DNA of 63,296 nucleotides, filler included, from Atractiella rhizophila (Eukaryota), in NCBI GenBank assembly GCA_021432655.1. It is 6 parts of 5 records of this genome, joined end to end, with 100 filler letters (N's around TTAATTAATTAA, not from the genome) between each part and the next. Parts side by side here need not be neighbours in the genome. Positions count along the whole stretch, not along the records: positions 56,932 to 63,296 come from MU271248.1; 5 more parts are not named here. One strand, written 5' to 3'. Every line of letters begins with the position of its first letter. Positions within the stretch are counted from its first letter, which is position 1. Positions 1-63,296 of the stretch are shown here, piece by piece. The notes under the pieces were generated by a model. The model ran no database searches. It was not told the origin of the DNA and was given only the letters and a program-made list of their open reading frames with translations. A program made the translations under genes and the position numbers.

Positions 1-1420
1 GGAGACTGATGTTTGAGGTAACGGCGTAGAGGGAGGTTCCGGTCCGTGTTGACCATGTCACACACTAGGTCGTTCCAGAATCCACAGACGCTCCTCAGCG
101 CCAGCACAATCTCAAAGAACTCCCGATACGAAACGTGACCATCCTTCTTGTGGATCGTCGATAGACACTCTTTGAAGATGACGATGAGGAGCTCTTTGGG
201 CAAATCAGCAATGGACGTCATCGAACAGGTCTATCCTTCGCCCATCAGCTTGAGCGTTCGAACGTGGACTACACAACTACCAGGAAATTATTATTATGAG
301 GCGCTGAGATGTGGCAAGTTGTTCCTTTTCAATGCAATACAAACTAAATTTCGTAGCCTTTCTTTATTGCCGACTCGGTGTAAGGAACTTCAGCGAACGG
401 AAGCCGCTCCACCTGGATTGAATAGCTTACAGGTCAATATTACAGATGTTACTGTGTGAATGTAAAGATATACCAAAAGGAGGAGCTCTCCCTAGGGATG
501 TCTAAACTTGAGCGAGTCTGTAGAACATGAATAACTTTGCACCAACAGCAGTCGTCGATGCGGTGTTGAATACCGACCGAGATACAGAGAGCAGGCAACT
601 TTGTCAAATCATGATGACCATTCCATCTTCGCAGGACGTCAAAGTGACTTGGTGAGTTCATGCGATATCAGTATCATGGCCCTCATCCGCTGCTTGAAAC
701 ACCATTTGTCTCTGCTATCCCAAAGATTACGTGACTTAGAGATAAAGACAGGGTCCCTGAAATGCAAGCTCTCTCCTGTGACACTCTTGTATTCGGTTCA
801 TCACTCAACCAGTCCTACGCTGACTTCGGAGCTGGAAGCATGGATTATTTCTAGATAGCAATGAAAGCTGAGAAACGGGAGGAAGGAGTGAGCCAGCAGA
901 AAAACTAGGCTTGGTTGTCAAACTTGATTTCGTACACACAAAATTGACCAGCATCGTAGTAAAACTTGCAAAGCACAACTCTGCAATTCAACAATTTATG
1001 GCGTAAAATTTCTCAACACCTCCCTTCCAAACTAGCCCAAAGCGAGCGAATAGACTCACGCTTTGAGAGGCACCGATCTCGCAAACACGCCACCTTGCAC
1101 TCCCGACCTTGATGCTGTCCAAACCGAAGAAGCTCTCTAATTCCTGATAGCGACAATGAGCGTTCCTCTGCCTAAAGAGGATCGCCGACGCCGATCGAGG
1201 GTGGAGCTGAGTTGATATGGAGAAATGAATGCCCCGCCTGTCACGACAGCCGTTCTCCTGCCTCGTGGCGTGAATCCTGCCAACGAGTAATTCCACCACC
1301 GGCTTAATTCTTGCTTAATTCTCTTCTGCCTTGAGGGCTTCTTACGACTTTACGAGTTCTTATACTTGGGAGCTGCCCAGTATTCAATATTCAATCTAGA
1401 GATAAAGATCGTTGTTGAAA

Positions 1421-4400
1421 ATGTTGAGCAAGATCTTCACCGGGTCGAGTTCCAACGCGGGAACGAATCCAACCACCACCTCTCCTTCTTCCAAGTCCAC
1501 CGCGACTCCTTCCACTCGTCCTTCCTTCACACTACACCGCCAACGGCACTCAAAGACCTCCAACGAGCTCTCACCCTCCGCCTACTTCACGCCCACCAGC
1601 CCCTCGAACGCCCATCCGCACTCGCTCGCCGCATTCGACCAGCTCCTCACAAAGGGAGACACGAAACATATTTCCCTTTCGAACGAGTTGGAGGACCCGC
1701 CGAGCTCGCCGGAAGTGTTGAGGGAGGTCGAAACTCCGAAAACCGCGACGTCATTTGGTGTGGGTGTCGGTGTGAAAGAAGGAGGAGGCAGCCCTTTGTA
1801 TAATCTGTACAGTCAGAGCCAGAAGAACGTGTCCAGTCTCAATTCTTCCGCGAAAGGGTCAGTTCCTCTCTCTTTTCTTCTACCTCTATGATTGGGTGTT
1901 GGAGTAACTCAACGAGCTGTTTGTGAAATGACAGCAAGCTTTCCTCACCTTCGACGCCAAATCTTGCCTCTCCACAACAATCCTTTATAGATCACCCACC
2001 GCCTCTCCCTCCACCGTTGCCCTCCAAAGGATCGTCTTCTACATACTACGACACGGAAGAAGACATGGACCACCGCCGTTCCATCTACCGCTCCCCAGGC
2101 ACCGCGTCCTCTCCCGACCTAAAAACGCTGATCAAGAAAGCCAAAGCCTCACCCAATCCATCCCCCATAAACACGCCCAACGTCAACTCGAATGCTGCCT
2201 CCCTGAGTCCGAGAGAGAAAGAGAGGGATGGGTATTGTCACAACACAGAGAAGGAAGATCCGATCTCCCATCGTTCCAGCTCACGTCATCCACCACCACC
2301 ACCCCGTCCTTCTTTTCAAGAGAAAGAGAAGGAGAAGCAGCCAACCGCCTCCCCTGTCCAGCTTACAACCGAAACCGAAATCGAATAGACCGCCGATCCA
2401 ACACGAACCCTCGACCACGACCCTCAACTCTTTCGTCCTCGTCTCCCCTCCTCCACCCGCAGGCGCCGCTCCGCCCAACCATCCGCACCCGAGCTCTCAC
2501 GCTCACGCGCACGCGCACGTCCAAGTGCCCTTTCCGCCTTCTCCCTCCGCCTCGCCCGTCCCTGGACAAGGCATGCGACGCGGAAGCGGGAGCGGGAGTG
2601 GGAGTGGAAGCTTTGATAGAGGAGCGGGAGGAGCGATGGCTATGGGTAGGTTTAGGTCGCAGTCTAGTCAGGGCACGAAGGGTAAGGCTGGTGGGGGTGG
2701 AGGGGTGGAGGAGGAGGAGGAGGGTGGGAGGAGGGAGAGACAGAGTAGTATGGGGAAGAAGGTGCGTGGTTTTTCCTTGGTATGGGCTGTTTGTGTTGGA
2801 GAGAGAGGTTTTATTGTTGCTTGGATTACACTGTTTATGTTCTCAAAGAACGAGGATCGGGTTAGAGATGATTTGAGCCTATCCTCTTTATGCACCTCCG
2901 GGCGCGGCGCCAGCACGCCTCATGTAAATGGTGAACGAGCATGCTTCAGATAGGAGCAAGATTGCGAGAAGCGCTTTTGTTTTGTCTACTTTGGTTCTAT
3001 CTGGAGAGCGAGCACCCCAGTGTCACGCTTTCTTTTTTATCTTGGATTATCTCAGGCCATATGCTTTGTGGTTCACGAAAGCAACTGCGTATAAGAGGAA
3101 AGACCCAGTGGGGAAGGTGCAGAGGAAGAAAGGAAACGGCCCCGCTGTTGGAGCTCGATCATTCACAGAGTGGGAGCCACACATAGGGCCGTCTGTTCCT
3201 TTTCCACCTGTGTGCTTCTGACCACGGTGTGAGCATGAACGCTTGGTTCGCCGATGTGCGAAGAAGAGTGAAGCAGCTGAGAGAGTGAAGGAGAATGTCG
3301 TCCTTTGAGGTGTGATTCTGCTCGTCCGTTTTATCCTTTCTCCTCACTCCTCAATGTGCACAAGGAAGCAGGTGCCTGTGTATGAAATGGGAGTACTCGA
3401 TCTTTCATTTGACAGGGGTCGAGACTTTCGTTGTCAGTTTGGATGACTCCACTGCTTCGCTGCCTTGCGCGTGCCCAATTGTGTCGTCACAACCTGCATG
3501 GAAAGAATCATCTGCAAGCTGCTGACTTTCATCCGTTTACGACTCCTACTGATTGCGGACAGTTTAATAATATTATTTCAAGAGGAGAGATTGCAAGTCT
3601 CGTCGAGTTATCTGGCCTGATTGAGCTCCTCCGAACAGAGTAATTGACTAACCCGCTCTGTGAACAGGGCTTCCAGAACACCATGCGGAAAACATCAGGT
3701 TTCTTTCGAAAGCGGTTTGGACCGTCCCAGTCTCCATCTGCTCAGTCCTCCCCTACAACAATCCACACTACGTCCTATCCGCCCAGCGCGCCATCCTCTC
3801 CGCCACCAGTCCCCTCCGTGCCTCATACCTATCAGAATACCCTGAAGAAGCCGCGCCAAAACCATTCGCGAAATTCTGGCAGCATCGAACGCCTTGACTC
3901 TCCCGTCTCACCTTCAGCCGCAAGGGAAGGTCGTCATCTTTCCCCTCAGGACCGGCGACGATCTATGTCGTTCAATTCCGGAACAGCTTCCGCTTTATCG
4001 CAACTTCTCAACAAAGTCGCCGCTGGTGGTTCATCAAATCTCGAGTATAAAGCGAGGGACGAAGAGACTTTCAAACAGGACGTTCAGAATTGGGAGGACG
4101 ATTTAGATGACATTTTCGCCAAGATTGGAAAGAGCTATGGACTCGAGAATCAACGGAGTAGCTTTACTCCCCCGGTTGCACGAAATGTGCGAGTGGTCGA
4201 GAGTGCACCAGTCACTCCGATGAATGATAGCGGTGAGAGAGGTCGAAACAGAGCGAGTCTCGATCAGGAACGCGCTGAGCGAGCGGAAAGCGGTGGTGAG
4301 CGGCGTCGGCCAGCAGTTTGGGATCAGAAGTGGAATCTTTCGCCTTCTCCAAGTGCTGGCAACGTTAACAACCTGAGTCCAACAACAGCGGGAGGGCTCT

Positions 4401-7400
4401 ATCGGAACAAGGTCCTAAGTCACAGCACGTCAGCTCTTCCCACCAGCGGCAGTTCCAGCTCTGTTGGCAGTTCCAACACCGGTCTCGGTATCTCTGGTGT
4501 AGATGGTTCTGTCGAGGATCCTGCCAACGTACCGCCGAGCATCCGGCTCGTACCCAACAGCCCCCATACTCCCGTTCAGAATGGAGATTCCGGCAGCGAT
4601 CCAGACATGATCAAGAGGCTGAGGAATGAGCTCAGGAACACTTCAGCGCAAGGTTTGGGTAGCCCGTCTAGCAAGAGGTTGAGCTATATTGGAGCAGGTT
4701 TAGAGCCAATTCGCGAAGCTCACTCAAGAGAAAATAGTGTTGCCACGCCGACAAGTCTAGTCATACCTGGAGAGGATGGAAGACGACCGTTCCCGCCAGA
4801 CAAGCGGAGAGCATCAATGATCGAAGCCTCACCTTCGTGTTCACCAAAATTTGACGTCCCCACCATCACCCAGTCCCCCGCTTCCGCTCAACCAAGCTCT
4901 TTCAAGATTCCTCCACTGCCTCCAAACCGCAAAGCAACTCGTTCATCGATATCCGGATATCCTACTTCTCCTTCCACAACTCGATCAGCGTCTGCATCCA
5001 ACAGCTTTTCGACATCAGTAACATCCCTCGAGAGCGATAAAGCGAAGCGCGATTTAATGGAGGATGAACTCAAATTTGCGGGCAATCGCAGTGCCAGTCC
5101 CGGAGGGACATCCTTAGAAGATAAAGCGAGAGAGTTAGCATTGAAAGCATGGCATGAAGAAGAAGGGTTCTTGAAGAGGGAGAAGATTGCCGAGTGGTTG
5201 GGCGGAATCAACAGACTCAATAAAGCTGCCTGCACGGCATATCTGGAGCTTTTTGATTTTGCAGGATTAAGAATGGATGCAGCTTTCCGGAAACTTTGTG
5301 AAAAGTTGTATTTGAAAGCGGAGACCCAACAAATTGACCGCATCCTGGACGAATTCAGCAAGAGGTATTGGAATCAAAATCGTGGATTGATATACGGCTC
5401 ATCGGGTACGCTCCGTTTTCGGTGATTGGTGAATGTCTGACTTTACGGACAGATATCGTTCATGTTATTGCTTATTCGCTGCTAATGCTGAACACTGACC
5501 TCCATATTGTGGACTCGCCGACCCACATGTCCCGCGCCCAGTTTATCAAGAACACCATGTCAGCTATCCACAGTCATCGGTCTCAATCCATCAGCCGTAA
5601 TGGAACGCCAGATCCCGTTTCTGGGAGCAATCCAAGTGTTTCTGCGTTGGATGACGACTGCAGCGTCCATACAGGAGAGGAGGTCAGCAACATCCGTCGA
5701 TCATTAGAAAGGCTGAAGGAGACAATCGCGAACAACCCTGCTTCAGCTTCTAAGGTCAGATCGCAACGGACAGGAAGCATCGGCAGCTGGCAAACTCCCC
5801 CTCAGCTCGAAAGTCCAGAAGCTTCTTCGGTTCATCTCCCTACTCGCAAGGGCAGCGGGACAGTGAACACATCACTACAGGACTTAAGACATCGCAGAAG
5901 TGGGAGTTTGACTAGGACTGGCGCTGCTGTGCGCGATCGATGGTGGGACGGTGAAGTAGAAACTTTGCTGAAGGTTAGTTGTTCCACGCGCTCAATAGAG
6001 TTCCTGTCTGAAGGGTGTCCTCATCCAGGAAATGTATACCGCTGTGAAGTCCCAACCCATATTTATGATCGCCAGCAGTTCCAATCTTCTGCTCCCTGAC
6101 GCTCGTACCTCTATGTCTTTGACTTCTGGCTCTCCTTACGGCACTTGGGGAGGCGTGACCCGTTCAGGGAGCCGTCGGAGCGCAAACTCTTACGGCACGG
6201 ACCGCAACAAACGGACCAGTCTTCGAAATTTCGGAAATTTCCTTGGTCCAGGACACGAAATTGGTCGACCAGCGAGTCCAGCATTCAGTTCTTTCAGCGA
6301 TGTTAGTTCTTTCTCATCCTTGGACTAGAGTTAAATTTATTTTATGTAGGAAATGGGAGACACGAACGCATACTCCGCGCGTCAACCTGCTACAATAGGT
6401 TTCGCGAGCAATTTGACGACAACGATTATTCGCGAACAGCAAGAGGATGACGCTGCCTCTGAGAGTGGCCAATCGATCACTGAAGAGGAGCTAGCCCTCA
6501 TGGGAGCGCCGTGGGCAAAGGAAGGTCTTCTTCACCGAAAGCACTACTGGGAGAGTACCAACAAACGCAGTAAGGACAAGAACTGGACCCAGTGTTTCGT
6601 CGTCATCAGCAAAGGCGAAATGCAGATGTTTAAATTCGGCGAAGGGAGTGGAGGAGGAATGTCGTCTGCAATGGGTGGTGGTAACTGGCTTGTAAGATCA
6701 TTTTCGTGGTTTAAGTTCAGTGACCTGATCTCGAATTTCAGACCAATGCCCAATCGCTCGGAGACATATCTCTGATTCACGCCTTATGTTCAGCGCTCCC
6801 GCCCCCCGGCTACAGTCGCGACCGACCGCATGTTCTTGTCCTCACCTTGAGCAACGGTGGCTCCTACTTCTTCCAAGCAGGTACCGAAGATCTAGTGAAC
6901 GAGTGGGTCATGACCTGCAACTATTGGGCGGCTCGACTTTCGCGAGAACCGCAGGAAGGTGTCAGTAATCACGAGTATGGTTGGGGAAGGGTAGACCTAG
7001 ATCGTGAACCGCAGGAGGAGCACATAGGGCGACCGTCAAGTGTCAAGAGTGGCAAGAGTGGCAAGAGTCGTAAAAGCATGTCGAACTCTGGTCATGTCGG
7101 CGGATTTTACAATCCAAACGACAAAATTGTCATTGGGGAATGGAAGCCGCCGATTATTCCGTTTACCAAAACAAACCTTGAAGAAGACGAACAGCTCGAA
7201 AGTCTGAAACGTCATCTTGCTACTATGAAAGTGGATTTGGACAAACACCAAGAGCTACGTGGTCCCATGATGCGTCTGGTATGCCAAAACACCTTGTCTT
7301 CATAACCGTGTTAATATGGGCCTAGTTTTCACCTCGATCGCAAAATGGCCAAAAGGCGCTTGCTAATTGGGAGAAGAAGTCCAAGTGGCTCCTTGCCGAG

Positions 7401-7955
7401 ATCGTTAAATTCGAGACATATATCGAAGTCCTCGAGCGTTCTGTCAAGCTTCGCAATAAGAAGAGGGACGAAAAGCGCGTTGAAGAGTTGTTGAAGGTTG
7501 CGGATGCGGCTGATGACGCAGATGCAGCCATGGCTATGGAATCTCAGCGGGAGCAGGATATGGAGGAGGATTACGAACTCGACCCAGATAAAACTCTTGA
7601 ACAAATGCCTTCGACTCAATATCGTCCCAACTCCAGAACATCTGACCCGCCGCGATCTCCGACATCCCCTCGAGAACCTATGTCTCCAATTTCTTCCACC
7701 GGCGCTTATTCTCCTCGCACCTTTACTCATCCAGAGCAATCATTCCAACGACAGTCCATTGGACACCGAGAACCGGTTTCTCCGCGAGAAAGGGAATCAG
7801 AACCAGGACCACCCCGTGAGCGTGAACGCCCACCTCCTCTTGGACTTGCTGTCAAACGAAGCTCTGCGATGACAGGCAGTACTGTAGCGAGTACAGTCGA
7901 CGAATTCTTCGATTTCAGCCCTCAGAGCGGGAAGTCGAGCTTCGATAAAGCATAA
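1421..7955 (+). CDS. Sec7 + PH domain ARF guanine-nucleotide exchange factor (Syt1/EFA6-like), multi-exon
   Basis: ATG at 1421. Introns include 1858-1934, 2762-3667, 5406-5452, 5974-6028 and 6302-6349. Sec7 motifs FRKLCEKLYLKAETQQIDRILDEFSKRY and AYSLLMLNTDLH; PH domain from KEGLLHRKHYWE to FQAGTEDLVNEWVMTCNYWAAR. One apparent +1 frameshift near 2343. Confidence 0.9.
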
Positions 7956-8154
7956 ACCAAATGATAGCTTACAGTTTTGGGCCTTTGAGTTGATTTATCG
8001 ATTTTACAATTAATCTTATGTTCACCTTTTCTTAGCTTGTACCGTCGTTGCATTGTAGGTTTTATGCCATTCATTTGAAATAATTGGGTATTTATCAATC
8101 ATGAACATCAAAAGCCAAATCCTTTCGGTGTAAGCTTTATGCTCCAAGACGCGG

Positions 8155-9996
8155 CTAAGGCATTATAAGCAGCCTTTTAACTCTTTCTAGAAAACCTTGG
8201 TGCATTGTAGCAACTGCAGCCTTGGTACCCTCGTCCTCAGATTTGAAAGCAGGATCAAACTTGAAGGCACCATCAATAGAGTTTTCCAGCCTTTGCCGAT
8301 CTGTGTCGCTCCTCAATGGAACCGTAATAAGGACCTGAGCACTGAATCAACTTCATGCTGCAGAGAGGAAAAAGGTAAACATTCACTTCAATGATTGCCG
8401 GTATCGCTTCTGAACGAGGCATTTTCTTGTTGGGAAGGCCTCGAGCACTGATTTGTCGAATGCTTCGATCATCCATCCACATGGTAACTATCTGAGCTTG
8501 GTACCCTGAGAAAGTAGGCTGGGCAGGATGTTCAGTCCGCTGTGCTTTCCGCCAATTTGGGGAAGGAGGATGCAAGTCAGGTGGGATAATTTTCAGTGTC
8601 AGCTGGGAATATGTGTGCCTCATGAGTGGAGGTTTAAGTGCGCCGCTCCTCCTCATGATGTCCGTCAAATCCGAGGGGGTCGTATCCCACGAAGGTGTAG
8701 TGTTGAAATTTTGTCTAGCAGAAACTGGGGAGCGGCGGGAGCGACTTCGTTGTGCGGAGGAGAAAGTCTCGACGGATACGTTCTGATTCAAAGCCTCCTG
8801 AGAGTGATCGAAGCTATAAAACTGCTCGGATGTTTGGGAGTTATCGTCCTCATCAGATTCGTCGTCCTCGTACAATTGCTGCTCGCCTAGGATGTCATCA
8901 TCCTGGTCCAGGCCAGCGGAAGTTCGGGGAAGGGGAAGAAATTGAGATTGGGTATGTTTCTTGACATCTGGCATAGATCCATAACCGCTATCCTTTTTAA
9001 CAAGACTAGCTAAGTCTGCTCTTCGTCCATAGATAGTAGCCTTGGAGGTCGATGGGACAGCATTCAGGGTTATTCCTCGAGGCCTTTCTGCAACTGGAGA
9101 CGATGGAGCGGTCGTACTTAAGCGAGATTCGTCGGCTATGTGTATCAGTCGCATCATCAGCAGGCATTGAGTGTAAAATCGATCAACTGACCGTCATCTT
9201 CATCTTCAGAACTTTGAGGCTGCTTCATCACAATCACACTCCCGGTCTGAAACCATACTTGGGAATGGTAGTTGGCGAAAACCAAGAGTTGACTTCTCAG
9301 ACGCTCTATGAGCAGCATTTTTGGGGATAACCTATTCTCCCTCCTCGCACTATTAGAAACAGTGGGGGCTCGAGCTGGCAGAGGTTAAATCAGGTTCGGA
9401 CTTTTAATCATGGAAAGTGGCCCACCAATTCCAGTAAAACGCCTTTCCCTGAAAGCCTTCTTCGTCATCACGATAACATCTCCAAAACAAACGGTCCCTA
9501 AGTCAAGGTCTCGCTCCAAGGTGTAGAGTTCTTTCTCCAAATGTTGCAGTTCAGTTCGAAAGTCCAACGATGGGATGTCAGACGAAGGAGAGGCGATTTT
9601 GGGCTCTTGATAAAGGCGGCGCTTTCTCGGAGGCAGAATTTCCTCCTCCACTTCTTGGTCCGATTCCCTGAATGCTGCATTCCCCGTTTCTGCCTTATTA
9701 TGATTCTCGTTCGACTTTTCATCATCATCTGCATATATCACGTTTAGCTTCTCTTCTCCTTCTTTTGACTTCTCTTTCGTTCCATCCCCTTCATCTAAGC
9801 CGACCCCACGTGATCCCTCCGTGTCGATACTCCCATCGTTTGCACCCAGAGAATCCGGTTCGCCAACCGCCCAACGAGAATACCGGGAATACGGCAACCC
9901 ACGAGAATTCGCAAATCTTTGCGCGTGATATTCTCCGCCAGCAACAAATGGTCTATTGCTCTCAGGTTGGTAATTGTGAAAATCTTGAGATCTGGT
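8155..9996 (-). CDS. Hypothetical Ser/acidic-rich protein(s), 5' end lost in gap; exon linkage between 9385-9996 and 8273-9157 uncertain
   Basis: Open frame from the gap to 9385; 294-aa ORF 8273-9157; probable last exon ending ...ERVKRLLIMP-stop at 8155. Confidence 0.45.
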
Positions 9997-10096
9997 NNNN
10001 NNNNNNNNNNNNNNNNNNNNNNNNNNNNNNNNNNNNNNNNTTAATTAATTAANNNNNNNNNNNNNNNNNNNNNNNNNNNNNNNNNNNNNNNNNNNN
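9997..10096. other. Artificial contig spacer N44-TTAATTAATTAA-N44
   Basis: 12-mer with stops in all six frames flanked by 44 Ns; identical at five positions. Confidence 0.97.
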
Positions 10097-11009
10097 CAAC
10101 AAGCACCTGGTGTCGAGGGCGGCATTCATCCATCCTTTTTCCATGGAGGTTTTGGCGGGGTTCCATTCCCGACCACCGAACAGCCAACATCTCCTGCTCC
10201 TCGAGCATCCCAAACTGAACCGTCCTCTCCGACAATGTCCGAGTTCCCCAACCCTCACGCAGTGGGAATTAATCGACATGCCTCTCTTAGTGGTACCCCC
10301 AGCAGCCCGAAGAAGGTGAAGACCCCCCCTGTTGGAAAAAAGATTAAGCCACCTCCAAGCTCTGAAAACGAAAACTCGAGTCTCAATCTCCAATCTCTCT
10401 CTCCTTCGTCCCTTCTCTCGTTATCGACTTCGAGGGCTTTCGCGCCGCCGCCGAAACCGTTTAAATGCCCCGTTCCTGGCTGTGAAAAGAGCTACAAACA
10501 GATGAATGGTTTGAAGTATCACCGAATCCATGGTCATTGCAACGCAACGGTTACGGTACCTATGGATGGAGTGACTGGAGGCGAAGGTGACGCAAACCGG
10601 AGCGGAGATGCAGCCATGTCGAACGTAAATGGAGGCAATGGCGTTCACCAGATCGAATTACCATACGACGTGGAGGAAAGCAAGCCATTCATGTGCCATC
10701 AAGGTGGCTGCGGCAAGCGTTATAAGAAGTCGGTCATTTCTCTTGACACCTATTGATCAGCCAACTGACTTCTCATTCAGTATGAATGGATTACGGTATC
10801 ATTATTCACATTCAGGCCCCCACGGACAACTCGGCCTTCAGCTGCTCAACACAGGAAGTCATCCACCACCGCAATATCCCTCAGGCTATATCCCCCCACG
10901 CCATCCAAATGCCAATGTTTCGAATCAGAGCAGCAGAACCGGCAGTCGCACGACGTCAGAAAGCCCGCCGCCGTCGATGGACCGCAAAGGCTCACAAATG
11001 CAGATGTGA
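10097..11009 (+). CDS. SFP1: Sfp1-like split C2H2 zinc-finger transcription factor, 3' part
   Basis: KPFKCPVPGCEKSYKQMNGLKYHRIHGHC and KPFMCHQGGCGKRYK(N)MNGLRYHYSHSGPHG; intron 10729-10780; frame open from the gap. Confidence 0.85.
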
Positions 11010-11664
11010 GCCACTCGCCTCGGTTGATGGTGGACCATCTTCTGCAGGCTTTGCTGGTTCACCAATGGATGGTTAAGGATTAGCGTTTCATTCAACTGAA
11101 TGAGGGCAGAGTCGCACATTTGCACGTCCGTTTTATGTTATTACTTTACCGTGAAGACGTGCGATAGTTGTCTTGTCGTTCAAACGTCCCTTAATTTTCA
11201 TTCGTTCTTGCTCGTATAGTTCAACCTACTTCCCAGATCGATTACTAGATCCTATTTCTTTTCAGCTCATTCTTCCCACCGGACTTTCCACTTCACCCGC
11301 TTATCCATTACCTTTACCTTCTGTGAAAATGTTCAAGTTACTATTATCAGTGCACAGCCTTGCTTTTCCCTTCTGAGGATGGAAAAATATGTACACGCAG
11401 TCGATCGAAGTTGGTCTAGTATCGCTAATGCTGTTACCCTTGATTCTTTATCATTTTCGATTTCATTTCGCTGCTGCGATCTCTGTTATACATGCTGTAT
11501 CCTACAAGGTTTCCAACCATCACTGCCTCCACACTCTCAGTGGGCACAAAGTGCAATTGCACATGGTAATGATTCAGATCAGATCAAATGCACCTCATAC
11601 CAGGCATCCTTCATCTTGGTCAAGTAACTCAACGCCACGTCCTGAATCAAGAGGAAAGTTCGCA

Positions 11665-14231
<2,567 letters not shown>

Positions 14232-14644
14232 CCTCGCTGTTCAGCCAAGGCACCAGTTTTTTGGTTTGGAATCTTTCAATGGCGACCGATACTGTCACAA
14301 TACTTGAGGCGGAAAGCAGAATCAACAACTTCTGTGATGGTGGTCCCTTTGGTCGTAATAAGGTGCAACTTACGCCTTCCTGATGCGAGATGTGCCAGCG
14401 TTGGGCTAGATTAGATTCTGGGGCAACCGCGCAACCAATGGGGAAGCCAACGTCTCAACTCAACAGCGTTTGCGTTGTTTCTGCACCGTCAGGGAATGAG
14501 ACATGTGCATCTGCATGAGATGCTTTGGTATTACATTATTAACTTTCAATTTTTGCACGTGGCGGACACAATCCTAGAACTATTGGTTTTGAGACTCTCT
14601 CGTCAAAGACTCGTACGCTGGGAAGTAAACAACAGAGCGAATGC

Positions 14645-16200
14645 TTATCCGCTGAAGTATACAGCGGGTCCAGCAACAACATGGGGATTGATTAAGCTGG
14701 TATTATATGGCGTAACGTGCAGATTTGTATCTGTGATAGCGATGAACATAGTCGCCTATTACCTCGTAGTTGCAATGAGCTTTACTCCAGAAGGGAGCCA
14801 CTCACGTTAACTATGAATGGGGCAGTGTCGTTCCCGAGACCCCTCAAGATCGAATTTGGGAATAATCTGGCATCAGGCTGTTTTGTGAAAGCGGAGTGTC
14901 CATCGCTCGAAAAATTAGTGAGAGGGGTATAAGTGACATTGAGCTGGGAGATCCATGCTGCGAACTGCATCGCGTGATGTCAAATACTGTTCAAATCCTA
15001 GGTATCGATAGAGACGTACCTTCGGCTTCCCAGCATTTGTCTCTGTTTTGTACAGACCGTTTCCATAACTAACGTTCTTCCCCGGTTTCTCCCATTGCAA
15101 CTGAACCATCCTACCTGGAGCGGTTAAGTCGCTAGTATTTCGCGAAACAGCAGCATTCGCAACGACCGGATTGGGATTGTTGAGGATCTTGAGAGCAGGG
15201 AAGTTCTGCCATTGGATCTTTGGATTTTCCTTGGGACAAGACGCGAGATAAGGTGCGAGAAGGGTCCAAGCCCTTCGATCTCCATCAGATGGGACCTTGT
15301 TACAGACTCAGATTACGCACATAGACTGCGGCAGACCCATGTTATGCCATTGCGGCATTGGGAAGAGACCCTCAAATTGTCGGAAGATCATTTCCTGACG
15401 GGCTTCGACGGTGATGCTCTATACAACGCCGTCAGTTCATTATCCATTGTGATTCTAATACTGACCTGAAGCAGGATCTGCGCAGCTGGACGAGAGTCAA
15501 GATGAGGTAAGAAGCCGTAAACACCAGCTTCTCCCCACCTCGTCAACGCCGAGCTAAAAGCTAAAAACCCAGGAACGTCGTTGAATGGATACCTGACCAC
15601 CTTCATCAGATGACAGACGGAGGAGGACAGAACAACGAACGTGTAGTTGCACCTCTTGGCTGCCTTTGGGCCTAGAATGTTTGAAAGAGCAGTTGCATGC
15701 CCGACCTCTTGGTCCGCCCTACCATCACTTATCAGCAAGTTGAAACAGTAGGATCGAGAGAGATCACATTTCCTGAAGTAGGTAACGTCCTTCAGCATTG
15801 ATTCCGTGCGCATCGAAGTCAGCATCTGAAAACCTTGCGAGACCGTGATGGAACAAGTCGAGCTCAATGTATTCTTGATTGAGGGCCAAATTCTGTGCAT
15901 ATTCATCAGGAACAGACAGGAGTTGGCTAGAGGAGAGACGTACAAGCGACTGAAAATCAAAATTGGATAGAGGCACATACTTAGGAGGCGGATCAGAAGG
16001 TTTTACTCCAACGCCTGTACGTGACAGAGCAAGTATTAGCAGCTGCCCACCGAAAGGCAGGAAGACGTACCTCCTGAAGGCATATGTGGACCATCGAGCG
16101 CTCCATTGAAGGGCTGTTCAGAGTTGTAGTTGTTCCTTTCGACATGCTCCAACTGAGCTGGTAGCGCGCTCACGACAACAAGCAGAGAGAGGAAGAGCAT
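14645..16200 (-). CDS. rds1: Secreted ferritin-like (Rds1-type stress response) protein
   Basis: Hydrophobic N-terminus MLFLSLLVVVSALP; NLALNQEYIELDLFHHGL, ADQEVGHATAL, TRWGEAGVYGFLPHLDSR; last exon ends HVVAGPAVYFSG-stop. Confidence 0.85.
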
Positions 16201-16282
16201 TTTTGAGGCGTTGCTTTCTATGGTCGGAACGATTTGCTGTAATTTGAGCGCGCTTGAGCTTTGAGGACAGGTACATTCAGGC

Positions 16283-16290
16283 TTTTTATA
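16283..16290 (-). promoter_or_regulatory. TATA box for the rds1-like gene
   Basis: TATAAAAA on the minus strand ~85 nt upstream of ATG 16200. Confidence 0.5.
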
Positions 16291-17130
16291 TGCTATGCCT
16301 GCCGCTGGTCTGCGCTTACATCCAAATGCTACACCTCGTTTGAGGTCATCTTGCGGATCTTGTAGTGTTCTGCGTCATTTCACCACATTTTTCGGCAAGC
16401 GGAATCGAGATTCTAAAGAGTCCACTTCGCTTGCACAATTGCAAGCTTGTCTTGGCTTGTCAGTTCCTTTTCCGTTAATCTTCATGTCCTCTAACTGATC
16501 CAACTCCATCAAGCCGGAACAAGCTGGTCGTCTCCTCACAAGCTGCTTTAAGATAAAGATAATTGAAAATGAAATATCTCCTCTGCGACAGTGACAACTC
16601 TTCCAGGCCATCACCGTCTCACCTATCTCATCTATGGGTTTTTCAACTTCAAGTTGATCAAGAAGACCCTCAACGATGAATCTCAATATTGTAATTGAAA
16701 TATTGACATGTCCGTTTTGACCAAAGCAGAATAAGATTAAAATAAGTGCAGACCTCAGTATTGCTTATCACTCCTCTAACATCTCCTGAACCATTCGTCG
16801 TAACCTACACCAACCTTGATGCATATGACACTCCTTCCGTGACTGTAATTCAGAACTTCGTGCGCTCAGCTGCGACAGCTCGCGCTGTCAACATTGGACA
16901 ACTGCCAGTGACAACAGCATTGTGTAGATTTACGAGGGTTGAATGTTGTGATTGGCAATTGACAGCCTTCATATAGGCCTCATACCCATTGCTTGGCCCA
17001 CAGATCCATGGAACTGAAACCAATATAAAACCTGTTCGTTGCTTAATGCCTTCATTTGGTGAGCGTCTTGCTGCTCACATAATGATAGTCGAGCCATTTC
17101 TTTGGGTTCAATTCTACCAGATATTTCAGC

Positions 17131-18305
17131 ATGCAATCTACAACCCTTTTGAACTCTGGATATTCGTTGCCACTTTTGGGTTAGTTTCAGTCATTTCAAG
17201 ATGCAAAGCTTTGATCATTTGAGTGATTGACATGGCAGGATATGGATTTTACAAAAGCAGCGAGTGTACGGCAGCTTTAGAGGCTCTCAGGATCGGTTAT
17301 CGTCTACTGGATGGTTCGCGGTTCGACGAGAACGAAGAGCTGATGGGAGTTGCTATAAGTCAAAGGTGCGAGCTGGCCAGTCTGCGTTTTGTCATTCTGA
17401 TGCCAACGATAAGCAGTGGTAAGCCGCGAGAAGAAGTGTTTTGCATCTCCAAAACAATGGCTGGCTTTCCCGAAACTTCTCTTTCATCTGCCGACTACGT
17501 AGGATCGTCAAACACGGCGCTCGCGGTGTTGGAAGCTGTAAAAGATTCGGTGGTGCGGTCTACCTTAGGGTATTTCGACCTCTTCCTGCTTCACGACCCA
17601 TGCGCAGGTGAGCAAGGACGAATTGACGCCTGGAAGGGGTTGGAGATGGCTGTCGAAAAGAGATATTGCAGGAGTATCGGTGTCAGCAACTTTGGAGTCG
17701 CTCACCTTGAGCAGCTCCTCACTTCCAAACCGAAGATAAGGCCGGCTGTTAACCAGATTGAAGTTCATCCCTGGTGTCAACAAAGAGAAATCAGGGCATT
17801 CTGTGAAAAGGAAAACATCATAGTCCAATGTAGGCCAATTTTTTCGAGGGAGAGAGGATGTTCATCTGACCATGGGCTTAGCATACTGTTGCCTTGCGAG
17901 GGGAAAGCTCATGGATGATCCTACGTTACTGCAAATATCGTCGAAGGCAGGTCTCTACTGCATTGCGAAGCTATTTGTTTTTGATTGGATTCCAGCACAG
18001 CAAAACGCCTGCCCAGATTTTGATCCGTTGGTGCCTCCAACAAGGCATTCCGGTTGTGCCTAAGAGCGCAGTTGCATCTCGGATGAGCACGTTTCCTTTA
18101 CAACTTCACCGTCAGTACCTGATAGCGGTTGCAGGAGAGAATACTGAGGTTTTTGACTTCGAATTGTCTCAAGAGGATATGGGCGTTTTGGATGGGCTCG
18201 ATCAGGGCTCTCGAGGTGCTACCTCTTGGAATCCAATTGTTTGTCCTCCTCCTTCAACGTCAATCAGGCAGTCGCTAACCTATGTAACCACAGAATGTTA
18301 CTTAA
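17131..18305 (+). CDS. Aldo-keto reductase family protein (catalytic Tyr apparently replaced by Asp); start approximate
   Basis: LNSGYSLPLLG, GYRLLD, DLFLLHDP, RSIGVSNF, PAVNQIEVHPW, AQILIRWCLQ, VVPKS, ENTEVFDFELS. Confidence 0.88.
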
Positions 18306-18420
18306 GCCTACATTCGATAACACTTTCGTTGTTACATGGATGTAAACATTGAACATGCAATTTCCTGTCTCCTTTTGAACAACTTCCTTGTACCAACCGT
18401 CGAATCCTTTCGGCAATTGT

Positions 18421-19118
18421 TCAAGGTGCATCCTAGGCAGACTCAATCGCTTCGACTGATTTCCTTCGGGGAAACTCACCACTGGGTTCCAGGAGACTGC
18501 TCCTTTGGCACCTTCATCGAGATCGTCAAGATCACGCATATCCTCTGTAGACAACTCGAAGTCAAATACGTCGGCGTTCTCCTCTATATTAATACCTCTC
18601 AGTGAAACGGATTATGGAACGAGAGCAAGGAAATGTACTGATCCGGCTGGCCTGTGTGCTCTTTGGCAGTGGGTTGAAGTTGTGTTGTAAACACCACCGA
18701 ATGAGGACTTGAGCCGGAGTCTTTTTATACTACATATTCAGGTAAGTCTCTTGTGCAGACTAGAAGAAAAGCAAGGATAGTGAACCTTTTCGCTAATTTT
18801 CGTGAGAGTAGGGTCCGACATCCTTTTGCCCCTTACAAGGGGGCAGTACGCTGCATTTTAATTAAGGTCTCTTTCATGCTGAAGCAGAAGTGTGCTTGCC
18901 TTGGACTAGTATCCCCTCTTTCTCACACAGATCCCGAATTTCCCTCTGCTGGCACCAAGGGTGCAGCTCGATTTGGTTTGTAGCCGGTTTTATCTTCGGT
19001 TTTGAAGCAAGCAGCTGTTCGAGATGAGCTACTCCGAAGTTGCTCACTCCTATGTTTTTGACGTGACCTCGCTCCACTGCCATCTCGAGGCCTTTCCAAG
19101 CTTCAATACGTCCTTCCG
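18421..19118 (-). CDS. Aldo-keto reductase paralogue, 3' part (5' in gap)
   Basis: [50 protein letters not shown]; intron positions match the upstream AKR. Confidence 0.88.
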
Positions 19119-19218
19119 NNNNNNNNNNNNNNNNNNNNNNNNNNNNNNNNNNNNNNNNNNNNTTAATTAATTAANNNNNNNNNNNNNNNNNNNNNNNNNN
19201 NNNNNNNNNNNNNNNNNN
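19119..19218. other. Artificial contig spacer
   Basis: N44-TTAATTAATTAA-N44. Confidence 0.97.
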
Positions 19219-19405
19219 GGAACTAGTTCAGGTCTTCGAGCATCTCTAGGAGACAAAGTAGGAAAAGGAAGGGGCAGCTTACACACATGAGACTCCTCCA
19301 AACCCTGCCTTCGTGGGCACTATCAAAACGATTTTTTTCCATTGGGCTAACGAACTCGATACTCAAGCTGAACTCGAACCGGTTGTCTAACTATTTCCTT
19401 ACTTA

Positions 19406-21597
19406 GATCAAGAATGCGATCCCTGAAGCGAATGCTGTCTGCAGTGGCGCTATTCTGAGCCATTATCAAAGAGTCCGCGTCGAGGATGTGTGAGCCTGTC
19501 TTGACGAGGAATCACAGTCCGCTCAATCTATTATTCTCCACAGCTGTCGTCGCCATTCCCTTGTCTCCATCGCGCCACTGTGGCAGAGGTCTCAAGTGGA
19601 GCTACTATCGGAAATGTCAAGAGCGGGAATAGAAAGTGTCGTGATTAAAGTCGCCGGAATGGGGTTGGATGAAAGGGATTTAGGCACGAATGTTTGTTCA
19701 GCCCCATTTCTCACAAAAATGCTTCGCTTGGTGACGTCTTCAATTCCCCTACCTGATTTTGACTCAAGGAAATGGTGGTAGAATGAAAAATATGGCCTAC
19801 ATCCTTGTGGTGAAGGTGGCGAGTACGAAACATTCACTCTTGATTCTCCTATTTTCAAGAAGCGAATAGTATTGTCTGCCTCCAGTCTCTCCACTTCGTC
19901 CCGCTAGTTGAATTTTCTTATATAGGAAGCAAACACAAAATATCATTACCGATCCTTCGCCCATTGCACCCGTAGCATACATACGCATCCTGGATGCAGT
20001 TTTGGAGGAGAAGGATCATTTTACCTTTTGTGGATGCGGTGACAGTCCCGACGACCAAAGCTTTATCAAAAATATCGTAGATATCCCAGAAACCAACGCT
20101 GAAGGACGATTACTCCTAACATCGAGCGTTGCTGATCAACAAGTAGTAAGTCTAGTCAACATCATCCCACATATTCATCATTAGACTTGAATCCCAAGGA
20201 AGCCACTCCTTTTGCAATCAGTAATATCCTCCCCCGACGCTCCTTATCTCAAGAAATACACTTCAATGAGACCCCGAATGGATGGATCGGGATCTCTGGC
20301 ATCTATGGAGGAAGTGATCTCACATTGGAGGAGGAAATTGTAGCCGCTTTCTCAGCATTAGAACGTAAGATGGCTCACAGCCCACCCGTCCTTCCTCTCA
20401 ATATTCATTTACATGAACAGGCGCCCTGACAAACCATGGACTACACTTCAATAACATTGCTCATGTTAACCTGTATCTCTCCCCAGACGCCATGAAGGAT
20501 TTCGGTACTATGAACAACATTTACAAACAATATTTCACTTTTCCATCTCCTCCTTCTCGGGCTTGCGTCTCAGTACAGCTGGATGAGGCTAGCCGAGTCC
20601 TTATCGACGTTGTAGCGCGGAGACTTGCTCCCCAAGACAGCAGGCTGGGACTTCACGTCCAAAGCCTGAGCTATTGGGCCCCTGCCAACATTGGGCCTTA
20701 TTCCCAAGCTATAACTGTGAGTGTGTGTCTCTGCAACGAAATGAGACATTCATTAGTCTTGTACTAGGCTGGTGGACGGGTTTTTATCGCTGGCCAAATC
20801 CCCCTCATTCCCCACGTCCTCGAATTGCCATCGAACGAAGACTTCACATCACATGCCATCTCCTCCCTCCTTCACGTACAAAGCGTAATCGAGGCTGTGA
20901 GGTCTAACACAGGTGGCGGTTGGGAAGGGTGGATGGACTCTTGCATCTGTTGGATCAGACCAACGTCAAACGATTGGGGGCCTCAACTGGACATTGCACG
21001 AGCAGTATGGAGATCTTTCTCTAAAAAGGTACACGTTTTCACCTTTGATGCATCAAAATTGACTTCTTCATAGCTTTCTGTGCAACCAACAGTCTGTTTT
21101 GTTGCAGCCAGCTGTCTCCCAAAAAACGCACAGATTGAATGGCAATGCACCTATCAAACTGGCGTACATCAAACACAGGATGACGATCATGAATCTAATG
21201 ACGTTCCCATATTGTCTACCGGTAATAGTTATTTAATTCACTATGCCCGAACTCATAAAATTTCACAGAGATGGACGATGTCGTAGAGTGGAGCATACTA
21301 ACAAGCAGGAAATCATTCTCAGCTCAAGCAAGTTGGACGACCGATGTGCCAGAGAGCTCGCTGTCTCGCTATAATGACCTGAAAAGAAAATCTTTTTCTG
21401 CTAGATTGTTTTACAGGTCGGACACCAACTTCGGTATGTCATAAACCTGACTCTGATTTCTTTGCTGAAAACAAGAAAACGCAGAATTATTGGAGAAATT
21501 TGGGCCCCATGTTCAACGAATTCCAGTCATGGCTACAGCTTCTATGTCTTCTTCTTGCTATGCCATCTCGCTGTGCCTAGGGGACAATGATTCTTAG
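19406..21597 (+). CDS. DPH6: Diphthine--ammonia ligase with C-terminal RidA/YjgF-like domains, 5' truncated
   Basis: [92 protein letters not shown]. Confidence 0.9.
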
Positions 21598-21787
21598 AAA
21601 TTGCGATATTCCAGCTTACCAGCTTTCAGTTGTTGCTTTGTGTTTGGTCAGGTGACAAAAACCCGGCTGGTGCAAAACGCCGGCGTCCCGGGATGTTATG
21701 TGAGCTTGAACTGAGAAACCACCAAGTTGGCAACAACTCCCCAGTGGTCGCCTTCGAACTCGTTCTAATTCCCTACAACTGTTCACC

Positions 21788-23073
21788 ATGCCTGTTATCC
21801 CACCGCGGACAGGAAATCACCTTCTTGTCGATGTCTCTCACGACAAAATCTTGATACTCACACTAAATAAACCCAAAGCATTGAATGCAATGGATGACAA
21901 CGTTGAGCCATTTCGTCTACAATCGCATATCTGTTACGAACAATTGTTTAGTTGCAGGCCGATCTCTGTAAAGTCTTGGATTGGTTCGAGGAAGAGGTTC
22001 GCATTATCCATTATTTATAATCCCCCAAACACAGCTTGAACCACTTCTTCAGCCATCCCTCTGGGTAGCTATTGTGACAGGTACGCTGATAATTTGTTCA
22101 TAAAAATGCGCTCACGTTATGTCAAGCCAATGGCCGCTTCTTCTGCGCTGGTCAAGACCTGAAAGGTGAGATTGGCCGCACACATCTTGAGCGCCGAAAC
22201 TGAGTATTGTGGCTCAATCCGGAATAGGCTGGCTAGTAAAGTCAAGTAACATGAAACCGTCTACCGATAACAATGTAAACGACCAATTCTTCAATAACAA
22301 GCACGGTTTCGGCTCCATCTCTCGACGGTTCACCACGAAACCTCTCATTCTCGCCTTAAACGGGTCTGCATTGGGAGGCGGAGCCGAGATGGTGGTCAAC
22401 GCCGATCTCGTCGTCGCAGCGGAAGGTGGTGTGCTAGGCTTTCCTGAGGTGAAGCGAGGAGTCGCTGCTGCTCAAGGCGCCTTGGCTTCGCTCCCTCAAT
22501 TTATTCCTTACCCCATCGCTGCGAAGCTCTTTGTACGTTCCGTCCCTGTCTTACAGCTCGGGAGCTCAGGGTTGGTCGCATTAGTTGATCGGCGAGCCCA
22601 TACCGTATACGGAAGCACAAAAATGGGGAATAATTAACGAAGTGGTCCCTGCCGCGAAGGTACTGCCGACAGCTTTACAGTGGGCAGAAAAGCTTCGAGA
22701 AGTTCGTTTGCCTGCTTTGTTATACTGGTGCCTTCGAGGCTAACATACAAAGTAGAACTGCCCTGAAAGTGTACAGCTCTCGAAGAAGTCAATCTGGGCG
22801 ACGAAGAATGGACATGGTATGCAGTCCGTGATTGAAGGCATCGCAAAATCTGGCACATACGGAAATATGATTCTTTCAAAAAACCACTTAGAAGGTTTGC
22901 GTGCCTTTTCAGAGGTTTGTCTTCTGCTCTAAAGAAAACTTATAATGATGTTCGCCGCTTTACAGAAGAGGAGCACTGTTTGGGTCGACCCTGTCCCTCC
23001 TAAGAAGGACACGTCGAATCCTTGGAATTCTTTCCCCCTCGAATCAGATAACAAGCCAAAGGCTAAGCTTTGA
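21788..23073 (+). CDS. Enoyl-CoA hydratase/isomerase (crotonase family), peroxisomal PTS1 -AKL
   Basis: LTLNKPKALNAM, FCAGQDLK, KPLILALNGSALGGGAEM, FPEVKRGV; ends AKL-stop. Confidence 0.88.
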
Positions 23074-23187
23074 TGGATGTCCCTCATCGCAAACTGCATT
23101 CATTAACATTCACAGTTGACCCTCTGGCTTTGCTTTGTTGCTCTACCGTGCCAATACAAATAGCAATTTCCATCAAAAGTAAAGACG

Positions 23188-24426
23188 ATGTCAAGGAAAA
23201 ATGGACAGTCTCGCCTCATCACGTGAGGTGAGACGGTGGAGTACAATGCTTCGGAGACCGCTGCAACGCACGTCTGTACGTGACAGTTTGATTCCTCGCG
23301 TCTGCCAGTGGGCAGCCAAACGACACTTTGAAGAAAGATACCCAACCTCTTGCTTTTCAGTCAGCCATTGGTACCCCTATCCTTCATGTCGGACCCTCTG
23401 AAGTAGGTACCCAGCTTTCAAGCGCTGAATCTGCTCAACCGCTCCATCCAGAGTCAGGATCTCTCGCAACTTGCTCAAGTACGAGCAATCGGGACTTCCT
23501 CACACCAAATCCTTCTTCGCTTTCACTTCTCTCGCCATAACCCTCACTCCCGAGTTTACGGCCTCGCAGGATCACGTCGTTTCACTGATTCTCAACCTCA
23601 AGTTGTTCAAGGGTAAGGACGCACAGAGGGAACCGACCATCGTAGCCTTGAATCCAGAGAAGTATAAAGATGGGAAGGAAGCTCCTAGGCCGAAGAGGAA
23701 GGTCAGACCTGGATTGCTGGATACGGATGGTGATCAGAGCAAAGTCTGGGAGAGAGCCAGTCATCACTTGCTTGGATCTGAATGGGGACCTGAATGGAGA
23801 ACCAGACTAGATATCTCCATCACTGGAGCGGGTGAGCCTTTTCTTATTTATTGGCAGTGCGAGGTGTAAAGCTGTAATTTGCGATTCTGGGGTCGCCGGT
23901 CCAACATACGTTGACTAACGAATGGGATATGCAGGCGTTGAGACGAACAGTGTGACCTGGAAAATTTCCCTAGCAAAAGGTTCAAACGGGACCATCCCGG
24001 CGAATCTGCCAACCGCTCTTGTCGGTTCGTTTCCCTTCCTTTCCTCCTCTTCTCATGCTAACTCTGCTTCAAATAGTCCTTCACCGTGGCCCATTTCTTG
24101 CTACTTTGTCTGTTAGTGGCATAACGCGTAAGGGGCAGAGTTTGAGATCCTCTTCTCGACACGAGTTCACCGATTCTTCTAAACCTGCATTGACGAAGAT
24201 TTTGTATTTCGATGGGAATACAAGCTGGGATAAACGGCAGGCGGTTTGGGAGGATTTAGAGCATAAGAAGCACGCCAAAGAAGAAGAGGAGAGGAAGAAG
24301 AAAGAGGAAGAAGAGAAAGAAGGAGACTTTGGCGAGGAAGAAGCTTATAACCCTCCAGGGCCGTCAAACTATATTGGGAGCATTGAAGACCCTGGTGTGT
24401 CCTGTACCTCCCTTCGCTCTGCGTAA
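23188..24426 (+). CDS. Hypothetical multi-exon protein with charged C-terminal helix
   Basis: Successive ORFs 23471-23869, 23922-24116 and 24019-24426 joined by plausible GT-AG introns; no family recognised; ends uncertain. Confidence 0.5.
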
Positions 24427-24636
24427 CAAACTAATTTCGAGAATAGCGTAAACGAAAGGACCCAAGATGTATCACAATCCGGAATTTGTTTTCAGTACCT
24501 GTACTTCTGTTCCTTCTGCCATTCGAAATGTTTGGTATTGACAACAATAAAAACGTGTGCAATTGCTAGCTTATGTTTGATACATCACATTCAACAATTG
24601 GTTCCTTCTTTGAAAGCTTTCACAGTCCAAAGATGG

Positions 24637-26558
24637 CTATCGCCCCCCAGGAGCTGGCCATCTTCCTCCCATCCCATCATCCTCAAAGCCCCCACGCTTA
24701 GGAGGAGGAAACCGCATGTATCGCTCTCGATCTTCATCAGCAAATATCAGTCTTCTTCCTGCGACGCAAACAAAGTACTACCTTCATCCATGTACTCATC
24801 CGCATCATCTTCGTCTTGGTCAAAATCATCATCTTCATCCTCCTCCATTCCCCTTTGTCGTCTTCGCCTTTTTCTTCTCTCATCCTCGTCCTCTTCGTCA
24901 TCTGGAAGAAGGATCCCCTCATACTTCGATTCGTCTGCTGCTTTTGAAGTTCCCCCTGGAACATTTCCGCCAGCTGGTGCAGAAGAGACTTTCATGTCTT
25001 CCATCAGACGGGAAAGCTGCTCTTTCTTCAACGTCTCTAGGTTTTTCTCCTGCAACCAACATTCAACCACGAACACGTCAGAAATTGAGGGATTACCTTT
25101 TCTTCTTTCCGCTTCTGAATCTCGGCTCGATAATCGCTGTCAGAGTGATCAGGCTTCGTGTCCCATGAGCAGAGACGCGTACGTCTCATATTCTTTTCGA
25201 CACTCTTCAACGGCATCGAAGAAGTCTTGAATCCCCTCTCCTGTCATGGCGGAGACCCCGACAGCCTATTATCGTCCATATCCATCATCGTTCTCAAATG
25301 CAGCGAAAGCAACGAACTCGCAGATTTTTGTAAAATTCATCCAACACCAAGCTCATACTATTCATCAAATCATCCATATAATTTGATCCCTCATCTGCCT
25401 GTTTAGACCTCCTCTTATCGATCAGAGCCTTCTGAAAAGCCTCGAAATCTCTCATCCACTCCAGGGCCTGATGGTGGGACTTGACATCAGTTTTGTTGAA
25501 GACGAGTAGGAATGGGAGTTTGGTTTTGTACAGAATGCTATTCGTTTCTTCCCTCCTCAGCTTTGAGAAATTGAAGTGGACACAAACCTGCACGCATATA
25601 ACATGTTGCTCATAAACGTAGAAGGTGTCTCTGTGCTCCGTGGGGTATCGATAATGTATGCTACCATAGTGGGAAGACTCGAGCTGATGGCGTCTGTGAT
25701 AATCGCTCCAGAAGCAGACCAGGTGAAAATCTCAATTTGGCCGGGAGTATCAATTATTATATGACTGTCCCAACAGGTAACAACTTGAACTCCAGGAGTA
25801 GAGAGGGACAAAGTTGAAACAGGTACTCTACCGTGTTGGCGCGCTTTTCCATGTAGGAGAGCACCTGGTCAAATTTCGTAGTAAAGAGGTTCAGAGACGT
25901 AAGAATCGCGCCGTTTGGTCCCAGATTGTACCTTCCAGAAAAAGCAGTCAGGGGCGGGCTTTCGTTGGTAAGAGAGTTCAATTGCAGTCTAAGAGAAAGA
26001 AGCGCTGAAGTAACCTTCAGACAAAGTAGCATTACAGGGTTCTCAAACAAATAAAACAAGATGGGTAATCCAGGGGAATGTGGCCGATTGTTGCCACGAA
26101 ACTAACGTCACTCCTTAAAGGATACTTGTGGCGACGAAAAGTATGCAGAAGAGCTGCTTTGTGTACGTAAGCAGAGCGAAAAATCCAATCGTTCAGTATA
26201 CGAAGGTGTGCACACACCGCTCCACCCAATATCCAAACAGTAGAGGGAGAGCAACTACTCACTCTTGCATGACCTTTTTATAATCCACCGTGTTCCTTAT
26301 ATCGATGCTAACAAAGTCATCGTATCCTAATCTGCTCACAGCAGGGTCAAGATTAATAAGATAAGGGGGCTTTATTTCCTCATTTTTCTTGCTTTTAGTG
26401 TGCAGGAAGGAGTTGAGACGCTGTATCATGGTCGACTTTCCTGAGCCTGCCATCCCTATAACGATTATCGTCGTCGCTTGGTGCCCCGTCTTTTCTGCAC
26501 CTGCAGAGGGAGTCTCGACATCGGCGCGCTCTTTGCCTTTCGAAGGAGAAGTACTCAT
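24637..26558 (-). CDS. GPN1: GPN-loop GTPase 1 (Npa3/XAB1)
   Basis: GMAGSGKS P-loop, [43 protein letters not shown], acidic tail. Confidence 0.95.
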
Positions 26559-26723
26559 TGTCGCTGGTTGGCTGAAGTGTAGAGAAATATCGAAAACGTC
26601 GCTTCGTAGACTCTCTCGAGAACACACTCGTGTAGAAGATGCGCACACAAAAACAAAACACTCGGGGTGAGACACAGAGAAAACGTGCACAGAGCCACAA
26701 AAATCAAAAAAGCAAGCATCAGT

Positions 26724-28155
26724 ATGCCGCCACTCAGTAAGACAGTGAGTGCAGCGACGCAAGCCCACCTCGCGGGACGGTTCCTCTCCCCCAGTCCGAC
26801 ACGTCTCACCAAAGCACTAACAGCCAACATCATATACCATGGCTCTTCATTCCTTGTCCTTGCTAAGGATTCAGAGTCTTCGATACAGGCTCAAATTGGA
26901 AGTACGCAGAGGCAGAACTGGGAAAAAATGATAAACGGTGTGTCAGTGTTATTTCCCCGTTTGTTCTCGCCAGGCTCACCTTTCTTTGGTGGTGCGAAGA
27001 GGCGAAAAAGACCTTGTCACTTAAAACGGATCCTACGCCGTTAAGTAGGCTTGACAAAGTATGCTCTCTACTGCTGTAGCGCCTCACACTGATAGGATAT
27101 AATTTTCCAAGTCTGTTACAGGTGCTATTCTCCTGTCCACTTCAAAACAGAAAACGCGACACCTTTCACGCGACCCCGAAAGCTCAACGGACCTTGTTAA
27201 AAATTACTTAGCCATTGTCATTGGAAAACCCGAATTTAAAGATCTTGCTCAAGATCCAAGGACTGGCGTGAAGCGAGTGGTGGACGAGTCGACGCTAGAG
27301 GAAGAGGACACCTCGAAAAAGAAGAAGAAAAAGGTTGAGGTTGACGAGTCAAAGATTGAGTGGGAGGTCACGAGTACCATTTCATCGGATGGCTCAATAT
27401 CTGATTTATCACGCAGTCTGCCTTCCTTCTATTTCTTTCGCGCACTTACTGACGAGGAAAGCATAGGTGGAAAAGAAAGCCGTACCGTGGTTCGGCTCCT
27501 TCACTCCACTCCTACCTTCTCTCTCCTCCACTTCCGTCTCCTCACCGGCCGCAAACATCAATTACGAGTACAGGCGACAGCTGTACTAGGAACACCTATT
27601 CTAGGAGACTTCAAGTATTCACCTCATTCAGCACGACGGTCGAAAGATCGAAACTTTCAACAGGTCCAATACGGATTTCAATCGTATTATAATCTCCCTC
27701 AGAATAGGATATTCCTTCATTGCTACAACGTAGCATTCCCTATATGGGAAAAGTCCTTCGTTGACGTTCAGCCAAAGGGCCAGAGTTTGAAGGCTGAGGA
27801 AGGTGTGGAAGCTGCGGAAGCTGCGGAAGCTAAACTCTCCACATTGGGAAGAGAGGAGCCAAAAGAGGTGGAACAGGCTGCTACAGCTGAAGATGTGGGA
27901 GAGGGGATGATAAGTCGGGAGGAAAGGGATGTGGAGGACATGGAAACGGAAGAGCTGCAGCAAGAGGAAGTTGGGTCAGAGCGTGCAACCTTTACAGCTG
28001 AGACATTGGGGGAAGAGCAACCCTCGAAAAAGAAGGTGGTTACGCGGAAGCGAGTTGAGGTCTTCTTAGACGTGCCTAAGGAGTTCAGGGATCTTTGTGA
28101 GAAGCTGAAGTTGGAATTGCCACGGATAGACACCGGATGGAGAACCGTGGAATGA
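26724..28155 (+). CDS. RluA-family pseudouridine synthase (Pus5-like, probably mitochondrial)
   Basis: SRLDK-SVTG catalytic Asp motif, KNYLAIV, LLTGRKHQLRVQ, PILGDFKY, IFLHC; divergent from GPN1 with ~165 nt between ATGs. Confidence 0.85.
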
Positions 28156-28664
28156 TTATTCACCATTCAATGCTCAAGCAGGGTGCCACTGGACACATTC
28201 TTAGCACAGCTACTGATTCTGTATGTGATATATGACTTCTTTACTTAAAAACAGGTAGGAGAAAAGGTTTCATACTACCTTTTAGCTTCGACAAATCAAA
28301 GAAACAGATGAAAGCATTGAAAAAAAGACAAGTTTGGTTGGACGTGCTGAAAGGTTGCACAAAAGTAGACAAAACAAACATTAAATCGTTCTAAGTGGGT
28401 TAGAAATACAAGATTGATGGATGGCAAGTTACTTTTACAGGAACTGGTGGATTTGATGCTTGGAATGGACGCAAGGATAAGTAAGCTTTTGGAGCATGCC
28501 AGAAGAACTTCAACAACAAAACGCTCACTCAACCAATCATCCACAAGCAATTTGAGAGGGATATAAAGCACACAAGGGAACAACCCAGAGAAAAGCGGGT
28601 ACGGAACAAGCCGAAATGATGGGGCAATGCCATCAGAAAAGTCACCATCGAGCGGCGTATAGAA

Positions 28665-28764
28665 NNNNNNNNNNNNNNNNNNNNNNNNNNNNNNNNNNNN
28701 NNNNNNNNTTAATTAATTAANNNNNNNNNNNNNNNNNNNNNNNNNNNNNNNNNNNNNNNNNNNN
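28665..28764. other. Artificial contig spacer
   Basis: N44-TTAATTAATTAA-N44. Confidence 0.97.
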
Positions 28765-28789
28765 CGGCCGTCAACGGCAGGCGGATCGA

Positions 28790-30079
28790 TTGAGTAAAGG
28801 CGAAGTAGCCTCAGGCCACCTTTCAGTTCCAAGTTCTAAGCCAATCTCGAGCTTTTCTTCGAAAGGGAGCCAGGAGATGCCTGACAGGCTGAAGCCTAGT
28901 GTAGTGCAGTTCCAGAGACTCGACTGGTGGAAACAGGAACATGACAACACGATCACAGCTAAACGTACGGAATAGAGGACTTTGTTGGGTTCTTGAAGAA
29001 GGAGGTCAACGTTTCGGACACCCGAGAGGATAAAAAAAATGTCGACGTGAAACGAGCGGTTGAGGCGAAGAAGGCTTCCGGGGAGAATAAAGCTATCCTG
29101 GAGCAGGAAGCAAACCAAAAGCACGAAGCTTCTGTCTAGAAGGCAGCCAAAGAGCCGTGCAAGAAAGCGCTGAAAGACTTGTTGGTCCCCATACCTAACG
29201 CAAAACCGACCTATGGTTATCCAAGAAATGAGGAAGATGCTTCGTAAGTTTTTGGTTACGATTTGGGAACAGGAACTGAGTAAAGGAACAGCTTGCATGT
29301 TAGTCGCGACGTCCTCGCACCAGTTTGCCAGGTTTAGGCAAAATGATTTATGCACTTCAGCCGGCTCAAACGAGGCAACAAATGAACAATGCCCGATTGA
29401 CAGGAATGCTAGAATGCCTTTCAGAAGTGCACCGTTCAGCAAACGATGATGGTTGCTCTAGTGCGTGTGTTAACGGATAAAGATGCTCCATCTGACGACT
29501 GTCCTCGAACAGCGCGAGTTTACCATGTCATTGGTTTCTTGCCAAGGAGCTCCTAGAGGTCATGACTGAAAATTCAAACCAGGCTGGAACAGAGCACAAA
29601 GCGGAGGGGTTCAAGATATGGCTAGCGCGAGCAACATCAATGTCTCTTTTCTGGAGGTGAAGGTGAGCGTGTATCACCCTAAAGCTTAACTTAATGACAT
29701 GAGTAGAAAAAGGGTGCTGTCTTGGAGAAAGACTTCCAGGAGGTTCAGGACGTATTGGAAGCATGGGCGAAGAAGAGTGCTCATTATCGACAGCGCACCA
29801 ATACCTGACAAGGCGTAATACCGCGTGAAAACGCGTTGCATTACGTTTACCCCCCAGATTATAAACTACACAGAGAGCTATAAGACCCGATTCGGCGCTT
29901 TGACCGACCACGATTCTACAACATTGACCTACGTGGTCAAGGACCATGATCACTTCAGAGTTTATTGGAGTCCAATTGCTAAAGGCGAAGTGAGGTTTGC
30001 TTTTGCTTTTTATACCTGGCTGGCTTTGAAAGCAAAAGGCATGAACGACCAAGGGTTATTGGGGCAAGCAAAGAATTAG
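28790..30079 (+). pseudogene. Decayed gene with PD-(D/E)xK nuclease-like motifs
   Basis: Fragments QDMASASNINVSFLEVK (ending at a donor at 29663) and QIINYTESYKTRFGALTDHD; in-frame stops in flanking frames. Confidence 0.35.
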
Positions 30080-31169
30080 ATGTCGATGTATCCGATCTAC
30101 ATATAAGAGCTACGTCCGATTGAACGGCTGACTTGAAATATAGACTTTGTTTTTGAACCACCTGATCTGATGATGGTTCACTATGCGCACAATTTTTCGC
30201 ACAAGTGACCATGAACGCCAAAAAAATGTACATAGTTTATTTGAAATATGCTTTGTTTCCTTGTTCAACTTCATGAAGATTTGGAAAGGATCGGAAGGCT
30301 GCAGGTAGGCTGCCGGTACTTCATACATGAATTATTGAGATAGAAAGATAGAGATCATATGGCGAAGAGATTCCCGTGCAAAAACTCCGCGATTTTGACC
30401 GCTTCAAGACTGTAGAAACGTTTACTGAAGCAAATGTGGTCCGTGAGTCTTTACAACAGCACATCGGTCTCTTGTAATGATTGAAAACATGTCACAATGC
30501 ACCAGAGAGGCAAAATACAAGGCTCAAGGACAGCACACTCCCCACATCCCCCTCTCTGGAAAGGAAGTGACCTACATGTGTGCAAAGCAAAAAGGGTGAA
30601 ATCCTTTACGCTGTCCAATGTCCACAAGTGCAGGTGATCATTGCCATAAAATAACACGCCGTCCTGCCACAAGCTCCCCTCTTCGTCTAGTCAAATGAAC
30701 GAAAGGAGGAGAAAGATCACACAATGCACAACGCTCGATCGATTTGGTTGTTTTGTTTTGAAGTTGTTGTGTTTCGATTTCCGTCCATTTGAAATGAAGA
30801 GACTAGCGCCAGCGAGCAGGGCAAAAGCAGGTAACAGAGCGGAGGGGCTTCGACTTTATGTAACCACGAGATGAAGCTCGTCCTGAGGTGAGCCCACCAT
30901 TGGATAGCTTATAGGGGATGCCTAGATGGATGGACATGAATAACAACAGCCCTACATTGCGACATCAAAGAGTGCCAATGGGCCGTGTTCTTCATCAACT
31001 TATTGATTTCAATCAAAAATGATTGGCGACAAAATAAAAGTTTTCACGCGTATTGTCGCCCCATTTTCCTTCTGATACCCACCGTTCTCCATTCGTCCCA
31101 TCATCCTCTTCGGTTTTCGTGAAGGGTTCGCATTTGCCGCCGAAGAAAGCGTCATGATGGGTTCACAAC

Positions 31170-31797
31170 TGGCAATGGAAGATTGAAGGTCGGAGACGTC
31201 GAAGATGCTTCGTTCCCTTTATGCGAGTGAGCTTGAATGATCTGTTGAGCACTAAACAGAATGAAAGGCTCACCTTTGCCTCTCTTTGCGCTGTTTGTGT
31301 CGATCAAGCTGGATAGTCTTTGCTGCTTCTGAACGATATCCCCAACTTCCCTGTGCGGAAGGTGGCGTCTGCACGCTGGTATATGCCGGGGGGTCATCGT
31401 TCCCGAAAGGAAACTGAAACAGCTCCTGTGGTTTCGCGCGATGACTTTCGCAATCAGAATGGACTGGCTCCTCCACATCCATCGAATCTTCAAGGTAGCC
31501 CCAGTGCGCTCCGGTAAAGGCACTATTGCAAGGAATTGATTGAGAAAAGTGATCGAAGTCCATCTCTTCCTGCTTGATTGTGTTCTGTTCATCAAGAAGC
31601 ATCTGTTGATTCAGCCCATCATCCCACTTTCCCTCAACAAGAGTTTGAACACCTCTAGAGAAGAAAGGTCCAGCTCTCGTTGACGTCGACAGTAGGTTAT
31701 CAGTTGAGAAGAGGGAAGATCCTGAGTGCGCTGCATAGCTGTAGCGAGAAGCTGAAGAGAGGGAGGATGCCGTTGAGGCGTCTGAGAGATAGCACAT
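31170..31797 (-). CDS. Hypothetical Ser-rich protein
   Basis: 175-aa ORF ending at a GTGAG donor, plus a short last exon; no family recognised. Confidence 0.4.
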
Positions 31798-32243
31798 CGC
31801 GGTTGTTTGCAGGATCAGATGAAAATTCCTTGTGGCCTTATACTCCGCCGCTTGTTACGGCGAATAAAGGGCAGAACCTGAAGGGTACAAAGAGGTTTGT
31901 TTCAGAATACTATAGAGAGTCTTATCCCCTTGTAGGTTCTGCTGCAATGCTGCATCAAGGCACATCTTTACCACTTCCATAACTGAAGACACAAAACGGT
32001 CTGTGCATCCTCTGAACATGGGTTACGGGCCGCATTATGGATACCGGTATCGATAGCGACGACATTTGAGTCACGTTGTGCATTTACTTGACGCGATGTT
32101 CTTTGTTCCCCTCGCATTACAGGTCGGTTACTGATAACTATCTCAGGGCTATAAAGATGTGTCCCAGTAGCTCAAATATCGCAGAAAGCATCAGCTAAGG
32201 ACTTTCGATTCGAGAGTCCCTCGATTGTGAATCTAGGTCGAAC

Positions 32244-34386
32244 ATGCCACCAGCCTCCAGATCTTCGAAGAAACGACCTTTCCATTTCACCACACAAGAC
32301 ACAGGCATCGAGAACAACGATTCCTCTTCTCCCGTCAAAAGAAGGCGATCACTTCCGAAAATCATCAGCGAATTAGCACCCATGTCTCTGTTGCTTCCTA
32401 CTGGCGTCACTGGGACAACAACCGTCGCATGCACACCTCCTACAACCCTCCTTGACCTTCAGGACTCTTTCTCTCAGTTTCCGAATGACCTCAACTGGGA
32501 GCACGGATCTCTGTCGAGCTTTCAGTACGATTGGGATCCCCCTCAGATGTTTCCATCAACCCTTCCGCTTGACTCCACCAGCGGCACGTTGGCCTTTGAT
32601 GAGCTACTGACAACCCAACAATACTACGATGATCTCCAAAGAGACATACCCGGGCTCCCGGATTTTGACCCATCAGAGGTCACCCTCTGTCCTTCTCAGA
32701 ATGATGTGCTGGCAACGACTACATTCTGGCAGCCACACTCGTTTGCTTGCGTGGAAGATGCTGTCGCTTGTATAAGACATTTGTGCGTCCTTCCTCTTCT
32801 CTCCCGCCACATGAGGTATTCATTTCGATGCACACAGTATTGCAAGGAACCCCGAGGACATCAAGAAAAACGTCTGGCGTGAGGATCGAGAATTACTGTA
32901 GGTCATATCCGGATTTTAGGCTAGTCTGAACTTGAATAATAGTCTGTCCGCTCTCCTGCACATCAGCGTTGACAAGGACAAGAAGTATGAACTGTTTCAA
33001 CAAACTTTTCGTCACGCGAATGTCGATATTCTTCGTACCGCCATCGATGGGATCTTTGCCCTCCCTCCAGTCTCTCTCGTCGCCATCGACATAATCATGG
33101 CCTTCTGCGCATCTACGGCGTATCCATCGGACGCCAAAACAGGAGAATTAAAAGACTCTCCACAGATGACAGTGTCCAGAAATTCGATTGTGAACTTGAA
33201 CGCCGCTGAGCGAAAAGAAAGGCAGACAGAACTGAAGATGGCGAAAAAGGAGGGTATGCCCAAGGGGAAGGTGATGCAGAAGGAGGCTCGCGCGGCGAAC
33301 GCAGCCAAATGGTTGCTTACAGCGAACAGCGAGAGGCAGCAAGGGACTGAAGAGGAAGAACACCTCCTTCAGATGGTGTTGGAAAGTATAGGAGAACGGA
33401 GGAGTGTAGCGAGAAGGTGGACGAGTGCGTGTAATTCCACCAGCTCCCATGGTCTCTTACACCGTTTTGCGACAGGCATCGGGAAGAGCAAGGAAGGTAT
33501 TCACCCTCTCACCTCCTTGTGGAGGTCGAATGAAGAGCTTGGTATTTTCTCGCTGGCCTCCCTTTGCGGTTCTCATCGTTCGTCGCAGAAGCGGGAAAGT
33601 TCGACAACTGCAGGACATTTTTTCGCACCACAGTTGCAACTCACATCTGGTTGGCCCTTCAGGTCACAAAGGATCAACTCATTCGTGGATCTTCCGAACA
33701 TGCTTTTGCCAGGTTGGTTTTCCTGTTCGACCCTTCATTGGCTCGCTTCTAATGTGTTGCGGTGTAGGCTGCTGGTCGACGCTTGTTGGAATCTCCCCGG
33801 TCGCACGGTGCCCGATAACTGGGCAGAGGTCAAGGAAACCGTTCTCCATCACTGCGCTGGCCCGGGATGGTTTGAACCTTTCACTCTGAACGAGTTCTGG
33901 AAGGCAGTCGCAATCGTCGGAAAGACTATCCAGAAAGAGCATAAAACAGGCAGGTTCTTTCTTTATCCGCCTTCTCTTGCCGGCTGATCAAGGGACACAG
34001 GTCGAGCGTCAAATCTCCCTACCGCCGTTGCAACATGTCACCCGCCGCGCGAATCTGCACAGTCAGAAGAGAGCGATGATTCCACGAAAGAACCTCCAAG
34101 AAAAGGTGACCCAAGGAGCAAACGAGGTAACTTGCGAAAGGGGAGGAAGAAGAGGGTCCAGAGCGAAGGAGAAGAGGGTCTGATCAACGCGACGAGCGGG
34201 GAAAAGATTGTGGATGTCTCTCAGATCAGAAGGAGGGGGACCGAGAACAAGAATTCCACTGGCACCAATGAGCTTGAACCTGGAATTCCCCTTGGTGCTT
34301 CCCGGACAGTATGGAATCACCGTAATAAGTCTGGGAACAACAAACAGCACTTTGGAAAATACCCTCCCCTCAGGAACGCCTCTTAG
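32244..34386 (+). CDS. Hypothetical protein (~3 exons), basic NLS-like segments
   Basis: ORFs 32244-32882, 32932-33987 and a last exon to stop 34386, with plausible splice sites. Confidence 0.55.
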
Positions 34387-34868
34387 ACGGGATGATCAGC
34401 AAACAAGATATGTAGTTGCCGTAGCCTTTCCTCTGTTGGCTCTGTTGGCCAACTTTACGTCAGGAGAACAGTTTTCCTTTCGAGTCTTTCCTTCCGAGAA
34501 AGCACGCCGTCTTCTAACGTGCCCTCTCATTCATTCAAGACGCTCGACATTCAAATGTCCAAATTATATAAATTGAAAGGCTGTATTGTACATCATGCAA
34601 TACAAGCAATGTTGCAGGACTCCAATTCTACAAGTGCAATGAGAACAACCACATGGGAAAAAGGGAATGCAGAGCCTGTTTCGGGTTGCAACTGTGCTCT
34701 TACCAGGCAGGTTCAAGGTCGAACCCTTCAGAGGGATCGCTGGTGTGGACATTATATCTCGTTCAGTTGATGGAGACAAAGGCAGCTTACAGCTTCCCGT
34801 TAAATCTCTTCTTTCCCCGCTCCAAAACGTCCACCATCTTTCCAACAATGTTTTTAACTACTGCTTTT

Positions 34869-37174
34869 TCATCGCATCCATCCGGAAAGAGGCCAGCCCA
34901 AATTCTTGCCCTTCTGAATATCTAACCTGTCAACTTGAATTGGCCGAGTGAGTTCCCAAAGTAGGTGCGACACGTGCTCTCGGTTCCAAGCCCCATCGTC
35001 GACCAGATATTCCTCCAGATGTTTCGCAAAGACTCCCACGTTGATTGACTCCAAATTGTCGAGAAGAAGTAATTTCTCGCAAAAGGCACTTCTCCGAGCC
35101 AACCATGGTTGGAGTGGATAGTCAATGTCCTGGTGAACGGATTCGACGCTATGTATCGTTGAGGATCGTTCCTTCGCGGGTTTGACGCTCTGATGTGTGG
35201 AGGATAGTTTATTCCCCTAGGCAGTCTGTTCCGGTTCCTTGGAACCACTGAAGGTCCTTCCTCCTGTTGGCCTGTCCAGCTTGCGGCTCCAATCTCGCCT
35301 CAAGAGCCGTCCTTCGGCATCCGGATAGAAATTGCAGAAAAAGTAGATAACGCAGTAGATTACGGACTCGATGTCATCCATAACTGATTGCTCGTACATA
35401 GCCTCCTCGTTCCTCAATGCGTTCAGTACGCATCGAGACAGGAAGAGGAAGGTCCCCTTAATGAAAGGTCAAGGTCAAGAACAAACATATAGGGGTAGGG
35501 CAGGCTACTCACTGAAAGTGGATGTGGCTTTGAAGGATGTTCTCCCTTGTTCTTCTCCTGTCGTATCGAGAAGTCGAAATCATTCAGCTATCCGACAACT
35601 GGACCATTCCCGCCATTCGCGTTCGTCTGAAATTCGCGAATAAAGATGTTGGCATAGGAAACATCCCGATGGATAAAGTTGTGATCATTTAACATCGCTA
35701 ATTCTGCCAACAGATCAACGCAAGCCCCAGAACAAACAAAGATCACATACGCTTTAAGACACCTTTGAACGCGTCGAGCACATCGTCAAGACGTTTAGCT
35801 GAAGAAAGAGGGAGGCCGGGCGTAGAATGGTAGATGAGGACGAGAATTAGGTCTGTCTCCATGACCTCCGAAACATCGACGTCAGTCCAGTGAGCATTTT
35901 TGGAGAGGATTTTCTGGTTGACAGATTGGGCTGAGAAAGAATGAGACGAGGAGCGTGTCGTAGCTATTCTAAATCTGTCGCATCCGCTGACGATCTATCA
36001 AACTTTTGTGGCGGTTGGTCCTTCCAAAGACCCCTCCAATAATCAAAAAGCTTGACGTGCTCCTCCAACCTTTCCAACAGGTCCTCCGTCAGCCACCCAT
36101 GTTTAATGACGCCGTGCTCTCTCTCTTCTAGCTCGTATATCTAAACTTGCGTCCCGCTGCCGGCAATGGAATAAGAACGAAATAGAATTTCTTGGACCCA
36201 GTTCACCTTGAACTCGGAGCTATCGCCGACAACATGCCATTCGCTCAAACATCCGTTTAGGTCCAGTTTAAATTTGTGATTGGGACTTGGAACGAATTGA
36301 GAAGGAAGCAGCATAGTGGACGACGGCGTGGTTGTAGATGCGGACGCTGGGTCGACTGAAGGCAAGGGGACGTTAGGCGACCTGACGCGGGAACTTGAGT
36401 CGGAAGAGTGGTTCGTGAAGGCCAGCTCCTCAGTTCGAGACCGATTGCCTGCCTCCCAGGTGAAGTGCCACGCTGGGTCGTGATCAAAGATGTTGAGAAA
36501 TCTGATCTGTTCCTCTCTCGCTTTTGCAAACCGTGCGATGGTCTGTGCGACTTCTTTGAAGTGGTCTTCGAGCTGTTTTGGTTTTCCCTGAAAGTGCCTA
36601 CCACGCATACTATTAACCCAAGAGTAATGTTTATCTCTAGCTGTATCAATGAACAGAGTCCAGACAAAACAGCGAGGTCTCGCCCCGAGAGTGTAGGCGG
36701 CGTTCCGTGCTAGTTGTGTGATCCCATCCGAAGTAGCACTCTGGAGATGGTCTCTGAGTTCTAATACCAGCGATATGTTCGAGTACGCCTTCACAGGAGG
36801 GTTGATCTCATGGTGGACCAAGATTTCGTCCAGCTTTGAGAATCCCTGGTCGACGGATTCTCTGACGACTGCATTCGTGTATCACCTTTGCTGTATCTGG
36901 ACTTTCCTTGCGCACGACCTGGAGTACCGTCTCTTCATTCATGATGCTCCATCAACAGTGAATTACTCACGCGATACAGCTCGTCCATCCAGGTTTTAAT
37001 CGAGTTCTCATCCTTCCAGTCCGCTGCAGTATACGTCATTAGCTCGGGTGGCAGTTCGACCTCAGGTATGTCTATGTTTGGACGTAGATCCTCCAAGACC
37101 ACAGCTGGTGATTCCAAGTTGAGTCGTTCACCTCGCGAGAGGTTGCGTTGCAATGGTCTGAAGTTTACGGGCAT
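34869..37174 (-). pseudogene. Fungal-type protein kinase (FunK1 / Pkinase_fungal) pseudogene
   Basis: GSGTQV*, VIKHGW, FIHRDVSYANI, G*LNDFDFS, SGTFLFLS, DDIESVIY. In-frame stops at 36882 (TGA) and at 36141, 35964, 35588 and 35217 (all TAG), plus a frameshift near 35910. Confidence 0.85.
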
Positions 37175-37470
37175 ATTTCTTGGCGTTTCTCCCTTTCAAT
37201 GTAATAGGGTTTTGCGACGCGACGGGAGAAACGAGTAGTGCCTAGATCCTATCTTCTATGTCTTCACGTGGAATGAAATGACTTCGTCAGAACTTCTCGA
37301 TCACGATGCTTCTCGAAACGTTGCCTGCGCCAAAGCGAAATACTCGGAGATTGAAGCTTCCTACCCCACATCATGAAGTTTTCTCTGGGCGAATTCCATC
37401 TTTGACAACGGTTGCAGCGTTAGCAGAGTTTCGAGTTGCTGGAGGCAATTATTTGCACGACGAGCCATCT

Positions 37471-39933
37471 TTACAAATAGAAATTGAGTGGCAAAGCGAG
37501 CACATTGCATTGTTTAGTGTCTCTCCAATCCACCTGTCTACTGGTCGGATAATCCCATTCTCTAACTTGCTGACCAACAGTGGCTCCAACAGGTTTCCAG
37601 TTTGGATTATTCCTGGCAATCTTGGCAGAATCGATGTAATTTCTTCCTTCCAAGTATGAAACTGTGGGATTCGGATCGTGATTCCACGCAAAAGAGGCGA
37701 GGCTGTCTAGGACATGTTGGGAGAAGTAGAGATCAGCTTCATCCCTGTAGGAGACATCCGCAAACTGGGAGAAGCTAGAAAATAGGTAGAAAAGTTCCCC
37801 GGAGTGGCACCTAAAATAGGGGAGGGAAGTGTCCCTGCTCACATCAGATGATCAGTGAGCTGCTAAGTTGTGCAAACATTGAGCCGTACCCAAGCGGATG
37901 CTCCTTCGTTCGCGGCGCCTCGCAAGTCGGAGGATTGGGGCTCCATTGAACAATTTGGTACGCTCTCCAGATTTCGTATACGTAAATCTTCTGGAATGCT
38001 TGCCTTTGGGTCGCTGCATGAGCCGAAGCTTGATTAGCGCACCTCACTAGAAGATCAGTCTCTATCCTCGCCGTTGTGTTGAACATGTTCAGTGTGCTGT
38101 TAGTTCCCTCACTGGGAACCGGAAATGCTCCACTTTCCACAATGCTATCGATCTGGGTGTCATTGAACCCAAAGCTGACCAAATTGTCTTCCAAAGTTGA
38201 TCCTGGAGCAGGAAAGCCAATGAACGGGCCGCCGTCGTCCCTCATGAATCCCCAGATGAGTGGTACATCATTGGATGGCTCTCCTTTGACGAAAGGAACC
38301 GTGTCATGAAGGAGATAGTCGCCATCTTGCACCATCGACCGGGAGTTGATGAAGTTGGAAGCGAAGGCAGCCGCCGACACGCTAAGGAGACAAGATTTCG
38401 TTTCTTCAGCGCTGGTTAAGTTACCGCAGCCATGAGCACTTGCGACTTGGGCTCCAGATTGCGCAGCGACGGAGGGTGGAACGAACTGCGGGTCTGCACT
38501 CCAGAGCACGGTTAGGTTGCACTTGTTTGAGAGGATTGTAGACGCACTGCTGGTGACGTCTGAGGCCAGCATGGCGGCCGAAAACAGTCCTTTCGCTTTG
38601 GGAGTCGTGAGGAGAGCCGCAACACTGATTGCTCCAGCAGATTGACCGAAGATCATTACTCGTGTTGGCTTCAGAGTTTAAATGTCATCAGCCGGAGAAA
38701 TTGAGCACTGCAAACGAACGCACGTCTCCTCCAAAAGAAGCAATGTTTTTTTGTACCCATGTAAGCGCGGAGAGTTGATCCGACTATGCATTCAAGGTTT
38801 CATTGATCCTCTAACTCGTAGCGAGTAGGATGGAGAAGGAAGAGAACGCACCAATCCATAGTTTCCATTTACTATCTTGTCGTCTAGATAAAGATACCCT
38901 AAAGCACCAAGACGATAGTTAATGGTGACGACAACCACATCCCCTCTACTAGCCAAGTTGCCCCCGTCGAAAGTCGGATCTGAACCAGCGCCGTTGACGA
39001 AACCACCACCATGGACCCTATTTTGCTCTCAGTAGTATCTTCTCATTGTATACAAGGGATAAAGCAAACCAAATCATGACGGGTTTTCCACCATTTCGTA
39101 TCTTCCCAGGACCGGGAAGATAAGGGGTGAAGACGTTGAGGAATTGACAGTTTTCGGAAGAAGGAAGCGTTGAGTTCTGGGGACATTGTGGTCCATAATG
39201 CGTTGCGTCGAAGCGCTGGGTGGTGTTAGAAGAACTGTAGACTGTGGAATGCGTCCATCGTGGAGTTGGATTCGCTGTTCCACTGCGTGTCAACAGCTTA
39301 CCATTGGCGGAAGGCAAGCATTTACTATATTGTATGCCTAAGAAGCGGAAGGAGACTTTATCTCGAAACCTTGAAAGCCATTTTGAGCTCTCTTTTCTCA
39401 CCAGAATGAACGTCGTACCCCATGTAAGTGTTGCCCTCCCGGTCCAACACAGAGTGTTGGAATTGCTTGGATGTGTCCGAAAAGTTGGATGGCTTAAACG
39501 GTCCTGATTGAGAACAAAGCACAGGAAGTTGAGAGTTACAGTCTACGCTCGACTTCTGCAATGTTCCCTGCTTCGGTCCCAAGCTCACTGCGCTACACTT
39601 CTGCCTCTGATCCGATGTCGTAGATGTCCAAAATTTCTGACCCTTGTGGAACCCATTTAGGTTGCTGATTTGATAGGCGAGCTGGAAGGCCAAGTCGTCT
39701 TCCTCCCCGTCAATGGCATAGAGTTGCTCCCCAATGCCTGCGCAAGCGGAACCGGCATTCTCGAACACGAAAAAAGAGGGAAGAAGGAGTGCGCCCTTCG
39801 TATCAGCAGCGGTGCGGTAGTCCAAAGTATTCTGGAAGAGGTGGACGATCGCACTTCGGTTTTGGCTCGATAGTTGCGATCGAGATTCCAACGCAAGGGC
39901 GAACGCGAGTGAAGGGAGGAGGAAGAACCGCAT
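37471..39933 (-). CDS. Secreted type-B carboxylesterase with Cys-containing N-terminal extension
   Basis: Signal peptide MRFFLLPSLAFALA; FRFLGIQY, SENCQFLNVFTP, HGGGF, INYRLG, GQSAG nucleophile, CHSGEL. Confidence 0.92.
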
Positions 39934-40611
39934 GGCGCAGAGAGAAGATTGTCTTCTTTTCTTTCCTTTCACTTTTATGACGCTACCTCGGGCGAAACGG
40001 ACGTTCATCAGGAGGTGGGGAGAGGGTCACATCACTTTGCACTAGCGACGGGACCATGCGGCTACGCTTGAACGTTAAAGCTGTTCTGCTTTCCGAGAGT
40101 AGTAATGGCATATAGAAGACGTTGAGCTCGCCTCTTAGCCGCTAGATGGCAGACGTGATATAAGACGTGAAATAGACGCTCGGATGGTGCATGCGAGGCG
40201 ATTCGGACTGGGGTGGCAGCAGCGTGACGGACAAGTAGAGGTGGGAGATACGGAAGGCAGGCTGTCAGATAAATAGCTGGTGGCCATGTGAAGATGAATT
40301 TGAAGTTGAATACAATGCGTTGCAAGTTGACTGAGAACAGCGTAGTTAATATCATACTCTTCCCGCAGCAGCCATGATCGGCACAAGTTGACCGCACGTC
40401 TGGTTCACCAACTGGGGATCAGGATGGATGAACAGGTTTACACTGGTTTCAAGCGCAAAGGACGCAATTCCGGAGTATTGCAAGCCTGTGTTGACGCTAT
40501 TGGGATTTTTCCAGTTCCTTCAACCTCTCAACGTCCTCCACTTCCAAACAAAGAAAGACAAGAATATCTCATTGTCGCATACAGTATCAATCGACCAACG
40601 GGCCACCAATA

Positions 40612-42091
40612 TCAAGCTTTATGCCTACATGCTCTAGTCTCTTTCGCCAAGCGCATTATACCCTGATATGCGTCCTCGTTCTCAGTCCAGTCTGTAATAG
40701 CTCCGTCTCTTAGATGCAGCACGCGCAAGGTATCCATGAAGCGGACAGCAGTCTCGTACAAAATGTCCGGGAGTGTACCATTTCCAAAGCAAGCGTTAAG
40801 GGCTAATTGTCGAATGTTGGGGGCGAAAGGACCCGTACAGGGAAACCTCCACTCCGCCAAGGGTACAGACGGAGCGCAAGGACTTGTAAAGAATGTAGTT
40901 GTTCAACGGCGAATAGAAGATGTTGTCGAGTCGGTTGGGAGCTTGATCAGGCTCAAAGAGCCCAATAAGATATTCATCTTCATCTGAATGGGAGAGTCGC
41001 ACAATTTCCAAAGTCCCTTTGCAATCTCGCAAAATTGGGTAAACGTAGGTTTCGAATGTCTCACCGAATAGGAGAAGCCCTAAAAGTCGCAGAGGCGGAA
41101 GTGGTTTGCTTTGCTGGAGTGTATTGGTTAGGAGTTGAAGCATAAACGCAGCCTGGCGTTCAGATCCGTCCGCTCTCACGCGCAAGTTCCGGAGAGTCTT
41201 TGGGAAAACGAGTTCTACAGGGGCGTGTATAGGTGTCTCAATCGAAGGCAAAAAATCCCTCGAAAGTGGTATGTCATCTTCACGTGTGAATTCAAAATTC
41301 TCGGTAGGTTGTGAAACCCAAAGCTCAGCCACAGGCGTCAGACTGTCACCACGGCGCCATTCCTCAAAAATATTGATCGTTTTCACTCTATCCATGCATC
41401 GGATGAGCTCGGGAAGATGTAGTCTGATATCGTTGACAGCTTCTGGCTCCGTCAGGAGCGTCAGGAGCGAGTTGGCGTCAAAAATAGGTAGGCCGTCGAA
41501 GAGTTCAGTCAGGTCAGCAAAAACAGTCAAAGTGCTTAAACAAGTGCACTTCGAAAGAACCATGAGAATGAAAAGGCGTTGGTGCATTTCTAGTTCCGGG
41601 GGATTTATCGCATATCGAAGGTGTCGAACAAAGGAGGCAATCTCAGAGCGCTTCTGTAATGCTCGTTGTAAGGAGAGGACGTCGTCTAGGCTGCGTAGAG
41701 TTGGTGGAGTGTGATATAATGCTTTTTGGACCTATGAAGTTCTGGTGTGAGTCAATTGCCTGGCTGAACTGAGAGGACACGCACCACCCGATACAACGGC
41801 TTGGATAAAACACAATAGCGCGACTGTGTCCTCATTGTATTCCATCACCACTTCATCGAAGATATGTTGTAAAACCTCTATCGGAAGCCTCTCTAACCTG
41901 CTCGAAGACGAGGACGGTTGGAAATGAGTTCGCTTGAGGTTGCGGTCTTGATAAATTGGCTGGTGATGATGAATGCGAAAACGAGATTTGTTCTTGCTGC
42001 CATCGTTCGGGTTCGATTGGTGACGTTGGGGCTCCTGACTCTGACTCTGGCTCAAAAAATTCACTTCAATTGTGACTGCAATTAGCTCCAC
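40612..42091 (-). pseudogene. F-box/LRR-like gene with apparent frameshifts (pseudogene or sequence errors)
   Basis: RLERLPIEVLQHIFDEV F-box-like motif; IASFVRHL; LRR-like TLRNLRV, PNIRQLAL and TLRVLHL spread over three frames near 40860-40950. Confidence 0.55.
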
Positions 42092-42278
42092 TAAACCTCT
42101 ACATCTGCCGAACGACTTACTTGAGCGTATCAGTCAGGGGTACAAACCTCCGACCACACGTCGTGCAGCTGTCTCCCTGACTTCGAACTCTCAAATTTGA
42201 CCAGTTTTTTCCCATTTGAGAACCCCAGTCTTTAGCAAAGTAGTAACCTCCTTCAGGGACTTTTCCGCCAGACCCGTG

Positions 42279-42378
42279 NNNNNNNNNNNNNNNNNNNNNN
42301 NNNNNNNNNNNNNNNNNNNNNNTTAATTAATTAANNNNNNNNNNNNNNNNNNNNNNNNNNNNNNNNNNNNNNNNNNNN
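42279..42378. other. Artificial contig spacer
   Basis: N44-TTAATTAATTAA-N44. Confidence 0.97.
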
Positions 42379-43751
42379 AAACTGATAACATTGCTTACTG
42401 TTGGTGGCACATTTAAAAGGTTAACTCACTTTTGAGTTTGTTGGCATTTCGTCTGCTTTTCGTTCAGTTTTGTATTGTTGCTATTTGTTAGAACGAAGGA
42501 TGCAATAGACTGGAATATGATACTTGGGCTATGTACAATCCCTCCACTATCGGTGCACCAAGTTCCTCTCCTGAGTGAGGTGCCTCAGCTTAAGGAGAAC
42601 CTGATTGGAAATGAGATACCCTACAAAGCATGTCCTTTCCATTTCAGCAGCCTACAACTTTGAGATTTTTATCGAATATGTCAAAGGCAAGATGACAAAC
42701 CAAATCATGTCATGGCCATAGGCCGATATCATGAAGGGCTTGTTAATGGCACATTTGTGGATTGGACCGAGGATTCATTGCAAGGATTTCTAGACTACAA
42801 CTGTCCCTGTACCATGTCAACATGAGGGAAGAGAAACAAACCACGAACCGGTGGTCATATTCATCTGTTTCCAGAGGCTAGTACACGATCCCACATCCCA
42901 ATGTGTTTGGATTGCCGGATGCTCGATACAGTCAGCCCGATTCCCTCACAAAATAAGAAAACGAACGAACCATTGGTGATGCTTCTAACTTTTCGTGAGA
43001 ATTATAAAAAATTGGAACCTGGACTGATGGTTAGTAGAGCGACGTGGGCAATTTAGGAATACTCATCTCTAGGACCATGTGGCCGTGAGGTCTGGAATTG
43101 AAATGTTGAGCTATGTCTTCGAAGCGAAAAAGTGCGGGACTCATCTTTTCTACCTTCCACCTGTGCCTTGAAGCAATCTAATCAATTGAAGACAAGTGAG
43201 AAAAGGCATTAAGACGTACGATGATTTTCTAGCATGTTAAGATTCTCTTTCGCGGTGACAGATCCTACCCCTGCTCCTATTGTCGCCCGCGAAAACGGAG
43301 GAGAGGGCGAGGGCAACTCGCAACGATTCATCAGCGTCAATGGTTGGGCACTAGTTGTCGGACGTCCATCGGGTACCTATAATGTTAGCACAATTGAACC
43401 TGCCCCATGTTAGTTCTGAAGAATAAGTTAGGAAGCGCGCAGGAGAGAAAACAAAGAAATAGAGAACCAAAAGAAACCAAAATCTTAAACATAGAAACCA
43501 AAACAGAGGACCAAGAACCGAACTGCACCAGAGAGAATCAATCGCAATCAAAATAAATAAGAATAAATGGGCCAAAAAGAGAAAAAAAAGACACAAATGG
43601 TCAACCTAGGCGGCGACAACGTTGACGAGGAAGCGCGGGCTCTGATGATCGTTTATCGACACCAGAACAATCCTTTGAGCATGTCGACCGCCAGCTCGAG
43701 CCATCCTCCACTGATGACACCTTCATCGACTTGTTCGCCAACGTCGTCGGT

Positions 43752-43950
43752 ATGCTCAATAGGCGTTTGCTCAGACTGCTCAACAGATGTTCGCTCGGAC
43801 TGTTCGAAAGACGTTCGCTCGGACTTCTCGATGGATGTATGCTCGGGCTGCTCGATGGAGGTTTGGTGGCATGAGACGACAGATGCTCGTTCGCTAGGTA
43901 CGATAGACGTTTGTTCGGATTGTTCGACAGATCTGTGCTCTGACTCCTCG
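43752..43950 (-). repeat. Degenerate 24-nt coding tandem repeat (EQSEQTSI-like, ~8 units)
   Basis: EQSEQTSI / EQPEHTSI / EKSERTSF / EQSERTSV / EQSEQTPI in ORF 43653-44111. Confidence 0.8.
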
Positions 43951-44508
43951 GTGGCAGGGCTCCTAGCTCTTCGCCGTTCCTCTTTCCTCAGTCTGCGAGC
44001 CTCTTTCCTGACTTTCGCCTCATGTAAAACCATGATGAGTGCTGGGCTGAAGTTCGGGATATTCCCTTCGTACACGCGCTTGCTCTCCCTAGATATCGTC
44101 CGCATAAGCAATAATCAAAAGACAAGGTCACAAACTGACTTTGTCGTCCCCCTTGCTCTATAAACTTCGACACGATTCTTCGCAAGGCGTTTAGCATGCT
44201 TATGCCTAGCATTCACGACAATGGCATCTCGCTGCATCCTCCAAAACACGTTGACCCAGATAAAGTCGTGCTCCTTGAATCGCAGGCTCCGTCGTGCTTC
44301 TTCTCCCTTCGGCAGGGGTGAAGCAACAACAAACTCGCGCGTCAGGACCTTCTTCGGCGTCTCCTCCTCGTCATCCCACACCCTCAGTCCATCCTCATTC
44401 AAAATAACTTCTACAACTCCATCTTCACTCGATGTCGACCCCGACGCGTTCTCGTGTCTCCGGCGCAGAGATCGAAGAATGGCTTCGCGCTCGTACACAT
44501 TTGCAGTG

Positions 44509-45352
44509 TCGCGAGAGAGGTATCGAGAGCCTTGCACCATCCCACGACCCCAAACATCGAGGGTACCTTGGCTGCGAATCTTTCGTAATTCTCTTGAAGA
44601 GTAAACTTCTCCTGGTATTCTTCAGTGCTTTGGAGGACGAAGACTGGAGTATTGGCTTGTTGCGTTGGGATCTCGAATGACATGTCGACGTCCGTGACGC
44701 CTAAGCCTATTCCAGAATCGACGGAGGCAGCCTTGGTTAGGGAGGCCCTGCTATCGTTTAGAGGAGTATTTGCGTCGGCGTAGAGATGTTTGAGGGAGGA
44801 GGGAACGAGAGGTTTCCAGGTATGAAGCAAGGTCTGGACCAAGATTGCTCGAACCCAGGTTCCTCCACAAAGAAATAAATGCTTACAGAGACTTCCAAAG
44901 GTCTGTAGTGGACAACACTGGACATCTTTGACTCTTGGGCTTCGAAAATAAACAGGAAAATAAAAGGACGCGTCGCGTTCTTGAGTAGTTGATCTGGAGT
45001 GCTTGTTTCAAAAAGAAGTGCTTCTTGCTGTCTAATGAGCTTAGGAGCTTGACAGAAAGTCTTGCTGAAAATGTCTCGAAAGCGAACAAATCAGAGAAAA
45101 CCAGATGGTGGTTGAAGAGAAATTGACTGCAATGGAAACTGAGACTCTTTCATGGGAAAAGCGGAACCAATTTACCCGCCGTACGTGGTGTCTGCGCCGC
45201 GTTCTTTGGGAATCATTCCTGCATCCCTTCCTGCTTACACTCAATGCCTCCTGCTGCCAGCTGATATTCTAATATGGTGGAAAAAAACATTGTCAGCTTG
45301 TCGATCTACTACGAAGTCGATTTTTGGAAGTGAGAAACAGTGACGAACCATT
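44509..45352. repeat. Segmental direct repeat, copy 1 (~845 nt)
   Basis: Near-identical to 45966-46826, from TCGCGAGAGAGG to ACCATT. Confidence 0.95.
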
Positions 45353-45598
45353 TGTTGGACTGGATTCCCCCAACGTGAAGGAAGACAGAACACGATCAGA
45401 ATGCAGAACTATAGATAAGTGAGATACAGACCTGGATTCCCCCAACGTGAAGGAAGACAGAACACGATGGGGAAATCCAGAAGAGGTAGACCAGCTTTAT
45501 ATACGTGGGTGAGCGGGAGACGTTGGGAAACGGGAATACAAAGTGAGTGAGACACCAACAGAAAGGAGTCCACTACCCGACCAGCTGGGCATCTAACA
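45353..45598 (-). mobile_element. 3' LTR of a Ty1/copia retrotransposon (246 nt)
   Basis: TGTTAGA...TCCAACA termini on minus; adjacent polypurine tract GGGGTGGGAG (45599-45608); internal TATATAAAG; internal ~37-nt direct repeat. Confidence 0.88.
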
Positions 45599-45965
45599 CT
45601 CCCACCCCAACGTCACCAGAGCGAATCAGCACGTATAGCTCAGAAGGGATAATAAATCCAAGAAATGAAACACCAAGAAAACTAAACAAATCAAGAACGC
45701 CAAAGAATCTTCGATCCAATTGCCCGTACGCCTAACATGTCCAGTGCCTTCTTCAAGGAAACGTATGGGAGAGCCTTCGTGAGACAGTCTGCGACCTGAC
45801 ACGCGGTGCGAATGTACCGTAAGACAACCTCGTTGCGATTGACCCTATCGCGCACGACATAGTACCGTAATAAGAAGTGTTTTGACTGAGCCTGATGAGA
45901 ACCGTTCTGAGAAATGGCGATGGTAGCCTGGTTGTCCTCGAAGATAGTGGTCGGAGGAGCAGGAA
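45599..45965 (-). mobile_element. Ty1/copia RNase H C-terminal fragment and PPT
   Basis: TIFEDNQATI...SKHFLLRYYVVRD...YIRTACQVADCLTKAL, the characteristic copia RNase H signature. Confidence 0.93.
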
Positions 45966-46826
45966 TCGCGAGAGAGGTATCGAGAGCCTTGCACCATCCC
46001 ACGACCCCAAACATCGAGGGTACCTTGGGCTGCGAATCTTTCGTAATTCTCTTGAAGAGTAAACTTCTCCTGGTATTCTTCAGTGCTTTGGAGGACGAAG
46101 ACTGGAGTATTGGCTTGTTGCCTTGGGATCTCGAATGAAATGTCGATGTCCGTGACGCCTAAGCCTATTCCAGAATCGACGGAGGCAGCCTTGGTTAGGG
46201 AGGCCCTGCTATCGTTTAGAGGAGTATTTGCGTCGGCGTAGAGATGTTTGAGGGAGGAGGGAACGAGAGGTTTCCAGGTATGAAGCAAGGTCTGGACCAG
46301 AAGTGCTCGAACCCAGGTTACCCCACAAAGAAATAAATGCTTACAGAGACTTCCAAAGGTCTGTAGTGGACAACACTGGACATTTTTGACTCTTGGGCTT
46401 CGAAAATAAACTGGAAAATAAAAGGACGCGTCGCGTTCTTGCGTTCTTGAGTAGTTGATCTGGAGTGCTTGTTTCAAAAAGAAGTGCTTCTTGCTGTCTA
46501 ATGAGCTTTAGGAGCTTAACAGAAAGTCTTGCTAAAAATTTATCGAAAGCGAAAATATCAGAGAGAAACCAGATGGTGGTTGAAGAGAAATTGACAGCAA
46601 TGGAAACTGAAACTCTTTCATGGGAAAAGCGGAACCAATTTACCCGCCGTACGTGGTGTCTGTGCCGCGTTCTTTGGGAATCACTCCTGCATCCCTTCCT
46701 GTATACACTCAATGCCTCCTGCTGCCAGCTGATACTCTAATATGGTGGAAAAAAACATTGTCAGCCTGTCGATCTACTACGAAGTCGATTTTTGGAAGTG
46801 GAAGTGAGGAGCAGTGACAAACCATT
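45966..46826. repeat. Segmental direct repeat, copy 2 (~860 nt)
   Basis: Near-identical to 44509-45352; joined directly to the copia fragment at 45965/45966. Confidence 0.95.
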
Positions 46827-47191
46827 CACTGCGCTGCCCGTGATGTCGAAACTACGGCAATTTGCCACCGAAAATCTTGGCTCAGGTCTTGGCACGACAT
46901 CTGCCCTTAACAGTTCCCACAACACCTTCTTCTACTGCTGTAATATGAGCTCCTCCTCCTCCACTCATGCTCCGGAACCGAGCAGCGTTCGCTCTCAAAT
47001 GCGAACCGCTGACTACGTTTCGCTTATCCAAGTCGTCACCTGCCTCCTCTCCTGTCGTACGAGAACTGACATTATTGGCATGAAAATGACAGTTGCTCAT
47101 CCTCCCGATCGCCCTCTACGTCACCCGCTTCCAACCGTGCGATACTCCGCTCCGCCAATTCGTAGCTTTCCACCTCCTCCGGGTAGCCATT

Positions 47192-48075
47192 CTAGCGTGG
47201 CCGGTGAAGATTTGGAAGATGCGGTCCAGCTCTCGCTTGCGGGATCCATTTCGGTTTCGGCTTCGGAAGGCCATCCTCTTTCGGAGCTTCGGCTGAAGTC
47301 GAGGCATGAGCTTTCTTCGTTGGTGGAGCGTCGTCGTCCTCAGACGCAGTGTCAACTTTGTGTTTTTTCACAGGCGCTTTCTTTTTGACTGGCTCCTCCT
47401 CAGAATCAGGGACGACCTTTTTCTTTGGAGCTGGCCGCTTCTTCGGTGATGCAACCCTCTTCGTCTTTGGCCTCTCTTTCTCCTCCTCGCTCTCATCATC
47501 GTCAACCACGAAATCATCTAAATTCTTCCCCTTTCCCTTCGACTTCTTTTTCGGCGCATTATCATCGCCAGACTTTCCGATCTTCTTTTTGACCGGTTCT
47601 TCCTCATCATCATCATCACTAACAACTACAGTCTTCTTCTTGGAAGAGGCAGGCTGCTTTCGCTGCTTCTTGACTGACCGGTCCTCGTCGTCACTGACAG
47701 CAGTAGTCTTCTTCGCAGAGCCGACTGATTTTCGGGGTTTTTTCTTCACTTGCTCATCCTCTTCGCTTGATGGTGGCGCTTTCCGTTTTGGGGTTGCTTT
47801 AGCGGGTGCGGCGTCGTCAGAATCGATGTCGATGGTGATTGGATTCCCTTTATTAGACTTTGAACTCTTTTCCGGCGGCTTGGAGGAAGATGGCTGGGAA
47901 TTCGTGGGAAAGAAAGATCGAATGTCTTTGCCCCCATTTGGTTTTGTGTTTGCGGCTTTCGATGTCGTTGGCATGTCGTCGAAATCTTATGGAGGAGTCA
48001 GCATTTGACAACATTTAACTTTTAAGTGAGCAAAAGAAAATTAGGTATAGTCCGAAGGACGACACTACTTGGCAT
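47192..48075 (-). pseudogene. RFC1: RFC1-like N-terminal fragment truncated before the BRCT/AAA+ domains
   Basis: KDIRSFF, Lys/Asp-rich region with DDFVVDDD, ending KPKPKWIPQARAGPHLP then stop; no BRCT or Walker A downstream; probable mini-exon ATG at 48075. Confidence 0.6.
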
Positions 48076-48676
48076 GAGTTGGCAAATAAAGGGAACCCTT
48101 TTGGACACTGGGCGTAAATGGACACGGGAAGTCCATATTGCTCAACATCGGACACAAATCCACCAGGTCAAGGCGCAACCTGAAGGTTTGACCGCCAAAT
48201 CGCGTAGAGTTAGGTCATATCAGCTGTTGATGGTGGGACATATTCTCGTTAAACCCTCAAACTGCAAAGGTCGTCGCACATTGACAAAAAAAAGCAATCC
48301 AACCAAACGAAACCAAGTTTGGAACAAAAACCCGAAAACCCCCCCTCAACAAATGCCGGCCCAAACCTGAAAAAAAACCCCGTCCCCAAAACTAAGCAAC
48401 CTAAACCCAAACAAAATGGCAAAACAATCCCCCAAAAAAAGGCCTCCCCCGGCACCAAATCAAAACTCAAGAAAAAAAATAAGAAAAGGTCCGTCAAACT
48501 TGAAAAAAAGGAAAAGCCCCAAAACCCTAATGCTCTCTGATAAGGGCTGAGCACCACCATCTCCTTGAACAACTTCCCTCAAGCAAGGACTACACACCTT
48601 GCTAATTAATGACTCTGCCCCAGATCATATAGGTTATTCCCTTGTTGTACACCTAATATCCCATTCCGTAATAACG

Positions 48677-48741
48677 TTTTCGCGCAAAAATGGAGCCTTT
48701 CGACGTGTTTTCTCGCGGGAAGTTGACAATGGAAGACGCGT
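48677..48741. promoter_or_regulatory. MCB/SCB-like CGCG elements in the divergent RFC1-fragment/PSD1 promoter
   Basis: TTTTCGCGCAAAA (48677), TCTCGCGG and ACGCGT (48736). Confidence 0.35.
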
Positions 48742-48873
48742 TTTCGTCGTTTGGAGCGGAACCGTAACTTGTGCATCACGTATTTCAACTTTCAACAACT
48801 TCTCCTTGCATCCACGCCTCGACGATTTGATTCTTCAGCAGTAGCTTGGGCATCGCTTAGACTATCAGGGAAG

Positions 48874-50623
48874 ATGTTCAGGACCTCAACCCGCAAACGC
48901 GACATGCTCAAGAGCTATTTGCGCCGACGAGTACGCTGGCAGAGCTCGCATTCTACCCCTCCATCACACGAGCCATTCCTCCGTTCGTTGTTCGGATCCA
49001 TTTCTCACTCATCATTTGCTTACAATCTGCTTCAGAACGCTTGAGGGCGAGGCTAAATGATACCCCCACGAAATGGTATCCACTCCCTCTCGGCGCTGGG
49101 ATAGCCATATTGTGCTTCTTGAGTTTCCTCAAAGCCCGGACTCGCTATTCAGATGCCGAACGCCTGGCTAGAGAGAAGCAGGCTGGGACAGGAGAAGGAG
49201 AAGAGAGAGTGCCTCCTGTTCGCGTAAAAGGGCCATGGCAGGTTCGTCCATTGTGTTTTATCAATTGGGAGCTGCACGCAGACTTGGTACCCAAAGGTGC
49301 ATGTAATTGGCGCACTTCCACTGCGCACTATCTCTCGCATCTACGGTGCCTTAAACTCCTATACTCTACCCGTTTGGTGTCGAGTCCCGGGCTTCAAGCT
49401 CTATGCTTTGGTCTTTGGCGTAAACCTGGAAGAATGCGAAACTGACGACCTCACCACATATCGATCCTTGAGCGAATTTTTCATGAGACGACTGAAGGAG
49501 GGAGCACGGCCGATTGCTGATACGATACTAGTGAGTATCCTTGGCCTGCGTTACCAAAGTTGAGAACGTGCATAGGTCTCGCCTGCCGACGGGAGGATTG
49601 TGAACTTCGGAACGATCAAAGGCTCGAGGGTGGAGAGCATAAAAGGAGCATCTTACTCACTCGATGCCTTACTTTCCGGCTCTGGCGCATCCACTCCCAT
49701 TCCCTCTACTCCAGGCTCTTCCACTCCGTCAGAAACCCCGCCCTTGAACCCTGACCATCACATTGTCTCAGAGCGGGAATTCGCAAACCTAAATGGCCTA
49801 GAGTATTCGCTCACAGATCTGGTGGCAGGAACAAAGGAGCAACAGGCAGACCGACGGGTGGAGAAGGCGGAAGATGGAAAGGAAGGCGGAGAGACGGACG
49901 AGACTGTTGACAGAAAAAGCGCATCTCAAGAGGCGGCTGTAGCGATGGAGTTGGAGGGAGAAGGATGGGCTCCGTGGAAGGGAACAAGGACAGGAACTAA
50001 GTATATTTCTTTTTCCTTTCTTGGTATCGTATGCTGATGATGTCTGGTGATGACAATAGGCTCTTCTATACAGTTGTTTATCTCGCCCCAGGCGATTACC
50101 ACCGTTTCCACTCGCCCACAAATTGGGTATGCGAACGTAGACGCCATTTCGGGGGTATGTTGTCCTCTCTTCCTCTTCAATGCCTTCCCACTTCATATCT
50201 GATGACCCGTCCACGTGATAAGGCGAACTTTTCTCCGTCTCCCCCTGGATGGTTGGGAAACTGGCCGACCTCTTCGTGCTCAACGAGCGCGTAGCCCTTC
50301 TAGGTCGTTGGCGTCACGGCTTCTTTTCCATGGTTCCAGTCGGTGCGACGAATGTCGGCTCGATCAGGATAAACTTCGACAAATCCCTGCGGACCAATAG
50401 CCCTCTGCGGCCCACCATTCCTGGGACATTCACGGAGGCCAACTACAAAAGCGCGAGCTTGACGCTCAATGGACAACCGATACGCATTGGCGAGGAAATG
50501 GGCGGATTTTGGCTTGGATCTACTATCGTGCTGGTTTTTGAGGCGCCGGAAACTTTCAGCTTTTTGGTCAAGGAGGGTGAAAAGGTGAAGGTCGGGCAAG
50601 CGCTGGGAGAGGTTAAAACTTGA
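48874..50623 (+). CDS. PSD1: Mitochondrial phosphatidylserine decarboxylase proenzyme
   Basis: Basic presequence, TM segment, [47 protein letters not shown] autocleavage motif. Confidence 0.95.
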
Positions 50624-51382
50624 ATGCTTCGCTATGGGGCACCCAAAGGGTTACGATGATGGGCTCCAAAGAGAGTACATCGTGTGGACGAAGAGATTAA
50701 AAGTATGCTTGTAAGATATGGGATTAAAATCGATAAATACAACTTCGTAATCCAGTTTGATACGCCTAGCCCTACATTTGATTTCCTAGTATTAGGGTGG
50801 CCTCAGCCTCTGCGTAGCCTACACTTCACAGTCGAAGCAACACCGGGAAGAGGGAATTGCGAAACGTCGAAAAATGCACCGTCCCCATTTGTTATAGTCT
50901 GCATGTAGCCATGGATGCTTTCACTAGGTGTAGCCCCAGAGAAGCTTACAAGAAAATCAAATACTGGTTCTAGAACCGTGACGAGCCCAACAGTAAAAGT
51001 TTTGCTTACGAGTATCCTCTTTTGGATAATTTGTCTGCTTCCACTCTCCCTCAAGTCTTAGCTTGTGAAAGCCACTAAAGATATGAGCAGCCATTCACTT
51101 CACTGAAATGGGTTCCTGCTAGACAAAGACTTCCGCAAGGGACCTTTGTCCTCTTATCCGCAGCCAAAGACAAGGGAGTTGCGCTTATTGCGATAATGTA
51201 TTCTTTAGGTGTAGTTTAAGGATGACAAAGGGATCTCAATATCAGTGAATGCTTGACCTTTTAGCTCTTCAGCTAGATTTCGCTGATGCGCTGCTGTCGG
51301 CAGAGAGACCTGTCATAGCCGTGTATCCCTTTATCTCTCTCCATCAAAGGGAAAGAATGGATAAAAGAGAACGTCATCCTCT

Positions 51383-51886
51383 GATGCCTGGTCCCACTAA
51401 ATCAAGTTCTCAGCTTCTCTCGTCTCCTTTTGACAGAAGTCAAGATGCCCTTCATCAGCTCTCACCCTATGTACCAAAGCTCGGTAACAAAATCCAAGAG
51501 ATGGTAATCCACGTCCAGTAACGCTGAGACATTTGCTGAGATGGCGCAACAGGGTACGCGAAAAGCGTCCTTTCGACATCGGCGGTGGTAGGGTCGTAGA
51601 TCCAAGCCTTCACCCGCATTATGATTATGTCGATGCAGCTTGGTATCCATGGACAGTGGAAACACGTCCTCGACACCCAGCAGAATCGGCAAGTGACTAC
51701 AGAGTACTGCAACAGCAGAAATGGGAAAGACAATGGCTTCGCCAGCAGTTGCGCGACAATGACCGATACGAACTTCCGCGGATCGACGAGTATGGCTTTT
51801 ATGCTGGATTAGATCCCGTGTATGGACCGGAAAGACCAAGATCCAACTTTCATCGTGGGCTTTCTGTCTCTCGTTATCTGTGCTGA
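51383..51886 (+). CDS. Small hypothetical protein (possibly two exons)
   Basis: ORF 51533-51886 with protein-like composition and an upstream ATG exon ending at GTAAT; no family. Confidence 0.3.
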
Positions 51887-53275
51887 GGATTGCTGAGAAC
51901 ATATGTAACAGCACGAAGAATCATTCAAAATAACATCCGCGCCTGGAGAAGTGCTTGGTAAACGAATTTCTGCTCAAGTTCTATTTGTTTGGTGCCCTGC
52001 CTTGTCGCGGGCAAACGACTTTCCATTTGTTGACTTTGCTTGGTTTGACACCAACTTTCCTTCTAATGATATTGAATCTAAGAAATTTAATGCAAACACC
52101 CTCTTCCATCGATGTTACCAACAAGCCAATATGCCGACGACACACGTCAGGGTAAGCATTCAGAGAAGGTCATGTCAATGCGCTCGAGGTTTTAACACCT
52201 CCCCCAGGGAAATTAGAGAAAAATGTGTCCGAGCAGAATAAGATAACTGCATATGATCTGCCCAGATTCAGTGCTAAAAATAAACACTATGACCGCAATA
52301 AGGCGACAAAACACTTTCCAATGTCAGACTCGCTCTTTGGTAGAAGCTGATCATCAATAAAGACAGCAGCACATCATCTATCATTTCCTGTGATTTTAAA
52401 ACAAGTCTACTTGAAGGAATCAATCAAGACCAGCGCAGAAGGAACTGCTGTTTAAAGTAGTGAATACCAAGCGAGCTCATGCATCAGATATATTGATTGG
52501 AAATGTCTCATGAAAGGAAATACACTGTTGATGAAATGCCGTGCCCTTCCCTCGTCAATGAGAGATAAAACACAGCTAAAGACTTGAATGCAAAACGAGT
52601 ATCCACGACGAATCTCTTCAACTTGAAAACAGATGCTGCGCTCGCCTTAACCAGAGACTGCAGATTGCAAGGGTTCCTTCTACTACGCCAGTGCATAAGT
52701 TACCGCTTATGGTTGACGTCAATAAGGGCAACAAAACGAGTTGAGTGTAGGGTTAGGGCCGCCGCAGGCTATAACTTTTCACAAGGTAGTGACGTGCCTC
52801 CCACCAACGACGAACTCTCAAATTTTCACCCTTACGAATCCTAACGCATTACTTTAAATCTTCCAAAGGTGCGTCTTCTTTCCTGTTTGCTGTGAAGTAA
52901 GAATATTATGGTGGAAGAAGGGAAAAATTTGGGTGAACTTAGTGTGCTGGTTAGACAACTCATGAGGTGGGGTTGTGTTTCACCCGTTAGAGAGCCTGAA
53001 AGCAGACATTCAACTCTGAATATGTTACGTGGGCTTCATGAGATGAGTCTGGATATTTTTCTGAGATAGGAAGTCCACATATGTGACTCGAGAGGAGGGA
53101 GGAGTGAACCCAATGACGTATGCTTATCACTTACCAACGGCGCCAAATGCGCCAAATACACAAACCTTTGCGTCCTTTATAAAGCCTCCAGTCCTCTGCA
53201 TAACGTCCCGTTGTCAAACCACTGTGCTAACATTTTATTTCCCTGAACCGTGTAGACAACCAACAAACGATCAAC

Positions 53276-53876
53276 ATGTCGGCTCAAGACAAATTCCAGT
53301 ACTACGTCGCCCAAATCGACAAGGAGCTCTCAAAGTATCCAGCGCTCAACAAGTTGGAAGCGCAGACCCAAATCCCCAAAGCCTACTCTGTCACTGCGGC
53401 CGTCGGAATCTGGGTCTTTCTCATCTTCTTCAATGTTTTCGCTGGATTCCTTAGCAACTTCTTCGGATGGGCCGTCCCCGCTTATTTCTCTTTGAAGGCA
53501 CTTGAGACTCCTCAGAGCGGTGACGATCAGCAATGGCTTACTTACTGGACTGTATGGCCTCTTTTCTTCCGATTGATCCCGGGGTATTGAGGCAAGTCAT
53601 CGCACAGGTGTTCGGTGGTTTCACGGTGCTGGAGAACATGATCGAGCCTTCTGGATGGTTCCCTTACTACTATGTATTCAAGACCATCTTCATTATCTGG
53701 CTCATCCTTCCTTCCACCAAGGTTCGTGTCTTCCAATTCATCCCTTTGATGTGACACCTCATTATCGTTGGGGGGAATAGGGAGCGCAACTCGTCTACCA
53801 CAAGGTGTACAAGCCACTTCTTGCCAACGCCAAAGCAGCTGCACCTCAAGCCCCTACCCCAGCTGCCGCAGAGTAA
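53276..53876 (+). CDS. YOP1: ER tubule-shaping protein Yop1 (DP1/REEP family)
   Basis: QIDKELSKYP, PAYFSLKALET, DDQQWLTYW, WFPYYYVFK, WLILPSTK-GAQLVY; two coding introns. Confidence 0.95.
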
Positions 53877-54366
53877 TGGTACGCCTGTCCCACTTCGCCT
53901 AGATATACGAAGCTAACCTGCGATTCACTGCAATGCAGGAGCGGACGATAGCCCAATGATAAATGATGAATACATCACTTTTCAATTTTTCAGCGTTCAG
54001 TTTGTACCCACGAACGAATCCTGCCTCTTTCTCTTTTCACTTTCTTGCCTGATAGTTTCCGCAAATGTCTTTTGAGTGGACTGAACATGTTGGTATGGTG
54101 CAGTTTGGTGACAATGCAGTAGAATGTTACCTACCTTGATGTAGCTCACACTTTGCCCTTGCCGCGGTAATTCGCCTCCGACTGAGTAAGCGACATCTCT
54201 ACAAAAACAGTCATCAGCCATTATCCTCAGCAATTAACCAACTGAAATCAACATACTCGCCAGGCTGCTTCGTCGATTTTCTGCCTTCTCGAAGTTCCAG
54301 GTGCGCGTTCATCCATTCCTGTGTGACGGCAGACATCAATCAAATGCTGACCATCAGGTATCTTAG

Positions 54367-56090
<1,724 letters not shown>

Positions 56091-56831
56091 ATAATCGCAT
56101 GCTTAGACTTAGATAACGTAGAAGCAATTATATCACCAAAACTACACAGTCCTCTGACAATGCAAGCCCGCCGAAGCAACCTTGCCGGTGATGCGCTAGC
56201 GCACCCTCGGTTTGTAGAGCGATGAGAGACTTACATGAAGGAAAGGATTAGAAAACGCTGTTCTTTCCTCAACTTCTCCATGGATTGCAATGTCATAATA
56301 GTTGTGCAACACAAATAGACGGAGCTTCACATTGCAATGAAGTCGAAGATCAGTAGATTAATCATCTATTTCACAGGAGGAGGAGATAGCGACAGTCTAG
56401 CCCACAACTTCGTCGTCCCCTGGTCTGGATGAGCATTGACCTTTTATATAGCTCTTCATTCAAAACTTTTGTCTCCTTGAATTGGTCTGGGTCAAGACCT
56501 TTCCGGTCGGTATCCAAAAAACCTGTTACCCTATCGATCTGATCCTTCTACTCCTGCCATGCCTGGATTCCTTTTTATGCTTAGCTCGCTCTTCCTTTCC
56601 CAAACAGGGTACTGGACAGTCCATGTTGTCTACGACTCGGCAGAGCGATTCACTTAGCTGTCAGCAGGATATCAGGTCGCAGCCCTGGACGGCACCATGA
56701 CTTACAGGTCTTAAAGATTTGGTACAGCGGATGATTGATCAGATCGTGGTGTTTAAAACCGTGAGCCTTCAAAAAGAGTCGGGTTCCTTTCTTTTGTCAG
56801 TCGCAGGTACGCGTTCTGCAGCTTAGCCTTT

Positions 56832-56931
56832 NNNNNNNNNNNNNNNNNNNNNNNNNNNNNNNNNNNNNNNNNNNNTTAATTAATTAANNNNNNNNNNNNN
56901 NNNNNNNNNNNNNNNNNNNNNNNNNNNNNNN
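56832..56931. other. Artificial contig spacer
   Basis: N44-TTAATTAATTAA-N44. Confidence 0.97.
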
Positions 56932-57543
56932 AAAGCACGCACATTCGACAAACCTCCTCTAGACTACCCAGAACTTCTATCCTTGCTTCTCTCGCGTCCC
57001 GTCTCACTGGCTCCTTCAGCTCGATGAACGGCACGACTGGCTTCGGATCGGGCACAGCCGGAGACGGTGGGAGATCGTCAAAGTCGTCCAACGGGGAGAG
57101 GTAAGACGAAGGTTGGGCTCCTGGGAGAGCCAGGACAAGGGGAGAGCGGGAGAACTTCTTGCCCGCCACTCTATTCCTTTATTACCGATTGCTTCCATTG
57201 CTGAAACGAGAAGATGAACGAACCGTTCTGGGTTTGCGAGTCCATTTTTCACATAGAACTAACGTTCGATCATCAATCGGACGCAATGATGGTATCAAGG
57301 AGCACAAACGTGTTGCAAGTGCTGCAACATCGATCAGTCAGCGTCAACACTTCCCCATGAAATCATAAAAAAGATACACACAGCGATAGACCCCAGTGCC
57401 ATTACAGAGCTTCGCTTAGCTGCGCTCTTGGAGAATGGCTTTGCAGAATTAGAGGCATAGTATCTATTGGCGGCTGAGGAAGTAGGGCGGGTTGGGGCAG
57501 TGGGGGATGGCGGGGACGAGGGGAAGAGATGGGAGTTGGACAT
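56932..57543 (-). CDS. Conserved fungal hypothetical protein, 5' part (3' in gap)
   Basis: KPFSKSAAKRSSVMALGSIA-HLQH motif that I recall from fungal hypothetical proteins; Pro-rich DLPPSP segment. Confidence 0.6.
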
Positions 57544-57737
57544 CTGTAAAGTGGAATGAAGTGAACTAAGTGTGCCTGTGCTGGGAATCTGTGCGAATAT
57601 GCTGGAAGCAGCCCATGGAAGATATCGCCGAAATCGGAGTAGAAAGAAGCAAGGCTTCTTATGAGTCATTATAGCCACATTCAAGTGCAACCTACTACTC
57701 ACCAAATTTCAGCAGCTCCTAGGCATAGTGCTTGAAT

Positions 57738-58723
57738 ATGGGTAGGGACACTGTGAAGCCATCACAATATAAAGGTTTGTCGCTTGAGTTGACGCGCAAC
57801 TTGAAGCTGACCATCACATATCACAGGCATGGTCTACGTTGACCAGAAGCCTAAATTCCTTCAGAACGCCGTCGCAGCATTACGTGGAAGCAGGAGAGAT
57901 TACGACGACGAAGAGGAGTATTATGAGGAAGACGACCAAAGCGGACGGGAGAGAGAGGAACGTCCCGAATTGTGCATCGTTTTCTCACTGCCTGATCTCA
58001 TTCTGAACTGACCGACCCCTCTGAAATGAAACGCAGCGAAGTGCTCGATCCCTCACGTCCCGCGATACCAACACGACCGGATGACGACCCGTATCGAGAT
58101 GAGGATGAAGAGGACCGTCGTCCACGGGGGAAGCGGAAAGCAGGCAGTGACGAGGAGGATGAGGATGAGATGCCGCAGATCGTGGTGTTGAAGGAGGGGA
58201 AGCATTTGACGAAGGAGGAGGTCATGGCTGAGAAATCTCAGGGTGCTCAAGGTACGTTTTACACTTACGTTTAGACAAGCACAAACAACCGTTTGATGAT
58301 GATGCAGAGGCTACTAAGAAAACCAAGTCCAAAGGATCGCTTAACTTTTCCTCTTCTTCGAAGAAGCATGTCGAAACCTCGGAACCGCTGTCGATGCTGC
58401 AAAAGAAGCGAAAGGCAATTGCTCTTCAAGGAGATGAGGAGGAGGAGGAGGAGGAAGAAGACTGGAAGGATTACACGAAGCGGAAACGGATGGAGGTCGG
58501 CTCGTCATTGAAATCGACGGCCAAAACAGCACCGGAATCCACCACGTCAGGCCCCAGCAAACCGGAAGAATCTTTACCTTTGCCACTGGAGAAGAAGGAA
58601 GAGAAGGCGGCTCCAGCGAAGAACAAGACTCCGACTGGCAGTGAAAAAGGGAAAGCGAAAACGACAAAGAAGAAACCGAAGAAGGGCGGATTGCTTTCTT
58701 TCGGTAATGATGACGACGTTTAA
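57738..58723 (+). CDS. Small charged protein, DUF4604-like
   Basis: YVDQKPKFLQ, DEMPQIVVLKEGKHLT and C-terminal KKPKKGGLLSFGNDDDV; three introns. Confidence 0.6.
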
Positions 58724-59056
58724 CATTCTCCTCTCTCACGATTTGTATCAACAACTTGCTCTGTAAACCACTCTGCGTGACTGTGCGACCTTTGCTGCTG
58801 TTGTGTTACTGATGCCGATGCCTCGGGCGGCAATGGCCGGTTGTGGAAGAAGAGAAAGTGCGAGAATGCGGCGGCCATTGCCGAGATAACTCCGACGGAA
58901 AGCCGCGAGTGAATGAAACACAGCGTCAGGGTGACGGCAAAAGCCGTAAAGCCAGATAAACAGGAACAATAAAAGGTCAAGGGTCCCCGACTTTTCAGCC
59001 ACAAAAGAACCATCAGGGTCTTCTCAGCTCAGCTGAACTCTCAAAAGCGCACCACC

Positions 59057-59527
59057 ATGTCCAACCCACCAATCGCCCTCAAGTACAACGAGAATACATA
59101 TCTCCATGTATCCTCCAATCGAAACTACCACCCCAGAGCATTCTCCGTCATTGCTGATTCCCCGGAGCCTCACGACCACGAAGACCCGCACCAAGATCAT
59201 CCATCTGCAGACATCCCTGATGACTCGAGCGTCACCGATTCTCCCAAGACCCTGAGCAGGGACCTCACCCGCTCGACACATTCCTCTACGTCCTCGAGTT
59301 CGTCGGCGCCGTCGGAGATTCTCACATACGTCGGACTCGTCGGGCAACTTGACAACGAACACCTCTATTGTCTCCCAAAGCCAACGAAGAACCCTCCGGA
59401 TGAGGAGACTCTGGATTGCAAGAAGTGGCTGGAGAGTATTCCCGGTGTCAAGAGGGTCGAGGTCATGATTCCTAGAAAGAGGCACAAGACGAGATTCGAG
59501 TGTCCTCCTGAAGATTGTCAGGGGTAA
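59057..59527 (+). CDS. Stand-alone kexin/furin prodomain-like protein (156 aa)
   Basis: Single-exon ORF; TYLHV ... YVGLVGQLDNEHLY ... LESIPGVKRVEVMIPRKRHK. Confidence 0.55.
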   Translation: MSNPPIALKYNENTYLHVSSNRNYHPRAFSVIADSPEPHDHEDPHQDHPSADIPDDSSVTDSPKTLSRDLTRSTHSSTSSSSSAPSEILTYVGLVGQLDNEHLYCLPKPTKNPPDEETLDCKKWLESIPGVKRVEVMIPRKRHKTRFECPPEDCQG

Positions 59528-60599
59528 CCAAGTTGATAGGTGCGTCCTCTTATCTTTATTCTTATCTATCATCGAATGGGGTTCTGACGAGGTTGTGGGG
59601 TTGGTTTTTAGGACGGTGTTTTTATCTGGGTCTTCGGTTTTTTCTGTCCATCTGCTTGTACTTGTATCTCTGCCTCATTTAGTCTCCTATCTTCTCGTTT
59701 CGAATTTTCTTCATGGGTGATATGATGGTCTCTTTACACGAATGCCAAAACGTTTGCTTATTGTCAGTGTCGTCCCATCATCCATGATGCAATCTAGCCA
59801 TAGATTCTTAGCCGTTACCTTATCTTGTACGTCACGGGTCGGGCCGCTTGTTTCTGCTCACTATCTTAACTCGACGACCTCCCTGAAATAATTTGCTCCT
59901 TGGGAGCAAGGAGAGGTCCGTATATGTTATCATGAAGGTAAGGAGACAAATCGTCAACACAAACAAGGCAAAGGACTCCGAAGCAAATGAAGAGAATGAA
60001 TTACATATATTTCATGCGTTTCTTAAGGTTTAAGTAGACGACAAGGTCTGAAGGATTACGGTAGTAGCATACACTATTGTAGATACGGGATCGCTAATCG
60101 CAAAGCAGTTTCAAAAATGCTAAAGAAAAGAACACAGAATCAAAATGGGAGGCACCAAATACGGTGCATAAGAAATATATCTTTGATCAACTTTCTGCAT
60201 TGAAAAGCGAAGAAAGATCGCATATTCAAACAAGGGAAGATGAGTAACACCTGGCTAAGAATTAGGCAGCAGAACGCAACGCAAGCAGAAGACGGTGTCA
60301 GCTTGATTATGATTAGGAGGTTGGTGTGGTCAAAGTACGATGAGGAAAAGCGACACGGATAAAATCGACAAACGGCACCGATCGTTGCTCTGGACAAGTT
60401 GTTGGTCGTGGTCGAATATGTTGCGAAAAAAAAACACGAAGATGGAAGTGTAATGGAGAAAGTCTGATTGTTGTTCGAATGAAGTGCCACTTCTTCTGGG
60501 ACTGACGGATCCAAACGAATCACAAATCTTATTTACGTTTTAAACAGAAGGGCGCTCAGGAAGCCGAAGTTGTAAGTACTCGAAACCATAGAGTGCCGT

Positions 60600-62274
60600 T
60601 CAAGTGCCTTTGGTGCGCGTCGAACGGTTCGTCTTCCTCTTCTTAAACATTGGTCCACCGCCTCCTTCGTCGTCCGCCCGACTAGCAGGTTTCTCTTCCT
60701 CTGACCTCACGTTCAGGTGCTGGTGAGATGCGCTAGGGCCCGGCTTCATTTGGGAGTTCAGTCTTGGGGAGTACAGAGCGAGATACGCTTGGAGACGAGC
60801 TGCTTTCAGGCACCGAAGGGTACCCAGAGTCAGAGGTGGGAGAACCGGCGGCATCCAAGTCTGGATCGTCCATATCATAATCGTTGGACTCGCCTGCCGA
60901 ATTGTCACGGAAGGAGGTGGAGACGCTCGCAGGAGTGGAGGCAGAAGCAGCGTCGAATGTGGAGGAGTCGGCCGTTTTCTTCGCTGTCTTTCGAATACGT
61001 TTCGGTTTCGGTTGGAAACGATAGTCTGTTGACAAAATCTCTCAATTAGTCTTTGCAGAATAAAGATTGAGACATACTTGGGAAAGCCTTGTTATGTTGA
61101 GCCTTTTCCACCTCCGCCTTACGCTCATATTCCTTTTTGACTTCCGGTGGCTCGTTCCTCCACATTTCTCCCAAAGCTTTGCTCAACTCGGCTTGTGGAG
61201 CTTGAGGTTTCAACTCCTTCAGCTTCTCGCTCCTATAGATGATCCATGCATTCCTCGGTCGCTTGATCTTTGGCTCTCCTTCGCTCGTCGTCGAAACCGT
61301 CCAAGAGTGACCTTCCGGTGGACCAACCTCGTCTGCGAACTGAGAATCGTTTGCGTACTGCTGATGAAGCTGATTCTGATAGACTGGTTGTCGTCCTGGA
61401 TAGTCTTGAGGTGGATGAGCGAAGTCTCTTTGAGTGAGAGGTGGTGTGTTAATGGGCGGAAGAGCTCGATGTGGGTCGACGACGTGCGTCATGGGATTGG
61501 TCCAGACAATGTTGTTCGGGGCATGATGAGAAGCAGGAAACGGGGACGGGCGACCACCGAGGCGAGCGGCGTCTCTTGTCCGAATTTGACCAGGATCGTA
61601 TATTTCTCCTTCTGGGTGTCCACGTTCCGTAAACATCGAAGAGTTCATAGGCATGTGCATGTCCTGACCGCTAGGATGGCTTCCAAACCATGCTGAAATC
61701 GACGGCAAGGATACCTTCGTGGACTGAGGTTGAACAGGCTCTTCTGAAGGCTTCGGAGGAGCAGCTGATGGGAGAACGGTCTGCCATTGGCCAATGACAC
61801 CCTCTTGGCCACCCGACGTAAAGCGTTCTCCGTCATCGTGGTATCCTAGCGAAGCGGCGGTCGAGTAGTTCGCATACGGGTCTCTTGAAGCGGCAGGTTT
61901 TGCTTTCGAAGTTCCTGCTGCAGGTGGTGGTGGAGCGTCTCCCGCAGCCTTGCGGAAACACGCCTGGTTACCCCTTCGCCCCCCAAAATGCCAGGAAAGC
62001 GTACCTGATTAATGGATGCAATAGCTCTCGCCTCATTAGCTTTCTCCCGCTCCCTATGTTCAGCCTCCTTATACTGTCTGTTCACGAAAGTCCTTTGCCT
62101 CTCTTTATGCTTGAGACCACTCTCGTGCTGCTGCCTCGACGGAGCATCGTCCCTGATGAACTGTTCGCAGAACTAGTGGGATTTTTCAGGGTAATTTCTC
62201 CAAGATCACGTAAGAAAGTGACAGTGACGCGCCTTGCACCAGTAATTGCCCTTTGAGACCCAATAATCCGTCAT
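60600..62274 (-). CDS. U1-type zinc-finger protein (WBP4/FBP21-like) with an embedded HMG box
   Basis: MTDYWVSKGNYWCK|FCEQFIRDDAPSRQQHESGLKH; DPYANYSTAASLGY; GQWQTV; HMG KIKRPRNAWIIYRS...FP(N)YRFQPK; tail PMFKKRK. Introns 62173-62232 (GC-AG), 61949-62004 and 61026-61077. Confidence 0.85.
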
Positions 62275-63074
62275 CTCAACAACTCAACATCCGTGCGCGC
62301 CCTTCAGAAAAGGACAAGGACAAAAAGTGATCAAGGCGCCCCGGCGTTTTTTATGTGCTCGACCGGAGCTGGAGACAAAAAGAAGCTCGGCCGAAAGGAA
62401 GGAGATCAAAAACATTGCAAGTCCTCATTATAACCTACATTCCTCAAATAATATCCAATCATCAGATATAGAACACCAGTGCATCCTTTCGAAATGAAAT
62501 AAAAGCGCCGTTTTCGAATCTCTCTATTCCAACTTGTCCCGATTTGCTAACTTCGACAAGAATTGCAACCATGATGTTGTGTAGTACTGAGCTGATTTTG
62601 TGAAGAGAGGTGGTATCTTCGACGAGTTTGTTAGCATCATTTTTGCTGATTTGAAAATTTGATGCGGCAAAGTATGGTGAAGATGGGCAAAAGAAAGGTG
62701 AGCCTACTATCATACGGCAACGCTCAAGTCTGTCGATATCACCGCGCTGTGTTCTTTTTACTGTCTCTTTTAGAGCTCAGCCAGTTGAATCTGACTGTTT
62801 GAACTAGAATCGCTCGAGCTTTGAGGCTGGCCGCCTGTGACAATACGGTCAAACTTGCTGATAGCCCAACCCATAAAGTCAACTCGTTTCGGAAGCATCT
62901 CGAACGATGACGTGAAATGTCGTCTCGCTCGCCGTTGACCACCTTGACCGGTTATAATTATTTGATAACGAGTCTAACGAATCTGATTGATCTATCTATT
63001 TCTTCAGAATTCAATATTCAACCACGAGCAGGTCAGAGCAGATTCAAGGCAGCTTCAGAGTATCTGTGCGCATT

Positions 63075-63296
63075 ATGACCAGCACCACGGTGAACTCCTC
63101 TCCCACAATCTTTCTCTTGAAGCCAGTGCTTCAACCGTTTCCATACGGGAAAGAAGGTGAAAAGTCGCTTGCCGCGCAGCTTGCCAAATCAGCTTTGGGT
63201 GAAGAGGTGTCCATTGATCCTAAGCAACGTACGCAGTTTCGTGTTCTTACCACGCATTATGTTGACGAGCATGGCCATTGAAGCATACGGTGAAAT
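63075..63296 (+). CDS. PMI40: Mannose-6-phosphate isomerase type I, 5' part (runs off window)
   Basis: IFLLKPVLQPFPYGKEGEKSLAAQLA...IDPKQ|PYGE matches the PMI N-terminal pattern (YxWGK...PYAELW). Confidence 0.7.

Follow-up and report, generated by a model that had tools for sequence, protein, structure and literature searches.

A WBP4/FBP21-type gene of the fungus Atractiella rhizophila with a predicted HMG box inserted in its C-terminal linker

The minus strand of the window, a 63,296-nt stretch of Atractiella rhizophila DNA, carries at 62274 to ~60600 a gene of the WBP4/FBP21 type with an HMG box. Because the window consists of several contigs joined end to end, with paired runs of N at 9997-10096, 19119-19218, 28665-28764, 42279-42378, and 56832-56931, the true genomic context of the gene is 56932-63296 only; these last 6.4 kb correspond to contig C69 of a 51-Mb genome in 1,998 contigs. 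Two further versions of the locus are present in the genome, on C75 (98% identical over 1,901 nt) and on C901, which ends inside exon 2. We also compared the locus with contigs from 4 of 23 public runs (X1, X3, X4, and X22). As originally predicted, the exons at 62274-62233, 62172-62005, and 61948-61078 join in one frame, with 360 codons plus one base and no stop, and the gene as a whole is laid out as follows.

62233..62274, minus strand: exon 1, with the start codon, the MTDYW N terminus, and the first zinc-finger Cys (X1 joint 62172/62233; matches human WBP4 1-108 by profile)
62173..62232, minus strand: intron 1, GC-AG, 60 nt (removed in X1; its ends read CT..GC on the plus strand)
62005..62172, minus strand: exon 2, with the remainder of the matrin/U1-type zinc finger and a long charged helix region (PF06220 match, motif places)
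61949..62004, minus strand: intron 2, GT-AG, 56 nt (spliced in X22 and X4; kept in one X1 contig)
61589..61948, minus strand: exon 3, WBP4-family part, with DPYANYSTAASLGY (61882-61841), GQWQTV (61792-61775), and GEIYDPG (61609-61589) (homologue profile, alignment)
61262..61588, minus strand: exon 3, P/Q/H-rich disordered linker (composition; pLDDT ~45-56; 4 of 4 variants in 61589-61270 synonymous)
61009..61261, minus strand: HMG box of the MATA/SOX class, RPRNAW...FP/NYRFQP, interrupted by intron 3 (PF00505, predicted fold)
61026..61077, minus strand: intron 3, GT-AG, 52 nt, phase 1, within FP/NYRFQP (spliced in X22 and X1)
60976..61008, minus strand: basic tail KPKRIRKTAKK after the HMG box (sequence)
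60744..60975, minus strand: exon 4, S/D-rich acidic disordered region (S 30%, D 15%; 6 of 9 variants in 61004-60744 synonymous)
60704..60743, minus strand: extra bases of the window copy, four in all (60743, 60720-60719, and 60704), missing from C75
60597..60703, minus strand: WBP4-family C-terminal tail, FKKRK (60647-60633), and stop (in frame in C75)

The basic tail is a possible nuclear localization signal or DNA-binding extension of the box, and the composition of the S/D-rich region of exon 4 appears activation-domain-like.

The original prediction had identified a U1/matrin zinc finger at the N terminus, and we recovered it with C13, C16, H30, and H36 in place; exon 2 alone, which lacks the part of the finger encoded by exon 1, scores 22.7 bits against zf-U1 (PF06220; Pfam cutoff, 22). 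Residues 1-193 score 122.9 bits against a profile of 119 fungal homologues, which then matches FKKRK at the end, so that the motifs of the C75 protein run in the order finger (13-36), YSTAASLG (98-105), GQWQ (123-126), GEIYDPG (184-190), and FKKRK (485-489); by sequence, the charged helix region after the finger aligns to profile positions 37-75. The best solved relative is human WBP4 (PDB 5o9z_Q; E = 2e-15 over residues 1-108), retrieved with a fungal-homologue profile that includes the N terminus of the Atractiella protein itself. By eye, the human protein shares the GxWQ motif, and FKKRK aligns as the counterpart of human FKKRR 356-360. Pfam searches matched no WW domain in the Atractiella protein, and these domains are absent too from 120 of the 120 fungal homologues listed; hence, on sequence grounds, it belongs with the fungal FBP21 proteins that have no WW domains. 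The middle motifs of the WBP4 scaffold are more diverged than in the Agaricomycete homologues, with the F-K-L-R-K stretch barely kept, which might mean that some spliceosome contacts are lost. The genome yielded no second WBP4-like gene; only the three versions of one locus match (3 and 6 candidates scored); this single-copy count is a lower bound, another zf-U1 place, C255, having been left out of the comparison.

The available structural account of FBP21 places its N terminus and finger in contact with U6 and with intron nucleotides +6 to +8 of the U6/5'-splice-site helix, and describes the helix after the finger as hindering Brr2 (PMC10943123). The disordered C terminus of FBP21 is likewise reported to bind Brr2, with the affinity coming from residues 356-360 (PMC5570060). 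The Atractiella protein resembles human WBP4/FBP21 in its N-terminal MxDYW, matrin-type C2H2 finger, helix, GxWQ motif, and C-terminal FKKR stretch, but lacks the WW domains and has an HMG box within the region that binds Brr2 in the human protein. Weak look-alikes in the Atlas (score 0.78) include zf-U1+OCRE plant clusters, and plant ZOP1 is a putative WBP4 orthologue. ZOP1 combines a zinc finger with OCRE and is a splicing factor with a chromatin link (PMC4085605); it is thus comparable to the Atractiella protein as a zinc-finger splicing factor with an added module, although the module in ZOP1 is OCRE and not a DNA-binding domain.

Profile searches retrieved 724 homologues among 8,000 scored candidates. 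The best 120 of these 724 are all zf-U1-only proteins of 307-393 aa without an HMG box, in keeping with the original description of fungal WBP4 homologues as ending in FKKRK and having no such box; the named ones among the 120 are Agaricomycetes. Like the basidiomycete WBP4-like zf-U1 proteins (such as P0001 and P0002), the Atractiella protein has, in order, the finger, YSTAASLG, GxW, GEIYDPG, and FKKRK; unlike them, it is 499 aa long and contains an HMG box. From metagenomes, 108 WBP4 relatives were found and 80 kept, and none of the 80 loci has an HMG box by the same profile that recovered all of the genome's own boxes (L001-L016). The tail is reached in 62 of the 80 (31 distinct at 90%), and the DDAPSR-to-tail distance is 820-1,140 nt in these loci versus 1,498 nt in C75. 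An intronless, divergent 315-aa WBP4-like gene without an HMG box lies outside the Agaricomycete pattern on one metagenomic contig (L096:42-986). The proviso in the original prediction that the architecture might already be common in orthologues thus found no example among the 120 listed of 724 or the 80 metagenomic loci, sets that are nearly all Agaricomycetes, with no identified Pucciniomycotina orthologue among them and with metagenome patterns likewise biased.

Searches from the HMG side agree with this picture: none of five WBP4 skeleton motifs occurs in the other 149 listed of 1,001 full-library matches. Atlas look-alikes of the N terminus are zf-U1 clusters from Ascomycota and Zoopagomycota with no HMG family shown, and an Atlas feature search with exon 3 gave HMG clusters only, all under 0.9. 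When exon 2 alone was used to look for longer zf-U1 proteins, two candidates were scored and none was found, an uninformative outcome. A combination of the two modules turned up neither in the databases searched nor in the open-access literature that the searches covered. Both modules are well known; what appears to be new is their combination, so far in one species. In the public annotation, the gene appears as two separate models, P0009 and P0159. The records, labelled Atractiella rhizophila (Pucciniomycotina, Atractiellomycetes), are identical or nearly so to the translation of the window: KAH8926200.1 and KAH8926450.1 represent an incomplete zinc-finger model of 154 aa whose introns are mis-spliced, and KAH8926449.1 is an HMG model of 289 aa that begins at an internal Met. 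They possibly derive from the same assembly and are not independent. Because the annotation splits the gene, the fusion is invisible in protein databases, and similar fusions in relatives may be missed.

The prediction of a complete MATA/SOX-type HMG box was confirmed, as the spliced box (public model P0159) matches PF00505 over the full profile (1-69 of 69) at 63.8 bits, with exon 3 alone already scoring 60.1 bits (Pfam cutoff, 25.4). AlphaFold predicts for P0159 three helices (136-147, 154-167, and 170-190) at pLDDT 90-98 and disorder elsewhere, and the first 20 Foldseek matches are SOX/SRY boxes (best SOX9, SOX18, SOX17, and SRY). Sequence-specific HMG boxes are diagnosed by an Asn before helix 1, a hydrophobic intercalating residue, a polar residue before helix 2, and a Y-x-Y/F-x-P tail. 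In an alignment to SOX9 and SRY, the RPRNAWII, PQAELSK, and YRFQP positions are kept, and, as the box has the fold and the residues of the sequence-specific class, it is likely to bind DNA. Boxes of this class are described as binding T/A-rich cores, and the basidiomycete factors named in the same source are Prf1, Rop1, HMG3, Mat2, and Pcc1; the Podospora MATA_HMG genes, as presented there, have no additional domain (PMC3730723). The Atractiella box is like fungal MATA_HMG factors such as SpSte11 and ROX1 in being a single box of the sequence-specific class, but differs from them in being embedded in a spliceosomal protein.

Tethered as it is to an RNA machine, the box might instead have been repurposed for structured RNA inside the spliceosome. 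There are precedents in that the HMG boxes of SOX2, SRY, and SOX6 are reported to bind RNA (PMC8198692) and that of Maelstrom is described as binding structured RNA and not dsDNA (PMC4373776). The alignment argues against such a shift, since the residues and the C-terminal tail of DNA-binding MATA/SOX boxes are kept, and so do the transcription-factor-like flanks and the identity of up to 64% to stand-alone fungal HMG factors. We accordingly consider RNA binding in place of DNA binding unlikely, and retain a DNA-binding box as the preferred reading.

The limits of the insert differ from those first proposed. GQWQTV had been thought to lead straight into the HMG box, but ~170 residues lie between them, including the WBP4-family motif GEIYDPG. 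As the WBP4 skeleton runs on past 61715 to this motif, the insert begins downstream of 61715; the insertion point probably lies after GEIYDPG, at about 61500 or later, with an uncertain left edge near IVWT (61510-61499). The GEIYDPG-to-FKKRK interval is 301 aa in Atractiella; among 120 homologues, the 107 in which both motifs could be located have 99-170 aa there (median, 135), which suggests an insert of ~130-200 aa. It is P/Q/H rich before the box and S/D rich after it, whereas the homologue linkers are richer in E/K. Thus, of the proposal that an HMG gene was inserted into a splicing-factor gene, the spliced chimera under selection (see below) stands, but the insertion site moves away from 61715 to a point after GEIYDPG.

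By eye, the position and phase of intron 3 are the same in two stand-alone HMG genes of the genome (L010 and L013). This shared intron suggests that the insert arrived as genomic DNA and makes a retrocopy unlikely. Inspection for a target-site duplication or transposon ends flanking the insert found only short two-copy repeats of chance size. The nearest boxes are those of the stand-alone fungal proteins noted above, and the closest paralogue in the genome is 44% identical; a quick tree of 133 HMG boxes over 67 columns left 76 of 129 forks open, with no named regulator in the set, so that no paralogue could be singled out as the donor. These identities, together with the lack of resolution in the tree, suggest an old event with no identifiable donor.

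The state of the 3' end depends on the version that is read. C75, which is collinear with the window, has a single open 499-aa frame that takes in the zinc finger, the HMG box, and FKKRK. By the window's own letters, the protein ends at 60733 (457 aa), with a stop codon at 60735-60733, and the FKKRK tail, which had been predicted to follow the HMG part and is present there, is in frame in C75 but out of frame in the window. Relative to C75, the window has the four extra bases within 40 nt, plus seven indel bases at 60585-60540. Two X22 contigs (60672-60803) and an X4 contig (60687-60889) each show four gaps against the window; in X22, the deletions at 60703/4 and 60718/9 make up 160/160 of the depth. 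None of the run contigs listed over 60473-60701 matches the window's indel pattern. Since the neighboring DUF4604 gene is itself frameshifted by 1 nt in C75, such indels appear to be scattered through the assembly. The window frameshift is probably a consensus error, as judged from contigs, which can drop an allele so that a real truncated allele could escape this check. The join suspected at ~61715 showed no sign of misassembly: C75 is collinear across this point and contigs of X22 and X1 bridge it, which rules it out.

The gene appears to be transcribed as a fusion. Each of the four joints listed for the run contigs falls on one of the three introns: X1 shows splicing of introns 1 and 3, X22 of introns 2 and 3, and X4 of intron 2. 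These spliced joints indicate that X22, of unknown kind, and X1, whose kind was guessed, contain RNA. Contigs cover 61598-62172 (X1, with the exon 1 joint and intron 2 kept), 61107-61798 (X22), 61458-61699 (X4), 61448-61598 (X3), 61328-61502 (X1), 61078-61301 (X1, with the intron 3 joint), and 60687-60889 (X4). By their overlaps, they link the zinc finger, the linker, and the HMG box, so that the predicted transcript joining finger and box is supported, with all three introns spliced. This evidence consists of assembled contigs, none spanning the whole gene, in which start sites and isoform levels are invisible and rare forms drop out; contig depth was not taken as expression, and the holes in cover (X22 61799-61820 and X1 60709-60882) are uninformative. 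X22, whose library type is off record, is possibly the source of the genome itself, while X1 and X4 come from other studies and have variants of their own. In the X1 contig that keeps intron 2 (61949-62004), intron 1 has been removed; this might be RNA caught partway through processing or a regulated retention event in the gene of a splicing factor.

Variation between the copies shows purifying selection on the fused protein. The 10 coding substitutions that separate C69 from C75 and 20 variants listed for the runs were combined into 27 distinct places, 15 further rows of the run-variant table lying outside this set. In the fusion frame, 23 of the 27 are synonymous (8/9 in the host part and 15/18 in the insert), and the five variants around the HMG box are all synonymous. 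For the insert, 24-29% would be expected to be synonymous, giving a nominal P of at most 3e-6, a value that is optimistic because the variants are linked on few haplotypes, although the direction is clear. Upstream of the error cluster, the coding sequence has a single indel, a 3-nt deletion that keeps the frame, and the 52-nt HMG intron differs at nine places between haplotypes.

These data bear on two readings that would dissolve the fusion. One holds that the locus makes two products, the HMG factor arising from an internal promoter and ATG in exon 3 or as a nested gene in a 995-nt intron (61714-60720). The public annotation does have two models, there are three Met codons in MHMPMN, and, as the window reads, a GT (61714) paired with an AG (60720) would yield an in-frame 187-aa HMG-free protein with the tail. 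Yet the 289-aa model begins upstream of GEIYDPG, inside the WBP4 skeleton, and the 61714-60720 skip would remove GEIYDPG, lacks a CTRAY branch site, and would be 17-19 times longer than the other introns of the gene. No joint skipping the HMG part is among the four listed in the run contigs, which drop rare forms; the AG at 60720 exists only by virtue of the window's extra bases; and the frame is open and synonymous biased across both edges. A nested gene in this intron is thus unlikely, and two separate products as a whole seem quite improbable. The second reading, an assembly artefact or decaying pseudogene, could invoke the indel cluster and premature stop of the window copy and the indels in other genes of the assembly, but C75 has the same arrangement, as do contigs of runs that carry variants of their own, the frame is synonymous biased, and its RNA is spliced; we regard this possibility as very remote. 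With the reading frame, splicing, several haplotypes, purifying selection, and intact motifs all observed, the fusion as a structure is highly probable.

We favor, with somewhat better than even confidence, the reading that this is one gene encoding one polypeptide of ~499 aa, in which both modules would be active on the same chain. A piece of an HMG transcription factor gene (~130-200 aa), comprising the P/Q/H-rich linker, the HMG box with its intron, the basic tail, and the acidic region, would have entered the disordered C-terminal linker at the DNA level long ago and been kept by selection. The FBP21 elements described above as contacting U6 and Brr2 are all kept in the only copy found, which makes a splicing role likely. 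By family precedent, the N terminus and zinc finger would dock on the U6/5'-splice-site helix of the B complex and the FKKRK tail would bind Brr2, while the HMG box is predicted to bind and bend an A/T-rich DNA site. The protein would then be a general FBP21 and a sequence-specific DNA binder, expressed from the promoter of the splicing gene. If spliceosomes are tethered to HMG target genes, this would be a consequence of the covalent link and not necessarily the reason why the fusion was kept.

A stronger version of this two-module reading, overlapping with it in the confidence we assign, is that coupling is what the fusion was kept for: the HMG box would park FBP21 on chosen genes, the introns of which would be spliced or held back cotranscriptionally in a gene-specific manner. 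The two modules sit intact on the same chain, each under selection, and FBP21 is reported to act at a regulatory step by restraining Brr2 (PMC5570060). As a precedent, animal SOX/SRY HMG proteins are described as taking part in splicing, with SOX9 probably bringing splicing factors to the chromatin that it binds (PMC8198692). For SOX9, SRY, and SOX6, the tie of the HMG box to pre-mRNA splicing is by protein contact or RNA binding (PMC8198692), whereas in Atractiella it is covalent and to a core B-complex factor. Independent modules would equally show selection on both, and all other fungal orthologues examined lack the HMG box. We consider it less likely than not that this B-complex factor is recruited through its HMG box to chosen genes, where it would time spliceosome activation on nascent RNA through the restraint of Brr2. 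If true, transcription and splicing would be coupled covalently, in a natural protein, for particular genes. Direct steering of splicing by DNA-bound transcription factors has so far been argued mostly from indirect SOX data, and a single fungal polypeptide with both activities would make the question cleanly testable. The insert also shows that the C-terminal linker of FBP21 tolerates a folded domain between conserved motifs.

Several observations concern the surroundings of the gene. The upstream neighbor is a type I phosphomannose isomerase gene (63296 to ~63060, minus strand; L004:4149-5106), with a PMI_typeI_cat match of 57.2 bits on the C75 allele. In the upstream region, C69, C75, and C901 differ pairwise at 27-43 places in ~1,220 nt, and three X22 contigs of similar depth (58, 62, and 71) lie over the 3' end of the gene (60490-60645); together, these possibly represent three haplotypes, of a triploid or a heterokaryon. 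A 776-nt X22 contig of depth 634 at 60100-60519, beyond the stop of the gene and extending further, may be a long 3' untranslated region or another transcript. On the plus strand, the DUF4604 gene (57996-58723) is open in the window, the C75 copy being shifted by one extra base at 58526, and an open reading frame at 58973-59527 (184 codons from stop to stop), without a Pfam match, is identical in C75.
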